A DNA stretch of 64,000 nucleotides, from the NCBI RefSeq assembly GCF_003334335.1, contig NZ_QOWQ01000004.1. One strand, 5' to 3'. Both the position numbers and the translations under genes were made by a program. Positions within the stretch are counted from its first letter, which is position 1, and each line of letters begins with the position of its first letter. The notes below the pieces were generated by a model. It was given only the letters and a program-made list of their open reading frames with translations. It made no database searches and was not told where the DNA came from. The stretch comes from Escherichia coli. Lineage in GTDB: Bacteria; Pseudomonadota; Gammaproteobacteria; Enterobacterales; Enterobacteriaceae. Positions 1 to 64,000 of the stretch are shown here, piece after piece.

Positions 1-1
1 G

Positions 2-652
2 GTGTTGACCGGTGAACGCCATTACACACGTAATGACGATATCCGGCAGTCGATCCTGGCATTGGGTGAGCCGGGTACCTTTATGACCCAGGATGTCAAC
101 ATCATCCAGACGCAAATAGAACAACGCCTGCCGTGGATTAAGCAGGTGAGCGTCAGAAAGCAGTGGCCTGATGAATTGAAGATTCATCTGGTTGAATATG
201 TGCCGATTGCGCGGTGGAATGATCAACATATGGTAGACGCGGAAGGAAATACCTTCAGCGTGCCGCCAGAACGCACCAGCAAGCAGGTGCTTCCAATGCT
301 GTATGGCCCGGAAGGCAGCGCCAATGAAGTGTTGCAGGGCTATCGCGAAATGGGGCAGATGCTGGCAAAGGACAGATTTACTCTGAAGGAAGCGGCGATG
401 ACCGCGCGGCGTTCCTGGCAGTTGACGCTGAATAACGATATTAAGCTCAATCTTGGCCGGGGCGATACGATGAAACGTTTGGCTCGCTTTGTAGAACTTT
501 ATCCGGTTTTACAGCAGCAGGCGCAAACCGATGGCAAACGGATTAGCTACGTTGATTTGCGTTATGACTCTGGAGCGGCAGTAGGCTGGGCGCCCTTGCC
601 GCCAGAGGAATCTACTCAGCAACAAAATCAGGCACAGGCAGAACAACAATGA
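2..652 (+). CDS. ftsQ: Cell division protein FtsQ, C-terminal part (5' end outside window)
   Basis: ORF track 2..652; translation recognised as FtsQ C-terminus; stop overlaps ftsA start (ATGA at 649-652). Confidence 0.95.
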
Positions 653-1911
653 TCAAGGCGACGGACAGAAAACTGGTAGTAGGACTGGAGATTGGTACCG
701 CGAAGGTTGCCGCTTTAGTAGGGGAAGTTCTGCCCGACGGTATGGTCAATATCATTGGCGTGGGCAGCTGCCCGTCGCGTGGTATGGATAAAGGCGGGGT
801 GAACGACCTCGAATCCGTGGTCAAGTGCGTACAACGCGCCATTGACCAGGCAGAATTGATGGCAGATTGTCAGATCTCTTCGGTATATCTGGCGCTTTCT
901 GGTAAGCACATCAGCTGCCAGAATGAAATTGGTATGGTGCCTATTTCTGAAGAAGAAGTGACGCAAGAAGATGTGGAAAACGTCGTCCATACCGCGAAAT
1001 CGGTGCGTGTGCGCGATGAGCATCGTGTGCTGCATGTGATCCCGCAAGAGTATGCGATTGACTATCAGGAAGGGATCAAGAATCCGGTAGGACTTTCGGG
1101 CGTGCGGATGCAGGCAAAAGTGCACCTGATCACATGTCACAACGATATGGCGAAAAACATCGTCAAAGCGGTTGAACGTTGTGGGCTGAAAGTTGACCAA
1201 CTGATATTTGCCGGACTGGCATCAAGTTATTCGGTATTGACGGAAGATGAACGTGAACTGGGTGTCTGCGTCGTCGATATCGGTGGTGGTACAATGGATA
1301 TCGCCGTTTATACCGGTGGGGCATTGCGCCACACTAAGGTAATTCCTTATGCTGGCAATGTCGTGACCAGTGATATCGCTTACGCCTTTGGCACGCCGCC
1401 AAGCGACGCCGAAGCGATTAAAGTTCGCCACGGTTGTGCGCTGGGTTCCATCGTTGGAAAAGATGAGAGCGTGGAAGTGCCGAGCGTAGGTGGTCGTCCG
1501 CCACGGAGTCTGCAACGTCAGACACTGGCAGAGGTGATCGAGCCGCGCTATACCGAGCTGCTCAACCTGGTCAACGAAGAGATATTGCAGTTGCAGGAAA
1601 AGCTTCGCCAACAAGGGGTTAAACATCACCTGGCGGCAGGCATTGTATTAACCGGTGGCGCAGCGCAGATCGAAGGTCTTGCAGCCTGTGCTCAGCGCGT
1701 GTTTCATACGCAAGTGCGTATCGGCGCGCCGCTGAACATTACCGGTTTAACGGATTATGCTCAGGAGCCGTATTATTCGACGGCGGTGGGATTGCTTCAC
1801 TATGGGAAAGAGTCACATCTTAACGGTGAAGCTGAAGTAGAAAAACGTGTTACAGCATCAGTTGGCTCGTGGATCAAGCGACTCAATAGTTGGCTGCGAA
1901 AAGAGTTTTAA
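649..1911 (+). CDS. ftsA: Cell division protein FtsA (actin-like ATPase)
   Basis: 420 aa ORF; recognised FtsA sequence; position between ftsQ and ftsZ. Confidence 0.97.
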
Positions 1912-1971
1912 TTTTTATGAGGCCGACGATGATTACGGCCTCAGGCGACAGGCACAAATCGGAGAGAAACT

Positions 1972-3123
1972 ATGTTTGAACCAATGGAACTTACCAATGA
2001 CGCGGTGATTAAAGTCATCGGCGTCGGCGGCGGCGGCGGTAATGCTGTTGAACACATGGTGCGCGAGCGCATTGAAGGTGTTGAATTCTTCGCGGTAAAT
2101 ACCGATGCACAAGCGCTGCGTAAAACAGCGGTTGGACAGACGATTCAAATCGGTAGCGGTATCACCAAAGGACTGGGCGCTGGCGCTAATCCAGAAGTTG
2201 GCCGCAATGCGGCTGATGAGGATCGCGATGCATTGCGTGCGGCGCTGGAAGGTGCAGACATGGTCTTTATTGCTGCGGGTATGGGTGGTGGTACCGGTAC
2301 AGGTGCAGCACCAGTCGTCGCTGAAGTGGCAAAAGATTTGGGTATCCTGACCGTTGCTGTCGTCACTAAGCCTTTCAACTTTGAAGGCAAGAAGCGTATG
2401 GCATTCGCGGAGCAGGGGATCACTGAACTGTCCAAGCATGTGGACTCTCTGATCACTATCCCGAACGACAAACTGCTGAAAGTTCTGGGCCGCGGTATCT
2501 CCCTGCTGGATGCGTTTGGCGCAGCGAACGATGTACTGAAAGGCGCTGTGCAAGGTATCGCTGAACTGATTACTCGTCCGGGTTTGATGAACGTGGACTT
2601 TGCAGACGTACGCACCGTAATGTCTGAGATGGGCTACGCAATGATGGGTTCTGGCGTGGCGAGCGGTGAAGACCGTGCGGAAGAAGCTGCTGAAATGGCT
2701 ATCTCTTCTCCGCTGCTGGAAGATATCGACCTGTCTGGCGCGCGCGGCGTGCTGGTTAACATCACGGCGGGCTTCGACCTGCGTCTGGATGAGTTCGAAA
2801 CGGTAGGTAACACCATCCGTGCATTTGCTTCCGACAACGCGACTGTGGTTATCGGTACTTCTCTTGACCCGGATATGAATGACGAGCTGCGCGTAACCGT
2901 TGTTGCGACAGGTATCGGCATGGACAAACGTCCTGAAATCACTCTGGTGACCAATAAGCAGGTTCAGCAGCCAGTGATGGATCGCTACCAGCAGCATGGG
3001 ATGGCTCCGCTGACCCAGGAGCAGAAGCCGGTTGCTAAAGTCGTGAATGACAATGCGCCGCAAACTGCGAAAGAGCCGGATTATCTGGATATCCCAGCAT
3101 TCCTGCGTAAGCAAGCTGATTAA
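1972..3123 (+). CDS. ftsZ: Cell division GTPase FtsZ
   Basis: 383 aa ORF; tubulin signature GGGTGTG present; SD-like ggagag upstream. Confidence 0.98.
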
Positions 3124-3202
3124 GAATTGACTGGAATTTGGGTTTCGAGGCTCTTTGTGCTAAACTGGCCCGCCGAATGTATAGTACACTTCGGTTGGAT
3201 AG

Positions 3203-4141
<939 letters not shown>

Positions 4142-4203
4142 CGACATTTATACTGTCGTATAAAATTCGACTGGCAAATCTGGCACTCTCTCCGGCCAGG
4201 TGA

Positions 4204-4884
<681 letters not shown>

Positions 4885-4945
4885 CAACAATAAACCTTTA
4901 CTTCATTTTATTAACTCCGCAACGCGGGGCGTTTGAGATTTTATT

Positions 4946-7651
4946 ATGCTAATCAAATTGTTAACTAAAGTTTTCGGTAGTCGTAACGATCGCACCCTGC
5001 GCCGGATGCGCAAAGTGGTCAACATCATCAATGCCATGGAACCGGAGATGGAAAAACTCTCCGACGAAGAACTGAAAGGGAAAACCGCAGAGTTTCGTGC
5101 ACGTCTGGAAAAAGGCGAAGTGCTGGAAAATCTGATCCCGGAAGCTTTCGCCGTGGTACGTGAGGCAAGTAAGCGCGTCTTTGGTATGCGTCACTTCGAC
5201 GTTCAGTTACTCGGCGGTATGGTTCTTAACGAACGCTGCATCGCCGAAATGCGTACCGGTGAAGGAAAAACCCTGACCGCAACGCTGCCTGCTTACCTGA
5301 ACGCACTAACCGGTAAAGGCGTGCACGTAGTTACCGTCAACGACTACCTGGCGCAACGTGACGCCGAAAACAACCGTCCGCTGTTTGAATTCCTTGGCCT
5401 GACTGTCGGTATCAACCTGCCGGGCATGCCAGCACCGGCAAAGCGCGAAGCTTACGCAGCTGACATCACTTACGGTACGAACAACGAATACGGCTTTGAC
5501 TACCTGCGCGACAACATGGCGTTCAGCCCTGAAGAACGTGTACAGCGTAAACTGCACTATGCGCTGGTGGACGAAGTGGACTCCATCCTGATCGATGAAG
5601 CGCGTACACCGCTGATCATTTCCGGCCCGGCAGAAGACAGCTCGGAAATGTATAAACGCGTGAATAAAATTATTCCGCACCTGATCCGTCAGGAAAAAGA
5701 AGACTCCGAAACCTTCCAGGGCGAAGGCCACTTCTCGGTGGACGAAAAATCTCGCCAGGTGAACCTGACCGAACGTGGTCTGGTGCTGATTGAAGAACTG
5801 CTGGTGAAAGAGGGCATCATGGATGAAGGGGAGTCTCTGTACTCTCCGGCCAACATCATGCTGATGCACCACGTAACGGCGGCGCTGCGCGCTCATGCGC
5901 TGTTTACCCGTGACGTCGACTACATCGTTAAAGATGGTGAAGTTATCATCGTTGACGAACACACCGGTCGTACCATGCAGGGCCGTCGCTGGTCCGATGG
6001 TCTGCACCAGGCTGTGGAAGCGAAAGAAGGTGTGCAGATCCAGAACGAAAACCAAACGCTGGCTTCGATCACCTTCCAGAACTACTTCCGTCTGTATGAA
6101 AAACTGGCGGGGATGACCGGTACTGCTGATACCGAAGCTTTCGAATTTAGCTCAATCTACAAGCTGGATACCGTCGTTGTTCCGACCAACCGTCCAATGA
6201 TTCGTAAAGATCTGCCGGACCTGGTCTACATGACTGAAGCGGAAAAAATTCAGGCGATCATTGAAGATATCAAAGAACGTACTGCGAAAGGCCAGCCGGT
6301 GCTGGTGGGTACTATCTCCATCGAAAAATCGGAGCTGGTGTCAAACGAACTGACCAAAGCCGGTATTAAGCACAACGTCCTGAACGCCAAATTCCACGCC
6401 AACGAAGCGGCGATTGTTGCTCAGGCAGGTTATCCGGCTGCGGTGACTATCGCGACCAATATGGCGGGTCGTGGTACAGATATTGTGCTCGGTGGTAGCT
6501 GGCAGGCAGAAGTTGCCGCGCTGGAAAATCCGACCGCAGAGCAAATTGAAAAAATTAAAGCCGACTGGCAGGTACGTCACGATGCGGTACTGGAAGCAGG
6601 TGGCCTGCATATCATCGGTACCGAGCGTCACGAATCCCGTCGTATCGATAACCAGTTGCGCGGTCGTTCTGGTCGTCAGGGGGATGCTGGTTCTTCCCGT
6701 TTCTACCTGTCGATGGAAGATGCGCTGATGCGTATTTTTGCTTCCGACCGAGTATCCGGCATGATGCGTAAACTGGGTATGAAGCCAGGCGAAGCCATTG
6801 AACACCCGTGGGTGACTAAAGCGATTGCCAACGCCCAGCGTAAAGTTGAAAGCCGTAACTTCGACATTCGTAAGCAACTGCTGGAATATGATGACGTGGC
6901 TAACGATCAGCGTCGCGCCATTTACTCCCAGCGTAACGAACTGTTGGATGTCAGCGATGTGAGCGAAACCATTAACAGCATTCGTGAAGATGTGTTCAAA
7001 GCGACCATTGATGCCTACATTCCACCACAGTCGCTGGAAGAAATGTGGGATATTCCGGGGCTGCAGGAACGTCTGAAGAACGATTTCGACCTCGATTTGC
7101 CAATTGCCGAGTGGCTGGATAAAGAACCAGAACTGCATGAAGAGACGCTGCGTGAGCGCATTCTGGCGCAGTCCATCGAAGTGTATCAGCGTAAAGAAGA
7201 AGTGGTTGGTGCTGAGATGATGCGTCACTTCGAGAAAGGCGTCATGCTGCAAACGCTTGACTCCCTGTGGAAAGAGCACCTGGCAGCGATGGACTATCTG
7301 CGTCAGGGTATCCACCTGCGTGGCTACGCACAGAAAGATCCGAAGCAGGAATACAAACGTGAATCGTTCTCCATGTTTGCAGCGATGCTGGAGTCGTTGA
7401 AATATGAAGTTATCAGTACGCTGAGCAAAGTTCAGGTACGTATGCCTGAAGAGGTTGAGGAGCTGGAACAACAGCGTCGTATGGAAGCCGAGCGTTTAGC
7501 GCAAATGCAGCAGCTTAGCCATCAGGATGACGACTCTGCAGCCGCAGCTGCACTGGCGGCGCAAACCGGAGAGCGCAAAGTAGGACGTAACGATCCTTGC
7601 CCGTGCGGTTCTGGTAAAAAATACAAGCAGTGCCATGGCCGCCTGCAATAA
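4946..7651 (+). CDS. secA: Preprotein translocase ATPase SecA
   Basis: 901 aa; Walker A GEGKT; C-terminal zinc finger [14 protein letters not shown]. Confidence 0.98.
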
Positions 7652-7669
7652 AAGCTAACTGTTGAAGTA

Positions 7670-7697
7670 AAAGGCGCAGGATTCTGCGCCTTTTTTA
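7670..7697 (+). terminator. Intrinsic terminator after secA
   Basis: GC hairpin aaggcgcagg-attc-tgcgcc followed by a T6 run (approximate coordinates). Confidence 0.75.
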
Positions 7698-7710
7698 TAG
7701 GTTTAAGACA

Positions 7711-8097
7711 ATGAAAAAGCTGCAAATTGCGGTAGGTATTATTCGCAACGAGAACAATGAAATCTTTATAACGCGTCGCGCAGCAGATGCGCACATGGCG
7801 AATAAACTGGAGTTTCCCGGCGGTAAAATTGAAATGGGTGAAACGCCGGAACAGGCGGTGGTGCGTGAACTTCAGGAAGAAGTCGGGATTACCCCCCAAC
7901 ATTTTTCGCTATTTGAAAAACTGGAATATGAATTCCCGGACAGGCATATAACACTGTGGTTTTGGCTGGTCGAACGCTGGGAAGGGGAGCCGTGGGGTAA
8001 AGAAGGGCAACCCGGTGAGTGGATGTCGCTGGTCGGTCTTAATGCCGATGATTTTCCGCCAGCCAATGAACCGGTAATTGCGAAGCTTAAACGTCTG

Positions 8098-8100
<3 letters not shown>
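7711..8100 (+). CDS. mutT: 8-oxo-dGTP diphosphatase MutT (Nudix)
   Basis: 129 aa; Nudix box GGKIEMGETPEQAVVRELQEEVGI. Confidence 0.97.
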
Positions 8101-8290
<190 letters not shown>

Positions 8291-8315
8291 GCCTACGTGC
8301 GGCATCAGACAAATG

Positions 8316-8513
8316 TCACTGCTTTGGTTCTTCGCTCCAGTCATCGCTTTCGGAAAGATCGCCACTGCTGGGGATTCGTTTTTCTTCAGCAGCCCATTCT
8401 CCGAGGTCGATCAGCTGACAACGTTTGGAGCAAAATGGCCGAAACGGGCTGATTTCACCCCACACCACCGTTTTCCCGCAGGTTGGGCAATTCACCGTAA
8501 TAGTTTCTGACAT
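8316..8513 (-). CDS. yacG: DNA gyrase inhibitor YacG (zinc ribbon)
   Basis: 65 aa; CPTCGK...CSKRC zinc-ribbon cysteines. Confidence 0.95.
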
Positions 8514-8522
8514 TTTTACTCC

Positions 8523-9266
8523 TTAGCAACAGGCCAGTTCGAAATCCAGACGTTCCGGTACCTGTCCGTTTTCAGTGTCCAGCGGCATAAAACGAATGGC
8601 AAAACGGCTCTTATGTCCGGAAATTTGCGGATAAAGCTGTGAATCGAGCGACAGATTCAGGCGCAGCAAGTCGGCATCGCCACCGTTATCCTGATAAAAA
8701 CCATTCAGGCTGGTTTGTTTACGGAAGGGGGCCGACTGGCGAATTAAATCCAGCACCATGGTAAGTGCCTGGGTGAGCGGGTTCAGGCTGGCAATCCAGG
8801 TTTCTACCTGGCTGTCGCGCTGCGCCTGGGGTAGATGCAGCCAAATGTGCAATGTAGGTAAATCAAAGCTGCAACAGCCGCCTGGGATGCTCAGTCGCTG
8901 ACGCACCAGAGCAATCAAACGATCTTCACGCAGAAATTGCCCGATACGCGGCGCGGAAATTAATACGCTCCCCGCCGCTTTTAACTGCTGAATTAATGCT
9001 TCAATACGGCTCTGGTCCACGCCAGGCACGCCAATCCAGGTCTGGAGTTTACGTTGCTGCCGGTCAAGTTCTTTCAACAGCTCAGTGCGGACTTCGCCGC
9101 GCTCGAAAACATCCAGTAATTCACTGACATTACGGAAGAAATGCAGCGCGCCAGCGTGGTCAACGATGGGTAAATTAACGGTGAGTTGCTGAATCAAAAA
9201 CTCAATGCGCAGCCATGTACGCATTTTTTCATTTAGTGGATGTTCAAAAAGGACCTGGGTCTGCAT
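8523..9266 (-). CDS. zapD: Cell division factor ZapD (YacF)
   Basis: 247 aa ORF recognised; between yacG and coaE. Confidence 0.95.
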
Positions 9267-9886
9267 TACGGTTTTTCCTGTGAGACAAACTGCGACGCAA
9301 GCTGCAAATAGTGTGCGTGCAGGCGGGCAACATCCGATGCGATAGCATCCGGTGCGCCGTTATTATCAATGACGTCATCTGCCACGGCAAGGCGGGCTTC
9401 GCGCGTTGCCTGAGCAGCAAGGATTTGTTCGACATGCTCGCGAGTTACATCATCGCGCTGCATGGTGCGCTTAAGTTGCGTTTCTGGGCTGACATCCACC
9501 ACAAGCACTCGATTCGCTTTTTTATACAGTGAGTTTTCTACCAGCAATGGCACAACCCACAGTACATAGGGGGAAGTAGCTTGCTGGATCTGGTGTTGCG
9601 TCTCTTGCTGAATCAGCGGATGCAGCAGGGCGTTAAGCCAGTTTTTCTCTTCCGGGTTGGCGAAGATCCGCTCGCGCAAGGCCCGGCGCTGCAATGTTCC
9701 ATCAGCAGCAATCATGTTAGCGCCAAAGTGATCAGCAATGGCATGTAGCGCAGGTGCACCTGGTTCAACCACCTGACGCGCAATAATATCGGCATCAATG
9801 ACGTTAATTCCGAGATCAGCAAACGCATTGGCAACGGTACTCTTGCCACTGCCAATGCCTCCCGTTAAGGCAACTATATACCTCAT
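9266..9886 (-). CDS. coaE: Dephospho-CoA kinase CoaE
   Basis: 206 aa; P-loop GGIGSGKST; stop overlaps zapD start by 1 nt. Confidence 0.96.
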
Positions 9887-10110
9887 AATTTATATTCCCG
9901 GGAATTCATCATGATTATCAAAACGTTAAAAATGAGTGCACGAAAGCGAAATTGATGAAACGTTCGCTCACTATTTACCAGGTAAATTTATGGGATTGTA
10001 GCGTAAAAAAAGACAATTTCGCAGTCTTGCGCCGCATTGATTAGTGCGTATGATAGCGTCACTGGAGTTGCGCTCTTACCCTTATAGCCATTAACCCCAG
10101 GAATCCGCAC

Positions 10111-11154
10111 ATGCGTATTGAAGAAGATCTGAAGTTAGGTTTTAAAGACGTTCTCATCCGCCCTAAACGCTCCACTCTTAAAAGCCGTTCCGATGTTGAA
10201 CTGGAACGTCAATTCACCTTCAAACATTCAGGTCAGAGCTGGTCCGGCGTGCCGATTATCGCCGCAAATATGGACACCGTAGGCACATTTTCTATGGCCT
10301 CTGCGCTGGCTTCTTTTGATATTTTGACTGCTGTGCATAAACACTATTCTGTCGAAGAGTGGCAAGCGTTTATCAACAATTCTTCCGCTGATGTGCTGAA
10401 ACATGTGATGGTTTCTACCGGTACGTCTGATGCGGATTTCGAAAAAACTAAACAGATTCTCGACCTGAACCCGGCATTAAACTTCGTTTGTATTGACGTG
10501 GCGAATGGTTATTCCGAACACTTCGTGCAGTTCGTTGCGAAAGCGCGTGAAGCGTGGCCGACCAAAACCATTTGTGCTGGTAACGTAGTGACTGGTGAAA
10601 TGTGTGAGGAGCTTATCCTCTCAGGTGCCGATATCGTTAAAGTTGGCATTGGCCCAGGTTCTGTTTGTACAACTCGCGTCAAAACAGGCGTCGGTTATCC
10701 GCAACTTTCTGCGGTAATCGAATGTGCCGATGCTGCGCACGGTCTGGGCGGAATGATCGTCAGCGATGGTGGCTGCACCACGCCGGGCGATGTGGCGAAA
10801 GCCTTTGGCGGCGGTGCCGATTTCGTCATGCTTGGCGGCATGCTGGCGGGCCACGAAGAGAGCGGCGGTCGCATCGTTGAGGAGAACGGCGAGAAATTTA
10901 TGCTGTTCTACGGCATGAGCTCCGAGTCTGCGATGAAACGTCACGTTGGCGGCGTTGCGGAATATCGCGCAGCAGAAGGTAAAACCGTTAAGCTGCCGCT
11001 GCGAGGCCCGGTTGAAAATACCGCGCGAGATATTTTGGGCGGCCTGCGTTCAGCTTGTACATACGTTGGGGCTTCACGCCTGAAAGAGCTGACCAAGCGC
11101 ACCACGTTTATTCGTGTGCAGGAACAAGAAAACCGCATCTTCAACAACCTGTAA
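10111..11154 (+). CDS. guaC: GMP reductase GuaC
   Basis: 347 aa ORF recognised as IMPDH-family GMP reductase. Confidence 0.96.
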
Positions 11155-11160
11155 TCTCCC

Positions 11161-11190
11161 AACGCTGGCGTGGAGCAACACGCCAGCGTT
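11161..11190. terminator. Bidirectional hairpin between convergent guaC and hofC
   Basis: Inverted repeat aacgctggcgtg-gagcaa-cacgccagcgtt (approximate). Confidence 0.6.
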
Positions 11191-12391
11191 ATCCCATCCC
11201 ACTCATCGCATCGCCTAAATGGAAAATTGGCAGATACATTGCCACCACCAGCGTACCAATAATTCCTCCCGTTATGATCAGCAACGCCGGTTCCAGTAAG
11301 GCTGCGAGGTTATCCGCCAGCGCCATTGTGTTTTCCCGATGATGATGGGCGAGGTTGTCTAACATGAGATCCAGAGAGCCGGATGCCTCTCCTGTTCTCA
11401 CTAATTGCAAACAGAGCGGGCTAAACTCACCGGTATTTTTTAGCGCCAGCCAGATGGGTTGACCGTTACTGATATCGTGCTGGATTTGTGTCAGAAGTTG
11501 CACCCAGTACGGGCAGCGCATTGTTTCTCTGACGCTCTCTACGCCCTGTAAAAAAGTAATGCCTGCACTTTGTGTCAGCGCCAGAATCGTAAAGATCTGC
11601 GTGAGTTTTTGTCCCCGCATCAGTGAACCCATAATCGGGATGCGTAACAGCAATTTCTGCCGCACTATAAGCCAGGTCGGTCGGCGCATCAGCAACTTAT
11701 TGGCTATCGCCAGCAGAAAGCCGAACAACACCAGCAGCCAGCTCCATTCGCCACTAAAGTCTGCCAGCGTCATGATCCCCTGCGTTAGTGCCGGTAGTGG
11801 GGTGTTGAAGGTCTTATAGATAGCGGCAAACTCCGGCAGAACAAAATGCAGCATTGCCACAACCACCATGATTGCCATCGCTAAAATGATGATGGGATAA
11901 CGTAACGCTGATTTCACTTTGTCGGTCAACTGACGCTGGGCTTTTTGCTGACGCGCCAGTTCAAAGCAGCATTCATCCAGCTTACCGGTCAGTTCACCCG
12001 TGCGGATCATCGCCTGATAGAGCGGCGGAAATACCTCTGACCAGGGTAATAAGGCATTGGAAAAAGCAATGCCCTGTTCGAGATCGTGCGCCAGCGATTG
12101 CAGCAACGCTTGCCATTGCTTACTGGGATGCTGTTCCGCCAGCAGAGCCAGCCCTTCAGAAAGCGTTAACCCTGCTTTGAGTAGCGTCGCCAGTTGATGA
12201 ATGACTTCCGCGCTTTTATCTCCTCGCCACTGCGCAGAATTGATGGCGATTCGCTTCAGGCTTAGTGGGGTAACCATCTGTTGCTGTAGTGCCATAAGCA
12301 GTAAAGTACGGCTCTCTGCCCATAGCATCCCATCTTGCGCATTGCCGTCGCCGGTTATGCCATGCCAGCGCCAGAGTTGCTTACTCGCCAT
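11189..12391 (-). CDS. hofC: Type IV pilus assembly platform protein HofC (PilC/GspF family)
   Basis: 400 aa polytopic membrane protein; recognised. Confidence 0.95.
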   Translation of the reverse strand: MASKQLWRWHGITGDGNAQDGMLWAESRTLLLMALQQQMVTPLSLKRIAINSAQWRGDKSAEVIHQLATLLKAGLTLSEGLALLAEQHPSKQWQALLQSLAHDLEQGIAFSNALLPWSEVFPPLYQAMIRTGELTGKLDECCFELARQQKAQRQLTDKVKSALRYPIIILAMAIMVVVAMLHFVLPEFAAIYKTFNTPLPALTQGIMTLADFSGEWSWLLVLFGFLLAIANKLLMRRPTWLIVRQKLLLRIPIMGSLMRGQKLTQIFTILALTQSAGITFLQGVESVRETMRCPYWVQLLTQIQHDISNGQPIWLALKNTGEFSPLCLQLVRTGEASGSLDLMLDNLAHHHRENTMALADNLAALLEPALLIITGGIIGTLVVAMYLPIFHLGDAMSGMG

Positions 12392-13766
12392 GCGGCATCC
12401 CCAGTACGCGGATTAACTCTTCAAAGGTGGTTAAGCCTTGCTCTACGGCCAGGCAGCCGTTTTCAAAAAGCGTACGCATACCCGCCTGTCGTGCGTGCGT
12501 TTCCAGCGATTCAACGTCGGTATTAGCGGAAATAAGCTGACGAATGACCGGCGTTATGGGCAGAACTTCAAATAAGGCCGTACGACCATAAAAACCGTGG
12601 TAGCAATGTACACAACCGGGTGCCTGCCAGTGGGGCAGCGGCGATGGCCATACATTGTCTGGAATGTGGATGGGCTCCCCTTGCTGCCGGCGACAATGTG
12701 GGCAAAGTTTGCGTACCAGACGCTGGGCTATTACCAGCGTAAGCGCCGATGATAGCATCCAGCGGGCGACCCCCATTTGCTGTAAACGTACCAGCGTTTC
12801 GCAGGTGGAATTAGTGTGTAGGGTAGACAACACCAGGTGACCAGTTTGCGCCGCTTTAATAGCGATCTCTGCTGTTTCGCCATCGCGGATCTCTCCGATC
12901 ATGATGACGTCAGGATCCTGGCGCAATAACGCACGCAAAACGCCCTGAAAGGTGAGTCCGGCACGCGGATGGATTTGCGTCTGGTTTAGTCCGGCTATGG
13001 GGATCTCAACTGGATCTTCGACGCTACAAATATTAATGTCAGCGGTATTCAGCTTTTGCAGGGCACTATAAAGCGTGACCGTTTTGCCGCTGCCGGTAGG
13101 GCCAGTTACCAGCACCAGTCCCTGTGGTTGTTGCAAGGCATGAGCAAAGTCCGCCAGTTGTAACGGCTGCATTCCAAGCGTGTTGACATCCAGTGCCTGA
13201 CCCACCTGCTGTAACAACCTTAATACCACCTTTTCACCACCCCGACATGGTAAGGTCGCAATACGAAATGAGACGGCGTTTCCTGCCAGTTCGACAGTGA
13301 ATTGCCCGTCCTGCGGCAGGCGATGTTCCGCAATATCCAGGTTTCCCAGCACTTTTAATCTGGCGGTTAATGCGACTCCGGCATCCGGTGAAACATCCGG
13401 TAAAGGATGCAATACGCCGTCGATACGCAAGCGGATGCGGTAGGCATTGTCCGCTGGTTCGATATGAATATCAGACGCGCGTTGTTCCAGCGCAGATTGT
13501 AACGTTCGAGTTAGCAACTCTGCTTTGGGCTGATGCTTCTCCTGAACAGCTACGGGCAATGTCTGTTGTGTGCGACTGGCGTGACCTTCCATTTGTTGGC
13601 GCGTCCAGCAGGTGATCTCAATACGTTTGGTGGTAGCGAAATGCAATGCGTCCAGTAGCTCATGCGAAGGTGCATCGACTACCGCAACATGAACCACCTC
13701 TTCGCTGGCATCCAGCAAGACTCCATGATAACGCAGACACAGGGCAGTGAGCTGTGGAATATTCAT
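12381..13766 (-). CDS. hofB: Type IV pilus assembly ATPase HofB (PilB/GspE family)
   Basis: 461 aa; Walker A GPTGSGKT; 11-nt overlap with hofC. Confidence 0.95.
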   Translation of the reverse strand: MNIPQLTALCLRYHGVLLDASEEVVHVAVVDAPSHELLDALHFATTKRIEITCWTRQQMEGHASRTQQTLPVAVQEKHQPKAELLTRTLQSALEQRASDIHIEPADNAYRIRLRIDGVLHPLPDVSPDAGVALTARLKVLGNLDIAEHRLPQDGQFTVELAGNAVSFRIATLPCRGGEKVVLRLLQQVGQALDVNTLGMQPLQLADFAHALQQPQGLVLVTGPTGSGKTVTLYSALQKLNTADINICSVEDPVEIPIAGLNQTQIHPRAGLTFQGVLRALLRQDPDVIMIGEIRDGETAEIAIKAAQTGHLVLSTLHTNSTCETLVRLQQMGVARWMLSSALTLVIAQRLVRKLCPHCRRQQGEPIHIPDNVWPSPLPHWQAPGCVHCYHGFYGRTALFEVLPITPVIRQLISANTDVESLETHARQAGMRTLFENGCLAVEQGLTTFEELIRVLGMPHGE

Positions 13767-13775
13767 TGCCGCTCC

Positions 13776-14216
13776 TTAGTTGGCGTCATCAAAGCGGAAG
13801 ACATCTTCGCAGGCTTGCTGCAATGCGCTGTCACTTTGAATATTGCAGTTGCGCGTCCAGCCGGTGACGCCGTTTGCGTTATCCCAACCCGGTGTCATGA
13901 CGACGCTTAGCCCATTGAGACTTTCTTGCCCGGTCAGCGACACCACGCCCTTTGCCACACTCATGGCTGAAACATAGCGGGTGGTGGTAGGCGAGGGAAT
14001 GCCATTGCTGCCACCGTCGCAGGTATCTAATCCACCATGTTCCAGCGCGCACAACTCTACGGCGGTACGGTAAGGCACAAAGGTTTGTAGCATGTCGGTG
14101 AGTGCGGCTTTGCGCAGGTAGTTTTGATAAGCGGGAATACCAATGGCGCTTAAAATGGCAATGATGCCAATAACCACCATCAGTTCGATAAGTGTAAAAC
14201 CGCGTTGCTTGTCCAT
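13776..14216 (-). CDS. ppdD: Prepilin PpdD (type IV major pilin)
   Basis: 146 aa; prepilin N-terminus MDKQRGFTLIELMVVIGIIAIL (G|F cleavage site, N-methyl Phe). Confidence 0.95.
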   Translation of the reverse strand: MDKQRGFTLIELMVVIGIIAILSAIGIPAYQNYLRKAALTDMLQTFVPYRTAVELCALEHGGLDTCDGGSNGIPSPTTTRYVSAMSVAKGVVSLTGQESLNGLSVVMTPGWDNANGVTGWTRNCNIQSDSALQQACEDVFRFDDAN

Positions 14217-14418
14217 CTGTTTCGCTCCTTGATTTGGTTGGCGCTACTTTGGCAAACGCCATCAGCACAGGCGAGGGGCAAAAAACGAAACGGGAAAGCA
14301 GATTCCGAGGTTTTTTATTTCGTTGCAGCGAAAGACAAGAAATTTGCGAGGCGTTACGAAGAAAGTTGGGGAAGGGGAGATTATCCGCCCGCGATGGAGC
14401 GGATAAATCTGTCAACTA

Positions 14419-15372
<954 letters not shown>

Positions 15373-26073: not shown

Positions 26074-27927
26074 TTACCTTTCCAGTCTTCTTGCTCCACG
26101 TTCAGAGAGACGTTCGCATACTGCTGACCGTTGCTCGTTATTCAGCCTGACAGTATGGTTACTGTCGTTTAGACGTTGTGGGCGGCTCTCCTGAACTTTC
26201 TCCCGAAAAACCTGACGTTGTTCAGGTGATGCCGATTGAACACGCTGGCGGGCGTTATCACGTTGCTGTTGATTCAGTGGGCGCTGCTGTACTTTTTCCT
26301 TAAACACCTGGCGCTGCTCTGGTGATGCGGACTGAATACGCTCACGCGCTGCGTCTCTTCGCTGCTGGTTCTGCGGGTTAGTCTGCATTTTCTCGCGAAC
26401 CGCCTGGCGCTGCTCAGGCGAGGCGGACTGAATGCGCTCACGCGCTGCCTCTCTTCGCTGCTGGATCTTCGGGTTAGTCTGCATTCTCTCGCGAACTGCC
26501 TGGCGCTGCTCAGGCGAGGCGGACTGATAACGCTGACGAGCGGCGTCCTTTTGTTGCTGGGTCAGTGGTTGGCGACGGCTGAAGTCGTGGAAGTCGTCAT
26601 AGCTCCCATAGTGTTCAGCTTCATTAAACCGCTGTGCCGCTGCCTGACGTTGGGTATCTCGTGTAATGACTGGTGCGGCGTGTGTTCGTTGCTGAAACTG
26701 ATTTGCTGCCGCCTGACGCTGGCTGTCGCGCGTTGGGGCAGGTAATTGCGTGGCGCTCATTCCGCCGTTGACATCGGTTTGATGAAACCGCTTTGCCATA
26801 TCCTGATCATGATAGGGCACACCATTACGGTAGTTTGGATTGTGCCGCCATGCCATATTCTTATCAGTAAGATGCTCACCGGTGATACGGTTGAAATTGT
26901 TGACGTCGATATTGATGTTGTCGCCGTTGTGTTGCCAGCCATTACCGTCACGATGACCGCCATCGTGGTGATGATAATCATCATTGTCATGATGATGATG
27001 GTCATGATCGTCGTCGTCCCAGTCGATGCTGCTGAATAGTGCGTACGTGGTAGCAACGCCCATGCTATAGCCGAATCCGCGTACAAAGCTGTCAACAAAC
27101 GGTTCTCCGGCTGGTGGTGGCAGATAAACCGGCGGATACGCAGTATTGGCCCAGTTCCCGTAAACCACGGTTGGGTTGTAGTTGGGAATATAGACCACAT
27201 CAGGATTGGCGGGCTCAATGGAAATGACGGTTGTTGCCGGCTCTGTAATGACGGGGTTGGCAGTTAAAACTGTATTGGATGGTATGACGGGTGCCGTGAC
27301 TGTCTGTTTTACCGGTACAGCTTTCTTCGTTGTGGTAATAACTTTCTGTTCGGTTGATGACTTCAGCGAGCCGGTTTGTTGCGCCAGTTGCCGCAATCGC
27401 TGTACCGAGTCCATCACGTCCTGCGGCTGGGCCAGAAAAGCATCGCCCAGGTTTTGCACCCATTGCGGGTTTTCGCCCATCAATGCCATCAATTGTGGAA
27501 AGGCCACCAGTGATTTAACGCTGGCGTCCCACGGCTGGTCAGATACCGCCTGAATAGCAGCATCGCCTTGTTTAAGTGGATTATCGTGCGACCATTGCAC
27601 TGCTTGAGCAACGTTTGTCGGATAGGTTGATGCCATCAGCACCTGCGAAAGTAGGGCGTCGGGATACAGCGCGACGGGCGCGACCCATTGATCTATTTGT
27701 GCAGTGCTGAATGCGGATTTGACGACGGCGGGTGTTACGGGAGGTGCGGAAACCGTTGCAGGAAACGTAACCGCGGCAGCGTCAGACACAGCCAGTTGTG
27801 TCGATTGCGGTTCCACAGGCGCTTCCACTGTGCGGCTTTTTATATATAGCCCGGTAGAGGCGGCACAAAGCCCGGCACTGCAAATTAGCGCCAGCACATG
27901 GGGTTTAAACGGCAAAGTCATTTTCAT
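26074..27927 (-). CDS. yacH: Secreted repeat-containing protein YacH (DUF3300 family, function unknown)
   Basis: 617 aa; N-terminal signal peptide; His/Asp-rich tract; C-terminal 32-aa tandem repeats QSASPEQRQ... Confidence 0.93.
   Translation of the reverse strand: MKMTLPFKPHVLALICSAGLCAASTGLYIKSRTVEAPVEPQSTQLAVSDAAAVTFPATVSAPPVTPAVVKSAFSTAQIDQWVAPVALYPDALLSQVLMASTYPTNVAQAVQWSHDNPLKQGDAAIQAVSDQPWDASVKSLVAFPQLMALMGENPQWVQNLGDAFLAQPQDVMDSVQRLRQLAQQTGSLKSSTEQKVITTTKKAVPVKQTVTAPVIPSNTVLTANPVITEPATTVISIEPANPDVVYIPNYNPTVVYGNWANTAYPPVYLPPPAGEPFVDSFVRGFGYSMGVATTYALFSSIDWDDDDHDHHHHDNDDYHHHDGGHRDGNGWQHNGDNINIDVNNFNRITGEHLTDKNMAWRHNPNYRNGVPYHDQDMAKRFHQTDVNGGMSATQLPAPTRDSQRQAAANQFQQRTHAAPVITRDTQRQAAAQRFNEAEHYGSYDDFHDFSRRQPLTQQQKDAARQRYQSASPEQRQAVRERMQTNPKIQQRREAARERIQSASPEQRQAVREKMQTNPQNQQRRDAARERIQSASPEQRQVFKEKVQQRPLNQQQRDNARQRVQSASPEQRQVFREKVQESRPQRLNDSNHTVRLNNEQRSAVCERLSERGARRLER
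26170..26540 (-). repeat. yacH: 96-nt tandem coding repeats (about 4 copies) at yacH 3' end
   Basis: DNA period ~96 nt (ctggcgctgctcaggcgaggcggactgaatgcgctcacgcgctgc...); protein repeat QSASPEQRQAVRE(R/K)MQTNP; approximate. Confidence 0.85.
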
Positions 27928-28281
27928 AATTCGGATCTCAAGGAAATCGCAATGGTCGGCGAACTGCCACCCGCAGGTGCTGTGAATCCGAGTATAAAGA
28001 GGCGGTAGTTTAAATTTTGACTAATCTTGGGATTCGTTGAGAAAGGTGATTATCACCATGCGAATTAACGAAGTTTTTACGGAGGGAAACAATCTCTAGA
28101 CCATCCTTAACGATTCAGCCACTTTTTTATGTTGCTTTTTTGTAAACAGATTAACACCTCGTCAAAATCCTGCTATTCTGCCCGTTGCGGTACTGGGCAT
28201 TTACCCTACAAACTGCTGTCTCACAGGAGCGTGAAGAGAATCGCCTGCCGCACTATGACAATGAGAGCGAGGAGAACCGTC

Positions 28282-30879
28282 GTGCTAGAAGAATACCGTA
28301 AGCACGTAGCTGAGCGTGCCGCTGAGGGGATTGCGCCCAAACCCCTGGATGCAAACCAAATGGCCGCACTTGTAGAGCTGCTGAAAAACCCGCCCGCGGG
28401 CGAAGAAGAATTCCTGTTAGATCTGTTAACCAACCGTGTTCCCCCAGGCGTCGATGAAGCCGCCTATGTCAAAGCAGGCTTCCTGGCTGCTATCGCGAAA
28501 GGCGAAGCCAAATCCCCTCTGCTGACTCCGGAAAAAGCCATCGAACTGCTGGGCACCATGCAGGGTGGTTACAACATTCATCCGCTGATCGACGCGCTGG
28601 ATGATGCCAAACTGGCACCTATTGCTGCTAAAGCACTTTCTCACACGCTGCTGATGTTCGATAACTTCTATGACGTAGAAGAGAAAGCGAAAGCAGGCAA
28701 CGAATATGCGAAGCAGGTTATGCAGTCCTGGGCGGATGCCGAATGGTTCCTGAATCGCCCGGCGCTGGCTGAAAAACTGACCGTTACTGTCTTCAAAGTC
28801 ACTGGCGAAACTAACACCGATGACCTTTCTCCGGCACCGGATGCGTGGTCACGCCCGGATATCCCACTGCACGCGCTGGCGATGCTGAAAAACGCCCGTG
28901 AAGGTATTGAGCCAGACCAGCCTGGTGTTGTTGGTCCGATCAAGCAAATCGAAGCTCTGCAACAGAAAGGTTTCCCGCTGGCGTACGTCGGTGACGTTGT
29001 GGGTACGGGTTCTTCGCGTAAATCCGCCACTAACTCCGTTCTGTGGTTTATGGGCGATGATATTCCACATGTGCCGAACAAACGCGGCGGTGGTTTGTGC
29101 CTCGGCGGTAAAATTGCACCCATCTTCTTTAACACGATGGAAGACGCGGGTGCACTGCCAATCGAAGTCGACGTCTCTAACCTGAACATGGGCGACGTGA
29201 TTGACGTTTACCCGTACAAAGGTGAAGTGCGTAACCACGAAACCGGCGAACTGCTGGCGACCTTCGAACTGAAAACCGACGTGCTGATTGATGAAGTGCG
29301 TGCTGGTGGCCGTATTCCGCTGATTATCGGGCGTGGCCTGACCACCAAAGCGCGTGAAGCACTTGGTCTGCCGCACAGTGATGTGTTCCGTCAGGCGAAA
29401 GATGTCGCTGAGAGCGATCGCGGCTTCTCGCTGGCGCAAAAAATGGTAGGCCGTGCCTGTGGCGTGAAAGGCATTCGTCCGGGCGCGTACTGTGAACCGA
29501 AAATGACTTCTGTAGGTTCCCAGGACACCACCGGCCCGATGACCCGTGATGAACTGAAAGACCTGGCGTGCCTGGGCTTCTCGGCTGACCTGGTGATGCA
29601 GTCTTTCTGCCACACCGCGGCGTATCCGAAGCCAGTTGACGTGAACACGCACCACACGCTGCCGGACTTCATTATGAACCGTGGCGGTGTGTCGCTGCGT
29701 CCGGGTGACGGCGTCATTCACTCCTGGCTGAACCGTATGCTGCTGCCGGATACCGTCGGTACCGGTGGTGACTCCCATACCCGTTTCCCGATCGGTATCT
29801 CTTTCCCGGCGGGTTCTGGTCTGGTGGCGTTTGCTGCCGCAACTGGCGTAATGCCGCTTGATATGCCGGAATCCGTTCTGGTGCGCTTCAAAGGCAAAAT
29901 GCAGCCGGGCATCACCCTGCGCGATCTGGTACACGCTATTCCGCTGTATGCGATCAAACAAGGTCTGCTGACCGTTGAGAAGAAAGGCAAGAAAAACATC
30001 TTCTCTGGCCGCATCCTGGAAATTGAAGGTCTGCCGGATCTGAAAGTTGAGCAGGCCTTTGAGCTAACCGATGCGTCCGCCGAGCGTTCTGCCGCTGGTT
30101 GTACCATCAAGCTGAACAAAGAACCGATCATCGAATACCTGAACTCTAACATCGTCCTGCTGAAGTGGATGATCGCGGAAGGTTACGGCGATCGTCGTAC
30201 CCTGGAACGTCGTATTCAGGGCATGGAAAAATGGCTGGCGAATCCTGAGCTGCTGGAAGCCGATGCAGATGCGGAATACGCGGCAGTGATCGACATCGAT
30301 CTGGCGGATATTAAAGAGCCAATCCTGTGTGCTCCGAACGACCCGGATGACGCGCGTCCGCTGTCTGCGGTACAGGGTGAGAAGATCGACGAAGTGTTTA
30401 TCGGTTCCTGCATGACCAACATCGGTCACTTCCGTGCTGCGGGTAAACTGCTGGATGCGCATAAAGGTCAGTTGCCGACCCGCCTGTGGGTGGCACCGCC
30501 AACCCGTATGGACGCCGCACAGTTGACCGAAGAAGGCTACTACAGCGTCTTCGGTAAGAGTGGTGCGCGTATCGAGATCCCTGGCTGTTCCCTGTGTATG
30601 GGTAACCAGGCGCGTGTGGCGGACGGTGCAACGGTGGTTTCCACCTCTACCCGTAACTTCCCGAACCGTCTGGGTACTGGCGCGAATGTCTTCCTGGCTT
30701 CTGCGGAACTGGCGGCTGTTGCGGCGCTGATTGGCAAACTGCCGACGCCGGAAGAGTACCAGACCTACGTGGCGCAGGTAGATAAAACAGCCGTTGATAC
30801 TTACCGTTATCTGAACTTCAACCAGCTTTCTCAGTACACCGAGAAAGCCGATGGGGTGATTTTTCAGACTGCGGTTTAA
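28282..30879 (+). CDS. acnB: Aconitate hydratase B / 2-methylisocitrate dehydratase AcnB
   Basis: 865 aa with GTG start ([16 protein letters not shown]); track ORF extends 51 codons upstream. Confidence 0.96.
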
Positions 30880-30914
30880 AAAGTCAGCGCACGCGCTGCG
30901 CATAAACGACACAA

Positions 30915-30947
30915 TGCCCGGTGAATGAGATTCCCGGGCATTTTTTT
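30915..30947 (+). terminator. Intrinsic terminator after acnB
   Basis: Hairpin tgcccgg-tgaatgagattc-ccgggca followed by T7 (approximate). Confidence 0.8.
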
Positions 30948-31054
30948 ATTTCTAAACCATCGCCGTTCCGCTGTTTTTCTCCGGTAAGGCTGCGATAATT
31001 ACATCAATGGCGCAATGCGATTTCGGTGCATTGCCGGGAGCAGAGGAACACACT

Positions 31055-31417
31055 ATGGATTACGAATTTCTGCGCGATATTACCGGAGTGGTAAAGGTGC
31101 GTATGTCCATGGGGCATGAAGTGGTCGGGCACTGGTTTAATGAAGAGGTGAAAGAAAACCTGGCCTTGCTTGATGAAGTGGAACAAGCAGCGCACGCACT
31201 GAAAGGTAGCGAACGGTCCTGGCAACGGGCAGGGCATGAATACACCCTGTGGATGGACGGTGAAGAGGTGATGGTTCGCGCCAATCAACTGGAATTCGCT
31301 GGCGATGAAATGGAAGAGGGGATGAACTACTACGACGAAGAAAGCCTGTCGCTATGCGGCGTTGAGGATTTTCTGCAGGTCGTGGCGGCTTACCGCAATT
31401 TCGTGCAGCAGAAGTAA
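31055..31417 (+). CDS. yacL: UPF0231 protein YacL (function unknown)
   Basis: 120 aa starting [15 protein letters not shown]; track ORF extends 16 codons upstream. Confidence 0.9.
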
Positions 31418-31423
31418 ATAAAT

Positions 31424-31449
31424 CTGGCGGAGCCTGGGAGCTCCGCCAG
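31424..31449. terminator. Bidirectional hairpin between convergent yacL and speD
   Basis: ctggcggagc-ctggg-agctccgccag (approximate). Confidence 0.65.
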
Positions 31450-31454
31450 AGCCG

Positions 31455-32249
31455 TTAAACAGCTGGCATATTGCGCCCGTAATAAATCTCGCGCATTTCT
31501 TTCCACAGCGCAGCGGTAATTTCCTGGCGCTCGCTGTCGGTTAAGTCTTCCGGTTTGGTGTGGAACATGTAGTGCTTAAGGTCGAACTCTTTAAGCAACA
31601 TCTTGGTATGGAAGATATTTTCCTGATAGACGTTCACATCCACCATGTCATACAGCGCCTTCATATCGTCAGACATAAAGTTCTGAATCGAATTAATCTC
31701 ATGGTCGATAAAGTGCTTCATACCGTTAATGTCGCGGGTAAAACCGCGCACGCGATAATCAATGGTTACGATATCGGACTCAAGCTGGTGGATCAGGTAA
31801 TTCAGCGCCTTCAGCGGAGAAATCACGCCGCAGGTAGAGACTTCAATATCGGCGCGGAAGGTACATAAACCGCCTTCAGGATGACTTTCCGGGTAGGTAT
31901 GTACGCAAATATGACTTTTATCAAGATGGGCAACGACCGTTTCTGGCAGTGGGCCGGGGTGTTCTGTTTTGTCGATGAGTTTCGGGTCAACCGGTTCTTC
32001 ACTCACCAGAATAGTGACGCTGGCACCCTGTGGTTCGTAATCCTGGCGGGCGATGTTAAGAATATTAGCCCCGATAATGGAACAGGTTTCTGACAGGATT
32101 TCGGTCAGACGGTTGGCATTATAGAGTTCATCGATATAAGCAATATAACCGTCGCGCTCTTCGGCAGTTTTGGCGTAGCAGATATCGTAAATACAAAAAC
32201 TCAGACTTTTGGTCAGATTATTAAAGCCATGCAGTTTCAGTTTTTTCAA
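31455..32249 (-). CDS. speD: S-adenosylmethionine decarboxylase proenzyme SpeD
   Basis: 264 aa ORF recognised. Confidence 0.97.
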
Positions 32250-32264
32250 TTTCTTATCTTCTCC

Positions 32265-33131
32265 TTAGGACGGCTGTGAAGCCAGTGCGTCTTGCAGATA
32301 CTGAGGTAAGGCAAAAGCTGCCGTATGGATTGCCGGATTGTAATAACGGCATTTCAGGCCAGAGGCGAGAAAACGCGCCTGAATAATTTCGGTTGAGAGA
32401 TGGCGTAAGGCGTCGTTATCTGTCGCCCATGCAAAAGTCATGATACCGCCGTAATAGGTCGGGATCGCCGCCTGATAAAAGCCAACGTCGCTGAAGTAAT
32501 GGCTGAGTTTGCGATGGCTGTCGATGGCTTCTTCCTGCTGTAAAAAGCAGACGCCGTTTTGTGCGACGAAGATACCGCCAGGATTCAGGCAACGTTTGCA
32601 GCCTTCATAAAATGCCGAAGTGAAAAGGCTTTCGCCGGGACCGATAGGATCGGTGCAGTCGGAGATAATGACATCAAAGGTCTGGCTGGTTTGATTAACG
32701 AAATTGACGCCATCGTCGATCACCAGCTTAAAGCGCGGATCGTCGTAGCTACCGGCGTTATGGTTGGGTAGATACTGACGGCAGAACGATACGACACCCG
32801 CATCGATTTCCACCATCGTGATTGACTCAACGTTTTTATGTCGGGTTACTTCACGCAGCATGGCACCGTCGCCGCCGCCGATAATCAGCACATGTTTCGC
32901 GTGACCATGGGCCAGTAGCGGAACATGGGTCATCATCTCATGATAGATAAACTCGTCGCGCTCGGTGGTTTGTACTACGCCATCCAGCGCCATTACGCGA
33001 CCAAATGCAGCGTTCTCAAAAATGATCAGATCCTGGTGATCGGTCTTTTCATGATACAGAACGTTATCTACCGCAAAGTACTGCCCAAACTGGTCGTGTA
33101 GCGTTTCATGCCACTGTTTTTTTTCGGCCAT
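32265..33131 (-). CDS. speE: Spermidine synthase SpeE
   Basis: 288 aa; GGGDGA motif; 15-nt gap to speD (operon). Confidence 0.97.
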
Positions 33132-33236
33132 GGGTTGATACCTCCTTTGTTAACACCCGTAAAAAAAGGGCGCAACATAATAGCTAACATTGACCGCGGA
33201 TGCACGGTCAATATTTCTACAAAAAGGTATCAGGGA

Positions 33237-33584
33237 TTATTTGACGTAGGCAAGCAGGCTTAAGGAATCGCGGGCCAGGGCTTTGCATTTTTTAGCGACG
33301 GGAATGCCAATGCCGCTGAGATCGCGGTAGCTGTCTTCACCGAGGGCTTTCATGTCGAAGGTGTCGTAATTACTGAGGTCCCACTGGTTTTGCAGAGCGA
33401 AAAAGACCAGTGCGCGACGAATTTGCCCGTTAGGTAAGTTCTGGTAACCACAATCGTTCTTCAGAAAGACAAAAACTGCCGTTAAATCGGCCATATCTTC
33501 GGCTTCAGACTCGCTGAGCGCGTAACTGTTTGCGCAGACGGCCATCAGGCTGCCGAATAACACTGTTCTGAAAAACGTCTTCAT
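33237..33584 (-). CDS. yacC: Periplasmic protein YacC (function unknown; PulS/OutS-like, from memory)
   Basis: 115 aa starting MKTFFRTVLFGSLMAVCANSYA (signal peptide); track ORF extends 57 codons upstream. Confidence 0.88.
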   Translation of the reverse strand: MKTFFRTVLFGSLMAVCANSYALSESEAEDMADLTAVFVFLKNDCGYQNLPNGQIRRALVFFALQNQWDLSNYDTFDMKALGEDSYRDLSGIGIPVAKKCKALARDSLSLLAYVK

Positions 33585-33674
33585 TGCTTCTACCAGGGGC
33601 TTAAAGAAGATAAACGTTAGCACACTGCGAGCGAGGCGACGACCATTATTGTCGATTAAATTGTGTCTGCGGCT

Positions 33675-33704
33675 TGACCTTCCCGTAAGGGGAAGGACTA
33701 TGCT
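33675..33704 (+). promoter_or_regulatory. MerR-type (CueR) promoter for cueO: -35 ttgacc, 19-bp spacer with dyad ccttcc-N7-ggaagg, -10 tatgct
   Basis: Read directly: cttgaccTTCCCgtaaggGGAAGGacTATGCT about 45 nt upstream of cueO ATG; 19-bp spacer and dyad are hallmarks of CueR-activated promoters. Confidence 0.8.
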
Positions 33705-33749
33705 CAACGTTTGATTTTGTTTCGCCTGCTTAAGAATAAGGAAATAACT

Positions 33750-35300
33750 ATGCAACGTCGTGATTTCTTAAAATATTCCGTCGCGCTGGGTGTGGCTTCG
33801 GCTTTGCCGCTGTGGAGCCGCGCAGTATTTGCGGCAGAACGCCCAACGTTACCGATCCCTGATTTGCTCACGACCGATGCCCGTAATCGCATTCAGTTAA
33901 CTATTGGCGCAGGCCAGTCCACCTTTGGCGGGAAAACTGCAACTACCTGGGGCTATAACGGCAATCTGCTGGGGCCGGCGGTGAAATTACAGCGCGGCAA
34001 AGCGGTAACGGTTGATATCTACAACCAACTGACGGAAGAGACAACGTTGCACTGGCACGGGCTGGAAGTACCGGGTGAAGTCGACGGCGGCCCGCAGGGA
34101 ATTATTCCGCCAGGTGGCAAGCGCTCGGTGACGTTGAACGTTGATCAACCTGCCGCTACCTGCTGGTTCCATCCGCATCAGCACGGCAAAACCGGGCGAC
34201 AGGTGGCGATGGGGCTGGCTGGGCTGGTGGTGATTGAAGATGACGAGATCCTGAAATTAATGCTGCCAAAACAGTGGGGTATCGATGATGTTCCGGTGAT
34301 CGTTCAGGATAAGAAATTTAGCGCCGACGGGCAGATTGATTATCAACTGGATGTGATGACCGCCGCCGTGGGCTGGTTTGGCGATACGTTGCTGACCAAC
34401 GGTGCAATCTACCCGCAACACGCTGCCCCGCGTGGTTGGCTGCGCCTGCGTTTGCTCAATGGCTGTAATGCCCGTTCGCTCAATTTCGCCACCAGCGACA
34501 ATCGCCCGCTGTATGTGATTGCCAGCGACGGTGGTCTGCTACCTGAACCAGTGAAGGTGAGCGAACTGCCGGTGCTGATGGGCGAGCGTTTTGAAGTGCT
34601 GGTGGAGGTTAACGATAACAAACCCTTTGACCTGGTGACGCTGCCGGTCAGCCAGATGGGGATGGCGATTGCGCCGTTTGATAAGCCTCATCCGGTAATG
34701 CGGATTCAGCCGATTGCTATTAGTGCCTCCGGTGCTTTGCCAGACACATTAAGTAGCCTGCCTGCGTTACCTTCGCTGGAAGGGCTGACGGTACGCAAGC
34801 TGCAACTCTCTATGGACCCGATGCTCGATATGATGGGGATGCAGATGCTAATGGAGAAATATGGCGATCAGGCGATGGCCGGGATGGATCACAGCCAGAT
34901 GATGGGCCATATGGGGCACGGCAATATGAATCATATGAACCACGGCGGGAAGTTCGATTTCCACCATGCCAACAAAATCAACGGTCAGGCGTTTGATATG
35001 AACAAGCCGATGTTTGCGGCGGCGAAAGGGCAATACGAACGTTGGGTTATCTCTGGCGTGGGCGACATGATGCTGCATCCGTTCCATATCCACGGCACGC
35101 AGTTCCGTATCTTGTCAGAAAATGGCAAACCGCCAGCGGCTCATCGCGCGGGCTGGAAAGATACCGTTAAGGTAGAAGGTAATGTCAGCGAAGTGCTGGT
35201 GAAGTTTAATCACGATGCACCGAAAGAACATGCTTATATGGCGCACTGCCATCTGCTGGAGCATGAAGATACGGGGATGATGTTAGGGTTTACGGTATAA
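33750..35300 (+). CDS. cueO: Multicopper oxidase CueO (Tat-secreted cuprous oxidase)
   Basis: 516 aa starting [23 protein letters not shown] (twin-arginine signal); copper ligands [17 protein letters not shown]; Met-rich insert. Confidence 0.97.
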
Positions 35301-35365
35301 AAAGACCGTATTCGGAAATATGCCCGGATCTCTCCGGGCATTAAACTGATGACAAACGCAAATCT

Positions 35366-35463
35366 GCCTGATGCGCTACGCTTATCAGGCCTACGCTAGC
35401 TGTGCAATCCATTGATTTTGCACAATTTTGTAGGCTGGATAAGGCGTTCACGCCGCATCCGGC
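35366..35463. repeat. REP/BIME element pair between cueO and gcd
   Basis: gcctgatgcgctacgcttatcaggcctac and gtaggctggataaggcgttcacgccgcatccggc (REP consensus); approximate. Confidence 0.8.
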
Positions 35464-35501
35464 ATGAACAACGCGCACGTTGTCAGCAATCTGAGCAAGT
35501 C

Positions 35502-46268: not shown

Positions 46269-46381
46269 AACGTATCCTGATAAATTGATGTTGTGCTGTC
46301 TGGCATTTTATCAGTCACATTGGTGGGGGCAATGATTTATCCGTAGCAGCACTGCCAGAAGGTGACAGTGCTGCTACGTTA

Positions 46382-47620
46382 TCAGGGATAGGTTACCTGG
46401 AAAGTACTGGTGGCTTTAAATTCGCCGGGTTCGATAGCAATATTCCCGTCTTGCTTTAATGTTGCCTGGAAATGAAGAGGCTGTGATGTGCCGTTACCTT
46501 GATTAGGGTAAACCCCATCGGAGGTGTCATCTTCGGTTTCATAATCTATATAAACAGAATTCGTATCATTAGGTTTTAATGTCATTAGCGGATTTTTACT
46601 GGTTGCTAAACCTTCAATGAGTACGCCAACGCCTTTGGCGGCAGTGCTTCCAGTAAGCGTATTACCAAGCAGTTGTGTGTTTTGAGTACCTACTTTTCCA
46701 GTGACGAGTTTTGTTTCAATATTACGCACACGAATACAATTCTGAAGCGAGATATCAAAGGGAACAGGTGAAGCGCCATTTTTAATTGTCCCAGAGCTAT
46801 ATTCTCCCATTCTAACCGTTGAACCATTGACTGATGGCCCGGTAAGTATGGAGGTAAAACATGTTGGTAAGGTTAATTTGACATTATTCAGTGTGAAATT
46901 GACATAAATGTGGTTGCTGTGATCTACAACTTTTGTACCAGGACTGTAGGCCTTAAACGAATAAAGGTAATTTGATGAACTGGATAACTGGACTTGCTGA
47001 TTAAGTGTAGGATCGAAATTAGTATCTGTATAAAATTCAACAGTTATGTTGTGTACTATACCACCAATAGCCCAAAACTTATCGTAGTCGTCTGCTTTGT
47101 TGCAACCCTTAGTTTGTAGATCGCTGTCTGTGACGGAAAAGAAAAATTCTTGGTTGGAAGGATCTCCGATATAGATTCCTGGCGATTGAATGTCAGTTAT
47201 TGTATCGTATGCAGACCAGACCCTTGATATTAACATGGTGTAATACAGACCAGGAACAGATGTATTAAATAGTTTATGTCCGCCATAATCTTTACCTGAA
47301 TAGACCATGGCATTTTCAATAGTTATTGGACCAGGATTCGCTCTGCCAGATGTATTGCAGTAAAGAATACCACCACCGGTACCTGTATCCAGGTATGACC
47401 AGTACATTTTTACCCCAGTCGGGCCGAGCTGCGTGGGTTTATAAAAAACCAAGTTGCTTGCTGTTGATGTGTAATTAAAGGTCATCTGTGCGGCAGTGGA
47501 GGGGCCTCGATAGTTATCAACTCCTGCATTATTTCCCACAATAAAACTTGTATATGCACTGACTGTATTACAACAAGAATACAGTGCTAAAAAAAGAATG
47601 TACCTGAAGATAGTCTTCAT
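46382..47620 (-). CDS. yadC: Fimbrial tip adhesin-like protein YadC
   Basis: 412 aa; signal peptide; C-terminal fimbrial subunit ending ...FQVTYP. Confidence 0.92.
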
Positions 47621-47669
47621 TTTTACTCCAATGTTTCTTTATTGTTATGGTTTGCGCTGTTTTTGTTTG

Positions 47670-48266
47670 TTATTCGTAGTAAATATCCACTAACACATGG
47701 CTCATAAGTTGACCAGATGTAACACTCAATGCAGGATCGATTTTTTGCATTCGGGTGCTAAATTTCCAGGATGAACCATTCATGTCATCCGACATTACTG
47801 GATAAACGGAACGAGATCCGCCTGAAGCATTAAGAACATTGAATGTATTCGCCGAATCCTGAGTAGAAAATATAACTACTCCTACATTACTTGCTCCTGA
47901 CGAAATTTCATTAGCAAATATTTGCCTAGAGCCAGCAGCCATGACACCGCTAAGGGCTCTAAAATCAATATGTAACTGATTTAGCACATCGCCAGTTCCC
48001 TGTAATGCACAGTCGGATACAGTGATAGTGAACTCTTTTCCACCTGGTTGATAACTTTCAGGAGTAACATTACCTGAAAAATATCCCACCCCAACGACGC
48101 CAAGATCAATATTACCCTGGTTACTGATTCCGCTTTTGCAGGTGCTGTTTTTTACATTGGCAACAAGGTCAATATCCTGTCCAGCAATGGCTGGACAGGC
48201 GATGCAAAACAGTAATGACAGAAACAGAATTATTCTCTTCATCAGCTTACGTTGAGTGGGATGCAT
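47670..48266 (-). CDS. yadK: Fimbrial subunit YadK
   Basis: 198 aa; signal peptide; C-terminal ...VDIYYE. Confidence 0.9.
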   Translation of the reverse strand: MHPTQRKLMKRIILFLSLLFCIACPAIAGQDIDLVANVKNSTCKSGISNQGNIDLGVVGVGYFSGNVTPESYQPGGKEFTITVSDCALQGTGDVLNQLHIDFRALSGVMAAGSRQIFANEISSGASNVGVVIFSTQDSANTFNVLNASGGSRSVYPVMSDDMNGSSWKFSTRMQKIDPALSVTSGQLMSHVLVDIYYE

Positions 48267-48292
48267 ATATAGTTCCTGAATCTGTAAGTCTG

Positions 48293-48898
48293 TTAGTTAT
48301 AGGTTACTGTAAATGTGGCTGGTGCAGAAAACTTACCCGCAGTGACATTGTTTACGGTTTTATTTTTTTCCACGACCAGGCGTGCACTCATCGGATAATA
48401 AACGACCGCATTGGCTGCAGTGGAGATTGTTACCTCTTGTGATGCTGGTGTTACACAGCTAAATTGTGTTGCACTCCCTGTTGCCGGAGTTACAGTGCTC
48501 CAGACTTCAACGGCGACAGCACTTGCTTTATCTGCGGCTGTGGAACCATTTGCAAACCCCGCACCGTCATTAGCAGTTCCCTCGCATGTGGCTCGCTTGG
48601 TTAATTTTATTTGCGCTTTTTTATTGGGGATACCCGCACAGTCTTTGAATTTGAGTTTGAATGTTTTTACTTTGGTCTTGGCATTGATTTCAGAAATATA
48701 TACATCACCAAAATCAACAACAGAAATGTCCTGATCAGAGTCATTTACTAATGTAGCGGTACAAGTACCCATTTCTACAGTAGTAATAACGGTCAGTCCA
48801 ATACTGTCTGTTGCCGCATAAGAGAGTACGCTGAACAATGAGGCAGCCAAAACGACACTGCTGGATAATCCATAACGTAAATTTTTAAATGTCATCAT
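48293..48898 (-). CDS. yadL: Fimbrial subunit YadL
   Basis: 201 aa; signal peptide; ends ...TFTVTYN. Confidence 0.9.
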   Translation of the reverse strand: MMTFKNLRYGLSSSVVLAASLFSVLSYAATDSIGLTVITTVEMGTCTATLVNDSDQDISVVDFGDVYISEINAKTKVKTFKLKFKDCAGIPNKKAQIKLTKRATCEGTANDGAGFANGSTAADKASAVAVEVWSTVTPATGSATQFSCVTPASQEVTISTAANAVVYYPMSARLVVEKNKTVNNVTAGKFSAPATFTVTYN

Positions 48899-48909
48899 AA
48901 TTATCCTTC

Positions 48910-49479
48910 TTATTGATAGATGAAATTAAACGTCGCCAGTGCACGAAAATTCCCCGGTACGCCTTGCCCTGCATCTGTTTCACGTAGCGCAACGGTCATT
49001 TCAAGACCCTTATCGGGCTGCATCTCGTCTGTGCTCCAGCGTATCTTTTCCGCACTGTTAGGTTTAAGGAAAGTGGCATCATCAGTAGTCCGTTTTTTGA
49101 AACCCATACCGATATTACTTGTCGTCGAAGATGAATCACCAGACTGCGGTATAATAAGCTTAGGTGAGCTTGATGATGCATTTCCGGTCAGAGTGGTATC
49201 AATCCAACTGATGCCACTGCTGCACCCACTGGCAACCAGTTTAAAATCAGCCTGAGATTCTGTCGTTTTATTCGCGATCTTATCCAGACCCATCTTAGGG
49301 ATTCTCAATGTGTAGTTATTATTGCCATCATTCGTGACGTTATTACCAGTAAGTGTGATGTTACAGGTTGTCGCTTTGACAGTGGCTGTAAACTCTACAT
49401 TAATATCCGTTGCAAATACTGAGGGTGATAATAATATTCCCATCAGTATCACTATTTTATGTGGCGTTGTTTTTATCAT
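48910..49479 (-). CDS. yadM: Fimbrial subunit YadM
   Basis: 189 aa starting MIKTTPHKIVILMGILLSPSVFA; ends ...TFNFIYQ; track ORF extends 14 codons upstream. Confidence 0.88.
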   Translation of the reverse strand: MIKTTPHKIVILMGILLSPSVFATDINVEFTATVKATTCNITLTGNNVTNDGNNNYTLRIPKMGLDKIANKTTESQADFKLVASGCSSGISWIDTTLTGNASSSSPKLIIPQSGDSSSTTSNIGMGFKKRTTDDATFLKPNSAEKIRWSTDEMQPDKGLEMTVALRETDAGQGVPGNFRALATFNFIYQ

Positions 49480-49495
49480 TTGACGTCCCTTGTAG

Positions 49496-52093
49496 TTACT
49501 GAATCTGACACCGAATTCCATTCAGAATAATAGATTGTGCTATTTTTTCTGCTTCTGGGCTTTGTTGATAATGCGCAAGACAACTTACGGGTTTACTTTG
49601 TTCGAGCCATTTAATGCTGATATTTCCCTGCTGCTCAATACCACGAACAAATGCTTGTCCACCCTGTCCAACATTACCAATGACATTGCCTTGCTCATCA
49701 TAAATATCTGCAGCAAATGGAATATTTTTACCATCACTTCGTGTGATGTTCATAATGGCTGATTGCCCTTGCACGGTTTCAAAATCAGCAAAGACGACTG
49801 AACCCTGACGCGGTACAGCTACTGCACTGGTACTTTTTAATTCAACATCGTTCTCAAGATCGTTGATATCCAGCGCGATACGGTTTTCATGATAAGGAGA
49901 AAGAGCGCTGGTGACACCATAACCCCATCGATCGATAGTACTGTTGCCATAATTTATTCGCGCTCCTTGAGCACCTGGAGCCTGAACTACCGCCAGTGTA
50001 TCGGAGTCGCTAAAACTATCATTACTGAAAGTCAGTCCACCGCTATGCAATACAAAACCACCGTCGGTGCTGAGAGAAACTTGACGGCTGTTATCGCTAT
50101 TTGCAGAAATTGAACCTGCCAGCGTTCCCCATGGTGACTCATAGCTGGCATAACCCCCAACATAACTCAAATCTTTGCTGGCTTTATTCATCGTATAGCC
50201 AGTATTCACGCTATAACTGACGCGAGCGTTATCGCTATAGCCACTGCTGCTAACGTTGAGTTGGTTATTACCCTTAAAGTCACTGCTTATTTGAGTATCA
50301 ATACTCTGGAAACCTGAAGTACGTTGTTCAGTGCCAAGTAATTTTTCAATTGGAATGGTGAAACTAAGATAAACGCTATCGTCAGTGTCGCCGTCTTCAT
50401 TCCATGAACGCTGGGCACTGACACTGTAGCTGCCCCAGGATGTACTGTTACTGTAGCCAATAGAGTAATTGCTACGATTTTGTCCGGAAGCCCAGTAATC
50501 GGACCAACTTCCGGAAAGATAAAATGAACCGTAATCTTTTTTCTCAAATTTCAACGGTTGGTTAATACTGACCGTAACCTGATTTTTCATGCGTGAGTAA
50601 TTACGCATGGATTTCGGTTCAAGATCTTGTTCGGGATGTTTCACTTCATCAATTAGAGTTAGTGCATCATTAAGACCAAGGTAATTCTGTGTCGAATAGC
50701 GATAGGCCGCGATATTCAGTGAAGTACTTGTTTCTTCGAATAACTTGTTCCAGGAAACACGATAACTTTGCCCCTGGTATGTTTTATCATCCGGGATACG
50801 AACATTGGAATGAGTCACATCGAAAGAAAATGCACCAACTGAAGTATTCAGACCAAGACCTAACAAACCAGCGGTATAGTTATTATCGGTTATCTGAATA
50901 CCGGTATAACCCGTCAGATAGTTATTCAGGCCGTAGTAGTAGCTTGCTTGAAATAAATTAGGCTCATCCTGAATATCATCTTTTAAGACCTGACCGCCGC
51001 TAATATCCCAACGTCCAACGCCAGGGCGTAACATTTGAACAACGGATGAGAAAGGTTGCGAGAATGTCCGCTTTGAGCCATCGGATTCTTCGATGGTAAC
51101 AATAAGATCGCTGCCGTACCCTGACGGACTCAGATCATCAATGACGAAAGCGCCTGGCGGCACCGTCGTTTCATAAATCTTATAGCCACCTTGCGTAATA
51201 GTGACTTTGGCGTTGGTATTGGCAACGCCATGAATGATAGGCGCAAAGCTGGCTAAAGTCGGAGGCAACATGCGGCTGTCACTGTATAAACGAATGCCTC
51301 GGATACTGACGGAATCAAAGGTTTCGCCCGTCGTATAAGACTCACCAAGAATGAGTTGAGAACGCAGCGAGGCGATATCACGCTGAACATACCGATTCTT
51401 AAAATCATAATTACTGCCAGAATCGGTCATCCAGTTGTAGTTGCCCGAGGCACGCAGTCGCCATGCACCTAAATTCATCCCACCGTTAAATGCAGCATAA
51501 ATGCTTTCATTTTTTCGACCAGGGGTTTCACTATGATATCCGTTGAGGTTGTATGACAACATGGCCGCATTAATGCCGTTTTCCCATAACGATGGATCAA
51601 CATAGTTTTGGTAATTTTTCATTACCCAGGCTTGAGGAACGTCTATATCCAGACGTTGATCGTTAACGTCATAACGAACAGAAGCCTGAGGGATAATTTC
51701 CGTCAAATTGAGGCAATTGCCGAGCGTTTCATCCCTGGCAAGCAGAACGGCTTTTTCGTTATTTATATCGGGAGAATTAATATGAAACTGCAATAAATTC
51801 TTTAATGTGATACAAGCCTGGGCGTTCTTTTTTCCTTCAATTGCGACAAATGTAATACTTTGGTTAATGATTGGTTGGTCGTTTACATAAACACTGACGT
51901 CGTAAACACCCGGTATAGCGGGGTTACCTTCACTGTACCGGCTGAGATCAATATTAGATGCATTCTGCCCCATCAGGAAGGTATGGTCATATTCAACGAG
52001 TTCAGCACTGAAAGCAGTATTGCAATACAGCAGCGCGCAAAACGTGGCGATACGGGTCAGATGATGATAATTTTTAGTATATTCTATAGTCAC
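49496..52093 (-). CDS. htrE: Outer-membrane fimbrial usher HtrE
   Basis: 865 aa usher protein recognised. Confidence 0.96.
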   Translation of the reverse strand: MTIEYTKNYHHLTRIATFCALLYCNTAFSAELVEYDHTFLMGQNASNIDLSRYSEGNPAIPGVYDVSVYVNDQPIINQSITFVAIEGKKNAQACITLKNLLQFHINSPDINNEKAVLLARDETLGNCLNLTEIIPQASVRYDVNDQRLDIDVPQAWVMKNYQNYVDPSLWENGINAAMLSYNLNGYHSETPGRKNESIYAAFNGGMNLGAWRLRASGNYNWMTDSGSNYDFKNRYVQRDIASLRSQLILGESYTTGETFDSVSIRGIRLYSDSRMLPPTLASFAPIIHGVANTNAKVTITQGGYKIYETTVPPGAFVIDDLSPSGYGSDLIVTIEESDGSKRTFSQPFSSVVQMLRPGVGRWDISGGQVLKDDIQDEPNLFQASYYYGLNNYLTGYTGIQITDNNYTAGLLGLGLNTSVGAFSFDVTHSNVRIPDDKTYQGQSYRVSWNKLFEETSTSLNIAAYRYSTQNYLGLNDALTLIDEVKHPEQDLEPKSMRNYSRMKNQVTVSINQPLKFEKKDYGSFYLSGSWSDYWASGQNRSNYSIGYSNSTSWGSYSVSAQRSWNEDGDTDDSVYLSFTIPIEKLLGTEQRTSGFQSIDTQISSDFKGNNQLNVSSSGYSDNARVSYSVNTGYTMNKASKDLSYVGGYASYESPWGTLAGSISANSDNSRQVSLSTDGGFVLHSGGLTFSNDSFSDSDTLAVVQAPGAQGARINYGNSTIDRWGYGVTSALSPYHENRIALDINDLENDVELKSTSAVAVPRQGSVVFADFETVQGQSAIMNITRSDGKNIPFAADIYDEQGNVIGNVGQGGQAFVRGIEQQGNISIKWLEQSKPVSCLAHYQQSPEAEKIAQSIILNGIRCQIQ

Positions 52094-52127
52094 GCTATGC
52101 TTCCTGCGGAATTATATCCTTGCCTGA

Positions 52128-52868
52128 TTACAGCCTGGCATTACCTTCAATTGCGCCACCAAAGTCATTAATGGCGTAAAAATGCACTTTTGCAGAATTC
52201 GCTTTGCCATTAAGGCCATTGACTTTCATGACCTCATCACTAAATGGTGCAATCATTTTCACATCAATCGGATAGCGTTTACCGCTAGCTTCTAAATCAC
52301 CACTGCTAAAAGAGACGTAGTAAGGGGTTGGATTGGTCACTCGTAATGACGCCTTACCTTCTGAACCTGACCAGAACCACTTCAGGGCTAACGGGGCTTC
52401 AGAGGGATTTCCCTTCAATCCATCCGGGCGATAGAAAAGTTTTATACGTGTGCGAAATGCCAGTTGCAGCAGGCTTTGATTCGCGACCTTTTCTGCATCT
52501 GGTTTTGGTGGAACTTCCAGTACGTTAAACCAGAACACGCTCTCTCTGTCTTTAGGCAGTGAGGTGCTGGCTGTGTACATTAATTTGATTGTTTGCCCAC
52601 GTTTGGCATCAATACGCGATACTGGCGGCGTAGCAGTAAAAGGGACTGTAATACTGCCAGGCTCAGCGTTGTCATCGCCAGTATCTAACCAACTCTGGAC
52701 AAGCAACGGGTTATTCCCTTTATTTTCCAGACGTACGTTGACACTTTTTTGATCGCTTTTATATATTACGCGAGTACCCGAAATGACAATGTCCGCAATA
52801 GACGATGAACTAAAAGCCATACAGGTTACGAAGCATAAAGCTGTTGTATGTTTGGTGTTAAAAAACAT
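52128..52868 (-). CDS. yadV: Periplasmic fimbrial chaperone YadV (EcpD)
   Basis: 246 aa PapD-like chaperone; signal peptide. Confidence 0.95.
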   Translation of the reverse strand: MFFNTKHTTALCFVTCMAFSSSSIADIVISGTRVIYKSDQKSVNVRLENKGNNPLLVQSWLDTGDDNAEPGSITVPFTATPPVSRIDAKRGQTIKLMYTASTSLPKDRESVFWFNVLEVPPKPDAEKVANQSLLQLAFRTRIKLFYRPDGLKGNPSEAPLALKWFWSGSEGKASLRVTNPTPYYVSFSSGDLEASGKRYPIDVKMIAPFSDEVMKVNGLNGKANSAKVHFYAINDFGGAIEGNARL

Positions 52869-52965
52869 AAACCATCCCTGATAGAGTTAATTAAAACAGG
52901 GAATAATATAAAATAGAAATTATTATTCCCTGTATATTCATTCAATCAATTTAACTGGTGAATAC

Positions 52966-53550
52966 TTACTGATAAGTAATGGTGTATGCAGTGTTAGTTT
53001 TTACATAACCAGCAGTTGCTGTTTGGTCTGCGACGGCACGAACGTAAGACGCTTTAAAATCATAAACAGCAGATTTTGTCGTTGCATCCAGGGCTTTAGT
53101 ATACACATCGCCAGGGTTGTTAATTTGAACCTGTTTGATAGTGGAACCATCAATATTGTGTAGAGCGATATTAACGCCGTCAGATGGGTTGTTAATAGAC
53201 ATGTCGTTGTTCAAAGTCCCTTTGCTGTTACCAAAGAAAACAGAACCGAAGGTCATTTTAGCCGTGCTACCTGGATTCGGATTTGCTTTGCTGCAGTCAA
53301 CGGTGATGCTGAAAGGTTTAGCTTTAGCGCCAACGGTGTCATTCAGTACGCCAGCATCGATTTCACCAACGGTTGCGGTTTGCAGCAGGATCAGACCATC
53401 CTTGTTACCGCCGTCAACGCGGGTTTCACAGGTGTTATCAACAACCAGACCACTGATATTTAACTGACCGCCGTCCATATCAGCAGAAGCAGTACCTGCA
53501 ACCATCGCCAGCATAAGACCAGACAGGGCAAAACCTAATTTTTTAGACAT
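52966..53550 (-). CDS. yadN: Major fimbrial subunit YadN
   Basis: 194 aa; signal peptide [23 protein letters not shown]; ends ...YTITYQ; first gene of the operon. Confidence 0.93.
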
Positions 53551-53919
53551 AAAAATCCTTTAATAAAATTCCATTAGTCAGACTACATGTTTGAAGAATG
53601 ACTATTCATGACACAAATAGGAGAAACAAATGTTAGATATTAATGAGCAATGATATTTGTTACCCAAATTTACAACCATTGTTCATTAGGTCGCCTATTG
53701 TGCACTTTAGAAGCTTTTGAACAAATTAAATTTACTTAATTCAAAATTAAGTAAAAATAAGTTCACAAGTGCAATTGGTTAGGGTATGGAGATGGGATTG
53801 ATATTTATTTATAGGAAGTTATATTATTTCCGCAAAGAGATGTTTAAACTAAAATCGTAATTAAGGAAAGAGATGAGATATGATTTTCAGAAAATATTTA
53901 TATTCGCAATATAAATAAA
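53551..53919 (-). promoter_or_regulatory. AT-rich upstream region of the yadN fimbrial operon (likely nucleoid-protein-silenced promoter)
   Basis: About 370 bp of strongly AT-rich non-coding DNA 5' of yadN; no specific sites resolved. Confidence 0.5.
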
Positions 53920-54399
53920 TTACCATTTGTTTAATTTGTCAAATGCTCTTGTATGTAAGATTTGACGCAACATCTCCCCATCAGGAAACACCAACTCCGG
54001 CGCGATTTCAAACAGCGGCCACAGCATAAATCCACGATTCTTCATATCGTAGTGCGGAACGGTCAGGCGTTCAGTATTTATCACTTCATTACCAAACAGC
54101 ATGATGTCGAGATCCAGCGTGCGTGGTCCCCAGCGTTCAGCTTTGCGGACGCGACCTTGCTGCAATTCAATACGCTGTGTGTGATTGAGTAGCTCTTCAG
54201 GTGCAAGAGAGGTTTCCAGCGCCACGGCTGCGTTTAAGTAATCGGGTTGATCTTGCGGCCCCAGCGGTGGGGTGCGGTAAAACGAAGAAACGGTAAGAAT
54301 GTGGCTTTCAGGGATATCGCCTAATGCTTTCAGGGCAGCATTGACCTGCTCCAGCGGAGAGGCCAGATTGCTGCCTATGGCAATATACGCCACTGTCAT
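53920..54399 (-). CDS. folK: 2-amino-4-hydroxy-6-hydroxymethyldihydropteridine pyrophosphokinase FolK
   Basis: 159 aa ORF recognised; 4-nt overlap with pcnB stop. Confidence 0.96.
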
Positions 54400-55793
54400 G
54401 CGGTACCCTCACGACGTGGTGCGCGTTTGCGTGGACGACGAGTACGACGACGCGGTGACGGTTCTTCATCCAGCTCGTTGAGCATCCCTTTTTGGTCTGG
54501 TGGCGCGGAAACCTGGAACTCACCCCACCATTTCACCAGACGCTGCAGTTCAGCGTTACGCTCAACTTCAGCTCGCAAGGCCAACAGGTCATAAGCCGCA
54601 CGGAACTTAGGATGCTCCAGCAGTTTCCATGCGCGTTTACCCTGACGACGGGACATACGCAACTGCAACTGCCAGATATCGCGGGTTAATGTCGTCAGAC
54701 GTTTCGGGATTGCCAGTGAACGGCAGGCTTCGTCCAGCACGTCGTTCATCGCCAGCGCGAAAGCGTCGTGATAGGTCAGGCCGCTTTCCTGGGCGATCTT
54801 CTGTGCCGTCTCCAGCAGTGGGTACCAGAACATGGCGGCAAACAGGAACGCCGGGTTCACGCGCATATCGTTATGGATACGCGTATCGGTATTCTTCAGC
54901 ACCTGTTCAATGATCCGCTCCATCGGGCTGTCGCCATTTTCCGTGAAGTAGCGGGTAATGGTCGGGAACAGCGGCTGGAACAGATGATATTCACACAACA
55001 GCTTATAGGTTTCGTAACCGTAGCCCGCTTGTAGCAGTTTAAGCGATTCTTCAAACAGGCGTGCCGGTGGGATATCGTTCAGCAGGGTAGCGAGGCGAGG
55101 GATCGGTTCTGCGGTTTCCGGGCTGATGCGCATACCCAATTTGGCGGCAAAACGTACCGCGCGCAGCATACGTACCGGATCTTCACGGTAGCGCGTTTCC
55201 GGGTTACCAATCAGACGGATAACGCCGTCCTTCAGATCCTTCATGCCGCCAACGTAATCACGGACGGTAAAATCCGCTACGCTGTAATACAGGCTGTTGA
55301 TAGTGAAATCGCGGCGCTGGGCGTCTTCTTCGATGGAGCCGAAAATGTTGTCGCGCAGCAACATGCCGTTTTGCCCGCGTTGGGAGGTCGTGCGGTCGCT
55401 GACGTTACCTTCGTGGTGTCCACGGAAGGTCGCAACTTCGATAATCTCCGGGCCAAACATTACATGAGCCAGACGGAAACGGCGACCCACCAGGCGGCAG
55501 TTACGGAACAGTTTGCGCACCTGCTCAGGCGTGGCGTTAGTGGTTACGTCAAAATCTTTCGGCTTTTTGCCAAGTAACAGGTCGCGCACGCCGCCGCCAA
55601 CCAGCCAGGCTTCGTATCCCGCTTTATTGAGCCTGTACATTACCTTCAGGGCATTTTCACTGATATCTTTGCGGGAAATAGCATGCTGCTCACGCGGGAT
55701 CACCGTCACCTGTGGACGGGCGACTGCCTGTTCAGCCTCGCTTTCCTCGCGGCTTAGCACCTTGCGGCAAAAATTAGCGACTCGGGTAAAAAT
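54396..55793 (-). CDS. pcnB: Poly(A) polymerase I PcnB (non-canonical AUU start)
   Basis: 465 aa from Ile codon ATT ([12 protein letters not shown]...); nucleotidyltransferase motif [12 protein letters not shown]; track ORF starts 7 codons upstream. Confidence 0.85.
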
Positions 55794-55852
55794 AGTACAC
55801 CTCGGTAGTGTCAAACATCATTCAGGACAAAAAAATAGCGGCTAATCATAGC

Positions 55853-56779
55853 TCAGCATGACGCATTTGAGAATGTTGAATTTACAATTGCCGACTCGGG
55901 CACGGCGGTAAGCCGCCAGTTTTTGACGGCTGACTGAAGGATTTGCTCGACGCTGAAATCCTGCCAGTGTGCTTCTGCCTGCTGCCCCAGAAATTGAAGT
56001 GCCGCGATTAGTACCGGGCGTGGATCGCCTTTCGGCAGCGCAGGCGCATGATTCTGCTTGGAAAGTTTAGCGCCTTGTGGATTAAGCGCCAGCGGCAGAT
56101 GAATGTAATCTGGCACTTTCCAGCCAAAAAGCTGGTACAGCGAGATTTGCCTTACTGTTGGTTCAATCAGATCAGCCCCACGCACTATTTCTGTAACGCC
56201 CTGGAAATGATCATCAACCACAACAGCCAGGTTGTAGGCGAACAACCCATCACGGCGATGAATGATAAAATCTTCCCGTGCCAGTTTTTCGTCGGCGTGA
56301 ATAATGCCGCGCAGCTGGTCAGTAAATTGCGTGACCGGATGCTGCTGGCGGATACGCACTGCGGCGTTGTCTGGTCCATGATGCAACACCCGGCAATGAC
56401 CGTCGTAAATACCGCCAATGCTTTGAATACGCGCACGCGTACAGGTGCAGTAATAACTTAGTCCTTGTTCATGTAACCAGGCGAGTGCTTCACGATAGGC
56501 GTCGTGACGTTGCGATTGCCAGAGAACATCGCCGTCCCAGTGCAGACCGTAATGTTCCAGCTGGCGCAGGATAGTTTCTGCGGCACCGGGAACTTCACGA
56601 GGCGGGTCGATATCTTCTATGCGTACCAGCCAGCGACCTTGCCGGGCGCGAGCCTGCAAATAGCTGCCGAGCGCGGCGATCAGAGAGCCAAAATGAAGCT
56701 CGCCGGAAGGAGAGGGGGCGAAGCGGCCAATATACTGTGTGTCTGTCATCTCTTTGAACAAAAAATAAGGCGGGAGCAT
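55853..56779 (-). CDS. gluQ: Glutamyl-Q tRNA(Asp) synthetase GluQ (YadB)
   Basis: 308 aa ORF; HIGH-like [12 protein letters not shown] motif; alternative start MTDTQY 10 codons downstream at 56749. Confidence 0.88.
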
Positions 56780-56815
56780 TTCCCGCCTGTGGTAAACGTG
56801 ATGGAACGGCTGTAA

Positions 56816-57271
56816 TTAGCCAGCCATCTGTTTTTCGCGAATTTCAGCCAGCGTTTTGCAGTCGATGCACAGATCGGCTGTCGGGCGCGCTTCCAGACGG
56901 CGAATACCAATTTCAACACCGCAGGATTCGCAGTAGCCGAAATCTTCGTCTTCCACTTTTTTCAGCGTCTTCTCGATCTTTTTGATCAGCTTACGCTCGC
57001 GATCGCGGTTACGCAGTTCGAGGCTGAACTCTTCTTCCTGGGCTGCACGGTCTACCGGGTCCGGGAAGTTGGCTGCTTCATCCTGCATATGTGTAACGGT
57101 GCGATCGACTTCATCCCTGAGTTGATTACGCCATGCTTCCAGAATACGACGGAAGTGCGCCAGCTGGGCTTCATTCATATACTCTTCGCCCGGCTTCTCC
57201 TGATATGGTTCCACCCCAGCGATGGCGAGAATACTCAGGGACGATGTTTTACGGTTTTGCCCTTCTTGCAT
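56816..57271 (-). CDS. dksA: RNA polymerase-binding transcription factor DksA
   Basis: 151 aa starting [14 protein letters not shown]; C4 zinc finger CESCG...CIDC. Confidence 0.96.
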
Positions 57272-57448
57272 GTTGCTTCTCCTTAACACGCACTATCGAT
57301 CCCCATGTTCGGGGGAAAAATGAGGCCGCTATAAATAGCAGATGCTTTTCCGGATAGCAATTATCTAAACGTAACACTTGACAACTGTGTGAGGAAAAGC
57401 GTATTTGCGCACGCGACCAGAATGTAAATTAACCAGTTACTTACTTTA

Positions 57449-58698
<1,250 letters not shown>

Positions 58699-58771
58699 GT
58701 GAGGCACTCGGTTATGAATTACCGCGATGCTACAATGTGGCGCGAAGAATGTTAACCCTCTGGAGCGTTTT

Positions 58772-64000: not shown

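Follow-up and report, generated by a model that had tools for sequence, protein, structure and literature searches.

The pilABCD operons of the gamma-proteobacteria are exemplified by those of Haemophilus influenzae, Vibrio cholerae and Pseudomonas aeruginosa. The Escherichia coli operon ppdD-hofB-hofC, its Sxy/CRP-S regulation, the structure of its pilin and its role in the pilus of enterohemorrhagic E. coli (EHEC), whose hcpA is ppdD (PMC2920817), have all been published already. According to published work, ppdD is silent in LB; its transcript is undetectable until Sxy is induced and then rises about 90-fold in a CRP- and cAMP-dependent manner, induction being abolished in crp and cyaA backgrounds (PMC1635313), which agrees with the description of the operon as poorly expressed in K-12 in an initial annotation of the DNA studied here. 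The induction has been confirmed by qRT-PCR and western blot, with detection of processed PpdD, whereas K-12 and ECOR strains show no detectable pilin without artificial sxy expression (PMC3330819). Activation at CRP-S promoters is of class I type (PMC1635313, PMC6728893), with CRP and Sxy in direct contact (PMC6728893), and no natural sxy-inducing condition for E. coli is known from the literature. What the present analysis adds is the purifying selection on the operon and its invariant architecture, the presence of guaC in the slot of pilD, and an upstream module shared by ppdD and ppdA.

We analyzed a 64-kb stretch of DNA (the window), which corresponds to positions 103334-167333 of E. coli K-12 MG1655 and, by sequence comparison, differs from it by nine SNPs, none of them within 11189-14430. 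Three minus-strand ORFs in the ORF list were found by annotation comparison to be exactly the MG1655 genes hofC (b0106), hofB (b0107) and ppdD (b0108):

11189-12391, minus strand: hofC, inner-membrane platform protein of the PilC/GspF family, 400 aa (PRK10573, two Pfam T2SSF matches)
12381-13766, minus strand: hofB, hexameric assembly (extension) ATPase of the PilB/GspE family, 461 aa (PRK10436, Pfam, motifs)
13776-14216, minus strand: ppdD, type IVa major prepilin, 146 aa (NCBIfam PRK10574, TIGR02532, Pfam, PDB)

The gene nadC (14419-15312), on the minus strand like the operon, ends 202 nt upstream of ppdD, and the initial annotation, which had placed ppdD-hofB-hofC at 11189-14216 directly 3' of nadC, was exact in its coordinates. 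Very probably, these genes are the operon encoding the core of E. coli's chromosomal type IVa pilus, a pilus of the competence type.

PpdD carries a class III signal peptide, MDKQRG followed by FTLIELMVVIGIIAIL, in which a short basic leader of six residues ends in Gly at -1 and is followed by Phe at +1, Glu at +5 and a hydrophobic helix; four cysteines are present (56, 66, 124 and 136). The prepilin N-terminus GFTLIELM and the Walker A motif GPTGSGKT, both pointed out earlier, were thus found in PpdD and HofB, respectively. PpdD scored 269 bits against the NCBIfam equivalog PRK10574 (cut-off 138) and 35.9 bits against TIGR02532 (cut-off 16.3), with Pfam matches to N_methyl (4.7e-10) and Pilin (5.6e-4). 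The PDB entries 6gv9 (14 chains of 140 residues, which we take to be a cryo-EM filament model) and 6gms are both named "Prepilin peptidase-dependent protein D" and are one residue apart from the K-12 mature pilin, the difference being at mature position 114, where K-12 has T and EHEC has A. Polymerization into a filament is documented through the near-identical EHEC pilin of these entries.

HofB matched NCBIfam PRK10436 with 823 bits (cut-off 617) and Pfam T2SSE with 1.3e-146, and contains the ATPase domain together with the tetracysteine zinc motif: Walker A at residues 222-229 (window 13103-13080), the Asp box at 250, Walker B at 287, the His box at 308, and CxxC at 355 and 385. Walker A, the core of the His box and all four cysteines were invariant in 13 species, the Asp and Walker B boxes varying by I/V swaps only. 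The best PDB matches of HofB were PilB proteins, but its score against the PilB equivalog TIGR02538 (485.8 bits) was below the cut-off of 675.65, with only model positions 160-561 matched, and its N-terminus is short, with a weak and partial MshEN match. HofB is a PilB-like ATPase of a separate enterobacterial equivalog, PRK10436. HofC scored 661 bits against NCBIfam PRK10573 (cut-off 401) and has the two T2SSF domains of a PilC platform (Pfam, residues 64-186 and 269-388), its best PDB match being Myxococcus PilC (1.7e-44).

HofB and HofC might instead be components of a type II secretion system, serving protein secretion rather than pilus assembly. PGAP names hofB gspE, and RefSeq calls its product "type II secretion system protein GspE"; HofB scored 457.6 bits against the GspE profile and HofC 263.7 against the GspF profile. 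These matches are significant, and the pilus shares with the type II secretion core (GspG, GspE, GspF) the same protein superfamilies and a piston-like assembly principle; PpdD is also said to be assembled by the Klebsiella Pul secreton, in work attributed to Sauvonnet from 2000. However, both scores lie under the curated cut-offs (630.25 bits for GspE and 424 for GspF), and HofB scored higher against PilB. In addition, the genes follow immediately after that of a true pilin, one in which a Pilin domain is found, in a locus that is syntenic with pilABCD-coaE and has no genes for GspC, L, M or minor pseudopilins, while a true gspC-O operon, which includes GspE, F and G of its own, is located elsewhere in the genome (MG1655 3455578-3466220). 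We regard a secretion function as extremely improbable and the name "GspE" for HofB as misleading; a pilus assembly operon is the preferred reading.

The initial annotation had called the operon a complete minimal set. Prepilin, ATPase and platform are indeed present, but they make up only three of the about 13 proteins used for pilus reconstitution. Its statement that secretin, prepilin peptidase and retraction ATPase are missing from the window was borne out, as no secretin, prepilin peptidase or PilT-like ATPase is annotated anywhere in the 64 kb. In MG1655 the remaining parts are encoded at unlinked sites, namely hofMNOPQ, ppdA-ppdB-ygdB-ppdC, gspO, pppA and yggR; HofQ scored at or above the PilQ cut-off and YggR at or above the PilT-family cut-off, and GspO and PppA both have a Peptidase_A24 domain. 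In the literature, PpdD pili have been expressed with a set of twelve assembly genes centered on these, and it is on the literature that the joint working of the unlinked parts with HofB and HofC rests. The prepilin is cut, and presumably N-methylated, by GspO or PppA, encoded away from the operon, after which HofB and HofC would polymerize the fibre with the alignment proteins HofMNOP, the minor pilins PpdA, PpdB, YgdB and PpdC, as well as the secretin HofQ; YggR is a candidate retraction motor.

The separation of the peptidase gene may be followed in the synteny of the locus. A homologous-protein search with HofC returned close enterobacterial relatives only, and the distant loci used for synteny came from a representative search. 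In a distant relative (L035) the order is pilin-T2SSE-T2SSF-Peptidase_A24-CoaE-ZapD-YacG, whereas in E. coli and its enterobacterial relatives it is pilin-T2SSE-T2SSF-(guaC reversed)-CoaE-ZapD-YacG. No peptidase is linked to the operon because guaC, in opposite orientation, sits in the ancestral pilD slot, and the operon corresponds, by vertical inheritance, to pilABCD of other gamma-proteobacteria.

The three genes are tightly packed, and the following junctions were identified:

11161-11190, no strand assigned: inverted repeat of 12 bp, perfect, loop of 6 nt, filling the 34 nt that separate the convergent genes guaC and hofC
12381-12391, minus strand: 11-nt overlap of hofB and hofC, ATGGCGAGTAA, invariant in 12 other Escherichia/Citrobacter loci
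13764-13778, minus strand: ppdD stop codon, 9-nt gap and hofB start codon, TAAGGAGCGGCAATG, the gap being invariant in 12 other loci

The hofB/hofC overlap, reported earlier with the same length, is consistent with translational coupling, and the 9-nt gap between ppdD and hofB is too short for a terminator, the Shine-Dalgarno sequence of hofB overlapping the ppdD stop codon. Thus packed, ppdD, hofB and hofC would be translated as a unit. The inverted repeat beyond hofC lacks a U tract and has a dG of -23.9 kcal/mol on one strand and -24.5 kcal/mol on the other; at the same place all related loci retain a hairpin, although its sequence varies.

Of 5426 complete E. coli genomes, 5412 contained the operon at a coverage of at least 80%; dN/dS values were 0.09-0.12 within E. 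coli and 0.03-0.10 relative to other Escherichia and Citrobacter. PpdD was 90% identical to its Citrobacter counterpart (dN/dS 0.03), a conservation equal to that of NadC, and ORF lengths, like the gap and the overlap, were invariant in 12 other Escherichia/Citrobacter loci. These values bear on the view that the operon is what is left of a pilus system, a relic in slow decay that E. coli neither expresses nor currently uses. In line with such a view, the locus no longer contains the peptidase gene, lost from it, within-E. coli dN/dS is about four times that of the flanking housekeeping genes guaC and nadC, so that constraint is weaker than on these, fused or truncated HofB/HofC ORFs occur in databases, and sporadic disrupted alleles were seen, including an internal stop in hofB (strain DFS.1) and IS903B in ppdD (strain 74-2), the inspection covering 10 loci, one of which was chosen non-randomly. 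Against it, dN/dS is 0.03-0.12 across all time scales; in 12 of 12 other species the ORFs, gap, overlap, Shine-Dalgarno sequences and catalytic motifs have stayed intact, apart from a possible hofC frameshift in one Citrobacter assembly; the CRP-S site upstream of ppdD is conserved; and both transcript and processed protein are inducible. A decaying relic thus seems highly unlikely, and the selection analysis has by now refuted it in large part.

Given the purifying selection and the invariant architecture, the operon is therefore used conditionally rather than decaying, sporadic knock-outs notwithstanding. The initial annotation had named lack of transcription, combined with frameshifts or truncations in other isolates, as the outcome that would speak for decay; what was found instead is transcript and processed pilin upon Sxy induction, and purifying selection. 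Why E. coli keeps a full competence-type pilus machine, the natural use of which has not been seen, is an old question, which is now sharpened: the genes are clearly kept by selection, and the pilin is constrained like a housekeeping enzyme. Since selection maintains the operon, an undiscovered natural condition that induces sxy must exist.

The region between nadC and ppdD contains the following elements:

14225-14230, minus strand: AAGGAG, the Shine-Dalgarno sequence of ppdD, the same in all 13 species
14240-14294, minus strand: conserved blocks CCCGTTTCGTTTTTTGCC (14294-14277), CTCGC and GTTTGCCAAAGTAGCGCC (14257-14240), which separate the CRP-S region from the Shine-Dalgarno sequence
14300-14327, minus strand: candidate core promoter, with -35-like TGCAAC (14327-14322), a 16-nt spacer and -10-like GAATCT (14305-14300)
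14342-14363, minus strand: CRP-S site TTCTTCGTAACGCCTCGCAAAT, core 14345-14360, with strong half-site TCGCA and weak half-site TTCGT
14378-14410, minus strand: stem-loop just 3' of the stop codon of nadC, with a dG of -16 kcal/mol and z = -2.65

A search for a CRP-S site upstream of ppdD, suggested in the initial annotation, led to 14342-14363, a site published before. Its core matches the TGCGA-N6-TCGCA type at 8 of 10 positions, it is centered 136 nt 5' of the ATG of ppdD, and it lies inside an EMSA fragment that CRP binds weakly but specifically (PMC1635313). In the whole window the bare pattern, allowing up to two mismatches, gave 29 matches versus 43.6 expected, which is not above chance; pattern counting was therefore dropped in favor of conservation and position as evidence. 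The site is kept in the orthologous intergenic regions of Escherichia and Citrobacter, three distant orthologous loci have 9 of 10 core matches with the center 125, 135 and 183 nt from the ATG, and locus L030 has an 8 of 10 site at 132 nt. The ppdD CRP-S site is thus supported by position, conservation and published binding, the pattern alone being not statistically remarkable. Simple half-site scoring gave no convincing CRP-S sites in the upstream regions of hofM, smf and yhgH.

A consensus sigma-70 scan of 10900-14700 gave no promoter. With the candidate core promoter, transcription would start near 14292, placing the CRP-S center near -60.5/-61.5 in a class I geometry; TGCAA(A/C) occurs 25/26 nt from the CRP-S center in K-12 and in three of four distant loci, and the conserved blocks fit two different core-promoter placements. 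Two candidate RNA structures were rejected: a conserved leader upstream of ppdD, for which RNAalifold on 13 species gave only -7.2 kcal/mol with almost no covariation, and a terminator-like plus-strand hairpin at 14291-14307, which is not significantly stable as RNA (z = -0.78). An Rfam scan of 10900-15500, with E up to 1, gave no match. The stem-loop at 14378-14410 probably marks the 3' end of nadC, and in three of seven Citrobacter loci (L018, L019 and L023) this interval carries a REP-like insert.

From these elements, ppdD, hofB and hofC would be co-transcribed from a weak, activator-requiring promoter. Its CRP site, which pairs a good half-site with a weak one, is of the CRP-S type, and this keeps the promoter silent in ordinary culture: to occupy and activate such a site, cAMP-CRP would need Sxy (TfoX) as co-activator, the activation being class I-like.

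The 10-mer GCCTCGCAAA, which is unique in the window, is found upstream of ppdD (at 136 nt), sxy (136 nt) and ybaV (140 nt). In addition, ppdD and the unlinked ppdA operon have in common a module of about 67 nt, comprising TTCTTCG-N2-ACGCCT, CTGCAACG at an identical 35-nt offset, TAAA and CGGAA, and in both upstream regions a T-run is followed by CCTCGC nearer the start codon. The shared module and the GCCTCGCAAA spacing might mean that determinants of Sxy activation reach beyond the 22-bp CRP-S site, a rather unlikely proposal drawn from sequence comparison; the shared blocks may equally reflect ordinary promoter or leader constraints, or common ancestry. Were the blocks functional, as a Sxy-DNA contact, a dedicated core promoter or a leader element, they would help to explain how Sxy chooses its promoters.

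The dominant physiological role of the pilus may be uptake of DNA for food or recombination, or adhesion. The link to DNA uptake as a nutrient made in the initial annotation holds in part: Sxy-induced uptake exists, but it is very low and, in the literature consulted, tied genetically to hofQ only, which it needs, and not to ppdD, hofB or hofC themselves; ppdD is dispensable for spontaneous plasmid transformation in published work. The same machine could have been selected for adhesion, biofilm formation or host interaction, as the "hemorrhagic coli pilus", with DNA uptake a side effect. The small uptake measured after sxy induction would fit this, as would the HcpA (PpdD) pili that EHEC forms in Minca medium, for which adherence, invasion, biofilm, twitching and cytokine-induction phenotypes have been reported (PMC2920817); the earlier mention of pili in pathogenic strains was correct in this respect. 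On the other hand, the operon belongs to the Sxy/CRP-S regulon along with homologues of DNA-processing genes (PMC1635313), the same half-site motif and spacing recur upstream of sxy and the comEA homologue ybaV, and a pilin 90% identical between genera with a dN/dS of 0.03 would be unexpected for an adhesin that is exposed and subject to pressure from immunity or phages. Adhesion as the selected role appears rather unlikely.

Compared with known systems, ppdD is a founding member of the E. coli Sxy (TfoX)/CRP-S competence regulon and shows no difference from it: it has a CRP-S site, its induction depends on Sxy, CRP and cAMP, and it shares GCCTCGCAAA and the spacing of about 136 nt with sxy and ybaV and the extended module with ppdA. 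The hemorrhagic coli pilus of EHEC O157:H7 is encoded by hcpA-hcpB-hcpC, which is ppdD-hofB-hofC at the same locus, and its filament is that of PDB 6gv9 and 6gms; the difference is that EHEC has been reported to be piliated in Minca medium (PMC2920817), whereas K-12 and ECOR strains gave no detectable pilin unless sxy was expressed artificially. The pilABCD operons have the same order of pilin, PilB-type ATPase and PilC-type platform, with coaE-zapD-yacG downstream and, in most loci, ampD and nadC upstream, and the CRP-S/Sxy control of ppdD resembles that of H. influenzae pilA (PMC1635313). Unlike them, the E. coli locus has no pilD, its slot being taken by guaC on the opposite strand, HofB falls short of PilB by about 100 residues at the N-terminus, and the pilin is unusually conserved.

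The 64-kb window matches E. coli K-12, corresponding to positions 103334-167333 of MG1655 (NC_000913.3) save for nine positions, none of which lies inside 11189-14430. The type IVa pilus genes, taken from the ORF list and each an exact match to MG1655, and their neighbors are as follows:

10111-11154, opposite strand to hofC: guaC, convergent with hofC
11189-12391, minus strand: hofC (b0106), 400 aa, inner-membrane platform protein
12381-13766, minus strand: hofB (b0107), 461 aa, extension ATPase
13776-14216, minus strand: ppdD (b0108), 146 aa, major prepilin
14419-15312, minus strand: nadC, upstream of ppdD and 202 nt away

The initial annotation, which had described a conditional, poorly expressed pilus operon next to nadC, was confirmed in its observations and supported in its interpretation. 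Specifically, nadC lies on the same strand as ppdD, PpdD starts with MDKQRG/FTLIELM, the Walker A motif GPTGSGKT occupies HofB residues 222-229, and the hofB and hofC reading frames share 11 nt (ATGGCGAGTAA). As had also been noted, annotation of the whole window contained no secretin, prepilin peptidase or PilT-like ATPase. The differences from MG1655 are single-base changes (16754, 22859, 28629, 30864, 33394, 42626, 56038, 59845 and 61080), of which seven are synonymous (in ampE, aceF, acnB (two), yadE, gluQ and hrpB) and two change a residue (YacC Q64L and HrpB D770A); because silent changes are in excess, the pattern looks like that of a close relative of K-12 that diverged naturally and not like laboratory mutagenesis. 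The window also holds a second silent-type surface-fiber locus, the chaperone-usher fimbrial operon yadN-yadV-htrE-yadMLKC (46382-53550, minus strand), which is not related to the type IV pilus genes.

The gap between ppdD and hofB is only 9 nt, and the ppdD stop codon is overlapped by the Shine-Dalgarno sequence of hofB (TAAGGAGCGGCAATG). This gap, the 11-nt overlap and the three ORF lengths were invariant in 12 other loci of Escherichia and Citrobacter species, drawn from a species-genome collection, with the exception of one frame-shifted hofC in the long-read assembly of Citrobacter amalonaticus AUH_CA_2023_1, where the frameshift may be an assembly error. No internal terminator was predicted in the operon, nor is there space for one; together with the tight junctions, this suggests that the genes share one transcript and are translationally coupled. 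A hairpin occupies the gap between guaC and hofC, which converge; it is present in all related loci with variable sequence:

11161-11190, both strands (about -24 kcal/mol on each): perfect 12-bp inverted repeat around a 6-nt loop, lacking a U tract

The three genes had been called a complete minimal set. They do represent the core of the machine; the set, however, is not complete: the other parts lie at four other places in MG1655, namely hofMNOPQ, ppdA-ppdB-ygdB-ppdC, gspO, and pppA with yggR, and PpdD pili have been made in E. coli with a twelve-gene set composed of exactly these genes. Among the products of the four places, HofQ scored above the PilQ cut-off and YggR above that of the PilT family, and both GspO and PppA have a Peptidase_A24 domain.

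A search for a CRP-S site, the type of CRP site that needs Sxy (TfoX) together with cAMP-CRP, located the following sequence in the spacer between nadC and ppdD:

14363-14342, minus strand: CRP-S-type site TTCTTCGTAACGCCTCGCAAAT, with TCGCA as its strong half-site and the other half-site weak

The bare pattern is unremarkable, with 29 matches at up to two mismatches in the window versus 43.6 expected; support for the site comes instead from published CRP binding, conservation, distant loci and recurrence of its strong half-site with flank. CRP binds weakly but specifically to a ppdD fragment containing 14342-14363 (Cameron and Redfield, PMC1635313). The strong half-site is conserved across Escherichia and Citrobacter, and four distant loci, whose HofC is only 37-46% identical, have sites as good as this one or better, with 8 of 10 core positions matched in one (L030) and 9 of 10 in the other three; measured from the start codon of the pilin gene, the site centers lie 132 (L030), 135, 125 and 183 nt upstream. 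In addition, the 10-mer GCCTCGCAAA (14343-14352, minus strand), comprising the strong half-site and its flank, occurs once in the window, 136 nt from the ppdD start codon, and recurs in the same orientation ahead of the start codons of sxy (136 nt) and ybaV (140 nt). Control of ppdD by Sxy and CRP is settled by the literature: the transcript is undetectable in LB and is induced about 90-fold by Sxy, with CRP and cAMP required (PMC1635313), which bears out the description of the operon as poorly expressed in K-12. Activation at CRP-S promoters is class I-like and runs through a direct contact between CRP and Sxy (PMC6728893). No natural inducer of sxy is known in E. coli.

A scan for consensus promoters upstream of ppdD returned nothing, and we are not confident in the placement of the core promoter, for which there are two candidates:

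14327-14300, minus strand: candidate 1, TGCAAC (14327-14322), 16-nt spacer, GAATCT (14305-14300), putting the CRP-S center near -61
14274-14246, minus strand: candidate 2, TCGCCT-17-TGcCAAAGT, putting the CRP-S center near -114

TGCAA[AC] is found at an equal offset in three of the four distant loci, whereas candidate 2 is the better conserved among close relatives. Three invariant or near-invariant blocks, CCCGTTTCGTTTTTTGCC, CTCGC and GTTTGCCAAAGTAGCGCC, are present at 14240-14294 (minus strand) throughout Escherichia and Citrobacter. They may represent an alternative core promoter, an UP element or a leader signal; neither these blocks nor the ppdD leader formed a conserved RNA structure. 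We also found that a module of about 67 nt is common to the regions upstream of ppdD (14300-14363, minus strand) and ppdA (MG1655 2964178-2964360), consisting of TTCTTCG-N2-ACGCCT followed, with the same 35-nt offset in both, by CTGCAACG and after that by TAAA and CGGAA. Aligned locally, the two regions scored 33 versus 17.8 +/- 3.0 for shuffled sequences, with none of 2000 shuffles as high, and in both a T-run followed by CCTCGC lies closer to the start codon.

Of 5426 complete E. coli genomes, 5412 carry the 5.5-kb locus at >=80% coverage. Truncations, which the initial annotation had associated with decay, do exist: eight of ten inspected loci were intact, hofB of strain DFS.1 is interrupted by an internal stop, and the locus of strain 74-2, which was not a random pick, carried IS903B in the 5' end of ppdD. 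Decay is nevertheless not indicated, as the three genes are clearly under purifying selection, with constraint within the species somewhat looser than on housekeeping genes:

Selection on the pilus genes and their neighbors (mean pairwise dN/dS within E. coli; dN/dS of K-12 versus other Escherichia; amino-acid identity to Citrobacter)
ppdD: 0.11; 0.041; 90%
hofB: 0.087; 0.080; 75%
hofC: 0.115; 0.101; 73%
nadC: 0.029; 0.037; 89%
guaC: 0.023; 0.012; 94%

Between Escherichia and Citrobacter (seven loci), the dN/dS of ppdD was about 0.03, and PpdD is strikingly well conserved between the genera, to the level of NadC and far better than its own assembly proteins (73-75%). Knock-out alleles are sporadic and not spreading, which, with the purifying selection, rejects the hypothesis of a relic and fits a conditionally used system. 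Fused HofB-HofC ORFs of 596-674 aa also occur in some E. coli records.

As to function, Sxy expression leads to low-level, hofQ-dependent DNA uptake, detectable only with lambda Red recombination; ppdD is dispensable for spontaneous plasmid transformation, and in the literature consulted none of ppdD, hofB and hofC had been put directly to the Sxy-dependent assay. The link to pili in pathogenic strains holds, the same pilin having been reported in EHEC as 'hemorrhagic coli pili' with adhesion-related phenotypes (PMC2920817). The essentials of the operon were all in place before, and every E. coli genome has the locus annotated; what is added here (selection figures, the invariant spacing at the junctions, guaC in place of pilD, and the ppdD/ppdA upstream module) is modest.

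In a distant locus whose HofC is 36% identical (L035), the order on one strand is pilin, T2SSE, T2SSF, Peptidase_A24, CoaE, ZapD and YacG, whereas in E. coli and its enterobacterial relatives (40-46% identity; three loci compared) it is pilin, T2SSE, T2SSF, reversed guaC, CoaE, ZapD and YacG, with ampD and nadC upstream of the pilin cluster in most loci. Comparison of these orders places guaC exactly at the pilD position of the ancestral-type arrangement, explaining why the peptidase is missing from the E. coli locus. The GC content of the operon is that of its neighbors, and the operon is vertically inherited.

Each of the three proteins passed the curated cut-off of its own NCBIfam equivalog: PpdD 269 bits (PRK10574, cut-off 138), HofB 823 bits (PRK10436, 617) and HofC 661 bits (PRK10573, 401). 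PpdD has N_methyl and Pilin domains (Pfam) and, one residue aside, is identical to the chains in PDB 6gv9 and 6gms, which carry the name 'Prepilin peptidase-dependent protein D'; HofC, with two T2SSF domains, matched Myxococcus PilC. HofB has a complete T2SSE ATPase domain, with PilB proteins as its best solved relatives; across 13 Escherichia and Citrobacter sequences there is no variation in its Walker A motif, in the core of its His box or in its two CxxC pairs, and the Asp and Walker B boxes show I/V exchanges only. In most E. coli genomes RefSeq/PGAP names hofB gspE, 'type II secretion system protein GspE'. This is a naming artifact. HofB does not reach the cut-off of the GspE equivalog, the gene that does encode GspE lies at MG1655 3458339-3459820, and the genuine gspC-O operon is elsewhere in the genome. 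Compared with canonical PilB, the N-terminus of HofB is about 100 residues shorter, the PilB model being matched from position 160 only and MshEN weakly and partially. Because HofB and HofC reach neither the curated cut-offs of the generic PilB/PilC models nor those of GspE/GspF, they form an enterobacterial lineage of their own.

Follow-up and report, generated by a model that had tools for sequence, protein, structure and literature searches.

The open reading frame at 26074-27927 on the minus strand of the window (the whole stretch of E. coli DNA that we analysed, 64,000 nucleotides long) is the E. coli K-12 gene yacH (b0117), annotated yet uncharacterised. Its product belongs, as a solo member, to DUF3300, a very large family of exported envelope proteins, and carries a low-complexity loop within the DUF3300 core and a strongly basic Gln/Arg-rich tail after it. 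The gene differs in length between strains, an ordinary polymorphism that keeps the frame, follows lineages and is no on/off switch. Our best overall explanation joins this identity, the architecture and the length variation to a presumed role in periplasmic stress, and taken as a whole we would give it an even chance of being right.

The yacH locus and its features

The reading frame is the single long one on the minus strand at this location and encodes 617 amino acids. It is 100% identical to yacH from K-12-type genomes, for which RefSeq gives the label yacH or DUF3300 domain-containing protein; this agreement, the match to the full length of the Pfam model and the location flanked by acnB and lpd all mark it as the same gene and the same family. 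The features discussed below are the following.

26074..27927, minus strand: yacH coding sequence, 617 aa plus stop (ORF list; 100% match in RefSeq)
27832..27927, minus strand: putative N-terminal export signal or signal-anchor, aa 1-32, MKMTLPFKPHVLALICSAGLCAASTGLYIKSR (sequence; AF2 helix at aa 9-22)
27721..27831, minus strand: Pro/Ala/Thr/Val-rich linker, aa 33-69 (pLDDT ~50; 27% identity across genera)
26929..27705, minus strand: DUF3300 match, aa 75-333, with a helical subdomain (70-185), a linker and a beta subdomain (233-303) (PF11737; AF2)
26947..27024, minus strand: Asp/His tract, aa 302-327, a disordered loop encoded by CAT/GAC/GAT triplet runs (pLDDT below 50)
26773..26928, minus strand: post-tract core, aa 334-385, NINIDVNNFNRIT...WRHNPNYRNGVPY (family consensus V.INVNR.N ... 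W.H.P.HR.GVPY; pLDDT 81-95)
26524..26730, minus strand: degenerate helices rich in Gln and Arg that precede the array, aa 400-468 (RDSQRQAAANQF, RDTQRQAAAQRF, QQQKDAARQRY) (AF2)
26428..26523, minus strand: repeat unit R1, aa 469-500 (94% nucleotide identity to R2)
26332..26427, minus strand: repeat unit R2, aa 501-532 (in-register 96-nt unit)
26236..26331, minus strand: repeat unit R3, aa 533-564, diverged (61-67% nucleotide identity to R1/R2)
26140..26235, minus strand: repeat unit R4, aa 565-596, terminal and half-conserved (44-54% nucleotide identity to the others)
26077..26139, minus strand: basic C-terminal tail, NNEQRSAVCERLSERGARRLER (pLDDT below 50)
26033..26061, no strand assigned: bidirectional intrinsic terminator common to the convergent lpd and yacH (AAAAAAGCGGC-loop-GCCGCUUUUUUU)
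27928..28281, no strand assigned: divergent yacH-acnB control region, 354 nt (gap between annotated genes, RefSeq loci)

A yacH match is present in every one of the 5,426 complete E. coli genomes searched, and at least 80% of the gene lies in one place in 5,370 of them. One complete genome has the gene interrupted by an IS1 insertion, and yacH is dispensable, deletion mutants being viable and employed in several studies. Apparent plasmid-borne copies were discarded, as the matches are Mb-sized records with a plasmid label. The gene sits between lpd (convergent) and acnB (divergent), a position that is maintained across the Enterobacteriaceae: acnB adjoins all 11 orthologues examined, and lpd does too wherever the retrieved sequence extends that far.

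The 70-nt gap between lpd and yacH holds two hairpins, the second of which is bordered by an A-run and, at its opposite end, by a U-run and hence reads as a bidirectional terminator at 26033-26061; the 91-nt intergenic stretch that includes this hairpin (25995-26085) has a folding z of -4.2. With a terminator between it and lpd, yacH is monocistronic. Simple scans upstream of yacH for a CpxR box and a sigma-70 promoter gave matches at chance level, none of them convincing, and an Rfam scan of the locus returned no family at its gathering score.

The DUF3300 core and the Asp/His tract

DUF3300 (PF11737) is the sole Pfam match of YacH (E=1.5e-78; aa 75-333, model positions 2-227 of 227). The family counts 9,616 representative proteins at E<=1e-3, and YacH has the conserved core residues and the fold common to its other members. 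The consensus of 110 aligned members begins with a signal peptide, a helical domain (LAPIALYPD..LSQVLMASTYP...WDPSVKSL..FP) and a linker, continues through IEPA.P.VVYVP.YNP.VVYG.W.YPAYPP into a Gly-rich hydrophobic stretch ending in ALWG..DW, and closes with V.INVNR.N, W.H.P.HR.GVPY and a basic tail. The AF2 model of the YacH core (aa 67-389) has a pLDDT of 87.6 and a pTM of 0.86, with the helical part above a pLDDT of 95. The core consists of two subdomains with a fold of their own, and searches of the PDB and of an AlphaFold sample gave no structural relative beyond DUF3300. YacH likewise had no sequence match in the PDB and no NCBIfam match.

Among enterobacterial orthologues, identity to the K-12 protein is highest in the helical domain (83%) and the beta region (75%), followed by the N-terminal hydrophobic segment (67%) and the post-tract core (62%); it is 48% in the tract, 38% in aa 386-458, 27-33% in the linkers and 22% in the repeat region, the lowest of the protein. 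At the N-terminus two Lys precede ~19 hydrophobic residues, and an export signal there is plausible. Because this segment is unusually conserved across genera (67%, against 27% for the adjoining linker) and is followed by the Pro/Ala/Thr/Val linker, its pattern suggests that it may be a retained inner-membrane anchor and not a cleaved signal peptide. Canonical AxA signals are found in relatives. Some strains have a VEAP duplication in the aa 33-69 linker (for example the locus L004, discussed below).

YacH differs from other DUF3300 proteins in its Asp/His loop and its 32-aa units, both particular to this lineage, and in having no DUF2950 neighbour. A DUF2950 gene lies directly downstream of the DUF3300 gene at 5 of 9 informative non-Escherichia loci, the place that at yacH is taken by the terminator and the convergent lpd. 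The pairing has also been described in rhizobia, without any characterised member known at the time (PMC4653623), and as a functional clue DUF2950 itself is without a solved relative. A link between His-rich DUF3300 members and the absence of DUF2950 did not hold up, one His-rich member (P0177) having a DUF2950 neighbour.

The original prediction described a His/Asp-rich tract at about 26905-27035. The tract is real and lies within that span, at 26947-27024, where the 26 residues of DWDDDDHDHHHHDNDDYHHHDGGHRD include 9 His and 11 Asp. It is inserted directly after Trp303 of the DW dipeptide, a residue conserved in at least 90% of the 110 aligned DUF3300 members, and forms the sole long disordered loop in the AF2 core model. 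A tract of this kind, ~12-25 residues long and placed after S(S/N)IDW, occurs in 11 of 11 enterobacterial orthologues spanning Escherichia, Atlantibacter, Enterobacter, Kluyvera, Franconibacter and others. In 104 DUF3300 members, the His content is 9.4% over the 30 residues that follow the conserved Trp and 0.7% upstream of it. A His-rich site after this Trp is thus a recurring trait of DUF3300, of which the enterobacterial Asp/His loop is one version. Such recurrence argues for a function of the tract, from which metal binding does not follow.

The length of the tract is itself polymorphic, a point that had gone unremarked when the tract was first described. Among 120 distinct YacH sequences, a table that over-represents rare variants, there are more than 20 tract variants, with 16-38 residues from Trp303 to G(N/D)GW, and several of these variants are each found on 3 to 326 contigs, which excludes assembly noise. 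The distinct sequences include 12 tract alleles on one otherwise identical protein backbone, and the length and number of the repeats are unchanged across the 19 proteins that have this backbone. Yet 48 of 60 complete genomes have the tract length of K-12; the remainder differ by +6 nt (6 genomes), -6 nt (2), +24 nt (1) and -39 nt (3), which makes five length classes in all. The last of these alleles encodes the tract DDDDHDHHHRD, with 4 His, in an intact 604-aa gene, and the tract spans 11-32 aa in the complete genomes read for it. A Salmonella isolate has an 8-bp deletion in the tract that leads to a frameshift and a truncated protein (PMC10048834). Loop length would shift by slippage in the CAT run (3 to 6 His), the GAC run and the GAT triplets, and also by 21-nt duplications (the DNDDYHH unit).

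Repeat units and their number across E. coli

The claim of four near-identical 96-nt tandem repeats holds in part. There are four in-register units, at 26140-26523, but near-identity is limited to R1 and R2, which agree pairwise at 90 of 96 nt and 28 of 32 aa; R4 matches the other units in its first half only (SASPEQRQVF.EKVQ). Tandem Repeats Finder reports 2.5 copies at 26307-26547, with 88% matches and a score of 384. In the models, each 32-aa unit folds as two Pro-capped helices of ~16 residues each (SPEQRQAVRERMQT and NPKIQQRREAARERIQ), a pairing that the first description of the repeats had overlooked. Similar single helices lie upstream of the array (RDSQRQAAANQF and RDTQRQAAAQRF; AF2 helices at 400-414, 423-436 and 457-469) and downstream of it (NNEQRSAVCERL), the RD.QRQAA motif of the pre-array helices being common to the orthologues. 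Related genera have expanded a 16-residue Pro-capped helix motif independently, and a tail motif, ALSGNDSRSPSW, is retained in other genera and absent from E. coli YacH.

In the full-length AF2 model the tail is made of helical hairpins with pLDDT ~80-87. The repeat region (122 residues) has a net charge of +13, a pI of 11.5 and 41% Gln plus Arg. A basic tail is general in DUF3300, with a median net charge of +19.5, and the tail sequences are lineage-specific and often repetitive, with unrelated units.

Copy number was compared in 60 evenly spaced complete E. coli genomes with the C-terminal 540 nt of yacH as query. The match has the four-unit span in 32 genomes, is one unit shorter in 16 and partial in 12. 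Five loci were read, four representing the three kinds of partial match and one the one-unit-shorter class. On reading, the partial matches are three-unit alleles of phylogroup-B2 type (the ST131-type loci L001 and L002, and L003) and one two-unit allele (L004). This gives four units in 32 genomes (~53%), three in 27 (~45%) and two in 1 (~2%), frequencies that are indicative only, since the genome collection leans to clinical lineages. Further variants come from the protein database: one allele has five units (P0006), another has 17 aa duplicated within a unit (P0049), and a third has a 45-aa duplication ahead of the array (P0001).

When units are classed as M (R1/R2), V (R3) and T (R4), the arrangements seen are M-M-V-T, M-V-T, M-M-T, M-T and M-M-M-V-T. 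At least five arrangements imply that different units have been gained or lost recurrently in different lineages. The expectation that the repeats are prone to copy-number change is thereby borne out: there are 2, 3, 4 or 5 units, and their number is not invariant. Three units are also present in E. albertii and in one divergent E. coli; this, combined with R1 and R2 being 94% identical, points to a recent duplication as the source of the fourth unit in K-12. Tail length would alter through unequal recombination between the 96-nt units. All length alleles of yacH seen in E. coli are in frame, with changes that come in triplets, 21 nt and 96 nt. The two ST131-type loci that were read encode identical proteins, and every O157 genome sampled has the four-unit span.

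Possible roles of YacH and competing readings

The original prediction called the function of YacH unknown and the literature agrees, with yacH still listed among uncharacterised genes (PMC12133099). The gene is under CpxR regulation, its deletion mutant survives protamine better, and protamine and cecropin A repress its expression (PMC9600279). Under butanol stress its expression is strongly lower in a rob deletion mutant (PMC7537768), ampicillin induces its promoter (PMC8865558), and it is among the genes affected by a cathelicidin peptide, with a value of 1.39 (PMC6737244). Published data thus connect yacH to envelope and cationic-peptide stress only (CpxR, Rob), and we infer that YacH would work in the periplasm within the response to such stress.

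Metal binding by YacH, as originally proposed, is plausible as a guess from composition. More specifically, the Asp/His loop may bind divalent metal ions or protons with low affinity, a reading that we hold tentatively and at somewhat less than even chances. Two points speak for metal binding: every one of the 11 enterobacterial orthologues retains the tract, and more distant relatives have a raised His content at this position. Against it, there are intact natural alleles with just 4 His in the tract. Neither Pfam nor a profile search with the tail alone gave a metal-related domain, the literature examined names no metal-related regulator of yacH, and a literature search pairing yacH with zinc or 'histidine-rich' returned nothing relevant, only authors named Yach. 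The basic tail, for its part, could bind polyanionic envelope components, with unit number setting its reach or valency, though we regard this as doubtful; weak constraint on the tail, the least conserved part of YacH, counts against it.

Flexible loops rich in Asp and His occur in periplasmic zinc proteins such as ZnuA and ZinT. YacH resembles them as an exported, folded protein interrupted by a disordered loop that is acidic and rich in His. It differs in that it does not have the fold of a solute-binding protein, with no match to these proteins by Pfam, NCBIfam, PDB sequence or fold, and in that the literature examined describes no Zur or other metal regulation of yacH.

The reading that competes most directly with a function for these segments is that tract and array are neutral low-complexity filler in a loop and a tail that put up with insertions and deletions, their composition a by-product of slippage-prone triplets and the function residing wholly in the conserved DUF3300 core. 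Tract and tail indeed vary more than the rest of the protein, tracts of 11 to 32 aa occur in complete genomes with an intact gene, unit number runs from 2 to 5, other DUF3300 tails have unrelated lineage-specific repeats, and the gene is dispensable and sometimes disrupted. However, an Asp/His composition persists at the exact site in 11 of 11 orthologues despite diverged surroundings, distant relatives that have no triplet tract are still His-enriched there, and a net basic tail (median +19.5) is a family-wide trait; we place this reading on the unlikely side, as one that still deserves weight. A different topology would follow if the Gly-rich hydrophobic stretch before Trp303 were a transmembrane helix, leaving the N-domain in the periplasm and the His tract and basic tail in the cytoplasm, with nucleic acid or ribosomes as conceivable ligands of the tail. 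Family-wide, this conserved stretch (G..FG.G.....ALWG) has a suggestive hydropathy, the best 19 residues having a median of 1.5 and 38% of members reaching at least 1.6, and the strongly positive part downstream fits the positive-inside rule. But AF2 makes strands of the stretch within one compact, confident domain that spans both sides of it, which reduces the transmembrane helix to a minor rival, one that we consider quite improbable.

In-frame repeat polymorphism of the VNTR type occurs in bacterial envelope and surface proteins, and yacH is similar in that unequal recombination appears to add and remove whole units, so that length differs from strain to strain with the frame intact. One could go further and see the repeats as a contingency locus, in which the copy number of a surface antigen switches rapidly under host immune selection, as in-frame variation in several independent arrangements and an extracellular location predicted for YacH in one paper might suggest. 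The range, however, is narrow (2-5), the units are mostly diverged, with similarity sufficient for efficient recombination in R1/R2 only, and the alleles are fixed within lineages, as the ST131-type and O157 genomes show. Repeat length is constant across the 19 proteins of one backbone, unit sizes that are all multiples of three make on/off switching impossible, and there is no sign of an immune or phase-variation function for yacH. Rapid switching of this kind is thus very improbable. Equally remote is the proposal that the SPEQRQ helices are LTXXQ helices of the CpxP/Spy type, so that the tail would be a Cpx-controlled periplasmic chaperone or adaptor module. The likeness to CpxP, Spy and ZraP lies in a Cpx-linked envelope protein with a tail of basic helical hairpins that start with S/T-P-x-x-Q, and ASPEQRQAVRERMQ visibly resembles LTXXQ helices. 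Yet S/T-P-x-x-Q is a generic helix N-cap, neither the whole protein nor the tail alone matched LTXXQ (PF07813, PF13801) or Metal_resist at E<=10, and a repeat-unit profile run against the PDB found no CpxP, Spy or ZraP chain at E<=10. With no profile match in Pfam or the PDB at any threshold used, kinship of the tail with CpxP and Spy is disfavoured.

Returning to the periplasmic stress role that we favour, a bolder form of it would make the His-rich site after Trp303 a metal- or proton-sensing centre of DUF3300, expanded in Enterobacteriaceae into a mutable Asp/His loop that, with the polybasic repeat tail, would tune susceptibility to cationic antimicrobial peptides under CpxR and Rob. We consider this improbable; if it were true, natural length alleles would differ in phenotype between E. 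coli lineages. For the gene itself, the finding chiefly shows that a dispensable gene varies in length in an ordinary, in-frame manner, which may be of use as a minor strain marker at most. The interest rests mainly on DUF3300, a large, structurally unique and uncharacterised family. yacH is part of the still-uncharacterised fraction of the best-studied bacterial genome, and DUF3300, with ~9,600 representative clusters, is without a characterised member or a structural relative. If the loop binds metal or protons and the tail binds the envelope, this would be the first function for DUF3300 and a possible account of the protamine phenotype.

Intergenic regions on either side of yacH

The gene yacH is convergent with lpd on one side and divergent from acnB on the other. 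The short gap that separates it from lpd contains two hairpins, the second of which has flanking runs on both sides:

26004-26073, convergent lpd-yacH gap, two hairpins
26033-26061, second hairpin of the gap, GC stem with an A-run and a U-run at its flanks

Because its GC stem is bordered by both an A-run and a U-run, the hairpin at 26033-26061 is likely to be a bidirectional terminator. The gap measures 241 nt in strains of phylogroup-B2 type (L003 and L004) compared to 70 nt in the window, a difference which would imply an insertion here. On the other side, the mechanical ORF list gives acnB as 916 residues starting at 28129, and thus includes the region 28129–28281, whereas in RefSeq loci the gene starts 354 nt from yacH, at about window position 28282. 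The RefSeq start makes the divergent yacH-acnB control region 354 nt long.

Variation and disruption of yacH

An IS1A element interrupts yacH in strain SW071611 (NZ_CM129855.1, match H1); the gene is evidently dispensable. Length variation also affects the N-terminal linker (residues 33–69, window 27721–27831), where VEAP is duplicated in strain GmF052 (L004). Two alleles are strongly divergent: that of AST85 (L027), where megablast matches only 5% of the query and the protein has two identical 34-residue units, and that of SCPM-O-B-8794 (L014), with a protein identity of 84%. These alleles may come from cryptic Escherichia clades; both genomes carry the E. coli label. The records that hold the copies in the plasmid collection (H161-H169) are non-mobilizable and range in size from 0.4 to 4.9 Mb; they are probably mislabelled chromosomes or chromosome fragments.

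Neighbours and tails of other DUF3300 proteins

Outside Escherichia, five of nine informative loci (L007, L008, L009, L029 and L032) have a DUF2950 gene as the immediate downstream neighbour of the one for DUF3300, and the two genes overlap in L007 and L009. Both families are uncharacterised, and a search by sequence found no PDB relative of DUF2950. Other DUF3300 proteins (P0127, P0201, P0134 and those at loci L018 and L023) have basic tails with their own, unrelated tandem repeats, for instance GDARERAREVASNRAAGS in four to five copies, and STPEQRQARRENVQQRVS and NPTPQQQQRREAIKARHD in three copies each. Judging from these tails, repeat expansion is a family-wide DUF3300 trait.

Follow-up and report, generated by a model that had tools for sequence, protein, structure and literature searches.

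The pilotins PulS, OutS and EtpO of type II secretion systems (T2SS) (GspS; PF09691, TIGR01004; PDB entries 4A56, 3UTK, 3SOL and 6HCG) are lipoproteins with an unusual four-helix fold, a disulfide between helices 1 and 4, and conserved residues on a concave face. E. coli also has a T2SS pilotin of the Vibrio type, the lipoprotein AspS/GspS-beta (YghG); it is encoded inside the gsp-beta operon and is the actual GspD-beta pilot in EPEC and ETEC. In the CueR promoters PcopA and PcueO, a -35 hexamer TTGACC and a -10 hexamer TATGCT are separated by 19 bp, with a dyad in the spacer. Re-alignment of the two hexamers by the metal-loaded regulator is the established mechanism of the MerR family. In the mer operon, the divergent promoter of the regulator overlaps the MerR operator. 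Direct binding of CueR has been established in earlier work (Outten et al., 2000). We compared with these systems the yacC-cueO locus of E. coli, contained in a 64-kb stretch of chromosomal DNA (hereafter the window).

The gene order in the window is acnB-yacL-speD-speE-yacC-cueO-gcd. The yacC gene (33237..33584, minus strand, ATG at 33584), identified by its open reading frame and translation, encodes a precursor of 115 aa followed by a stop codon, and its product is named 'YacC family pilotin-like protein' in RefSeq. The multicopper oxidase gene cueO (33750..35300, plus strand, ATG at 33750; open reading frame and RefSeq) encodes a protein whose N-terminus is a twin-arginine signal peptide (MQRRDFLK...). 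A first-pass annotation of this DNA had placed the start of yacC about 170 bp from cueO on the opposite strand, and the measured intergenic distance is 165 bp. A gap of 105 bp separates yacC from its downstream neighbour speE (32265..33131, likewise on the minus strand; open reading frame and RefSeq). The 701-bp stretch speE/yacC/cueO was found, with these genes annotated, in 5425 of 5426 complete E. coli genomes. A genome collection was scanned with an 8-sequence alignment, the matches being all at least 88% identical, and the contexts of seven distant loci were obtained by exact-protein look-ups. Of 80 enterobacterial loci, 79 show the divergent layout of yacC and cueO, which also occurs in two distant lineages. 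The pair is embedded in the enterobacterial synteny yadGH-can-hpt-[gcd]-cueO-yacC-speED, and the order yacC-speE-speD is retained even at loci without cueO. An Rfam scan of positions 33000-33900 returned only sub-threshold snoRNA noise and no RNA element. The locus is an ordinary and well-known one, mostly covered already by Dunstan et al. (2013) or by the NCBI annotation.

The cueO promoter has MerR/CueR architecture and is PcueO itself. Its -35 hexamer TTGACC (33674..33679, plus strand) is invariant in all 77 distinct enterobacterial intergenic regions, and 75 of them have either TATGCT or TAAGCT at the place of its -10 hexamer TATGCT (33699..33704, plus strand). The spacer (33680-33698) keeps its length of 19 bp in 77/77 regions. 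A CueR-type operator, the dyad CCTTCC-N7-GGAAGG with 0 mismatches (33678..33696), overlaps the -35 hexamer and fills the spacer; across genera, the alignment of intergenic regions gives CCTTCC-N7-GGRRGG. The dyad without mismatch has a single match in the whole window. The composite promoter pattern, with 22 specified bases, also matched the window only once, even when 3 mismatches were allowed, and did not occur in 100 dinucleotide-preserving shuffles. The arrangement TTGACC-19-TA[TA]GCT was also present at two distant loci (L086 and L089). The MerR-family layout that the first-pass annotation had read here, with ttgacc, a 19-bp spacer carrying the dyad and tatgct, was therefore confirmed element by element at these coordinates. 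A sigma-70 scan of positions 33050-33850 with spacers of 16-18 bp did not reveal any promoter, as expected with the over-long cueO spacer; the scan is in fact uninformative, since its spacer length and -35 requirements exclude both the cueO and the yacC promoters. By analogy with the described promoters, CueR would bind the dyad inside the over-long 19-bp spacer, and Cu(I)-loaded CueR would re-align the -35 and -10 hexamers for the sigma-70 RNA polymerase. As a reference example of its class, the cueO promoter gains nothing new from our analysis.

Conservation of the same intergenic region led to the prediction of a separate promoter for yacC, an extended -10 element TGCTAACGT (TG + TAACGT; 33614..33622, minus strand) that would function without a -35 hexamer. 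This element is the best-conserved block of the intergenic region, exact in 75 of the 77 distinct regions and near-exact in the other two, and its position is fixed at 28-29 nt from the yacC ATG. Sodalis-type loci and other distant ones (L084, L085, L087 and L089) carry it too, including L085 and L087, where there is no intact cueO. A recognisable -35 hexamer is absent, the corresponding bases being TCGTCG (33637-33642), and the transcription start is predicted near 33607. The probable ribosome-binding region GGTAGAAG (33587..33594, minus strand), assigned from the conserved block CTTCTACC, lies between this start and the ATG. In published work, the D445V substitution in region 2.4 of sigma-70, which works via spacer and -14 contacts, lowered the expression of only four genes, yacC among them. 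The promoter set of Reg-Seq 2025 includes yacC as well, though its text states no result for it. In the 77 intergenic regions, the yacC promoter and the CueR box are separated by 44 to 100 bp, so that there is no helical phase lock between the two promoters. Seen from the predicted yacC start, the centre of the CueR site lies about 80 bp upstream; whereas the divergent promoter of the mer operon overlaps its operator, that of yacC is clear of the CueR site. With this site outside its core promoter, yacC would be transcribed from the -35-independent extended -10 at a modest and copper-independent level.

The first-pass annotation had raised the possibility of copper/CueR control shared by the two genes. 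In its full form, this would make yacC and cueO a true CueR-controlled divergon, in which CueR bound between the two genes activates or represses yacC in response to copper and the role of YacC in the periplasm is related to copper, for instance in helping CueO. Such a divergon would fit the conserved divergent layout, the listing of a 'yacC-yacK divergon' with a CueR site in a comparative-genomics paper, and the recovery of transposon insertions in yacC and cueO from one Klebsiella screen. However, published expression data argue otherwise. Upon HgCl2 stress, RNA-seq showed cueO up 20.7x and 17.8x and copA up 25x and 20x, whereas yacC was either not significantly changed or down 2.0x. Only at one phenylmercury time point (t10) did yacC increase together with cueO (2.8x and 5.5x, respectively), which would favour common control. 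For copper, a preprint (bioRxiv 2026.03.12.711415) gives an increase of cueO of about 44x at 2 mM Cu. Besides having its own conserved -10 element at a distance from the CueR box that differs among genera, yacC survives with its promoter in lineages where cueO was lost. Mature YacC (93 aa, 10.4 kDa, pI 4.7) contains no His, 2 Met and 2 Cys, the latter aligned with a structural disulfide, and so offers no obvious copper ligands. As for the divergent layout, adjacency carries little information because the entire neighbourhood is syntenic. We therefore consider a CueR-controlled divergon highly improbable. Instead, yacC and cueO would be two independent, back-to-back transcription units, their adjacency representing inherited enterobacterial synteny and not functional coupling. 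The first-pass annotation had named two outcomes that would count against its proposal, yacC expression unaffected by copper or CueR and a YacC protein lacking the pilotin fold. The mercury RNA-seq data suggest that expression is indeed unaffected, but the fold is present, as described below. This negative result is useful in that copper and CueR appear to be the wrong place to look for the role of YacC.

We then considered the YacC protein itself. Residues 1-22 (33519..33584, minus strand) form a predicted signal peptide whose cleavage site, SYA/LSESE (the slash marks the cut), is of the signal peptidase I type, and in which no lipobox is conserved. In the N-termini of 120 homologues the SYA/LSESE site is conserved, while most genera have Ser at the position of Cys17 of the E. 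coli protein, where the context is M-A-V-C and the -1 residue is Val. Distant members carry AQA/L, SQA/L, GQA/L or AAA/L and no Cys. An N-terminal lipobox Cys was thus not found as a conserved feature in the 120 homologues or in the distant members. Judged from these N-termini, YacC is not a lipoprotein and the 'lipoprotein' annotations attached to it are probably wrong; without a conserved lipobox, it fails the defining feature of pilotins. YacC would be exported by the Sec pathway, cut by signal peptidase I and remain soluble in the periplasm, in agreement with its initial description as a small secreted protein.

The relationship of YacC to the pilotins was supported by sequence and structure comparisons. 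YacC is the namesake of the NCBIfam family NF037975, which it matches over its full length (193.4 bits for a cutoff of 80, residues 1-115 of 115). Pfam PF09691 matches YacC at 5.4e-9, but the TIGR01004 equivalog model of GspS gives only 35.7 bits, below its cutoff of 75. Sequence comparison detected OutS at 1.2e-5 and PulS at 0.016, proteins of a size similar to that of YacC. These scores make YacC a homologue of GspS without placing it among the equivalogs. The AF2 model of YacC has a pLDDT of 85 overall and above 90 for the mature part, and a Foldseek search with this model returned four T2SS pilotin structures as the four best matches (target-normalised TM 0.71-0.78). The model predicts the four-helix pilotin fold with a disulfide between helices 1 and 4, and the two invariant Cys of YacC (C45 and C100) align with the C61-C115 disulfide of OutS. 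The PulS/OutS-like character ascribed to YacC in the first-pass annotation is therefore borne out.

Invariant residues of YacC are found on helices 1 (A32, L34, A36), 3 (Y86, D88, L89) and 4 (K99, C100, L103), which in OutS make up the binding face, and I92 is invariant in the loop right after helix 3. In the OutS/YacC alignment, several contact positions are hydrophobic in YacC as well (L47/M31, L50/L34, A52/A36, L104/L89, F118/L103), whereas others are altered (Q46/D30, S49/D33, L100/S85, D107/I92, Q114/K99). YacC thus differs from PulS and OutS by acidic residues at positions 30 and 33 and by I92 instead of a D/E cap. YacC belongs to a small family: among 1.84 billion representatives, it accounts for 43 clusters at 50% identity. 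Three repeat proteins that matched YacC in the search of representatives (P0130, P0156 and P0159) looked like compositional noise and were dropped, and a homologue search with an rcsF-linked relative (P0146) retrieved only that protein.

Since YacC has the fold and homology of PulS and OutS, it might act as pilotin or co-pilotin for a distant secretin, either GspD-alpha or PulD of the Klebsiella-type T2SS, or else HofQ, which belongs to the type IV pilus/competence system with ppdD-hofBC. No pilotin is known for GspD-alpha of K-12, and the sole secretin-dependent machinery in the window, hofC-hofB-ppdD (11189-14216), is located 19 kb from yacC. Furthermore, an uncomplemented K. pneumoniae yacC::Tn5 mutant had no pullulanase (PulA) in the outer membrane, and an uncomplemented cueO::Tn5 mutant came from the same screen. 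These mutants hint at a T2SS-related role or at some coupling between yacC and cueO. However, no family member has a lipobox, which makes Lol-dependent piloting by YacC impossible, the GspS score is below cutoff, and the peptide-contact residues of OutS are replaced and differently fixed (Q46 by D30, S49 by D33, L100 by S85 and the D/E107 cap by I92). As already noticed by the first-pass annotation, yacC does not adjoin a secretin: no secretin gene was found in the window, within 6 kb on either side of yacC in the 80 enterobacterial loci (flanked by gcd/cueO/speE), or at the seven distant loci. YacC is also present and conserved in Salmonella, and Salmonella enterica is not known to have a T2SS. 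Klebsiella, for its part, already possesses PulS. In EPEC, which has no second T2SS secretin, deletion of yacC left SslE secretion and GspD assembly normal, and YacC was dispensable for GspD-beta in EPEC or BL21; the orphan status of YacC and the negative pilotin test are thus already published (Dunstan et al., 2013). The GspD-beta job, once suspected for YacC, belongs to AspS, whose fold and sequence are unrelated to those of YacC. A role of YacC as a secretin pilot appears unlikely on this evidence.

The reading that we prefer, to which we assign a probability of about 0.7, is that of independent units, a CueR-type one for cueO and one with its own promoter for yacC, with YacC a soluble periplasmic protein of pilotin fold that is not a pilot. 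YacC would adopt the PulS/OutS fold, with four helices stapled by a disulfide, and its concave face, formed by helices 1, 3 and 4, probably clamps an amphipathic client peptide as pilotins do, although with a different chemistry; we infer this clamping purely from the resemblance. Having no lipid anchor, YacC cannot use the Lol pathway; given its altered surface chemistry as well, its expected role would be that of a binding or chaperone-like factor in the periplasm, with a client outside the T2SS, and not that of a secretin pilot. A more specific version is a long shot that we offer tentatively: YacC may be a soluble, non-piloting offshoot of the pilotin fold, with a re-tuned, acidic concave face that clamps an envelope client outside the T2SS by an amphipathic or basic peptide, a function that would maintain housekeeping-level constraint across Enterobacterales. 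Possible clients would be partners that resemble secretins or are outer-membrane lipoproteins, for example HofQ or RcsF, and also CueO itself. If true, this proposal also accounts for the absence of surface pullulanase from the yacC mutant of Klebsiella. The client, once found, would reveal a use of the PulS/OutS fold outside type II secretion and could also clarify the pullulanase phenotype.

Finally, we considered whether yacC could be a decaying or functionless pilotin paralogue that survives by linkage to essential or core neighbours. No phenotype is known in E. coli, the family is small as indicated above, and strain HB101 is healthy despite an IS1 insertion 6 bp upstream of the yacC ATG, all of which would agree with decay. 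However, the dN/dS of yacC (0.01-0.06) is equal to that of speE and below that of cueO, which at the sequence level indicates strong purifying selection and contradicts a functionless gene. Between genera, YacC proteins are 88-99% identical, and all but one of the 5426 E. coli genomes carry the gene. It is intact in the reduced genomes of Arsenophonus and Sodalis and where the neighbouring cueO has decayed. In published data, yacC is transcribed and the YacC protein is detected in proteomes. The probability that yacC is functionless is thus close to negligible. With a pilotin fold, no lipid anchor, no secretin and selection as strong as that on a core metabolic enzyme, YacC ranks among those proteins of the E. 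coli 'y-ome' that are better conserved. In a published transposon screen of Salmonella Enteritidis, yacC was associated with mild attenuation in macrophages (log2FC -1.33).

Of 5426 complete E. coli genomes, 5425 contain the 701 bases around the yacC-cueO divergent pair, and this stretch is annotated there as speE, yacC ('YacC family pilotin-like protein') and cueO. The window is E. coli chromosome with the neighbouring order acnB-yacL-speD-speE-yacC-cueO-gcd-hpt, and the yacC-cueO locus is fully annotated. The yacC gene (33237-33584, minus strand, 115 codons) and the plus-strand gene cueO, whose start lies at 33750, are separated by a 165 bp intergenic region. The cueO promoter consists of a -35 element TTGACC (33674-33679, plus strand) and a -10 element TATGCT (33699-33704, plus strand) separated by a 19-bp spacer, with a perfect CueR-type dyad CCTTCC-N7-GGAAGG (33678-33696) that begins within the -35 hexamer and extends through the spacer. 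This is exactly the layout described in the first-pass annotation. The composite pattern had a single match in 64 kb, even when three mismatches were allowed, and did not occur in 100 shuffles. A generic promoter scan with spacers of 16-18 bp did not find this promoter, as expected from its 19-bp spacer. All 77 distinct intergenic regions compared between yacC and cueO (Escherichia, Citrobacter, Salmonella, Enterobacter, Lelliottia, Leclercia, Kosakonia, Klebsiella, Raoultella and others) contained TTGACC-19-TA[TA]GCT and the dyad, as did two far more distant loci (L086 and L089). The cueO promoter is the reference CueR promoter, and the yacC-yacK divergon has been listed with a CueR site (Permina et al. 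2006). In published RNA-seq data, 2 mM copper increased cueO expression about 44-fold; after HgCl2 addition, cueO and copA increased 20.7- and 25-fold at 10 min and 17.8- and 20.4-fold at 30 min (LaVoie and Summers 2018).

The intergenic alignment contains a second, separate conserved block, which corresponds to a predicted extended -10 element of yacC, TGCTAACGT (TG-n-TAACGT; 33614-33622, minus strand), with no recognisable -35 element. It was exact in 75 of the 77 regions and near-exact in the remaining two. Its distance to the yacC ATG was always 28-29 nt, and its distance to the cueO -35 element was variable (44, 45, 51, 54-56, 65, 89 or 100 bp). In E. coli, the CueR dyad has its centre some 80 bp upstream of the point where yacC transcription is predicted to begin; this places it outside the yacC core promoter, with which it is not phase-locked. 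The same element was found at the same distance from the ATG in a locus where cueO is absent and hpt directly adjoins yacC (L085, 5286-6001), in a low-GC relative where only a short cueO remnant adjoins an intact yacC (L087, 5627-5845), in the Sodalis-type locus L084 and in L089, whose YacC is 38% identical. Upon HgCl2 treatment, with mercury rather than copper as inducer, yacC showed no significant change at 10 min and a 2.0-fold decrease at 30 min, paralleled by a drop of speE, while cueO and copA were up 18-25-fold at those times; yacC was increased (2.8-fold) at one phenylmercury time point only (LaVoie and Summers 2018). Shared control of yacC by copper or CueR, as raised in the first-pass annotation, is therefore disfavoured by the separate promoter block, its variable spacing, its persistence without cueO and the HgCl2 response.

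Two further observations concern this promoter. The rare sigma-70 substitution D445V, located in region 2.4 and acting via spacer and -14 contacts, lowered yacC as one of only four genes affected in this way in both MG1655 and AIEC LF82 (PMC13192267). As an indirect consistency check, this fits a yacC promoter (33614-33642) relying on the -14/-15 contacts of an extended -10 element. In E. coli HB101 (locus L092, corresponding to window 33582-33591), an IS1A insertion (768 bp plus a 9-bp target duplication, CATTGCTTC) lies 6 bp upstream of the ATG of yacC. It parts yacC from its probable ribosome-binding site and its predicted extended -10 element and shifts the cueO promoter 777 bp away. The insertion acts as a natural yacC promoter knock-out in a healthy laboratory strain.

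The pilotin fold named for YacC in the first-pass annotation was confirmed by sequence and structure comparisons. YacC matched the NCBIfam model NF037975 (YacC family) over its full length (193 bits) and Pfam PF09691 (PulS_OutS) with an E-value of 5.4e-9, and scored only 35.7 bits against the GspS equivalog model TIGR01004 (cutoff 75). A PDB sequence search retrieved OutS (1.2e-5) and PulS (0.016) across the entire mature protein. The AlphaFold2 model (pLDDT 85 overall, above 90 in the mature part) has helices at residues 25-44, 52-65, 78-91 and 96-113; its best four Foldseek matches were exactly the four solved T2SS pilotins (target-normalised TM 0.71-0.78), matches below these being noise. 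The invariant C45 and C100 align with the C61-C115 disulfide of OutS, which is required for secretin binding.

Pilotins are outer-membrane lipoproteins carried by the Lol system, with a lipobox such as LAAC in OutS, whereas YacC has no conserved lipobox and is not a pilotin by this definition. The sole N-terminal cysteine of E. coli YacC (M-A-V-C17) has valine at -1, and most genera carry serine in its place. What is conserved is a site for signal peptidase I, SYA|LSESE; the distant members (24-62% identity) likewise all lack such a cysteine and carry sites of the A-x-A type. From its sequence, mature YacC is therefore predicted to remain soluble in the periplasm, with 93 residues and a pI of 4.7. 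The mature protein has no histidine, two methionines and two cysteines that align with the structural disulfide, and thus no obvious copper ligands. Mapping of the OutS residues that touch the OutD peptide through the PDB-search alignment indicated that YacC retains the site's hydrophobic core (OutS/YacC L47/M31, L50/L34, A52/A36, L104/L89, F118/L103), whereas D30 replaces the pilotin-invariant Q46, D33 the small S49, S85 takes the place of L100 and the invariant I92, in the loop right after helix 3, that of the helix-capping D/E107. The invariant residues of YacC lie on helices 1, 3 and 4, which are those forming the OutS binding face. We infer that a peptide-binding face was retained with changed specificity. 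In the mechanism we prefer, YacC would be exported by Sec, remain soluble in the periplasm as a disulfide-stapled PulS-fold protein expressed independently of copper, and might clamp a peptide stretch within a non-T2SS client. We estimate the probability of the regulatory and localisation parts of this mechanism at about 0.7.

The orphan-pilotin puzzle is already published. YacC was recognised as a PulS-OutS family member by Dunstan et al. (2013), who found that SslE secretion and GspD assembly were normal in an EPEC yacC deletion mutant and that co-expression of YacC did not help GspD to reach the outer membrane; their conclusion was that it is either a pilotin of unrelated secretins or a protein of fundamentally different function. 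GspD-alpha of K-12 has no known pilotin. In K. pneumoniae, an NF-kB/immune-evasion screen (114 hits from 5320 mutants) yielded independent Tn5 insertions in KPN_00130 (yacC) and the adjacent KPN_00131 (cueO), and the yacC mutant was devoid of outer-membrane pullulanase (Tomás et al. 2015, PMC4505419). Since neither mutant was complemented, either insertion may have affected the neighbouring gene through polarity or regulation. A transposon screen in Salmonella Enteritidis gave mild macrophage attenuation for yacC. Our additions are modest: the family-wide non-lipoprotein call, a conserved extended -10 promoter predicted to act autonomously, the finding that yacC persists where cueO is lost and an estimate of selection. 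The dN/dS ratios against nine genera were 0.010-0.062 for yacC, 0.022-0.044 for speE and 0.026-0.129 for cueO, of which only the ranking is meaningful because dS is saturated. YacC is 88-99% identical across Enterobacteriaceae versus 73-98% for CueO, and yacC is retained in Arsenophonus and Sodalis, whose genomes are reduced. The gene is transcribed (raw RNA-seq counts) and the protein has been detected in proteomes. YacC forms a narrow family: among 1.84 billion representatives it accounts for 43 clusters at 50% identity, mostly fragments, and relatives occur in about 325 species genomes.

The adjacency of yacC and cueO is best explained as inherited gene order. They are divergent in 79 of 80 enterobacterial loci, in which the entire block yadGH-can-hpt-(gcd)-cueO-yacC-speED is syntenic, and in distant lineages yacC is linked to speED with or without cueO. 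Loci of the Citrobacter freundii complex (L006, L007, L010, L015, L017, L019-L024 and L030) keep cueO-yacC and have no speE downstream of yacC in the fetched flank, indicating that the yacC-speED linkage is broken in this group. No secretin was found within 6 kb of yacC at any locus examined, in agreement with the first-pass annotation. The only secretin-dependent machinery near yacC is hofC-hofB-ppdD (type IV pilin/competence pseudopilus genes; 11189-14216, minus strand), 19 kb away, whose secretin HofQ is encoded outside the window. The stretch from the stop of yacC to the start of speE contains an 11-nt inverted repeat (33186-33215, AACATTGACCG / CGGTCAATATT, 8-nt loop), which is not followed by a T-run and could be a weak terminator or belong to the promoter region of speED. 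Of the YacC-like proteins, the two that diverge most (24-35% identity; L090 1627-2573 and L091 5386-7672, on contigs of 34-37% GC) are encoded away from speE and cueO, in the setting GATase - yacC-like - rcsF - trmO, with the class-I glutamine amidotransferase gene on one side, rcsF-trmO on the other and all genes on one strand. This arrangement may point to a connection with RcsF, an envelope sensor, or may be coincidental.

Follow-up and report, generated by a model that had tools for sequence, protein, structure and literature searches.

The closest described systems are the Yad fimbriae of Escherichia coli, which are of the gamma4 chaperone-usher type, and the Sta fimbriae of Salmonella (staA-G), and the two have been called orthologous (PMC3559732). 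Yad fimbriae form an active published field through their part in adhesion in the urinary tract, the bloodstream and gut colonisation, and possibly in persistence on plant material. Wurpel 2013 (PMC3559732) described Yad as core-associated and ancestral with Salmonella Sta, and Yue 2012 (PMC3373541) likewise concluded that the operon is shared with Salmonella at the folK/panB site. Surface fimbriae appear in K-12 on forced expression (Korea 2010, as cited in PMC11287998 and PMC13245861), a surface ELISA for YadN has been reported (PMC13245861), the genes form three transcriptional units in EHEC (PMC11287998), and expression is not phase-variable (PMC13245861). D-xylose and annexin A2 are ligands of YadC (PMC6921372), and the literature as a whole lists D-xylose, xylose-containing glycans and annexin A2 (PMC6921372, PMC13245861, PMC11287998). 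The reported cues are serum, ethanolamine (in EHEC), low temperature and anaerobiosis via ArcA (PMC6921372, PMC13245861, PMC11287998); human serum raises yad expression (PMC13245861), and the work on xylose and ArcA is that of Larsonneur 2016, as reported in PMC13245861. An earlier note on the present DNA, which took the receptor and the inducing conditions to be unknown, is out of date on both points.

We analysed a 64-kb stretch of E. coli DNA (the window) that carries, on its minus strand, a fimbrial operon between folK (53920-54399) and panB (45474-46268). The locus taken as a whole is almost certainly the E. coli K-12 Yad operon, silenced by H-NS and occupying an old, positionally fixed site. 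We observed directly which genes are present and to which families they belong, their composition and synteny, how far the alleles diverge, the adhesin fold and a hairpin behind yadN; the identity of the locus, its AT-richness, H-NS control, ligands and cues had already been published, and the observation is in these respects correct but ordinary. Nothing that we found contradicts the Yad identification. The region is 100% identical in nucleotide sequence to K-12-like E. coli genomes, whose RefSeq annotation uses the same gene names.

The seven open reading frames are intact, and their identity, order (yadN-yadV-htrE-yadM-yadL-yadK-yadC) and roles are as the earlier note had proposed. [quoted passage not shown] Families were assigned by NCBIfam equivalog cut-offs, which five of the seven proteins reach: YadC (NF007268, 885 bits, cut-off 382), HtrE (NF007337, 1701 bits, cut-off 830), YadV (NF007398, 472 bits, cut-off 285), YadL (NF011795 'YadL', 448 bits, cut-off 392) and YadK (NF011794, 311 bits, cut-off 132). 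The best NCBIfam match of YadN is StaA, below the cut-off, and YadM is StaD-like, again with a score below the cut-off. The usher domains PapC_N, Usher and PapC_C were found on a cluster 98% identical to HtrE, and PapD_N and PapD_C are present in syntenic homologues of YadV. By inspection, all five subunits carry the pilin hallmarks of a signal peptide, a cysteine pair and a penultimate C-terminal tyrosine: YadN has a signal peptide, the pair Cys41/Cys86 and the C-terminus ...TYQ, YadM a signal peptide, a cysteine pair and ...IYQ, and YadL and YadK end in ...TYN and ...YYE. The RefSeq start of yadM at 49479 has AGGGA upstream, with the longest open reading frame extending to 49521. For yadC, the ATG at 47620, preceded by GGAG, seems a better start than the ATT at 47632 given in one RefSeq record.

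The GC content of the operon span is 41.7%, compared with 52.3% elsewhere in the window; the lowest-GC 7.5-kb interval of the whole 64 kb begins at 46401. The folK-yadN regulatory region (53551..53919, minus strand) is 369 bp long with 26.6% GC, so that the AT-rich upstream region of about 370 bp described in the earlier note is borne out, as is the AT-richness of the operon relative to its flanks. Codon usage, which that note had suggested comparing, points the same way: GC3 is 0.34–0.41 in the seven genes and at least 0.49 in all 47 other annotated genes (Mann-Whitney p = 3e-8). Only yadN is codon-optimised (CAI 0.63, 0.5% rare codons), the six other genes having a low CAI (0.31–0.39). Composition of the H-NS type, with GC markedly below that of the host and an AT-rich promoter region, is thus present.

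The proposal that the operon is silenced agrees with published Δhns experiments (PMC12460168, PMC13245861), and repression by H-NS is documented both for K-12 and for ExPEC. In Δhns E. coli, yadC is derepressed (PMC12460168); loss of hns in CFT073 increases yad promoter activity more than 100-fold, and all seven yad genes are derepressed in Δhns derivatives of CFT073 and EC958 (PMC13245861). Given this published repression (PMC13245861), the 369-bp upstream region should contain the H-NS-silenced yad promoter. Transcription would run from the extremely AT-rich DNA upstream of yadN; it is normally silenced by H-NS, and released in hns mutants and, in part, by environmental cues. A scan for promoter and terminator consensus sequences showed no enrichment, giving 19 promoter-like sites where shuffled sequence led one to expect 21.2, and on the coding strand it detected no strong sigma-70 match ahead of yadN. 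Because GATC is absent from the upstream regions of all seven E. coli alleles, a Pap-type Dam switch was rejected. We also discarded a fim-type invertible switch, the annotation having no recombinase gene nearby, and a small regulatory reading frame, the upstream gap holding only chance-like frames of 21–29 aa. Short AT-only inverted repeats occur in this region, as is expected of DNA with 27% GC. A palindrome, ACTTAATTTTGAATTAAGT (53734..53752, minus strand), lies about 185 bp upstream of the yadN ATG and is recognisable across E. coli alleles (imperfect in 401656 and in the O55:H7 type) within surroundings that align poorly; it was not evident in the Salmonella upstream region. A second, weaker copy stands 114 bp away at 53849–53865, and these two make up two of the three matches in the 64-kb window. 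Judged by its sequence, the palindrome is a candidate operator for some regulator.

The 97-nt gap between yadN and yadV contains a hairpin (52896..52933, minus strand) with a 13-bp stem followed by a U-run, and the RNA of the gap folds with −25.2 kcal/mol (z = −2.6 against dinucleotide shuffles). Each of the eight alleles examined has a strong hairpin after yadN, among them the O55:H7 and WR14-2 types and Salmonella, although its sequence differs from allele to allele. Its function is probably that of a partial terminator or an mRNA-stabilising element. No T-run follows the hairpin in Salmonella, and so its role cannot be that of a terminator alone in every allele. The element would attenuate read-through or stabilise the yadN message, and together with the optimised codons of yadN it could yield a large excess of the major subunit. 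An Rfam match to mir-786, returned by a scan of 44–56 kb, is at chance level (22.6 bits against a gathering score of 93) and reflects this same hairpin.

In YadC, the Pfam Fimbrial domain is confined to the C-terminal third (residues 269–415 of the 416-aa form). A sequence search against the PDB returned nothing at E ≤ 1, so that the lectin domain is without a detectable sequence relative there and fold comparison was needed. The AlphaFold2 model (pLDDT 93, pTM 0.84) was compared with the PDB by Foldseek, which gave FimH as the best match, with LpfD, CupB6, FocH and the UclD lectin domain also among the top matches. On the strength of this model, YadC is a two-domain tip adhesin composed of a lectin and a pilin domain. 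It is also the most divergent gene of the operon among strains (27–69% amino acid identity). The earlier note had suggested comparing the adhesin domain across strains for diversifying selection. According to published work the lectin domain is the most variable part of YadC; pairwise dN/dS, taken across the gene, is 0.1–0.25 in both domains, with dS saturated, and gene-wide positive selection was ruled out.

Assembly is expected to follow the general chaperone-usher route. YadN, YadM, YadL, YadK and YadC would be exported by Sec, captured in the periplasm by YadV, and polymerised via donor-strand exchange at HtrE; YadC would enter first and so end at the tip, the minor subunits would act as adaptors, and YadN would form the shaft. 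That the K-12 cluster is instead a decaying, non-functional remnant on its way to pseudogenes seems to us hardly credible. The literature does describe the operon as silent under laboratory conditions, yadC of 2013C-4361 has an internal stop, 210221272 has lost nearly the whole operon through IS1, and IS1, IS903B or IS3 insertions occur at the locus in some strains. All seven frames are nevertheless intact in the window, gene-wide dN/dS between alleles is about 0.1–0.25, which indicates purifying selection, yadN keeps its optimised codons, and the regulatory features are conserved; moreover, published work reports in vivo phenotypes and, when expression is forced, functional fimbriae (PMC13245861, PMC6921372, PMC11287998).

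The earlier note found the composition of the operon consistent with horizontal acquisition, and it would fit foreign DNA that entered the E. coli lineage recently, between panB and folK, and has kept its foreign character: GC and GC3 lie below those of the remaining window, CAI is low in six of the seven genes, H-NS silencing has been published, and yadC has been placed among 'horizontally transferred genes' (PMC12460168). We consider such a recent genomic island improbable, and the claim is not supported in its usual sense. The 64-kb window has no tRNA and no annotated integrase, no direct repeats flank the operon, and yadN, with its CAI of 0.63, is codon-adapted. In strains chosen from three deep allele classes the folK/panB site is occupied by a chaperone-usher operon, and the ushers of these classes occur in 4000, 613 and 461 of 5,426 complete genomes. 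Each strain lacking the K-12 type that was examined has a syntenic operon at the site except 210221272, where an IS1 deletion accounts for the only empty site observed. Between folK and panB, Salmonella enterica carries a major subunit, a chaperone, an usher, three minor subunits and an adhesin, arranged as in E. coli; this shared site, which accords with the ancestral reading of Wurpel and Yue, largely refutes a recent island. We read the operon as an ancient component of the E. coli/Salmonella chromosome, fixed in position, rather than a recently inserted mobile element, with very divergent alleles shuffled by recombination.

How the alleles became so different is a separate matter. HtrE of K-12 is 60% identical to that of the O55:H7 type and 63% identical to that of Salmonella, so that the distance between alleles within E. 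coli equals that between genera; synonymous distance between alleles is saturated (dS > 1), compared with 0.03–0.46 in flanking genes; and the GC content of the operon differs among alleles (K-12 41.7%, O55:H7 type 46.4%, Salmonella 51.1%). The divergence tapers off gradually within folK and panB, which is what recombination tracts predict, and mosaic operons exist, such as that of 2013C-4361, which is 98–100% K-12-like from yadN to yadL, 83% in yadK and 66% in yadC. Whole alleles may have been exchanged at the folK/panB site by homologous recombination. All these observations would also suit an ancestral site whose AT-rich K-12-type allele was imported later from a lower-GC enterobacterium and replaced an older allele by homologous recombination in the conserved flanks, an account that we take seriously while judging it less probable than not. 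No donor emerged: the nearest ushers other than E. coli alleles among 5.8 billion clustered proteins are only 62–63% identical (Salmonella, Leminorella), and a scan of a genome collection with HtrE returned just three E. coli-like relatives, namely one E. coli genome, one MAG labelled Proteobacteria (89% identity) and one 436-bp contig. The last of these belongs to a Terrisporobacter assembly and looks like contamination. The same pattern could, in addition, arise if alleles diverged in place under long-term balancing selection. A broader proposal, which we advance tentatively and consider rather doubtful, is that the panB/folK locus is a long-lived hypervariable cassette whose allele classes are as old as the split of E. 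coli and Salmonella and are kept by balancing or diversifying selection, with recombination dragging the essential folK along; the AT-richness of the K-12 class would be kept up by selection for H-NS control instead of being a foreign leftover, and the hairpin and palindrome would form an undescribed regulatory layer.

Because the Yad locus is core-associated and common to Salmonella, low GC and H-NS silencing do not by themselves signify a recent island. Very divergent alleles at the same site escape screens with an 80% identity threshold, and the strains that carry them are called 'Yad-negative'; O55:H7 DEC5D, the one phylogroup-E-type strain examined, has the full seven-gene operon there. 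The present work makes minor additions, which are the saturated dS between alleles, the spill-over of divergence into folK and panB, the hairpin in every allele and the codon optimisation restricted to yadN. Population geneticists might find the extreme divergence of the alleles, and its reach into folK, of interest, as a modest step beyond what is known.

Compared with the known systems, the operon described here is the reference Yad allele itself and differs from it in nothing. The Sta-related operon at the folK/panB site of Salmonella has the same position, seven-gene order and domain content, and NCBIfam relates YadN, YadM and YadL to StaA, StaD and StaE; it differs in its usher (63% identity), its adhesin (approximately 28%) and its GC content, which at 51% is near that of its flanks, compared with 41.7% here. 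Type 1 fimbriae (fimAICDFGH) share with Yad the assembly pathway and the logic of major subunit, chaperone, usher, adaptors and two-domain tip adhesin, whereas Yad has no invertible promoter switch or recombinase genes, and the reported ligands of YadC are xylose-containing glycans and annexin A2 rather than mannose. The O157:H7/O55:H7 locus (the loc2-type allele), named yad in the EHEC literature, has the site and seven-gene layout of K-12 but diverges strongly from it (HtrE 60%, YadN 44% and YadC 27% identity; GC 46.4%), and this divergence explains why a screen at 80% identity scores strains with that allele as Yad-negative (PMC13245861).

The interval 46382–53550 is occupied by seven non-overlapping minus-strand ORFs: yadC (46382–47620), yadK (47670–48266), yadL (48293–48898), yadM (48910–49479), htrE (49496–52093, with a GTG start), yadV (52128–52868) and yadN (52966–53550). 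NCBIfam confirmed the identities of the downstream flank, panB (45474–46268), and of the upstream flank, folK (53920–54399). At the equivalog level the adhesin, usher, chaperone, YadL and YadK-type matches scored above the NCBIfam cut-off, and those of YadN to StaA and of YadM to StaD, their Salmonella counterparts, fell below it. Several K-12-like genomes are 100% identical over an 8.4-kb stretch and carry exactly matching RefSeq gene names, and the identification of a seven-gene chaperone-usher operon in the earlier note is thus correct. The whole window is a K-12-type ftsQ-to-mrcB segment, differing from strain MINF_8D by 12 mismatches in the 57 kb compared. The intergenic gaps of 97, 34, 16, 11, 26 and 37 nt, with 369 nt to folK, fit a single transcription unit with internal modulation.

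Each of the five subunits has a signal peptide, two conserved paired cysteines and a C-terminal strand whose penultimate residue is tyrosine. The classical assembly pathway is established for chaperone-usher families, and Yad, whose family membership we tested by sequence and fold, would be assembled in the same way. In YadC, the Pfam Fimbrial domain is restricted to residues 269–415, and the N-terminal ∼240 residues gave no Pfam match and no PDB relative by sequence search; the family is narrow, with 123 representatives (E ≤ 1e-3) among 1.84 billion proteins. An AlphaFold2 model built from a 40-sequence alignment (pLDDT 93, pTM 0.84) best matched the two-domain tip adhesins FimH, LpfD and CupB6 in the PDB, followed by FocH, CfaE and the UclD lectin domain, so that the description of YadC as tip adhesin-like is confirmed at the fold level. 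As for the yadC start, ATG at 47620 (412 aa), with GGAG eight bases upstream, appears more plausible than the ATT at 47632 (416 aa) used in the MINF_8D RefSeq record.

The AT-richness attributed to the operon and its upstream region is strongly borne out by windowed analysis. The span 46382–53919 has a GC content of 41.7% compared to 52.3% in the remaining window, the folK-yadN gap falls to 26.6%, and a scan of 7.5-kb windows across the 64 kb placed the GC minimum at a start of 46401. GC3 shows the same split: the seven yad genes lie at 0.34–0.41, and none of the window's 47 other annotated genes falls below 0.49 (p = 3e-8). The sole non-yad stretch among the 25 lowest-GC 1-kb windows (17751–18750, 42.9% GC) is the long pdhR-aroP intergenic region. 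Codon adaptation was calculated with highly expressed genes of the window itself (aceE, aceF, lpdA, acnB, ftsZ and secA) as the reference: six yad genes have indices of 0.31–0.39, at the low end of, and overlapping with, the window range (0.34–0.69), whereas yadN reaches 0.63 and has 0.5% rare codons, much as ftsZ and hpt do, although its GC3 is 0.41. These codon statistics indicate a major subunit adapted to high-level translation in its host, which is at odds with freshly imported DNA. The window also holds a second cryptic pilus locus, hofC, hofB and ppdD (a type IV pilin gene; about 11189–14216), in which codon adaptation is low (0.34–0.43) and GC3 normal (0.53–0.59), unlike yad, where both are low.

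We compared the operon with its alleles in other strains. Amino acid identity to the K-12 copy is 98.6–100% for the flanking pcnB and panC products and ranges from 98% down to 60% for HtrE, 100% down to 44% for YadN, 85% down to 41% for YadK and 69% down to 27% for YadC; the O55:H7-type usher, at 60%, is about as distant from the K-12 type as is the Salmonella usher (63%). Published work had already noted that the minor subunits and the YadC lectin domain vary more, and that nucleotide diversity is unusually high in the yad genes (PMC4850163). Allele classes are saturated with synonymous changes relative to one another (dS > 1, often incalculable), compared to a dS of 0.03–0.46 in the flanks, and gene-wide dN/dS is about 0.1–0.25. 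At this gene-wide level the variation reflects purifying selection on old alleles and not a recent burst of positive selection. In YadC, for which a check for diversifying selection had been proposed, the N-terminal lectin part does have a higher dN (0.25–0.95) than the pilin part (0.16–0.80), yet omega does not exceed 1. The operons are mosaic, such as that of 2013C-4361, which is 98–100% K-12-like from yadN to yadL, 83% in yadK and 66% in yadC. GC content also differs by allele (K-12 type 41.7%, O55:H7 type 46.4%, Salmonella 51.1%), which leaves room for allele replacement from a lower-GC donor; our search found no such donor, the nearest non-E. coli ushers being 62–63% identical. A 436-bp contig of a Terrisporobacter mayombei assembly (NZ_JAHZMP010000283.1, coverage ∼1x) encodes part of an usher that matches E. 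coli HtrE at 100% identity, almost certainly because the assembly is contaminated with E. coli DNA.

The divergence fades gradually into the 3′ part of folK (53920–54399) and, more mildly, the 5′ part of panB (46014–46268). FolK, an essential enzyme, is for this reason only 87–96% identical among the E. coli strains compared, while PcnB, whose gene overlaps the folK start, is at least 99.6% identical; over the last ∼80 bp of folK, nucleotide identity drops to 62–68% in some strains. The pattern resembles hitchhiking with yad, a hypervariable locus. Two kilobases from yad, the panD-panC gap contains rpnC/yadD (43635–44537, plus strand), a recombination-promoting nuclease gene of the transposase-like Rpn family; the position is variable, with several strains carrying a different Rpn-family gene and a short RpnC/YadD-family ORF.

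Silencing by a nucleoid protein, also anticipated in the earlier note, is established by published experiments: repression of the yad promoter by H-NS exceeds 100-fold in CFT073, deletion of hns in CFT073 and EC958 derepresses all seven genes, silencing is regained on complementation, and human serum leads to higher expression (PMC13245861). The receptor and inducing conditions, unfamiliar to that reader, are both at least partly known, including D-xylose and annexin A2 as reported YadC ligands (PMC6921372), ethanolamine as an inducer in EHEC, where RT-PCR defined three transcriptional units (PMC11287998), and low temperature and anaerobiosis via ArcA (Larsonneur 2016, as cited in PMC13245861). 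The upstream regions of seven E. coli yad alleles contain no GATC sites, and no recombinase gene is annotated near the operon, which rules out a pap-type or fim-type phase switch, in keeping with the literature, where Yad is described as not phase-variable.

Two sequence elements may contribute to this regulation. A hairpin with a 13-bp stem followed by a U-run lies in the yadN-yadV gap (52896–52933), and a strong hairpin of differing sequence follows yadN in 8/8 alleles examined, those of Salmonella and of the most divergent types within E. coli among them. Its retention despite different sequences points to a conserved attenuator or stabiliser, which would increase the yadN share of transcripts, a role that would fit the multiple EHEC transcription units. 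Upstream of yadN, the palindrome ACTTAATTTTGAATTAAGT (53734–53752) is recognisable across E. coli alleles, although imperfect in two, in DNA that is otherwise barely alignable. Its CTTAA-N7-TTAAG core (53735–53751) recurs as a weaker copy 114 bp away (53849–53865), and the window has just one further match, for a total of three. We regard the palindrome as a candidate operator.

The label "horizontally acquired" needs correction, since the operon is not an island in the usual sense. The window contains no tRNA, and we found no direct repeats flanking the operon and no annotated integrase at the locus. The 8.4-kb query matched 5,425 of 5,426 complete E. coli genomes, with at least 80% coverage in 3,913 (72%), in agreement with the published "Yad-positive" share of 70%. 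By megablast, in which weak matches may be shared between classes, the K-12-type usher matched 4,000 genomes, the O157/O55 type 613 and the WR14-2 type 461, with position checked in representative strains. The strains examined below 80% coverage have an occupied site, as in O55:H7 DEC5D (a complete seven-gene operon between panB and folK) and WR14-2 (six genes), bar one: in 210221272, the sole truly empty site seen, an IS1-mediated deletion removed nearly the whole operon, leaving a yadC fragment. Damage is frequent in other strains, with an internal yadC stop in 2013C-4361 and IS1, IS903B or IS3 insertions in several genomes.

Salmonella enterica carries, from folK to panB and in the same order, a major subunit, chaperone, usher (63% identical to HtrE), three minor subunits and a 404-aa adhesin. 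Yad has already been described as core-associated, "ancient" and orthologous to Salmonella Sta in identical position (Wurpel 2013; PMC3559732), and the same view was taken for the S. bongori sba cluster (Yue 2012; PMC3373541). The operon is a well-described system, and the saturated dS, the folK spill-over, the structure-conserved hairpin, the palindrome upstream of yadN and the optimised codons of yadN itself are small additions that extend what is known of it rather than a discovery.

Follow-up and report, generated by a model that had tools for sequence, protein, structure and literature searches.

The pcnB gene in the stretch of DNA analysed here, 64,000 nucleotides of an Escherichia coli contig (NZ_QOWQ01000004.1; hereafter the window), is that of E. 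coli poly(A) polymerase I (PAP I), and its translation almost certainly begins at a non-canonical AUU codon at window position 55793. The original prediction graded this start as most likely, a grading that proved too cautious: the AUU start is established and already annotated, having been published in 2002 and built into RefSeq, UniProt and NCBIfam. It is supported by the cited literature, as far as its source is quoted in later papers, by the curated annotation and the family model, and by our own comparison of 80 species. What this analysis adds is mildly new and descriptive, namely the invariance of the ATT codon and its Shine-Dalgarno (SD) sequence in those 80 species, a minimum of synonymous variation at codons 2-13, and the set of N-termini circulating in databases. 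The AUU start is, in the later literature citing the 2002 study, the published explanation for the very low level of PAP I in E. coli, and it is also a practical annotation issue, in which the curated references are already right.

The pcnB locus and its reading frame

The minus strand of the window between 53.9 and 57.3 kb carries the E. coli genes dksA, gluQ, pcnB, folK and yadN, and window positions are converted to MG1655 positions by adding 103333. The pcnB CDS occupies 54396..55793 on the minus strand and runs from ATT to TGA, comprising 1398 nt, that is 465 codons plus the stop. A mechanical search for open reading frames delimits 54396..55814 on the same strand, a frame of 472 aa with a TTG start and a TGA stop.

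Read along the minus strand, the start region begins with TGA TGT, continues with TTG ACA CTA CCG AGG TGT ACT, passes into ATT TTT ACC CGA GTC GCT AAT TTT and ends with TGC CGC AAG GTG. The TGA is an in-frame stop (55820..55818) lying two codons upstream of the TTG that opens the mechanical frame (55812..55814), which is not a conserved start. The ATT (55791..55793) is the eighth codon of that frame and is followed by F-T-R-V-A-N-F. Direct reading therefore bears out two elements of the original prediction, that the PcnB N-terminus MFTRVANF starts at an ATT (55793..55791) and that the start drawn by the ORF track, the TTG at 55814..55812, lies seven codons upstream of it. Between the two lies the SD sequence GAGGTG (55798..55803, minus strand), an unbroken run of six bases able to pair with the 3' end of 16S rRNA, separated from the ATT by a 4-nt spacer. 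Further candidate codons follow downstream in the same frame and strand: a GTG at codon 12 (55758..55760), where many database entries start and which gives a 454-aa version; a GTG at codon 29 (55707..55709), close to where the crystallised or 'mature' protein begins and corresponding to a 437-aa database version; and the first in-frame ATG, codon 52, at the computed position 55638..55640 (414-aa version).

Upstream, a consensus scan places a sigma-70 promoter-like site, TTCTCA-17-TATGAT, at 55845..55873 on the minus strand, overlapping the 3' end of gluQ. Many of the 80 species, and a more distant relative (CP043324.1, see below), share a segment of the form TATGAT(T/A)(A/G)GCCGC ahead of pcnB, and the site is a candidate for the published pB promoter. 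The upstream TTG itself forms part of a TTGACA hexamer, whose best -10 element at 17-nt spacing matches only 3 of 6 positions and which is absent from the scan output. An Rfam search at gathering thresholds returned no match at the pcnB locus, all 5 matches in the window lying elsewhere.

At its 3' end pcnB overlaps folK (HPPK; 53920..54399, minus strand) by the 4 nt that had been predicted: the shared ATGA is read at 54396..54399, 54399..54397 being the start codon of folK (ATG) and 54398..54396 the stop codon of pcnB (TGA). Of 79 species compared, 39 have ATGA at this junction; the remainder, as read from the printed junctions, mostly have GTGA. Such an overlap suggests that folK translation is probably coupled to that of pcnB.

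Conservation of the start region in Enterobacteriaceae

Within E. coli the region is close to uniform. Of 5426 complete genomes, 5425 contain a 321-nt stretch spanning the 5' end of pcnB, in most cases at >=99% identity, and 5416 of those 5425 have the same 81 nt about the start; K-12 and many other strains match both queries at 100% identity. The one variant that was inspected differs in the spacer alone, TACT being replaced by TATT.

More informative is the comparison of the pcnB loci of 80 Enterobacteriaceae species, covering 86-100% protein identity, in which the aligned starts were compared. The codon at the aligned start is ATT in all 80, and all 80 carry GAGGTG at a spacing of exactly 4 nt, with variable bases in the spacer and with sequences 5' of the SD that diverge and contain indels. 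As the codon is invariant, together with an SD at fixed distance, while spacer and upstream sequence vary, the conservation of ATT goes beyond chance. From the ATT to codon 12, only nt 9, 18, 24, 30 and 33 vary, all of them third codon positions, and the 12-residue peptide starting at the ATT is invariant; variation restricted to third positions from the ATT onwards is a coding signature that begins at this codon. As to ribosome binding, the best matches to the anti-SD for the codon at -7, for GTG12 and for codon 29 are 0-4 nt. Across these alignments, it is the AUU that is singled out by SD and spacing, over both the UUG and GUG12.

Constraint in the first codons extends to synonymous sites. 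Codons 2-13 show the lowest third-position variability in the whole gene (0.24 bits, the median being 1.01), ranking first among 428 windows of 12 codons, and a second trough is found at codons 33-48. Reduced synonymous change at 5' ends is general in bacterial genes, and the constraint on codons 2-13 may be just ordinary selection on the initiation region. A more ambitious reading, which we consider rather unlikely, is that a dedicated translational operator is made up of the SD, the 4-nt spacing and codons 2-13, and makes the synthesis of PAP I and, via the [A/G]TGA overlap, of FolK depend on IF3 activity or growth rate.

RNA structure at the start was considered separately. The 105-nt region folds no better than shuffled sequences (z = +1.1). 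A small predicted hairpin, pairing the SD with codons 2-4, lies in columns that never vary in the 80 species; it is broken in one of the more distant relatives (JBHLXE010000108.1) and partly so in another (CP043324.1), and was rejected as unsupported.

Relatives beyond the Enterobacteriaceae

Diverse representatives were taken from a search of clusters at 50% identity, and the DNA of seven (L085-L091) was examined. Three of them keep the complete arrangement: CP043324.1 (L085), with 67% identity to E. coli PcnB, reads GAGGTG-tacc-ATT; LR217737.1 (L086; 62%) reads GAGGTG-tcct-ATT; and JBHLXE010000108.1 (L090; 62%) reads GAGGTG-tatt-ATT. The arrangement is thus kept even in LR217737.1, a record of 1.08 Mb. 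The other four are metagenome contigs. In L088 (55%) a GAGGA is followed after 7 nt by ATT ATT ACA AAA GTC (I-I-T-K-V), and L089 (54%) lacks canonical starts from the upstream stop up to the conserved peptide, an ATC being the likely start. L091 (48%) starts at GTG and L087 (45%) at ATG, and the N-termini of these two are similar hydrophobic and basic peptides (VNTIITFIKKLL and MIRKLIKVF).

Equivalent hydrophobic/basic N-termini are found more generally in distant homologues with ATG or GTG starts, which fall at much the same point of the N-terminus, as exemplified by MLQFLKKVF beside the two just given, which indicates that the peptide is genuinely part of the protein across lineages. Judged from these DNA comparisons, the ATT start of pcnB is widespread but confined to a certain range of lineages, in agreement with PMC3561954, which relates from Binns & Masters that homologues in many Proteobacteria may use AUU too, and with a remark on a survey in bioRxiv 063800.

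Protein identity and database annotation

The identity of the protein is well anchored. The 472-aa frame scores 997 bits against the NCBIfam PcnB equivalog NF008634, whose cut-off is 702, with profile positions 1-468 of 469 aligned to residues 8-471. Position 1 of the model corresponds to residue 8 of the TTG frame, that is to the ATT codon, so the AUU matches the N-terminus of the family. Residues 28-442 of PcnB match the 'Poly(A) polymerase' chains of PDB entries 3AQK, 3AQL and 3AQM with E about 1e-284, and the 3AQM alignment, as printed, is identical to the PcnB of the window at every position. The gluQ - pcnB - folK neighbourhood is conserved: L085 and L089 share the order, and in L086-L091 pcnB is linked to folK. 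Score, structural-enzyme identity and neighbourhood all place the gene within the NF008634 equivalog.

Curated records agree on the start. In NC_000913.3, pcnB (b0143) is annotated at 157729..159126 (1398 nt), which maps to 54396..55793 of the window; the PGAP CDS of K-12 has coordinates that agree with the curated MG1655 record, and WP_010723084.1 is of equal length. The PGAP CDS of O157:H7 EDL933 and of one variant strain have the same length and an ATT start as well, and the UniRef entry named PCNB_ECOLI is the 465-aa version beginning MFTRVANF. Five alternative N-termini nevertheless circulate in public protein collections, and the mis-started versions of 472, 454, 437 and 414 aa are common. 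Gene callers that accept only ATG, GTG and TTG assign pcnB a wrong N-terminus.

Alternative start sites

Three other readings of the start region have to be weighed against the AUU. Translation from the upstream UUG (55814), yielding the 472-aa protein, would rest on this codon being the first canonical start past the in-frame stop, and public collections contain this version on at least 1000 contigs, of which NCBI has named some. [quoted passage not shown] The comparative data point the other way. A canonical codon at -7, TTG or ATG, is found in just 28 of the 80 species, with a TTG elsewhere upstream in 9 more, and in 43 species the stretch from the upstream in-frame stop to the ATT is free of ATG, GTG and TTG; 5 species have an in-frame stop within the seven codons before the ATT, which separates the -7 codon from it. 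Those seven codons show no conservation of a coding type and contain indels. The anti-SD match before the -7 codon is 3-4 nt at most, and the only SD lies downstream of the UUG, inside its would-be CDS. Furthermore, the NCBIfam model and the curated annotations begin at the ATT and not at the UUG. Taken together, the alignments argue strongly that the upstream UUG is not the conserved start, a statement that speaks to conservation and not to the use of the UUG in E. coli itself, and we regard translation of the 472-aa form as highly improbable.

We give scarcely any credence to the proposal that translation starts at GUG codon 12 (55760), with a 454-aa product and the conserved sequence upstream serving as a regulatory 5' leader. 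It would account for the unusual nucleotide-level conservation between the ATT and codon 12; the GTG itself is invariant in all 80 species, and databases widely carry the 454-aa version, which has a UniRef entry and occurs on at least 1000 contigs. On the other hand, GTG12 is without an SD in every one of the 80 species, the best match being 3 nt at a distance of 13 nt, and the five variable sites before it all fall in third positions of the ATT frame, for which the rough chance is (1/3)^5, about 0.004. This pattern over codons 2-11 argues against GTG12 as the only start, as do the distant homologues with ATG or GTG starts whose N-terminal peptides are equivalent.

A shorter isoform made besides the AUU-initiated protein would explain the two bands of western blots and the 'processed' N-terminus. 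It might start at codon 29, which is GUG in the window and AUG in the majority of relatives, or at AUG codon 52 on a transcript from pS1, an internal sigma-S promoter. In 73 of the 80 species codon 29 is ATG, PDB constructs start at residue 28/29, and synonymous variation has its second trough at codons 33-48. PMC2939334 notes that two bands detected with anti-PAP I have been reported, and describes pS1 as an active internal promoter with an SD and an AUG start, '+1(b)', downstream. We take this AUG to be codon 52 because the latter is the first in-frame ATG, and codon 52 is probably also the start that Liu & Parkinson 1989 originally put forward. Against the isoform, codon 29 has an SD in none of the 80 species, and E. 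coli strain E69 has GTA there, which is no start codon, while three Atlantibacter species have ATT; pS1 is active under special conditions only (PMC2939334), and the shorter N-terminus has been ascribed to post-translational cleavage of a leader (PMC9764084). An additional isoform of this kind seems unlikely, and it would add to the AUU start, not contradict it. Purified PAP I is described as being without its N-terminal leader (PMC9764084), so N-terminal sequencing may show a processed end and not the initiation site.

AUU initiation and the low level of PAP I

That initiation at AUU limits PAP I synthesis was reported by Binns & Masters 2002 (Mol Microbiol 44:1287), as that study is cited in PMC2939334, PMC3561954, PMC9764084, PMC4447247, PMC5499595 and bioRxiv 063800. 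In PMC2939334, where promoter positions are counted from the ATT, AUU is termed 'the actual translation start codon'. Infrequent as such starts are, infC and pcnB are given as the two confirmed AUU-initiated genes of E. coli (PMC9764084, PMC4447247, PMC5499595, PMC2830850, bioRxiv 063800). The cell contains about 30-50 molecules of PAP I (PMC3561954), and over-production of the enzyme is toxic (PMC2939334, PMC3561954, PMC9764084), for which reason the start codon can be seen as part of pcnB regulation. A literature search for retapamulin start-site profiling of pcnB yielded only a Staphylococcus aureus paper.

The proposed sequence of events is as follows. The GAGGUG SD, 4 nt upstream, would place the 30S subunit with the AUU in the P site. 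The initiator tRNA would read this codon with a mismatch at the third position, so that the protein carries Met first and begins MFTRVANF, in line with established knowledge of initiation. According to the literature that cites the 2002 study, initiation at AUU is inefficient, so translation would be throttled and PAP I kept scarce. By analogy with infC, IF3 would be expected to discriminate against the AUU of pcnB; in the literature accessible to us we found no statement on a pcnB-specific dependence on IF3, and this link is drawn from infC. The upstream TTG is just the first canonical codon past the in-frame stop, being neither conserved nor provided with an SD. Two of the papers (PMC3561954, PMC9764084) use the wording 'poor ribosome binding site', which is at odds with an SD that is an invariant 6-nt match.

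Comparison with known systems

The gene of the window is the same as E. coli pcnB/PAP I (b0143, PCNB_ECOLI) of Binns & Masters 2002, with agreement in CDS length, start codon and the neighbours gluQ and folK. No difference from the E. coli reference pcnB was seen in the regions compared, and the window carries the reference allele.

With regard to mechanism, pcnB belongs with the AUU-initiated genes of the infC/pcnB type: an AUU stands at the N-terminus of the family, an SD serves the AUU and none serves the alternative starts, and in the orthologues no canonical start accounts for the conserved N-terminal coding region. As in pcnB, the AUU start of infC, the gene of IF3, limits expression, and the use of AUU or AUC is phylogenetically conserved. 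The two genes differ in that infC is autoregulated by its own product, IF3 rejecting non-canonical starts (PMC5499595), whereas the literature found documents no feedback loop for pcnB, whose sensitivity to IF3 is presumed. They differ also in range, AUU or AUC being reported for infC in all bacteria (PMC5499595) while the ATT of pcnB gives way to ATG or GTG in more distant lineages. A further parallel is offered by ebpA of Enterococcus faecalis (PMC4447247), in which a rare ATT start likewise keeps the protein low and which is likewise mis-annotated by callers that accept canonical starts only. EbpA, a pilus tip protein, is unrelated to PcnB in protein and organism, and the likeness is one of principle only.

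Synonymous variability and upstream region of pcnB

Third-position variability along pcnB, taken over the 80 Enterobacteriaceae species of the set, reaches its trough directly after the ATT start, in codons 2-13 (window 55755..55790, minus strand), with 0.24 bits, the lowest value among the 428 twelve-codon windows of the gene, for which the median is 1.01. A second trough lies in codons 33-48, close to the published internal promoter pS1 and an alternative AUG.

Upstream of the ATT codon, the minus strand carries a perfect TTGACA hexamer (window 55809..55814), whose first three bases are the upstream TTG of pcnB. The aligned start regions show the hexamer to be kept across the Escherichia/Citrobacter group, and the consensus scan gave no convincing -10 partner for it. 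Further upstream, E. coli YD786 (NZ_CP013112.1; locus L092, 1189-2397) harbors an IS4-family (ISVsa5) transposase gene between gluQRS and pcnB. The break of this insertion corresponds approximately to window 55861 and lies within the promoter-like -35/-10 pair at 55873..55845, hence pcnB transcription may be altered in this strain. An Rfam scan of the window at gathering-level thresholds yielded no match close to pcnB; the matches obtained elsewhere are PssrA (1891-1980, plus strand), STnc40 (7627-7696, plus), two naRNA4 (8100-8176 and 8216-8293, both plus) and tp2 (19568-19681, minus).

Neighbouring genes and the pcnB/folK junction

Start assignment varies also for gluQ (window 55853..56779, minus strand), for which the curated MG1655 record gives 927 nt and 308 aa from the ATG at window 56779, whereas PGAP gives 897 nt and 298 aa from a start near window 56749. 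Both annotations agree on dksA, with 456 nt and 151 aa, whereas the mechanical ORF (window 56816..57289, minus strand), called from a GTG, has 157 aa; here again, therefore, the annotated start is not the first canonical codon.

At its other end pcnB overlaps folK by the 4 nt ATGA (window 54396..54399). The same junction, compared in the loci L003-L082, is ATGA in 39 of 79 species. Junction sequences of the remaining species, read by eye, are mostly GTGA, which indicates that folK starts with either ATG or GTG and retains the 4-nt overlap with pcnB in either case. The overlap has the same length in two distant relatives (L087 and L088).

pcnB in other genomes and its N-terminal versions

A search of E. 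coli genomes with the pcnB 5' region placed 3 of 5426 matches on records labelled as plasmids, and gave no match in one complete genome. In the locus L085 (CP043324.1, 1201-2698) pcnB is split into two called ORFs, of 316 and 150 aa, reflecting either a frameshift or pseudogene, or an assembly error.

Public protein collections, where the PcnB cluster has 6191 members, contain the exact protein with five N-termini, i.e. versions of 472 aa (TTG), 465 aa (ATT), 454 aa (GTG12), 437 aa (GTG29) and 414 aa (ATG52); the 472-, 465- and 454-aa versions each occur on at least 1000 contigs. Codon 29 (window 55707..55709, minus strand), at which the crystallised PAP I constructs begin, is ATG in 73 of the 80 species. 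The window shares GTG at this codon with three other Escherichia species, whereas E. coli E69 has GTA and three Atlantibacter species have ATT.
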